Below, piece by piece: positions 1 to 4,591 of a stretch of DNA of 4,591 nucleotides. Within the stretch, counting starts at the first letter, position 1; every line of letters starts with the position of its first letter. The DNA is taken from the IMG/VR virus record IMGVR_UViG_2579778535_000001, positions 1 through 4,591 of that record; one strand, given 5' to 3'. Source of the DNA: a virus. Lineage: Duplodnaviria > Heunggongvirae > Uroviricota > Caudoviricetes. Under the pieces are notes generated by a model. The model saw only the letters and a list, made by a program, of their open reading frames with translations, searched no databases and had not been told where the DNA came from. Made by a program: the position numbers and the translations under genes.

Positions 1-81
1 TCCAGTGATTAACACAGATGCTATAGCAATAGCCCCGCCACTTATCGCCGCTATTACGCTATTTCGTAGTGCCGGTGACAT
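1..81 (-). CDS. SAR-type endolysin, N-terminal fragment (gene continues beyond the left edge of the window)
   Basis: Minus-strand ATG at 81..79, in a different frame from the holin and overlapping its last 23 nt. Translation to the window edge is MSPALRNSVIAAISGGAIAIASVLITG, a Gly/Ala-rich signal-anchor-release style N-terminus like that of phage 21 R (recalled, not searched). Missed by the ORF track because it runs off the window. Confidence 0.7.
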   Translation of the reverse strand, partial: MSPALRNSVIAAISGGAIAIASVLITG

Positions 82-262
82 TGCCATTCAATCTGTCCTC
101 GCGCTCTTTGCGCTTGTAGTACCAGTTGATGCCAAATGTGCCGACAGTACAAAGAATACCAATGATGACAGCCCAGTCATTCAGGGAGAGAATGCCACCC
201 ATCGCAGTCAGTCCTCCGAAGCTGTAACTGAACCATTCTCTGATTTTGTCCATACGGTACAT
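59..262 (-). CDS. Phage holin, class II / pinholin-like (67 aa), with possible dual start Met1/Met4
   Basis: The 67-aa ORF starts MYRMDKI, has two Gly-rich hydrophobic segments (FSYSFGGLTAMGGILSL and AVIIGILCTVGTFGINWYY) and a highly charged C-terminal tail (KRKEREDR...). It lies downstream of Q, PR' and tR' in the same orientation and directly upstream of a SAR endolysin start. Purine-rich SD-like sequence (GAAGGGG) lies upstream of the ATG. Confidence 0.8.
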   Translation of the reverse strand: MYRMDKIREWFSYSFGGLTAMGGILSLNDWAVIIGILCTVGTFGINWYYKRKEREDRLNGNVTGTTK

Positions 263-268
263 GCTCTA

Positions 269-284
269 CCCCTTCATTGAGGGG
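269..284 (-). promoter_or_regulatory. Small hairpin overlapping the holin ribosome-binding region (sdi-like translational control element)
   Basis: Minus-strand RNA CCCCU-CAAUGA-AGGGG (5-bp stem, 6-nt loop) lies 7-22 nt upstream of the holin ATG and sequesters the SD-like purines. Position is analogous to the lambda S sdi structure. Confidence 0.4.
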
Positions 285-506
285 ATTTGCTCTATTTAAT
301 TAGGAATAAGGTCGATTACTGATAGAACAAATCCAGGCTACTGTGTTTAGTAATCAGATTTGTTCGTGACCGATATGCACGGGCAAAACGGCATGAGGTT
401 GTTAGCGCAACCTCTTGCCACCCGCTTTCACGAAGGTCATGTGTAGAAGGCCGCAGCGTAACTATCAACGATGAATTCATGATAGCCAGTGGCTACGGCT
501 CAGTTA

Positions 507-582
507 TGGTGCTGGTTAACGGACTTGAACCGCTACCCATTCGCTTACAAGGCGACTGCTCTACCATTGGAGCTAAACCAGC
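507..582 (-). tRNA. tRNA-Thr (anticodon UGU), 76 nt with encoded CCA
   Basis: Manual cloverleaf on the minus strand: acceptor GCTGGTT/AACCAGC (7 bp), D stem GCTC/GAGC, anticodon loop CTTGTAA (TGT), T stem AGCGG/CCGTT with T loop TTCAAGT, 3' terminal ACCA. Anticodon stem has one G-A mismatch at its top. Confidence 0.8.
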
Positions 583-587
583 ATATT

Positions 588-662
588 TGGCGGGACAGCG
601 TGGACTCGAACCACGATAAGAAGGTTAACAGCCTTCCGTAATTACCTTTATACGACTGACCC
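588..662 (-). tRNA. tRNA-Asn (anticodon GUU), 75 nt with encoded CCA; acceptor stem has a U4-U69 mismatch
   Basis: Manual cloverleaf on the minus strand: acceptor GGGTCAG/CTGTCCC (6 of 7 pairs), anticodon stem GAAGG/CCTTC, anticodon loop CTGTTAA (GTT), T stem CGTGG/CCACG with T loop TTCGAGT, discriminator G then CCA. Anticodon and T loops match E. coli tRNA-Asn as recalled. D stem is only 3 bp. Confidence 0.7.
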
Positions 663-666
663 AAAT

Positions 667-723
667 AAAAAATCCCGAAACCGTTGTGCAGGCTCTAACT
701 ATTACCTGCGAACTGTTTCGGGA
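667..723 (-). terminator. Rho-independent terminator (tR'-like) ending the short late leader transcript
   Basis: On the minus strand a 9-bp GC-containing stem (UCCCGAAAC paired with GUUUCGGGA, inner secondary pairing GCAGG/CCUGC) is followed directly by UUUUUUAUUU. It lies about 190 nt downstream of the predicted PR' start, matching the lambda 6S RNA length. Confidence 0.8.
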
Positions 724-859
724 TTGCATTTTGCAGACCTCTCAGCCTGCGATGGTTGGAGTTCCAGACGATACGTCGAAGTGACCAACTAGGCGGAATC
801 GGTAGTAAGCGCCGCCTCTTTTTATCTCACTACCACAACGAGCGAATTAACCCATCGTT
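667..859 (-). ncRNA. 6S-like late leader transcript (PR' to tR'), including the qut pause region
   Basis: Interval between the predicted PR' start (about 859) and the terminator is non-coding, about 193 nt, and contains the AACGAT -10-like pause element at 859..854. Boundaries inferred, not measured. Confidence 0.5.
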
Positions 860-865
860 GGGTCA

Positions 866-894
866 AATTTACCCAACTTTATTCAAAAAGTCAA
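866..894 (-). promoter_or_regulatory. Late promoter PR' with embedded Q-utilisation (qut) site
   Basis: Minus strand TTGACT (894..889), 17-nt spacer, TAAATT (871..866), located 43 nt downstream of the Q stop codon. Followed by the AACGAT pause-inducing element. Closely resembles lambda PR' as recalled. Confidence 0.7.
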
Positions 895-936
895 TATCAT
901 GCCGTTAATATGTTGCCATCCGTGGCAATCATGCTG

Positions 937-1560
937 CTAACGTGTGACCGCATTCAAAATGTTGTCTGCGATTGACTCTTCTTTGTGGCATTGCACCACC
1001 AGAGCGTCATACAGCGGCTTAACAGTGCGTGACCAGGTGGGTTGGGTAAGGTTTGGGATTAGCATCGTCACAGCGCGATATGCTGCGCTTGCTGGCATCC
1101 TTGAATAGCCGACGCCTTTGCATCTTCCGCACTCTTTCTCGACAACTCTCCCCCACAGCTCTGTTTTGGCTATATCAACCGCACGACCTGTACCGTGGCA
1201 ATCTCTGCATCTTGCCCCCGGCGTCGCGGCACTACGGCAATAATCCGCATAAGCGAATGTTGCGAGCACTTGCAGTACCTTTGCCTTAGTATTTCCTTCA
1301 AGCTTTGCAACGCCACGGTATTTCCCCGATACCTTGTGTGCAAATTGCATCAGATAGTTGATAGCCTTTTGTTTGTCGTTCTGGCTGAGTTCATGCTTAC
1401 CGCAGAATGCAGCCATTCCGAATCCGGCTTGTGATTGCGCCATCCCCATAGCAGCCATCACATCAGTACCGGAAAGAGAGTCAGAAGCCGTAGCCCGTGG
1501 TGAGTCGCTCATCATCGGGCTTTTTGGCGAATGAAATTTAGCTACGCTTTCGAGTCTCAT
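937..1560 (-). CDS. Q: Late gene antiterminator Q, lambda type (207 aa)
   Basis: 207-aa ORF beginning MRLESVAKFHSPKSPMMSD with the zinc-binding CRDCHGTG ... CGRCKG motif; near-identical to lambda Q as recalled. Start ATG overlaps the ninH stop (ATGA). Confidence 0.95.
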   Translation of the reverse strand: MRLESVAKFHSPKSPMMSDSPRATASDSLSGTDVMAAMGMAQSQAGFGMAAFCGKHELSQNDKQKAINYLMQFAHKVSGKYRGVAKLEGNTKAKVLQVLATFAYADYCRSAATPGARCRDCHGTGRAVDIAKTELWGRVVEKECGRCKGVGYSRMPASAAYRAVTMLIPNLTQPTWSRTVKPLYDALVVQCHKEESIADNILNAVTR

Positions 1561-1745
1561 CGTCTTCCCTTTGTGCCTGGCGTGACCATCAGGACGCCGT
1601 TAACTATTACGTGACGCTCGCCTTTGCTGTCTCGGTCGTACTTGAGCACTGTTCCTCTTGCGCAGGAAAGCATCCTCGCCACTTCGGTCTGATTGCCTCG
1701 TGTCTGGATAAGAAGCTCTGGTATCGTTTGAATTGTGGCGTTCAT
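1557..1745 (-). CDS. ninH: NinH-like small protein (62 aa)
   Basis: 62 aa containing NQTEVAR...RGTV.KY...IVN.VLMV, conserved with lambda NinH as recalled. Sits immediately upstream of Q as in lambda; start overlaps the rusA stop (ATGA). Confidence 0.8.
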   Translation of the reverse strand: MNATIQTIPELLIQTRGNQTEVARMLSCARGTVLKYDRDSKGERHVIVNGVLMVTPGTKGRR

Positions 1746-2104
1746 GCGTTCTCCAGTTCGGTGATTTTTATTCCAAGCCTTCCGCCTGGTACTTTCACGC
1801 CACGAATTACGCGGATGTCATCGAATTGCTCGTCGTCTTCCGCAAATCCGGCGTGGATAAGGGAGTCGAGTAAACCTTTCAGGATGTTGTCGAGGTCGCG
1901 GCGGCGGGAGTCTGGAACGTCTGCGATGACTTTGATGCGGAGTCGTGATTTGGTGAAAATGTCTAACTTAAGTTGGCGGATTATTTGCTGTACATCTTTT
2001 CGGTATTTCTGGCCTTTATCGCTGATGTAGTATTGGCTTCCCCGTCTTCGCCAGTAGGTATTCAGCGACGGTGGGTACGGAAGTGTGAATCTGTATTCTG
2101 CCAT
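1742..2104 (-). CDS. rusA: RusA-family Holliday junction resolvase (120 aa)
   Basis: 120 aa with LPYPPSLNTYW, RRRDLDN and GGRLGIKITE motifs characteristic of RusA endonucleases, including the acidic residues of the RusA catalytic motif. Position equivalent to rusA in DLP12-like prophages. Confidence 0.9.
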   Translation of the reverse strand: MAEYRFTLPYPPSLNTYWRRRGSQYYISDKGQKYRKDVQQIIRQLKLDIFTKSRLRIKVIADVPDSRRRDLDNILKGLLDSLIHAGFAEDDEQFDDIRVIRGVKVPGGRLGIKITELENA

Positions 2105-2629
2105 TTATCCTCTCCCATGATTATGGTGATACCCCAATCGTGATTCCGCCAATTTTCTGGCATTAACGGCTAGAGATATGTCATCGTATAATCCAAGAAA
2201 TATCTTTTTATTATCACTGTTTATATATGCTCCCCACTTTTTATTCTTCTTATAGTAGGCAACACCCATTACTCCAGAGCGATTATTAATAGGCTTTTTT
2301 CTGTTCCTTGAGTTCTGTTTATCATCTACAACGCGCAAATTGCATATTCTGTTATCGCTTTTAATTCCATTTATGTGGTCAATTTCCCCATCAGGTTCGC
2401 TTCCATAAAAAGATATCCATGCGATTCTATGAGCTCGACAAACTTTTTTATTTACAGATATACGAACGTATCCCTTTTCATCTATAGAACCAGCAATCTT
2501 ACCGGCATATGTTGAATTCCAGCACTCTCTTACACTTTCTCTTCTTTTGTATATAAACAAACCTGTTTCGCTATTATATTCATACAATTCATTGATTTCT
2601 TTTTGTGTTGGATATCTTTTACCGTTCAT
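2105..2629 (-). CDS. HNH homing-endonuclease-like protein with C-terminal AP2-type DNA-binding domain (174 aa)
   Basis: Contains GYVRISVNKK...RAHRIAW...EIDHINGIKSDNRICNLRVV...QNSRNRK (HNH_3-type motif) followed by GVMGVAYYKKNKKWGAYIN...IFLGLYDD (AP2-like). Gene is markedly AT-rich by eye compared with its neighbours. Stop TAA is immediately followed by the rusA ATG; start overlaps the ybcO stop (ATGA). Confidence 0.9.
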   Translation of the reverse strand: MNGKRYPTQKEINELYEYNSETGLFIYKRRESVRECWNSTYAGKIAGSIDEKGYVRISVNKKVCRAHRIAWISFYGSEPDGEIDHINGIKSDNRICNLRVVDDKQNSRNRKKPINNRSGVMGVAYYKKNKKWGAYINSDNKKIFLGLYDDISLAVNARKLAESRLGYHHNHGRG

Positions 2630-2916
2630 GACTTAATCTTCCCCTCCTTCAGCAGTATCGCCTGCGTCCTGATCACGCCTTCGAGGTGGTAAAGTCTGGC
2701 GTCTTTGTTGTCGAGATTATGGGTGCGTCGGTCGATTTCATCGTGACACGCGCTACAAGCCCATGCGCCGATCAGGTCGTCAGGCTTCATTCCCGTTCCG
2801 CAAATTCCAGCCATCCGGTAATGTGCCAGAACTGTAGTTTCAGGGTTGCCATTGCATACGCCGTAAATACGTACCTGGCATTCTCTTCCGCGCGCTTCTT
2901 TGCGTAGGTTAGCCAT
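2626..2916 (-). CDS. ybcO: YbcO-like DUF1364 protein (96 aa), Cys-rich putative metal-binding protein
   Basis: MANLRKEARGRECQVRI..CNGNPET.VLAH.R..G.CGTG.KP.DL....ACSACHDEIDRRTH closely matches DLP12 YbcO as recalled. Good SD (GAGGGAAGG) upstream of the ATG. Confidence 0.85.
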   Translation of the reverse strand: MANLRKEARGRECQVRIYGVCNGNPETTVLAHYRMAGICGTGMKPDDLIGAWACSACHDEIDRRTHNLDNKDARLYHLEGVIRTQAILLKEGKIKS

Positions 2917-3121
2917 TTACCTTCCCTCGCAATTGAAGAATTGACTGAAGGTCTTTTTTAATAAATATGCGAGTGCGAATTGAGCAGTAGTTTTCCTTCA
3001 TTCTGGCGTAGTAATAGTCCTTTCTTTGCTTAAGTTTGTTGGCATCCGCTGTCATCCAGTCTTTTACAGCAAACTTAATTAGCCAGCGGTGGCAGAGATA
3101 CCATTTCAGGTAATCACTCAT
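2909..3121 (-). CDS. Hypothetical small basic protein (70 aa), AT-rich moron-like ORF of unknown function
   Basis: ORF with a strong SD (GAGGAAGAAG) upstream of its ATG. Start overlaps the ninF stop and its stop overlaps the ybcO start, so it is embedded in the translationally coupled operon. Trp/Lys/Tyr-rich; I recognise no family. Confidence 0.55.
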   Translation of the reverse strand: MSDYLKWYLCHRWLIKFAVKDWMTADANKLKQRKDYYYARMKENYCSIRTRIFIKKDLQSILQLRGKVNG

Positions 3122-3284
3122 CGTCTTCTTCCTCGTACATTGAGCTATTCGGATCGCTCATCAGTTCTGCGCAGCAATCGGAGCACACGTGAACTTCCAG
3201 CACATGCAGCTTCTGACCGCAGTTAGCGCACGTTAAAGCCCGCTCGACACTTTCTTGTTCGTAACTTCGATTTGGGTCAATCAC
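3114..3284 (-). CDS. ninF: NinF-like protein (56 aa) with CxxC...CC zinc-ribbon-like motif; probable GTG start
   Basis: C-terminal part of the 220-aa track ORF. Sequence [51 protein letters not shown] matches lambda NinF as recalled. GTG at 3284..3282 overlaps the ninE stop (GTGA) and has GAGGAAAA upstream. An in-frame ATG at 3308 is an alternative start but lacks an SD. Confidence 0.75.
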   Translation of the reverse strand: MIDPNRSYEQESVERALTCANCGQKLHVLEVHVCSDCCAELMSDPNSSMYEEEDDE

Positions 3285-3457
3285 CTTGTTTTCCTCATGC
3301 GGTTCCATTTGGCCTGTAACAGCCAGTAGACATAATCGAATGTCTTTACCTGGCTTTCTGTGGGGATTGGTTTCTTGCGGGATTTGGTGCGTTTGGTAGG
3401 AGTAAAAATCAGGTTGTCTAACGCTATTTGAGTAATACTTCGTCGCTGTCTCGCCAT
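3281..3457 (-). CDS. ninE: NinE-like protein (58 aa)
   Basis: Hand translation gives [58 protein letters not shown], resembling lambda NinE (MRRQRRSIT... basic C-terminus) as recalled. GGAGG SD 4 nt upstream of the ATG. Not in the ORF track because it is under 60 aa. Confidence 0.75.
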
Positions 3458-3479
3458 ACGTCCTCCGTTTCCTGCGGTA

Positions 3480-3701
3480 GTGGTAAAACTCCTGTTGGTG
3501 TTCTTTCACACCGGAGACACCATCGATTCCAGTAAGGCTGTCCTGGTCGAAAGCGATCGTCTTCCTTTCACCAGCGCGGAACGTCAGCGTCTGAAAGAGC
3601 TGGAACGTGAAAATCGTGAACTGCGCCGCAGTAACGATATCCTTCGCCAGGCTTCCGCTTATTTTGCGAAGGCGGAGTTCGACCGCCTCTGGAAAAAATG
3701 A
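3480..3701 (+). pseudogene. Remnant of IS3-family transposase orfA (5'-truncated); only the C-terminal leucine-zipper part is IS-derived
   Basis: C-terminal roughly 40 aa ([41 protein letters not shown]) match the C-terminus of IS629-like OrfA as recalled. The N-terminal roughly 30 aa have no HTH character and are encoded by phage-side sequence. Full-length orfA (about 108 aa) would have to start near 3375, inside ninE. Confidence 0.7.
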
Positions 3702-4591
3702 TGCCACTGCTGGATAAGCTGCGTGAGCAGTACGGGGTCGGACCGGTATGCAGCGAACTGCATATTGCCCCGTCAACGTATTACCATTGTCAGCAACAGC
3801 GACATCATCCGGATAAACGCAGTGCCCGTGCGCAGCACGACGACTGGCTGAAGAGAGAGATACAGCGCGTATACGATGAAAATCATCAGGTGTACGGTGT
3901 GCGTAAAGTCTGGCGTCAGTTGTTACGGGAAGGAATCAGGGTGGCCAGATGTACAGTGGCACGTCTCATGGCGGTTATGGGACTTGCCGGTGTTCTCCGG
4001 GGTAAAAAGGTCCGTACGACCATCAGCCGGAAAGCCGTTGCCGCAGGCGACCGCGTAAACCGTCAGTTCGTGGCAGAACGACCTGACCAGCTGTGGGTGG
4101 CTGATTTTACTTACGTCAGCACATGGCAGGGCTTCGTCTATGTGGCGTTTATCATTGATGTGTTTGCCGGATACATCGTGGGGTGGCGGGTCTCATCGTC
4201 TATGGAAACGACATTCGTGCTGGATGCGCTGGAGCAGGCGTTGTGGGCCCGTCGTCCGTCTGGCACCATCCATCACAGCGATAAAGGCTCTCAGTATGTG
4301 TCACTGGCCTATACGGAGCGACTAAAAGAAGCCGGATTACTGGCATCAACAGGGAGTACAGGCGACTCGTATGACAACGCGATGGCTGAGAGCATCAATG
4401 GTCTTTACAAAGCGGAGGTAATACACCGTAAGAGCTGGAAAAACCGTGCAGAAGTGGAACTGGCCACACTAACGTGGGTGGACTGGTATAACAATCGACG
4501 ATTGCTGGGAAGGCTGGGCCATACTCCTCCGGCAGAAGCAGAAAAAGCTTATTATGCTTCCATCGGAAACGATGATCTGGCAGCCTGAGTT
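3570..4591 (+). mobile_element. IS3-family insertion sequence (IS629-like), left end deleted; right end beyond the window
   Basis: orfA remnant plus intact orfB. No left inverted repeat or orfA 5' region is present. IS-like sequence begins about 3570-3580, directly next to phage ninE-upstream sequence. Window ends 3 nt after the orfB stop, so the right inverted repeat is not visible. Confidence 0.85.
3698..4588 (+). CDS. IS3-family transposase OrfB (DDE integrase-fold catalytic subunit, 296 aa), IS629/IS1203-like
   Basis: 296 aa with the DDE triad context WVADFTYV (D), HHSDKGSQY (D), [18 protein letters not shown] (E). ATG overlaps the orfA stop in the -1 frame, the standard IS3 arrangement. 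Strongly resembles IS629 OrfB as recalled. Confidence 0.95.

Follow-up and report, generated by a model that had tools for sequence, protein, structure and literature searches.

An Asn–Thr tRNA cassette behind the late terminator of a lambdoid prophage and its probable role in counter-defence

The stretch of DNA analysed here (the window) is a 4,591-nt piece of a lambdoid prophage, with the genes on the minus strand. Directly behind the late terminator tR', it carries genes for tRNA-Asn (anticodon GUU) and tRNA-Thr (anticodon UGU), and the explanation that in our view best accounts for the whole of the evidence (with a probability of roughly 0.6) is that these genes encode a functional pair of elongator tRNAs, carried as a cassette of the late operon and acting mainly in counter-defence. 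The main payoff would be that the Thr tRNA serves as a nuclease-resistant stand-in for the host tRNA-Thr(UGU), which is cut by P2-Old and by PARIS AriB. The Asn tRNA would likewise stand in for tRNA-Asn(GUU), the secondary target, as its anticodon identity and the changes in its anticodon stem suggest, and a modest gain in the decoding of ACA would be a likely side benefit.

A sequence-only reading of this DNA had implied that the arrangement was new; however, the Asn–Thr late-leader cassette is already known, having been annotated (in phages 21, Sf6, SfI, BTP1, Kapi1 and mEp506, among others) and discussed for years. By itself, the finding in the window is routine, adding one more prophage to those annotated with a known cassette, and its wider relevance comes from recent papers. 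The interpretation given by the sequence-only reading was largely right and is partly supported by the results below.

Two tRNA genes between tR' and the lysis genes

Tools for tRNA prediction, which the sequence-only reading had proposed as its check, recovered both genes: ARAGORN called two tRNA genes in the window and no more, each on the minus strand, and together with Rfam it reproduced the interval 507–662 and the two anticodons of that reading exactly (Table 1). With Rfam scores of 61.5 bits for Thr and 55.3 bits for Asn, where the gathering score of RF00005 is 29, the calls lie far beyond chance.

Table 1. Features of the window
Feature	Position	Strand	Basis and remarks
IS629/IS1203-like IS3-family element, 5'-truncated	3480–4591		right end of the window
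ALIL frameshift pseudoknot (in the IS element)	3656–3772		Rfam
Q, lambda-type late antiterminator, 207 aa	937–1560	-	Pfam Antiterm PF03589, E = 6e-58; 3' end about 98% lambda
pR' late promoter, TTGACT-17-TAAATT	866–894	-	promoter scan and lambda alignment
Late leader, counterpart of lambda 6S RNA, including the qut region; ends in tR'	667–859	-	about 98% identity to lambda 44587–44781
tR' intrinsic terminator	663–725	-	hairpin 725–671, U6 672–667, AUUU 666–663
tRNA-Asn, anticodon GUU, 75 nt, CCA encoded, G73	588–662	-	ARAGORN; Rfam RF00005, 55.3 bits, E = 2.4e-10
Spacer AAUAU, 5 nt	583–587	-	AAUAU or AACAU in HK446, Sf6 and phage 21
tRNA-Thr, anticodon UGU, 76 nt, CCA encoded, A73	507–582	-	ARAGORN; Rfam RF00005, 61.5 bits, E = 5e-12
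Lysis-gene leader, homologous to the lambda region upstream of S	263–506	-	lambda alignment
Holin gene, class II, HP1/P21-like; first late protein-coding gene	59–262	-	Pfam Phage_holin_2_3, E = 4e-21

The DNA around the pair follows that of lambda. Over window positions 940 to 664 on the minus strand, which comprise the end of Q, pR', the 6S leader and tR', the match is about 98% and runs up to TTTTTTAT; positions 664 to 506 (about 160 nt) then replace an unrelated stretch of 162 nt at 44783–44944 of lambda, after which the homology restarts at AACTGAGCCGTAGCCACTG (window position 505) and continues to the first lysis gene. With respect to lambda, this amounts to a clean swap. The terminator aligns to lambda tR' with a difference of one loop base, and its hairpin folds at about −28.1 kcal/mol (z = −4.2), with none of 200 shuffled sequences folding as well. 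From pR' (−35 element TTGACT at 894..889, −10 element TAAATT at 871..866), transcription would be expected to start near position 859, as placed by alignment to lambda, and by analogy the leader may have carried over the function of the lambda 6S RNA. The order of transcription on the minus strand is tR', tRNA-Asn, tRNA-Thr, lysis-gene leader and holin gene. The 5' end of tRNA-Asn, at position 662, lies 4 nt (AUUU) beyond the U6 run, so that the pair indeed follows tR' directly, as the sequence-only reading had it, the 5 nt that it counted being a trivial difference. Its statement that the pair is co-oriented with the late operon also stands, since Q, pR' and the holin gene are on the same strand.

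Open reading frames and Pfam matches placed the nin-region genes after the IS element in the order NinE, a YbcO/DUF1364 protein, an HNH_3 endonuclease, RusA and NinH, followed by Q; the IS629-like element of this prophage lies inside the nin region. The best whole-window megablast match among complete E. coli genomes, NZ_AP042519 (coverage below 80%), is mosaic, and lacks both the tRNAs and the HNH gene. Several small candidates in the region were rejected. An ORF of 54 aa (316..480) has no Pfam family match and overlies non-coding DNA of lambda, and plus-strand ORFs of 46–50 aa have no family match and overlie the tRNA genes; we consider all of these spurious. The idea that the 162-nt segment of lambda might be a decayed tRNA pair was likewise rejected, as ARAGORN found nothing in it and an Rfam search to E 10 gave no tRNA-like match.

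Both genes have most of the features expected of working tRNAs. In tRNA-Asn, the core nucleotides are complete (U8, A14, G18G19, U33, the T-loop GTTCRANYC and the 3' CCA), and the mismatches U4.U69 and U13.U22 are conserved. In tRNA-Thr, C14 takes the place of A14 (D-loop CAAUGGUA), with the other core nucleotides present; the same D arm is also found in other phage tRNAs, and a tRNA identical to that of the window, C14 included, works in vivo. Threonyl-tRNA synthetase of E. coli recognizes G1-C72, C2-G71, G35 and U36, and asparaginyl-tRNA synthetase recognizes G34, U35, U36 and G73; all of these identity elements are present in the respective tRNAs, as is A37.

To these features we can add covariation, which we assessed by comparing E. 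coli/Salmonella-type with Klebsiella-type copies in the acceptor and anticodon stems. For Thr, seven pairs changed on both sides, and 95% of cells were paired, as opposed to 20–47% in slid controls; for Asn, three pairs changed on both sides and 89% of cells were paired, with slid partners (Thr and Asn) at 20–54%. The compensatory changes between the two clades were U3-A70 to C-G and U6-A67 to C-G in Thr, and in Asn they concerned A6-U67/G7-C66, as well as A28-U42, which changed to C-G. With two main clades among the copies, independent covariation events are few. Judged from these comparisons of sequence, the cloverleaf of both tRNAs is under purifying selection.

These data bear on the idea that the tRNAs are decaying hitch-hikers, that is, relics that mosaic recombination happens to carry along. 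Such an origin would fit the odd features, namely C14 in Thr and the U4.U69 and U13.U22 mismatches in Asn, and would also fit the degenerate or chimeric second tRNAs that occur in ST64T/L and in six IMG/VR loci. However, the high conservation with compensatory changes of pairs, and the Rfam scores of about twice the gathering threshold, make it scarcely credible as an account of the cassette, and for the Thr tRNA, an identical copy of which is functional in vivo, it is close to refuted.

Distribution of the cassette and its route of expression

A 221-nt query across the pair matched 61 phage records, and among 5426 complete E. coli genomes it matched 401 (7%). At the match, tRNA-Asn and tRNA-Thr are annotated in Sf6, phage 21, SfI, BTP1, Kapi1, mEp506, SPN9CC and others, and by PGAP in chromosomes, and the cassette is 98–100% identical to the annotated copies of phages 21, Sf6, SfI, BTP1, Kapi1 and mEp506. 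The record of Sf6 already places the tRNAs after 'tR'', with the remark 'similar to phage 21', while in the curated record of phage 21 tRNA-Asn begins one base past the terminator feature, and the phage L paper treats the same location of tRNAs. The Thr gene of phages 21, Sf6 and HK446 is identical to that of the window (76/76), and their Asn gene differs in a single D-loop base (74/75; window position 643), a variant that also occurs at the IMG/VR loci L057 and L014. Gene order, the 5-nt spacer, the abutment to tR' and the position ahead of the lysis genes are the same as in the window in phages 21, Sf6, HK446, SfI, BTP1, Kapi1 and mEp506. The terminator itself varies: HK446, Kapi1, mEp506 and phiv205-1 have a lambda-type tR' as in the window, whereas phage 21 and Sf6 have a leader and terminator of the Q21 type.

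Scanning IMG/VR for the Thr D-arm yielded 61 Asn–Thr tandems, along with Klebsiella-type clusters (Asn-Phe-Thr-Arg, sometimes with Gly too). All of the 70-odd E. coli/Salmonella-type copies in IMG/VR adjoin the T-tract TTTTTT(T)ATTT of a tR', which is of the 21 type in most and of the lambda type in the rest, and in this cassette the Thr tRNA never occurs without its Asn(GUU) partner. Given this constant abutment to the T-tract across copies, the cassette is a mobile module of about 160 nt with fixed junctions, found in phages whose virion genes are unrelated.

Between tR' and the tRNAs there is no promoter-like site, and a consensus scan of that strand, which could miss weak or non-sigma-70 promoters, gave only pR' upstream. 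The tRNAs are therefore most likely part of the late transcript from pR'. From this anatomy and the biology of lambda, we propose that Q-modified polymerase ignores tR' and so transcribes the tRNA pair, and that mature tRNAs would then be released by RNase P and by 3' trimming to the encoded CCA. The sequence-only reading had the tRNAs made only upon read-through by Q-modified polymerase. The lack of a promoter-like site after tR' agrees with this, but the word "only" is probably too strict: in lambda, pR' is constitutive, and N-modified polymerase from pR should also pass tR', so that transcription at a lower level would probably occur both by leakage through tR' and by N-modified read-through. 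The phage L paper leaves both excision from the late mRNA and an own promoter as routes by which these tRNAs might be produced.

A constitutive pR' with a leaky tR' could also mean that the cassette serves the lysogen, as a moron that maintains a standing pool of tRNAs against tRNA-cleaving toxins, be they colicins, CDI toxins or self-activated Old or PARIS. The established constitutive activity of pR' in lambda fits such a role, as does the presence of the cassette in 7% of complete E. coli genomes, and a hint of signal comes from the transcriptome of a BTP1 lysogen (PMC7067206), where the two tRNA genes are set apart in the list of genes above 100 TPM. However, BTP1 has a high rate of spontaneous induction, so that the signal from the lysogen culture may stem from induced cells, and the close abutment to a strong terminator favours gating over constitutive supply. 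We therefore regard a benefit to the lysogen as very unlikely to be the main function.

The sequence-only reading had likened the site to that of ileZ-argN-argO and stx in Stx phages. In phage 933W, these tRNAs likewise lie between Q, pR' and the terminators on one side and the first late genes on the other, co-oriented with the late operon, and to this extent the positions are analogous; the 933W genes, however, lie 160–390 nt past the annotated terminators and have an annotated putative promoter of their own, pT, whereas the window has no promoter-like site after tR'. As the sequence-only reading also stated, the identities of the tRNAs differ (in 933W they are unrelated to ours, with Ile and Arg rare-codon anticodons) and no toxin cargo follows: in 933W the tRNAs are followed by a terminator and stx2AB, whereas neither a toxin nor other cargo was found downstream of the pair in the window, where the lambda-like leader leads to the class II holin gene. 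The window cassette thus falls outside the Stx-phage tRNA moron class, to which it is analogous in position alone, and we know of no role in nuclease evasion for ileZ-argN-argO.

Evidence on counter-defence by the Thr tRNA and, possibly, the Asn tRNA

The strongest evidence on function concerns the Thr tRNA. P2-Old is the effector in P2-lambda interference. It kills because it cleaves the host tRNA-Thr(UGU) at paired CNG motifs of the anticodon stem, on the 3' side of the C, and phage Thr(UGU) tRNAs rescue because their CNG motifs are altered and the stem is shorter (Govande et al. 2025, PMC12445682). The host tRNA is encoded by a single gene and is the only reader of ACA. Its anticodon stem, ACUGA/UCAGU, has five base pairs and the paired motifs CUG/CAG; the Thr tRNA of the window has GUCGC/GCGAA at this place, with UCG/CGA instead of the paired motifs (C28U/G42A, leaving no CNG at 28–30 or 40–42) and a G27.A43 mismatch that reduces the stem to 4 bp and is kept in 10 of 10 lambdoid variants. 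In other words, both of the published features of resistance to Old are present in the window. Two tRNAs of the same sequence have been used in experiments, both expressed from plasmids, apart from the native leader and the Asn neighbour. The first, tRNA-Thr21 of phage 21, resisted cleavage and protected cells (PMC12445682). The second, the tRNA-Thr(UGU) of HK446, allowed HK97, HK542 and Bas34 to plate again on Old+ cells, although it rescued neither lambda nor the toxicity of Old in recB cells, and HK446 itself escapes Old mainly via the protein Oad2 (Derzhaev et al. 2026 preprint). The sequence-only reading had suggested that the tRNAs might replace host tRNAs cut by anticodon nucleases; these experiments bear this out chiefly for Thr, and not for Asn, which that reading had singled out.

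If the cassette is gated by Q, its timing matters. Against a nuclease that acts early, Q itself (four ACA codons), N (three) and O (nine) would have to be translated before the tRNA could help.

Protection requires the UGU anticodon, which was shown with a related phage tRNA. This is relevant to another account of the pair, in which the tRNAs are mainly RNA-processing sites: cuts by RNase P and RNase E would separate the 5' leader from the late mRNA and determine how stable the lysis transcript is, decoding being incidental. Lying behind the leader and ahead of the first late gene, the tRNAs would suit such a function, and a cut at the 5' end of tRNA-Asn would free a 6S-like RNA. However, lambda and many of its relatives do without the cassette at this very site, and anticodons, synthetase identity elements and CCA ends are conserved, none of which a processing signal would need; together with the dependence of the related Thr tRNA on its anticodon, this renders the account extremely unlikely.

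For the Asn tRNA, the case for counter-defence is less direct. According to Belukhina et al. (PMC12409363), PARIS AriB attacks tRNA-Asn(GUU) as a secondary target, besides Lys(UUU) and Thr(UGU), and on tRNA-Lys it depends on U39, A41 and U16. In the kinetic comparison of cleavage by Old, in turn, tRNA-Asn(GUU) was a slower substrate, with tRNA-ThrU cut fastest (PMC12445682). The sequence-only reading had already counted Asn-GUU in the class of anticodons that some ribotoxins target. Both tRNAs of the window differ from their host counterparts at 39, 41 and 16 (Thr, UAAGCG in place of UAAUCA, with A16; Asn, UAACCU in place of UAAUCC, with A16), although these differences carry little weight, as they are to be expected in tRNAs that are only 63–72% identical to those of the host. 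In the anticodon stem of Asn, the host has CGG/CCG and the window has AAG/CUU.

Replacement of cleaved host tRNAs, as opposed to inhibition of the nuclease, is also how the tRNA arrays of T5 and T4 counter PARIS AriB and P2-Old. These arrays contain variants of Thr(UGU), and in T5 also of Asn(GUU), that are substituted around positions 39–41. They differ from the window cassette in that they belong to virulent phages, are large (23–25 genes in T5), have early promoters of their own and include Lys(UUU), and the Thr and Asn genes of T5 are only 62–66% identical to those of the cassette. A gene for tRNA-Lys(UUU) is absent from both the window and HK446, and T5 tRNA-Lys was required in every PARIS rescue reported. 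Having Thr and Asn alone out of the full T5-type set of Lys, Thr and Asn variants, and thus lacking a substitute for the best target of AriB, the cassette should not defeat the B185 PARIS system alone.

The same pair of anticodons recurs in P1, as an Asn–Thr tandem, and in N4 (Asn-Ser-Thr-Pro). The P1 tandem has the same order and a very short spacer, and belongs to the C1-controlled ban operon, being expressed only once the prophage repressor has gone. The Thr genes are related, that of P1 being 83% identical to the window's, whereas the Asn gene of the window is only 59–64% identical to those of P1 and N4 (59% for P1), which are themselves 91% identical to each other. As the Asn gene of P1 and N4 is of a different lineage, the pairing of Asn with Thr was assembled more than once. 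P1 further differs in its operon and control and in having a third tRNA (Ile, CAU) nearby, and its Thr tRNA, unlike that of the window, keeps the paired CNG motifs and a 5-bp stem. With the Klebsiella-type Asn tRNA having regained such a pair (CAG/CUG) and the Thr tRNA of P1 retaining CUG/CAG, avoidance of CNG is not universal.

A more specific form of the proposal is that Asn(GUU) and Thr(UGU) were selected together as a counter-defence module against tRNases of the Toprim kind (P2 Old, PARIS-like AriB), the Asn tRNA being cleavage-resistant as well. We put this forward tentatively, and consider it less probable than not; if it were true, the fixed place right behind tR' would matter. The independent assembly of this anticodon pair in P1 and N4 speaks in its favour. 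The Thr tRNA, by its identity with tested copies, is one of few natural answers of temperate phages to the classic P2-lambda interference, and its constant partner Asn(GUU) corresponds to a tRNA that Old and AriB also cut, as a secondary target, which offers a lead for experiments.

Codon usage and integration site

The classical explanation for phage tRNAs is codon supply, and the sequence-only reading had offered supplementation of codon usage alongside the replacement of cleaved tRNAs. In this case, an additional decoder of ACA and additional tRNA-Asn would speed up phage translation irrespective of any nuclease. The frequency of ACA provides some support, with 13.8 per thousand codons in HK446 and 17.3 in SfI, compared with about 7.1 in the host (host figure from the SfI paper), where, as noted above, one gene supplies the sole ACA reader. 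For Asn, 24 of the 25 Asn codons in the major capsid gene of phage L are AAC (phage L paper). However, the excess of ACA in HK446 resides in the early and lysogeny genes, where ACA reaches 17.7 per thousand and accounts for 36% of Thr codons, and the late genes, with which the tRNAs are co-transcribed, have 11.3 per thousand (17% of Thr codons), with ACA making up 2 of 26 Thr codons in the major head protein and 4 of 27 in the major tail protein. With the excess lying early and not late, codon supply for late genes is poorly matched to the position of the cassette. Asn codon choice in HK446 is host-like, and the authors of the SfI paper called the role of tRNA-Asn unclear. Moreover, the cassette rides with unrelated morphogenesis modules (P22-like, HK97-like, 21-like and that of the myovirus SfI), and is thus not tied to one codon-usage background, and overexpression of the host tRNA-Thr(UGU) did not give the protection afforded by the phage version. 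A role in codon supply for late genes is possible; that codon supplementation is the main function, we consider rather unlikely, and counter-defence remains our preferred reading.

For HK446, Derzhaev et al. (2026 preprint) described a 'single' tRNA and suggested that it compensates for the integration site. We found that both tRNAs are present in HK446, in the late leader, with a thrW-type attP (CGU anticodon) 14 kb away, which argues against compensation for the integration site, and we rejected this explanation. A dependence of lysogeny on the tRNAs was rejected as well, since Kapi1 integrates in argW and argW stays intact. We regard the late-leader siting of both HK446 tRNAs, far from attP, as a second lead rather than a discovery.

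Chimeric and diverged forms of the second tRNA gene

The second gene of the cassette, tRNA-Thr(UGU) in the window, is a chimera in six IMG/VR contigs, where the 5' half is that of the phage Thr tRNA and the 3' part is like the host thrU gene (see table). Within the thrU-like part, the changes G42U and U43C remove the 3' CNG, one of the paired motifs at which the P2 tRNase Old cleaves host tRNA-Thr(UGU), and reduce the anticodon stem to 3 bp; ARAGORN made no call for the chimeric tRNA in these six loci. Downstream of the chimera, all six carry a glyT-like tRNA-Gly(UCC). The chimera and the tRNA-Gly together look like the outcome of an exchange by recombination with thrU-tyrU-glyT-thrT, an operon of the host. 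Old also depletes Gly(UCC), as listed in the preprint of Derzhaev et al. (2026).

ST64T and phage L carry, as their second gene, a homologue that has diverged from the Thr tRNA but shares the 5' half of its acceptor stem; this gene likewise received no call from ARAGORN. The anticodon of this second tRNA was read as UAA (Leu) in the phage L paper, and the gene has either undergone an anticodon switch or is decaying.

For HK446, the preprint of Derzhaev et al. mentions a "single" tRNA, Thr(UGU), and suggests compensation for an integration site as its possible role. The GenBank record of HK446 has no annotation of the phage's own tRNAs; ARAGORN placed Asn(GUU) and Thr(UGU) side by side in its late leader, at 35097-35252, and the thrW-like attP lies 14 kb from these two tRNAs, at 20896-20958.

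Features of the window and of related loci, with their positions
Feature	Sequence	Position	Strand	Remark
IS629/IS1203-like element, IS3 family	Window	3480-4591	+	5'-truncated
HNH_3 endonuclease gene	Window	2105-2629	-	Between the YbcO/DUF1364 and RusA genes
Region antisense to the tRNAs	Window	~500-660	+	Signal in Kapi1 lysogen RNA-seq
Diverged Thr-tRNA homologue	ST64T (L008)	~481-552		Second gene of the cassette
Chimeric tRNA and tRNA-Gly	L112, L129, L051, L109, L121, L021	~75-240 nt past the start of the Asn gene		

The leader upstream of the tRNAs and the antisense signal

Klebsiella-type phages (L009 and IMG/VR loci such as L023 and L096) carry a larger cassette, Asn-Phe-Thr-Arg(UCU), to which Gly(UCC) is sometimes added. 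The 70 nt upstream of their tRNA-Asn hold no T-tract terminator; in its place stands a hairpin-like stretch, long and conserved (GGGCTCTTGGG...CAAGAGCCC, with TGAACCAGATTGA after it), and their late leader is of another kind. In the corresponding 70 nt of the IMG/VR locus L084, the lambda-type tR' has the inner part of its hairpin turned round, as an exact reverse complement of what the window and lambda have there. The terminator hairpin itself is still intact, and the inversion looks like a palindrome-mediated flip.

Kapi1 resembles the window in that both have a lambda-type tR' together with the cassette, and RNA-seq of a Kapi1 lysogen showed a clear antisense signal over the two tRNAs; the authors of that study state that BTP1 has a similar one. 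Our promoter scan of the window returned only one promoter-like site on the plus strand, a weak one at 165-193.

Insertions in and beside the nin region

The HNH_3 gene of the window is AT-rich, and close relatives, NZ_AP042519 among them, lack it; it has the look of a homing-endonuclease gene inserted into the nin region. NinE (3457..3281) adjoins the IS element, which contains the C-terminal part of OrfA, an ALIL frameshift pseudoknot (3656-3772) and OrfB (3698-4588). The upstream early region of this prophage is probably disrupted, and the copy may therefore be defective. A 220-aa ORF at 3776..3114, which crosses the junction between the IS element and the NinE side, is likely spurious.

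Follow-up and report, generated by a model that had tools for sequence, protein, structure and literature searches.

Between ybcO and rusA, in the nin region of a lambda-like E. coli prophage, lies a small gene for an HNH nuclease. How did it come to be there, and what might it do? The window studied here is the whole stretch of DNA that was analysed, 4,591 nucleotides in length. It covers the nin-to-lysis segment of the prophage, and every phage gene in it is on the minus strand. An earlier note on this DNA had read the gene as an intronless homing insertion. Our comparison of occupied and empty loci lends support to this reading, since it points to a precise 525-bp cassette in diverse flanks. 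We put the probability at about 0.7 that this is a free-standing gene for a homing endonuclease combining an HNH_3 (I-HmuI-like) domain with an AP2 domain, an enzyme that would cleave DNA and home, and that the gene is a selfish cassette at the ybcO-rusA junction of lambda-like and P22-like E. coli prophages.

Genetic context and composition of the HNH gene

The HNH open reading frame runs from 2105 to 2629 on the minus strand, starts with ATG and encodes a free-standing protein of 174 amino acids. The earlier note had the coordinates and length right and gave no strand. Upstream of the gene are ninE (3281-3457), ninF (about 3114-3290), a 70-aa gene of PHROG 3973 (2909-3121) and ybcO (2626-2916; DUF1364; Pfam YbcO E=1.8e-44; PHROG 131), all on the minus strand. 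The nuclease encoded by ybcO is a His-Me finger protein (PMC5714182). Downstream, on the same strand, follow rusA, which encodes a Holliday-junction resolvase (1742-2104; Pfam RusA E=2.4e-16), ninH (1557-1745), the antiterminator gene Q (937-1560), genes for tRNA-Asn (GTT) and tRNA-Thr (TGT) between Q and the holin gene (507-662; Rfam), and the holin gene itself (59-262). A tRNA-Thr and a tRNA-Asn are also found at the equivalent position in the comparison locus L003. Between 1742 and 2916 on the minus strand, YbcO, the HNH-AP2 protein and RusA are encoded by three consecutive nuclease genes that overlap or abut, with no intergenic gap.

The remainder of the window, from about 3470 to its end at 4591, is an IS3-family element on the plus strand that abuts ninE. 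It contains orfA (3480-3701), an ALIL frameshift pseudoknot (3656-3772; Rfam, 121 bits) and orfB with an rve domain (3698-4588), which extends to the end of the window. At about 3296-3460, homology with other prophages ceases. Because the element interrupts the homology, no complete E. coli genome covers at least 80% of the window. The Rfam scan of the window returned the two tRNAs and the IS3 pseudoknot only, and none in or near the HNH gene.

The HNH gene is coupled to its neighbours on both sides. On the plus strand, TCAT at 2626-2629 corresponds to a coding-strand ATGA in which the ybcO stop overlaps the HNH start, and CATTTA at 2102-2107 places the HNH stop codon TAA directly against the rusA ATG. 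This bears out the stop/start coupling (ATGA upstream, TAAATG downstream) that the earlier note had described. Four-base overlaps are also present at rusA/ninH and ninH/Q, and coupling of this sort is therefore usual in the operon. The base composition sets the gene apart: its GC content is 0.349 and its GC3 0.286, compared with 0.50-0.53 and about 0.55 for ybcO, rusA, ninH and Q. It has AGA or AGG at 10 and ATA at nine of its 174 codons. The comparison of GC and codon usage thus confirms a strong AT-richness that had previously been judged by eye. The observed features of the gene are far beyond chance: it is foreign, AT-rich, intact and selectively maintained.

A scan for promoters and terminators found none on the coding strand of the HNH gene, and independent transcription is therefore unsupported. 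One promoter-like site is present on the antisense strand (2163-2192), a frequency within chance expectation. Since its own strand carries no promoter- or terminator-like site, the gene is assumed to be expressed with the nin operon in lytic growth.

Domain structure of the protein

The catalytic domain is of the HNH_3 type, an I-HmuI-like His-Me finger. It comprises residues 65-108 (2306-2437, minus strand) and is matched by Pfam with E=1e-16 and 60.7 bits, against a cut-off of 24.8. The protein also matches PHROG 99, 'HNH endonuclease', with E=4e-63. In a 43-sequence family alignment the residues H67, D84, H85, N87, D92, N93, N97, N106 and N109 are invariant, and the HNH motif is therefore intact. 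The earlier note had named this motif and had held that a protein without the catalytic His and Asn residues on proper alignment would argue against homing; the alignment places all of them.

The same note had called an AP2-like DNA-binding domain. This call stands on the family profile and the predicted fold but not on a Pfam search with the single sequence, which gives E=0.04 and 14.7 bits, under the cut-off of 33.3; the family profile and the predicted fold were therefore used. The domain spans residues about 116-165 (2135-2284, minus strand), with three strands followed by a helix. In the PDB, the 43-member family profile matches the AP2/ERF proteins WRI1 (3.3e-8) and TEM1 (4.4e-5) and I-HmuI (1u3e, 1.8e-6). 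The AlphaFold model (pLDDT 93) predicts strands at 123-148 and a helix at 151-165. A Foldseek search with this model ranks I-HmuI (1u3e) first, followed by the AP2 domains of TEM1, WRI1 and AtERF1, and AtERF1 superposes on the model with an rmsd of 1.3 Å over 50 residues. The AP2 domain is detectable only through the family profile or the fold.

Many homologues of the protein carry both Pfam HNH_3 and AP2, and no NCBIfam family matches it. Together, the profile and model matches place the protein among the HNH_3 or His-Me finger group 2 (I-HmuI-like) nucleases and within the HNH-AP2 homing endonuclease family. The HNH_3/I-HmuI group 2 His-Me finger enzymes are homing endonucleases, and their DNA recognition modules include AP2 (PMC5714182). 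HNH-AP2 is treated as a recognised homing endonuclease gene family in the passage of PMC10448857 that cites Magnani et al. (2004).

Two other assignments were considered and rejected. The packaging factors similar to HK97 gp74 are small HNH (PF01844 or HNH_5) genes located beside the terminase genes. The gene described here is in the nin region, remote from the terminase genes, and is of the HNH_3 type. A separate HNH/HNH_5 gene does adjoin the terminase in locus L010. An anti-phage defence system was the other candidate; in PADLOC, the HNH protein matches nothing beyond one generic model, 'homing endonuclease', and that weakly (E=1.6e-5), and its neighbours match none.

Anatomy of the insertion

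Aligning the locus with uninterrupted ybcO-rusA loci, a check that had been proposed together with the homing reading, defines the insertion site. The segment missing from the empty sites is 525 bp long, a precise cassette. The junctions were placed by hand from the sequences, as the MAFFT alignment put the gap wrongly. The empty site reads ...AAGATTAAGTC ATGAACG AATATCAGTTTGTGCTTCC... and gives a RusA N-terminus of MNEYQFVL. On the left of the occupied site, ...AAGTC ATGAACG is followed by GTAAAAG... of the HNH gene. On the right, the HNH gene ends with ...GGGAGAGGATAA, and ATGGCAG followed by AATACAGATTCACACTTCC... begins a RusA with the N-terminus MAEYRFTL. The empty sites align as far as window position 2623, with identity up to 100%.

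The left junction, ATGAACG (2623-2629, minus strand), is the rusA start in the empty sites and the HNH start in the window, and the TGA within it is the ybcO stop. Direct reading also locates the translation signals. A Shine-Dalgarno sequence, AAGGAGGGG (2641-2649, minus strand), lies within the 3' end of ybcO; it is found upstream of rusA in empty loci as well, where it would serve rusA, and here it would serve the HNH gene. For rusA, a purine-rich Shine-Dalgarno-like motif, GGGAGAGG (2109-2116, minus strand), is located in the last HNH codons, 4 nt before the ATG, and is identical in all 17 additional occupied loci. The rusA 5' end that follows (2065-2104, minus strand) starts with ATGGCAG and is recoded, with nine fixed differences within 20 nt between occupied and empty sites. 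The cassette thus appears to re-use the former Shine-Dalgarno sequence and start of rusA, and to supply rusA with replacements for both, the Shine-Dalgarno-like motif and the new start, together with recoded first codons. The earlier note had put the gene exactly between ybcO and rusA. It is placed between them, but the word 'exactly' does not hold, as the insert appropriates the Shine-Dalgarno sequence and the ATGAACG of rusA. We predict that the recoded patch is an immunity or target patch.

Occupied and empty loci

The junctions of 17 occupied and 12 empty loci were compared. In ybcO there are no fixed differences between the two groups, and the divergence between occupied and empty loci equals the diversity within groups. 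All nine fixed differences are located at +4 to +19 past the insert, and beyond about +20 the divergence again equals the within-group diversity.

The window, E. coli chromosomes and IMG/VR prophages together gave a larger set of 34 occupied loci. In all 34 the two junctions are the same, and in each the HNH reading frame is full length with all catalytic residues. The HNH gene (525 nt) has 15 haplotypes and a pi of 0.0069, and the first 27 nt of rusA have a single haplotype (pi 0). The flanks are four to six times more variable than this nearly invariant block, with 25 haplotypes and a pi of 0.040 in ybcO (287 nt) and 28 haplotypes and a pi of 0.025 in nt 28-363 of rusA (336 nt), and they match empty-site alleles. 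Two ybcO haplotypes from occupied loci can be as much as 24 of 287 nt apart, yet several such haplotypes are 0-4 nt from one of the 12 sampled empty alleles. The prophage backbones around the block also vary in replication genes and in the types of Q and terminase. Within the HNH gene, 10 polymorphic codons are synonymous and six non-synonymous.

One pair of loci, L039 (occupied) and L032 (empty), is near-isogenic across about 3.7 kb. To the left of the junction there are no mismatches over 1920 nt. On the right side, mismatches are found only at +4, 5, 6, 7, 10, 11, 12, 13, 19, 25 and 32, and past +32 there are none for about 1730 nt. The two loci differ by the insert and 11 substitutions; the differing unit thus comprises 525 bp and no more than 33 further nt. 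The HNH gene is a stand-alone reading frame that lies in neither an intron nor an intein. Its site is fixed, and among homologous genomes some have this site occupied and others have it empty.

The recoded rusA stretch of 20-33 nt always accompanies the HNH gene and cannot recombine away from the insert. Because the patch is too diverged from the rusA of empty sites to recombine off the insert, its perfect linkage is no proof of selection for immunity, nor is it in itself a sign of break repair. In E. coli FDAARGOS_944 (L003, 2278-2640), rusA directly follows an antirepressor (Ant) gene, and ybcO is missing. The 5' end of this rusA, MNEYRFTL (...TACAGATTCACGCTTCC), resembles the HNH-linked patch, and the HNH gene is absent from this locus. 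A rusA lineage of the L003 type may be the source of the patch, which may simply be an older allele.

Distribution and relatives

Of 5426 complete E. coli genomes, 33 carry the 525-base gene, in one chromosomal copy each and always beside ybcO. These copies are 98.5-99.2% identical to the window gene, and all are at one ybcO-rusA junction. The 3' end of ybcO and the 5' end of rusA, both of the window type, are found in about 956 complete E. coli genomes, and about 920 of these are empty. With 33 carriers against about 956 genomes, ~3.5% of the junctions are occupied. The earlier note had held that a gene carried universally at this position, with a base composition similar to that of its surroundings, would not be a homing insertion; the gene is found in a small minority of equivalent loci and its GC content is foreign. 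Of the 33 cassette-bearing genomes, NZ_CP054407.1 (E. coli KCJ3K291) alone has the rusA 5' region matched at a second place.

In a large protein collection, the exact HNH protein is found in 1444 blocks and on more than 620 contigs. The exact window RusA protein is found in 1495 blocks and adjoins the HNH gene in 10 of 10 places among the matches listed. The exact YbcO protein is found in 21,933 blocks; in 10 of 10 places among the matches listed, rusA comes directly next, as at an empty site.

Outside this clade the relatives are distant. Among 5.8 billion proteins, the nearest full-length ones beyond the clade are below about 50% identity, and none lies between about 55% and 98% identity except a decayed copy from Symbiopectobacterium. 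IMG/VR contains 17 contigs at 99% identity or more, with the next at 52% or less. A nucleotide search of 50,697 phage records gave a 50-nt match only, and a close copy is therefore absent from the sequenced phages. With tblastn, relatives turn up in 3541 phage records, a single genome often having several, and are annotated as homing endonucleases; the best of them are about 45% identical, are located in virulent phages and are annotated as HNH homing endonucleases. Among species-representative genomes, one per species, the sole match is 41% identical and comes from a Kiritimatiellae metagenome-assembled genome.

The decayed copy is on a contig of Symbiopectobacterium sp. (L036, 143-1055). There, a ybcO with 82% amino acid identity is followed by an HNH orthologue, with the ATGA overlap kept. 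The orthologue is broken: residues 1-64 and 61-119 are in different frames, about 75% identical, and are separated by about 170 extra bases. The ybcO-HNH junction is therefore present in a second genus.

Other nuclease genes in the nin/Q region

Three further free-standing HNH_3(-AP2) genes are found in E. coli prophages that carry the window gene. They are located before ninB (L007, 3181-3699), after Q (L017, 3940-4431) and between ninF and orf70 (L025, 924-1430). They encode 163-172 residues, have GC contents of 0.36-0.40, and are 39-43% identical to the window protein and to each other. This level of identity and the different sites make them separate lineages, presumably with different targets, and their presence at three other junctions indicates that such insertions are common in the nin region. 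Two other nuclease insertions were observed in this part of the genome. One, in L031 (3180-3749), encodes a 189-aa HNH_3/zf-His_Me protein and lies between a gene for a 131-aa RusA and ninH. The other, in L004 (628-1149), encodes a 173-aa NUMOD4-domain protein and lies between Q and the holin gene.

A proposed homing mechanism

We propose the following mechanism. In lytic growth or on induction, transcription of the nin operon would include the HNH gene. Through its AP2 domain and N-terminal sheet, the protein would bring the HNH active site to an uninterrupted ybcO-rusA junction, in the DNA of a co-infecting or co-resident related phage, and the enzyme would nick or cut it there. The predicted target is this junction, roughly AAGATTAAGTCATGAACGAATATCAGTTTGTGCTTCC. 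Phage or host recombination would repair the break from a cassette-bearing copy, so that the HNH gene and the adjacent recoded rusA codons are copied in. The cassette-bearing allele would itself be immune, with its site split by the insert and changed at 9 of the next 20 bases. The nuclease activity and a break-driven, super-Mendelian inheritance are what we infer from the sequence signature.

Two features of related enzymes bear on the details. The I-HmuI-type enzymes nick one strand rather than cut both, and the repair route is therefore uncertain. The cleavage sites of free-standing homing endonucleases are sometimes far from the gene (PMC2988022), and the ybcO-rusA junction may therefore not be the target.

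Alternative explanations

Lambda-like phages recombine heavily, and normal homologous exchange in the flanking ybcO and rusA could move a neutral cassette and leave the same diversity pattern; an occupancy of about 3.5% shows no obvious drive. Both points weigh against homing. In one alternative, the gene is a passive accessory gene (moron), spread by such recombination, and the nuclease is a weapon against competing related phages or prophages without the cassette, or against other invading DNA. The earlier note had raised a role of this kind, the cleavage of competing phage or host DNA, and the data are compatible with it. It would act in marker exclusion or interference competition and would not drive its own copying. 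The flanks are indeed highly recombinogenic and mosaic, the HNH protein is under purifying selection, and homing endonucleases act in phage-phage competition (PMC11620839), including marker exclusion in T-even phages (PMC2988022). One of the 33 carriers has another rusA of the family, compared with about 10% of genomes overall; in so small a sample this is a non-significant hint of incompatibility. However, the very short tract in the near-isogenic pair fits a break-initiated conversion better than a crossover in long flanks, and the defence-system models match only as the weak generic 'homing endonuclease' mentioned above. We regard this alternative as unlikely, with a modest chance of being right. 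Weapon and homing are not mutually exclusive, and the weapon is therefore more an added function than a true alternative.

In a speculative form of this idea, for which the odds are also low, the target could be the rusA translation-initiation region of rival lambda-like phages. Cutting there would copy the cassette and handicap competitors at the same time. The setting could be a co-infection, or an induction in hosts with multiple prophages, and the phage's own genome could be shielded by the cassette-borne rusA start, first codons and ribosome-binding site. If this is true, the cassette and the paralogous HNH-AP2 genes would together turn the nin region of temperate coliphages into an arena in which prophages compete by means of nucleases.

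The gene could also encode a domesticated nuclease that works with YbcO, RusA and NinB of the nin region, for example on replication or recombination intermediates, and that is immobile and kept for the benefit of the phage. Its position between two other nuclease genes, with translational coupling, would fit such a role, as would the intact reading frame with more synonymous than non-synonymous change and the orthologue, though decayed, at the equivalent ybcO junction in another genus. Against it, the composition is foreign and unadjusted to the host, the Symbiopectobacterium copy has decayed, and the diversity of the HNH gene, far below that of the flanks, indicates a recent spread rather than a long residence. 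About 96% of the loci with an equivalent ybcO and rusA lack the HNH gene, which makes a domesticated role improbable.

Least probable is an inactive homing endonuclease remnant that merely hitch-hikes. In its favour, decay is the expected fate of a homing endonuclease gene once fixed, one relative has plainly decayed, and the gene has a few rare non-synonymous variants, among them G43C at a position that hardly varies. Against it, the reading frame is intact and conserved, with 34 of 34 copies full length and complete in catalytic residues, the exact protein on more than 620 contigs and 10 synonymous against six non-synonymous changes.

Research on homing endonuclease genes has centred on virulent phages, among them T4, T5-like phages and ICP1. 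As a probable homing insertion, the present locus offers, in temperate lambda-like prophages, a clean natural pair of sites, one occupied and one empty. Its mobile unit has precise bounds (525 bp plus a recoded stretch of at most 33 nt) and an explicit candidate target, and E. coli and lambda-like phages are a tractable system that is easily crossed. The cassette also illustrates how such an element may limit its cost, as the translation signals of the downstream gene are re-used and then replaced. Still, a gene of this kind is to be expected in so large a family, and the general picture is unchanged.

Comparison with known systems

The closest structural relative is I-HmuI of Bacillus phage SPO1 (PDB 1U3E). 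It shares the HNH_3 His-Me finger with the D-H general-base motif and the Asn metal ligands, and in both proteins an N-terminal sheet precedes the HNH domain; both are group 2 His-Me finger enzymes (PMC5714182). The two proteins are about 22% identical. I-HmuI differs in being encoded in a group I intron and in having a helical C-terminal DNA-binding part, where the window protein has an AP2 domain.

The order of the domains, HNH at the N-terminus and AP2 at the C-terminus, is shared with HNH-AP2 genes of phages, cyanobacteria and ciliates, as described in the part of PMC10448857 that refers to Magnani et al. (2004). Vibriophage ICP1 has members of the HNH-AP2 family, its 'IPA-HNH' genes, and these are small free-standing phage genes like the window gene. 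The known HNH-AP2 proteins are at most about 50% identical to the window protein and have been described mostly from virulent phages. In contrast, the lineage in the window resides in temperate lambda-like prophages at a defined junction, and its AP2 domain is below the Pfam threshold.

The genetic behaviour is best compared with that of SegF, SegG and MobE of T-even phages, which are likewise free-standing, located between conserved genes and present or absent among related phages. Their enzymes belong to other classes: the Seg proteins are GIY-YIG enzymes, the Mob proteins are of another HNH subgroup, and their cleavage sites can be hundreds of bases away from the gene. Homing in the T-even phages has been demonstrated experimentally, whereas that of the window gene is predicted. 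The T-even free-standing endonucleases spread by break repair and co-convert adjacent markers (PMC2988022, PMC2790892). The window cassette with its recoded rusA patch looks like a possible co-converted unit of this kind. We base the homing reading on several features that fit the T-even genes: presence or absence at one site, a foreign composition, a recent cassette of low diversity in old and diverse flanks, a very short tract in the near-isogenic pair, and an altered sequence beside the insert.

Follow-up and report, generated by a model that had tools for sequence, protein, structure and literature searches.

A conserved cassette gene of 70 codons between ninF and ybcO in the nin operon of lambdoid phages

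Between ninF and ybcO in the 4,591-nt stretch of viral DNA analysed here (the window) lies a reading frame of 70 codons, orf70, and the question it raises is whether it is an acquired extra gene, a regular member of the operon or a chance open frame. An earlier note, made from the letters of the window, had taken it for an AT-rich, horizontally acquired moron that is expressed with the nin genes and cannot be assigned to a family. Our listing of open reading frames reproduced the minus-strand frame and its quoted translation exactly, and the junctions bore out what the note had said of its two ends. The orf70 ATG (3121-3119) and the ninF stop codon (3116-3114) both fall within ATGAGTGA, whilst the orf70 TAA (2911-2909) and the ybcO ATG (2916-2914) both fall within ATGGCTAA, giving overlaps of 8 nt with ninF and 8 nt with ybcO (Table 1). 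As for the strong Shine-Dalgarno sequence that had been reported, a usable GAGG does exist, but its spacing of 9 nt is at the long end of normal and the word 'strong' was generous.

The minus-strand genes of the window run in the order ninE-ninF-orf70-ybcO-HNH-rusA-ninH-Q and form the right-hand end of an early operon of lambdoid type. As befits a lambdoid nin-operon gene, orf70 is found between the replication genes and Q, shares the strand of its neighbours and is packed against them by overlapping stops and starts. The window's ninF shows 98% DNA identity to a segment of phage mEp043 that carries a 171-nt ninF. A frame of 220 codons with a TTG start (3114-3776, minus strand) was rejected as a gene, being a mechanical call that contains ninF only as its last 56 codons (residues 164-220 are those matched by Pfam and PHROG). 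No ninX is present between ninE and ninF in the window, a place where many related prophages have one.

Table 1. Features of the window, ordered by position
Feature	Position	Strand	Evidence or remark
67-aa holin-like ORF	59-262	-	beyond the tRNA genes
tRNA-Thr(TGT)	507-582	-	downstream of Q, late-promoter region
tRNA-Asn(GTT)	588-662	-	downstream of Q, late-promoter region
Q	937-1560	-	
ninH	1557-1745	-	
rusA	1742-2104	-	
HNH_3 endonuclease gene	2105-2629	-	
ybcO / DUF1364 putative nuclease	2626-2916	-	Pfam YbcO PF07102, E 1.8e-44
3' junction ATGGCTAA: orf70 TAA within ybcO codons 2-3	2909-2916	-	sequence
orf70 (70-aa small basic protein gene, PHROG 3973)	2909-3121	-	ATG ORF and translation
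5' junction ATGAGTGA: orf70 ATG within last codons and TGA stop of ninF	3114-3121	-	sequence
GAGG, Shine-Dalgarno-like, within ninF 3' end, 9 nt 5' of orf70 ATG	3131-3134	-	sequence
ninF, GTG start overlapping ninE stop as GTGA	3114-3284	-	Pfam NinF PF05810, E 6.8e-13; PHROG 672
ninE	3281-3457	-	
IS3-family (IS1203-like) remnant, 5'-truncated, opposite to nin genes	3568-4591	+	99.8% identical to E. coli E2863 IS
ALIL frameshift pseudoknot inside IS remnant	3656-3772	+	

The translated frame could in fact be assigned to a family, since the whole of it matched the profile of PHROG 3973 (E 2.3e-52, 176 bits; residues 1-70 aligned with positions 1-70 of 70). That family is labelled 'unknown function', and the database entries for orf70 all read 'hypothetical protein' or 'unknown function'. 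The conservation in other genomes which the earlier note had named as a check was also found: 177 of the 5426 complete E. coli genomes carry an annotated orf70, the copies being 97-100% identical in DNA, with a 100% DNA match in E. coli E2863 (WP_001286917.1), and it is an annotated coding sequence in seven phage records, including mEp043 (gp60), vB_EcoP-720R6, vB_EcoP-683R2, S9-5 and ABTNLsp11242. Protein homologues formed 34 clusters at 90% identity, reaching down to 26% identity to the window protein and spanning seven to eight genera, with Escherichia, Enterobacter, Citrobacter, Leclercia, Serratia, Pectobacterium and Yersinia as sources. An exhaustive HMMER search of 1.84 billion representative proteins returned eight clusters at 50% identity, all from the orf70 family, which is thus small and restricted to phages of Enterobacterales.

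The pattern of substitutions bears on whether the frame is a gene at all. Between two homologues, dN was 0.084 and dS 0.69 (dN/dS ~0.12), and between the window's orf70 and a 61%-identical homologue pN was 0.25 and pS 0.92, with synonymous sites saturated. Within the invariant C-terminal motif DLQSILQLRGKVNG (14 codons), nine synonymous and two non-synonymous differences were counted, placing the constraint on the protein, not the DNA; across 21 aligned sequences, W7, R12, W13, Y37 and D57 were invariant. A chance open frame in the spacer between ninF and ybcO would be in keeping with the shortness of orf70, the lack of a Pfam family and the low confidence of its structure models. Against this, synonymous sites are saturated whilst the protein is conserved, length and phase are maintained throughout the 34 clusters and their genera, and the frame is still open where orf70 is fused in frame to a DUF7301 protein. 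The substitution pattern refutes the spurious-frame explanation, to which we attach almost no probability, and comparison of homologues shows that orf70 is a genuine conserved small protein gene under purifying selection.

The fusion just mentioned begins with the first ~43 residues from a DUF7301 protein and continues as orf70, entered at around residue 10 (protein P0003; positions 3001-3318 in loci L095-L097). It was observed in at least 23 contigs, in which orf70-ybcO directly follows replication/primase genes; ninB, ninE and ninF were not called between the primase genes and orf70 in these contigs and have presumably been deleted. A separate 9.7-kb contig (JAUVQU010000080.1), binned to a 'Cellvibrionaceae' MAG, has an orf70 of 99% identity within an E. 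coli-type ninE-ninX-ninF-orf70-ybcO-rusA-ninH array and is probably a mis-binned enterobacterial phage contig.

In the literature searched, no paper was found with the orf70 peptide string, with WP_001286917.1, or with ninF together with ybcO, and the papers mentioning mEp043 do not discuss gp60. The gene is not new, being on record as a hypothetical protein and as a PHROG family; to have spotted it correctly is an ordinary finding.

That orf70 is richer in AT than its flanks held for total composition, with a GC content of 0.399 against 0.503 in ninF and 0.529 in ybcO (Fisher p = 0.0027 against both flanks), a value that is only at about the 10th percentile among the 213-nt windows of the stretch. 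It did not hold at third codon positions, where GC showed no difference from the neighbours (0.49 against 0.54 and 0.57; p = 0.39), the deficit being located in codon positions 1 and 2 (0.39 and 0.31). When the protein was back-translated with the synonymous codon usage of the window's other nin genes, a GC of 0.431 was expected, whereas 0.405 was observed. The AT excess is therefore mainly an effect of amino-acid composition, coming from a protein rich in Lys, Tyr, Ile and Asn rather than from a foreign mutational background. The same test applied to the adjoining HNH gene gave a GC of ~0.35 (0.349-0.351) observed against 0.454 expected, and a GC3 of 0.287 against 0.541 expected. The compositionally foreign and truly acquired AT-rich gene of the window is this HNH gene, not orf70.

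A moron, as Juhala and colleagues are said to have defined it in 2000, is an additional gene that brings its own promoter and terminator, is expressed from the prophage and often has an atypical composition. Both the start and the stop of orf70 lie in neighbouring genes, and its composition, unlike that of the HNH gene, is not foreign. From 900 to 3600, the minus strand showed no promoter-like (sigma-70) or intrinsic terminator site, and Rfam gave no match at the orf70 locus. Overlaps of the kind seen here are normal for nin genes, which are generally packed with ATGA-type stop/start overlaps (PMC8022706); the ninF/ninG overlap is 8 nt in P22 and 11 nt in lambda. With overlaps of this sort and no promoter or terminator of its own, orf70 does not strictly qualify as a moron and is best taken for an ordinary member of the pR delayed-early transcript.

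If so, orf70 would be transcribed from pR by N-antiterminated read-through, its translation would be coupled to that of ninF, and ybcO would be coupled in turn to orf70. Given delayed-early transcription and coupling of this kind, the product would be expected only during lytic growth or induction, and not from a repressed prophage. The earlier claim that orf70 is expressed with the nin genes agrees with its embedding in the operon by overlaps on both sides, from which we infer co-expression.

Comparison with related phages shows that the slot within the ninF-ybcO module holds at least four unrelated, interchangeable cassettes, or none. Its occupants are orf70 (213 nt; mEp043), an 89-aa ORF (270 nt; mEp235 and SPN9CC), roi/ant (726 nt; HK97, HK022 and HK620) and Orf-101 (ST64T). 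Among the cassettes compared at sequence level, orf70, the 89-aa ORF and roi have a common start ATG inside the ninF tail (ATGAGTGA or ATGAATGA); the 5' junction is identical in mEp043, mEp235, SPN9CC and HK97, the HK97 version reading ATGAATGA, and homology with the window ends at gene boundaries in mEp235, SPN9CC and HK97. The slot was filled in all 60 of the records listed among the 63 phage records with both ninF and ybcO. Both genes were present in 815 E. coli genomes, about one fifth of which (177) carried orf70, whilst roi was the commonest allele of the slot in the sampled E. coli rows. Of 82 related loci taken from IMG/VR and GTDB, 79 had the order ninF-(HNH)-orf70-ybcO-rusA.

The earlier note had also proposed looking for prophages with ninF directly beside ybcO. 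One such empty slot was found in E. coli 17-07187 (locus L103, 1480-1540), where a 3' remnant of ninF ending in …TCAATGTACGAGGAATAAGATG runs directly into the ybcO ATG, and other phages carry the alternative cassettes. The remnant is ~40 nt long and closed by TAA, and the annotated gene upstream of it encodes a NinE-family protein. The ninF tail with its GAGG is located 5' of roi, of the 89-aa cassette and, in this empty-slot prophage, of ybcO itself.

The closest known system is mEp043, the gp60 protein of which (YP_007111560.1) is identical to that of orf70, with 97.7% identity in DNA and the context ninF-gp60-ybcO-rusA-ninH-Q in common. Relative to mEp043, the window adds an HNH gene between ybcO and rusA and an IS remnant upstream of ninE, and otherwise differs in nothing of substance. 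Roi (HK97 gp65, HK022 roi) occupies the same slot with the same operon coupling, starting at the same ATG in the ninF tail and ending at the ybcO ATG, but is an unrelated protein of 241 aa without sequence similarity to orf70. Published work describes Roi as binding DNA and as required for the phage to grow lytically on hosts defective in IHF, and its annotations include Roi protein, DNA-binding protein Roi and anti-repressor, or, in E. coli genomes, 'phage antirepressor KilAC domain-containing protein'. The 89-aa hypothetical protein of the same slot in the other phages (mEp235 gp51, SPN9CC_0035) has the first 10 nt of its gene, ATGAGTGATT, in common with orf70 because these are fixed by the ninF overlap. 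It has no detectable homology to orf70 (hhalign probability 0.2% for mEp235 gp51), and its gene ends in TAATG, not in the 8-nt overlap with ybcO. Like orf70, the small Nin genes of lambda and P22 (NinD, NinE, NinF, NinY, NinZ and NinH) are short, tightly overlapping and delayed-early, and their products are mostly of unknown function (PMC8022706). They differ in showing no sequence relationship to orf70 by Pfam or by hhalign (probability <= 0.1% for P22 NinY, NinZ and NinD), and orf70 gave no match above threshold to the named Nin families of Pfam (NinD/E/F/G/H/X).

Close relatives therefore differ in whether they carry orf70, the 89-aa ORF, roi, Orf-101 or an empty slot, and the presence or absence of orf70 between near-identical phages shows that it is exchanged horizontally as a cassette. 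This part of the moron claim stood; what fell away was the autonomy and the foreignness of the gene, which lacks a promoter and terminator of its own and whose GC3 is not foreign. Cassettes would be swapped by recombination between homologous sequences, for which ninF and ybcO offer conserved flanks.

Distant homologues occupy the same position at 26-66% identity, and their surroundings raise the further possibility that the product is a dedicated partner (regulator, inhibitor or DNA-targeting subunit) of a downstream nuclease, NinG/Rap or YbcO with RusA, with translational coupling setting the stoichiometry. In six contexts, from metagenomic contigs, Citrobacter, Leclercia and Pectobacterium, distant homologues lie just before NinG. 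A Yersinia homologue (P0034) precedes YbcO immediately or with ~100 nt between them, where a 44-aa ORF was called in one of the two contigs, and another homologue (P0022) precedes, with an 8-nt overlap, a Metallophos gene that is followed by NinG. In the contexts examined, the next nuclease-type gene downstream was thus always NinG or YbcO, and the overlap of 8 nt in the window recurs in the homologues that directly adjoin NinG, whereas the upstream neighbour varies (NinF, NinE, NinB or a 151-aa ORF). A basic and helical protein would also suit such a role. However, both orf70 subfamilies pair with either of two unrelated nucleases, a phosphatase gene separates one homologue from NinG, the slot before ybcO can equally hold roi, the 89-aa ORF or nothing, and in lambda and P22 ninF stands directly before ninG. 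The nuclease linkage is therefore explained by conserved nin gene order. A specific partnership of orf70 with the downstream nuclease is unlikely, also because the divergent subfamily has not kept the high positive charge.

The orf70 protein has a mass of 8.7 kDa, a pI of 9.9 and a net charge of about +9.6, with no Pro and with 11 aromatic residues among its 70. In the divergent subfamily, the net charge is only +2.5 to +3.5; this lack of conservation weakens a simple idea of electrostatic DNA binding. A transmembrane protein was considered and rejected, the maximal 19-residue Kyte-Doolittle mean being 0.27 for orf70 and 1.24-1.39 for the most divergent homologues against a usual cut-off of ~1.6. 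AlphaFold2 runs with 8 and 11 sequences gave pLDDT values of 70.6 and 65.2 and pTM values of 0.29 and 0.30, and their topologies disagree, with one long helix at a pLDDT of 70.6 and four helices (2-25, 31-43, 45-50 and 52-68) at 65.2. These models are of low confidence and offer nothing usable beyond the prediction 'helical'. Distant homologues have insertions and deletions following residues 22 and 50, positions that suggest a three-helix layout.

Searches for known relatives gave, in Pfam, only noise below threshold (GNAT_C, which scored 18 bits where 22.8 was the cut-off, and DUF4973), no NCBIfam family above threshold for orf70, and only an APC coiled-coil at E 0.94 in a sequence profile search of the PDB. 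Foldseek returned no match at E 0.001 or better in BFVD and PDB, and PADLOC, the models of which cover defence and not anti-defence proteins, assigned orf70 and three homologues to none of its families.

Several of these observations would fit the reading of orf70 as an AT-rich moron of recent acquisition, with a product that serves anti-defence, host takeover or superinfection exclusion. Variable presence among near-identical phages, with unrelated alternatives in the slot, is the pattern of an accessory or counter-defence hot spot; the protein is small, basic and of no known fold; and total GC is below that of the flanks. We nevertheless consider this reading improbable. A delayed-early operon gene without its own promoter or terminator is not expected to be expressed from a repressed prophage, its AT-richness is accounted for by amino-acid content, and its family is old in enterobacterial nin regions, where the identities seen at the same position speak against a recent import. 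Superinfection exclusion, in particular, would sit poorly with a protein that has no membrane segment.

The explanation that we favour, and hold to be probable, is that orf70 is a real delayed-early nin gene of lambdoid/P22-like phages of Enterobacterales, carried as a swappable cassette and encoding an accessory binder. No test spoke against its gene-level part; its functional part, drawn from predictions, is weak. The product is most likely a soluble, basic, helical and non-essential protein. It would be all-helical, with no catalytic motif, and most likely acts early in the lytic programme as a stoichiometric binder of nucleic acid or of a protein from host or phage, in an accessory and dispensable role; the nin region itself has been described as non-essential (PMC8022706). 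A bolder proposal is that the family represents a new small helical early-lytic effector directed against host defence or repair, or a modulator of YbcO/RusA or NinG, the slot being a counter-defence hot spot with cassettes that are functional alternatives; we regard this as doubtful. For the question of a counter-defence or recombination-modulating role of the slot, mEp043, a deposited coliphage with E. coli K-12 MG1655 among its recorded hosts, is a tractable target. The locus also illustrates cleanly how mosaicism in lambdoid nin regions can follow gene boundaries: unrelated cassettes use one start codon, donated by the ninF tail, and in one prophage the slot stands empty.

Two further elements distinguish the window. 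The HNH_3 gene encodes 174 aa (Pfam E 1e-16; PHROG 99; 'homing endonuclease' in PADLOC) and its region (2084-2622) is an insertion of 539 bp when compared with mEp043 and HK97, in both of which ybcO overlaps rusA directly. HNH homologues in related loci were found at several nin junctions (ninF/orf70, ybcO/rusA, before ninE, and after ninH or Q), and this scatter suggests a mobile free-standing homing endonuclease. The IS remnant, which is without the first part of the E2863 element, lies 110 nt upstream of ninE. It has probably cut the nin operon off from pR and left the window's prophage defective, and it may block the expression of orf70 in this prophage.

Follow-up and report, generated by a model that had tools for sequence, protein, structure and literature searches.

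A partial IS1203/IS629 element fused to a truncated ninD gene in a lambdoid prophage: probable scar of an illegitimate rearrangement

Gene content of the contig

The window (the whole stretch of DNA that was analyzed, 4,591 nt) coincided with an entire contig, AYQQ01000126.1, of the draft assembly GCA_000503395.1. Its positions 1 to ~3569 belonged to a lambdoid prophage and covered the late-regulatory and nin region, in which all genes lay on the minus strand, and the rest was a partial insertion sequence (IS) on the plus strand. The features were as follows.

59-262, minus: holin gene
507-582, minus: tRNA-Thr(TGT)
588-662, minus: tRNA-Asn(GTT)
937-1560, minus: Q antiterminator gene (Pfam Antiterm Q)
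1557-1745, minus: ninH (Pfam NinH)
1742-2104, minus: rusA (Pfam RusA)
2105-2629, minus: HNH endonuclease gene (Pfam HNH_3)
2626-2916, minus: ybcO/DUF1364 (Pfam YbcO)
2909-3121, minus: hypothetical gene, 70 aa
3114-3284, minus: ninF (Pfam NinF)
3281-3457, minus: ninE, intact, 58 aa (Pfam PF05322 NinE, E=3.2e-19, residues 1-56/58); also called in the source contig
3424-3569, minus: ninD remnant, a 5'-truncated pseudogene, from homology to annotated ninD alleles
3480-3701, plus: chimeric open reading frame (ORF), 73 aa, GTG start; residues 1-30 antisense to ninD, residues 31-73 identical to OrfA 66-108
3568-3569: joint, 2 nt (TC) common to the phage parent and the IS parent
3568-4591, plus: IS1203/IS629 (IS3 family) remnant, equal to IS nt 248-1271 of 1310
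3570-3701, plus: orfA 3' remnant, codons 66-108 and stop; same protein sequence as the C-terminal end of OrfA (108 aa) in E. coli GDSC2BY4G
3656-3772, plus: ALIL pseudoknot, intact (Rfam RF01497, 121.5 bits against a gathering score of 50, E=3e-32, full model 1-117)
3698-4588, plus: orfB, intact, 296 aa, the catalytic part of a DDE transposase (Pfam rve E=9.3e-28, HTH_21 E=4e-18, rve_3 E=1e-11)

The gene order ninD-ninE-ninF-...-rusA-ninH-Q was collinear on one strand, and the annotated relatives had the same order. A search of the complete E. coli genomes for a close ancestor of the phage part returned only mosaic relatives, with at most 82% coverage at ~97% identity; thus, no ancestral structure upstream of the nin genes could be rebuilt.

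Both tRNA genes sat between Q and the holin gene, and the window contained no toxin genes. In Stx phages, tRNA genes followed by stx occupy the position equivalent to this Q-holin interval. The HNH_3 gene was free-standing and AT-rich, with a GC content of 0.33-0.36 compared with ~0.5 in its flanks, and it lay exactly between ybcO/DUF1364 and rusA. These two genes directly abut in E. coli GDSC2BY4G, so the HNH_3 gene looks like a presence/absence insertion of the homing-endonuclease type.

The contig ended on the left at or near the holin gene, and both of its ends were in mobile or repeated DNA, where short-read assemblies typically break. Its right end was 39 nt short of the right end of the IS, so that the right inverted repeat (IRR) and the right flank lay beyond the window.

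The reference IS was delimited in E. coli GDSC2BY4G (NZ_CP136025.1) at 4724-6033. It was 1,310 bp long, with inverted repeats TGAACCGCCCCGG... and a 3-bp duplication GTA. IS1203/IS629, a common element in E. coli, presumably belongs to the IS51 group of the IS3 family, following ISfinder. The original prediction of an IS3-family element on the plus strand, without its left inverted repeat (IRL) and most of orfA, was borne out, since the match to the reference began at 3568 with IS nt 248/1310. IS nt 1-247 were absent from the remnant, and with them the IRL, the leader and the first 64 codons of OrfA. Extrapolated to its full length, the element would begin at 3321 and its orfA at 3375; both positions fall inside ninE, as had also been anticipated for orfA. 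The loss of orfA had been put at about two thirds; the measured value was close, at 64 of 108 codons (59%).

The retained part of orfA encoded the leucine-zipper/coiled-coil part of the protein, and the N-terminal helix-turn-helix was lost. An A-run was found at the orfA/orfB overlap (3693-3698), at which the ALIL pseudoknot stimulates -1 programmed frameshifting; this pseudoknot was also annotated in full-length IS copies. Full-length IS1203/IS629 and the window copy therefore shared the orfA/orfB overlap, the ALIL pseudoknot and an OrfB with the rve domain, and differed in nt 1-247, which the window copy did not have. Because the remnant possessed neither an IRL nor the DNA-binding domain of OrfA, it would make no functional OrfAB from its own start and would not be mobilised by the usual two-ended reaction. 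On the established biology of the IS3 family, we infer that it is immobile.

All 1024 of 1024 nt of the remnant were identical to the active-looking, full-length IS1203 copies on pCREC-544_1 and ETEC B7A pEB2, a match far greater than chance would give. Compared with the chromosomal copies in E. coli GDSC2BY4G and in L005, one of three comparator loci described below, there was one mismatch (3578, G vs T; 99.9% identity). This absence of sequence decay suggests that the rearrangement was recent. It could also mean that reads from other IS copies were merged into a consensus over the IS part of the contig.

The G at 3578 was silent in OrfA. It was also present in the two full-length plasmid copies on pCREC-544_1 and ETEC B7A pEB2, and in pCoo, and no instance in a full-length IS context was found in IMG/VR. 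This base hints that the remnant derives from a plasmid-type IS allele. The same G, 10 nt from the joint, was also considered as a scar of repair synthesis, and this was rejected because full-length plasmid copies matching at 1024/1024 nt carry it as well.

The joint between ninD and the insertion sequence

The stretch between ninE and the IS was a remnant of ninD. It was 146 nt long, overlapped ninE by 34 nt and consisted of 48 C-terminal codons and the stop codon, which represented ~76% of the gene. Roughly 10-15 codons at the 5' end of the gene, including the start codon, were missing. The translated remnant matched NinD, and an in-frame stop was directly upstream. The original prediction had listed ninD among the genes lost on this side, which proved incorrect.

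The position of the joint was also revised. It had been placed beside ninE (~3458-3480), and alignment to ninD alleles and IS copies moved the breakpoint ~110 nt rightward, to 3568/3569. Homology to ninD was 95.3% with E. coli 22KM0354 and 98.5% with strain 2A, and both matches ended at 3569. A megablast of positions 3400-3620 against 5,426 complete E. coli genomes likewise showed unbroken ninE-ninD homology up to 3569 (query 1-170). Aligned nucleotide by nucleotide against the two ninD alleles and five IS copies, the window had its last phage base at 3569 and its first IS base at 3568. Across the joint, the phage alleles continued from ...CTTCCTTTC into GCTCTCC, and the IS read ...GGTGGGC before continuing into TCACCAGCGC. 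The missing 5' end of ninD reads ...GCTCTCCACATCGATAAC.... The breakpoint was thus within or at the edges of the TC at 3568-3569, corresponding to IS nt 247/248-249/250. Left of 3568 there was no IS similarity and no IRL (5'-TGAACCGCCCCGG...), and the sequence found there was ninD.

According to our own calculation, at least two shared bases are expected at ~16% of random joints. The 2-nt overlap alone was therefore not significant and is no proof of a microhomology-driven mechanism. The joint was clean, with no filler and no low-complexity sequence. A promoter/terminator scan returned one promoter-like and one terminator-like site around it, both at the number expected by chance.

The plus-strand ORF at 3480-3701 ran across the joint. 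It had been taken for a chimeric frame and not a real gene, and the analysis agreed with this: no Pfam domain was matched, and its product formed a singleton cluster, from one contig, among ~15 billion proteins. Inspection of the sequence upstream of the GTG at 3480 revealed no purine-rich Shine-Dalgarno sequence. We infer that this frame is not expressed.

The joint itself had no match by megablast in 5,426 complete E. coli genomes, 50,697 phage records and 72,556 plasmids. Exact-pattern scans of the GTDB species representatives, IMG/VR and the JGI metagenomes, with the SNP position masked and unmasked, also returned none, and normal IS sequence used as a positive control for the pattern scan returned 88 IMG/VR loci. 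The joint was thus seen in one draft contig only. Its absence elsewhere is expected for a private rearrangement, yet it leaves the joint unconfirmed.

Related insertions and the origin of the joint

An intact IS1203 was also found in ninD of E. coli GDSC2BY4G (NZ_CP136025.1), in the same orientation and 99.9% identical to the window copy. That insertion was simple and intact, was flanked by the 3-bp duplication GTA and was 33 bp away, at a position equivalent to ~3536 of the window. Its insertion site was uninterrupted in the window, which indicated that the two events were independent.

Three further loci (L004-L006) came from STEC prophages of closed E. coli genomes (2011C-4251, O111:H8 strain 8E, and 90-3040). 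The order in L004 was ninE, a truncated methyltransferase gene, an intact IS and an integrase gene; that in L005 was a truncated ninE, an intact IS1203 and xis/int; and that in L006 was a methyltransferase gene, an intact IS3-family element, IS2 and a truncated integrase gene. The IRL was confirmed by sequence in L004 and L005, and the intactness of the element in L006 was taken from its annotation (a full-length transposase with programmed frameshift). These loci resembled the window in that the same IS family occurred in the same orientation to the nin genes, at the ninE/ninD/methyltransferase position. Early genes were missing from them, and the IS was adjoined by integrase or xis (in L006 by IS2 and then the truncated integrase). 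However, their elements were full-length with a terminus at the joint, whereas the joint in the window was internal to the IS. Together, these insertions suggest that the ninD/ninE/methyltransferase region is a recurrent target of IS629/IS1203 in lambdoid prophages.

The copy in pCoo (NC_007635.1), which carried the same IS allele, matched the window as far as a position equivalent to ~4116. About 700 nt further downstream, the annotation places ltrA, which encodes a group II intron reverse transcriptase/maturase. The pCoo IS may have been interrupted near the equivalent of 4116 and may be another example of the decay of IS1203/IS629.

For the window, we consider it probable (about 0.65) that the joint is a real, strain-specific rearrangement scar, left by an illegitimate event that joined IS1203 to the middle of ninD. 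Both endpoints were internal, one at IS nt 247/248 and the other in mid-ninD, and they had 2 nt in common, which is the pattern of illegitimate recombination. Short overlaps of 2 nt are typical of this process.

Under this explanation, a full-length IS1203/IS629 would once have been located on the pR-proximal side of ninE in the lambdoid prophage, or beyond, oriented so that its transposase genes and the nin genes were on opposite strands. Subsequently, a non-homologous event would have joined IS nt 248 to mid-ninD across the two shared bases (TC). The simplest form of this event would be a deletion, in which IS nt 1-247 (with the indigenous promoter), the first 10-15 codons of ninD and anything between them would have been lost. 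A deletion appears the likelier form compared with an inversion or a translocation, and the right flank of the IS was outside the window. If the ancestral IS was only tens of bases upstream, ~250-300 bp could have been lost, and the early region could possibly still lie beyond the IS; alternatively, its ancestral position may have been distant or not in the prophage at all. The original prediction also had ninC, ninB and the replication and immunity genes missing on this side and the prophage probably defective; both claims reach further than the sequence, which stops inside the IS. Replication slippage and microhomology-mediated end joining are candidate processes. More speculatively, the transposase and IEE might have set off the event by acting at the IS end that is now lost, with resection as the next step.

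The second explanation is that the joint is an artefact of assembly or sequencing, in which the end of a prophage contig was joined to collapsed IS reads by a chimeric read or an over-greedy extension. The window was a whole short draft contig with both ends in repeated mobile DNA, the joint and the chimeric protein were singletons in every collection searched, and the IS part was identical to multicopy full-length elements, so that it is possibly a consensus of the reads of other copies. However, graph and overlap assemblers misjoin at shared repeats that are at least as long as the k-mer or the overlap, and the 2 nt common to the two parents were too short for such a misjoin. In addition, the joint was clean and the contig continued 1,024 nt past it, and truncated IS copies and IS-associated scars are common in this prophage region of real closed genomes. 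An artefact is therefore unlikely in our judgment.

Excision of IS629 provides a further context. The available portions of two sources describe IS629-associated deletions from a few nt to >40 kb, and report that IEE promotes microhomology joining, for which microhomologies of 2-6 nt were proposed (PMC9943667; bioRxiv 10.1101/2023.06.07.543989). The IEE-associated excisions and flanking deletions in these portions concern the same IS as the window, and the reported products lose the whole IS, either precisely or with flanking DNA. In contrast, the window product keeps 81% of the IS, and such a product is not described there. The joint might still be the footprint of an abortive event initiated by the transposase and IEE at the left end of the IS; we regard this as unlikely. 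A break or a copy-out strand switch would have been followed by resection into the IS and then by microhomology joining. If so, the locus would be a natural example of 'self-immobilisation', in which most of the IS is kept and its mobility is destroyed, a product class likewise not described in those portions of the IEE texts.

The original prediction interpreted the locus as the signature of an IS-adjacent deletion. In such a deletion, the neighbouring early region of the phage would have been removed by transposase acting at one end of the IS or by homologous recombination of two IS copies. Such structures do exist in other E. coli (L004, L005 and L006). However, transposase-mediated adjacent deletion and IS-IS recombination both leave the IS terminus intact at the joint. 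The IS in the window lacked its first 247 nt, no IRL sequence (5'-TGAACCGCCCCGG...) was present at the joint and both endpoints were internal, and the comparators kept the full IS. Since no IS end was at the joint, the label does not fit mechanistically. A classical IS-adjacent deletion could at most have been a first step that was followed by a second, unrelated deletion, and we consider it very unlikely.

The least plausible explanation, which we judge highly improbable, is that a pre-truncated 'mini-IS' of 1,063 bp inserted into ninD by means of its IRR and an IRL-like pseudo-end near nt 248, in which case no DNA was deleted and the remainder of ninD, with the early genes of the phage, would lie past the right end of the IS: ninD is a documented IS1203 target (E. 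coli GDSC2BY4G, 33 bp away, same orientation, 3-bp duplication) and the right flank was outside the window, but the joint matched the IRL at 10-11/20 positions, compared with top chance scores of 11-12/20 elsewhere inside the IS, no canonical terminal 5'-TG was found at the joint, and no other copy with the same left boundary was met among the sequences searched.

Annotation of the rearranged region

With the illegitimate rearrangement as the preferred reading, a partial IS1203 fused to a truncated ninD is an ordinary scar, and it matters little beyond annotation. It adds one more example of the clustering of IS629/IS1203 activity at ninD/ninE of lambdoid prophages. The ORF at 3480-3701 should be annotated as no gene, ninD as a 5'-truncated pseudogene, and the IS as a partial, immobile IS1203 remnant. 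At a minimum, the nin-Q operon has been separated from the start of ninD; it may also be cut off from pR, which could affect the inducibility of the prophage.

An additional ORF of 220 aa (3114-3776, minus) lay antisense to the IS remnant and extended across the joint into ninD/ninE and ninF. This frame is a mechanical artefact spanning the joint; the real genes that it overlaps are in other frames, and it should be left out of the annotation.
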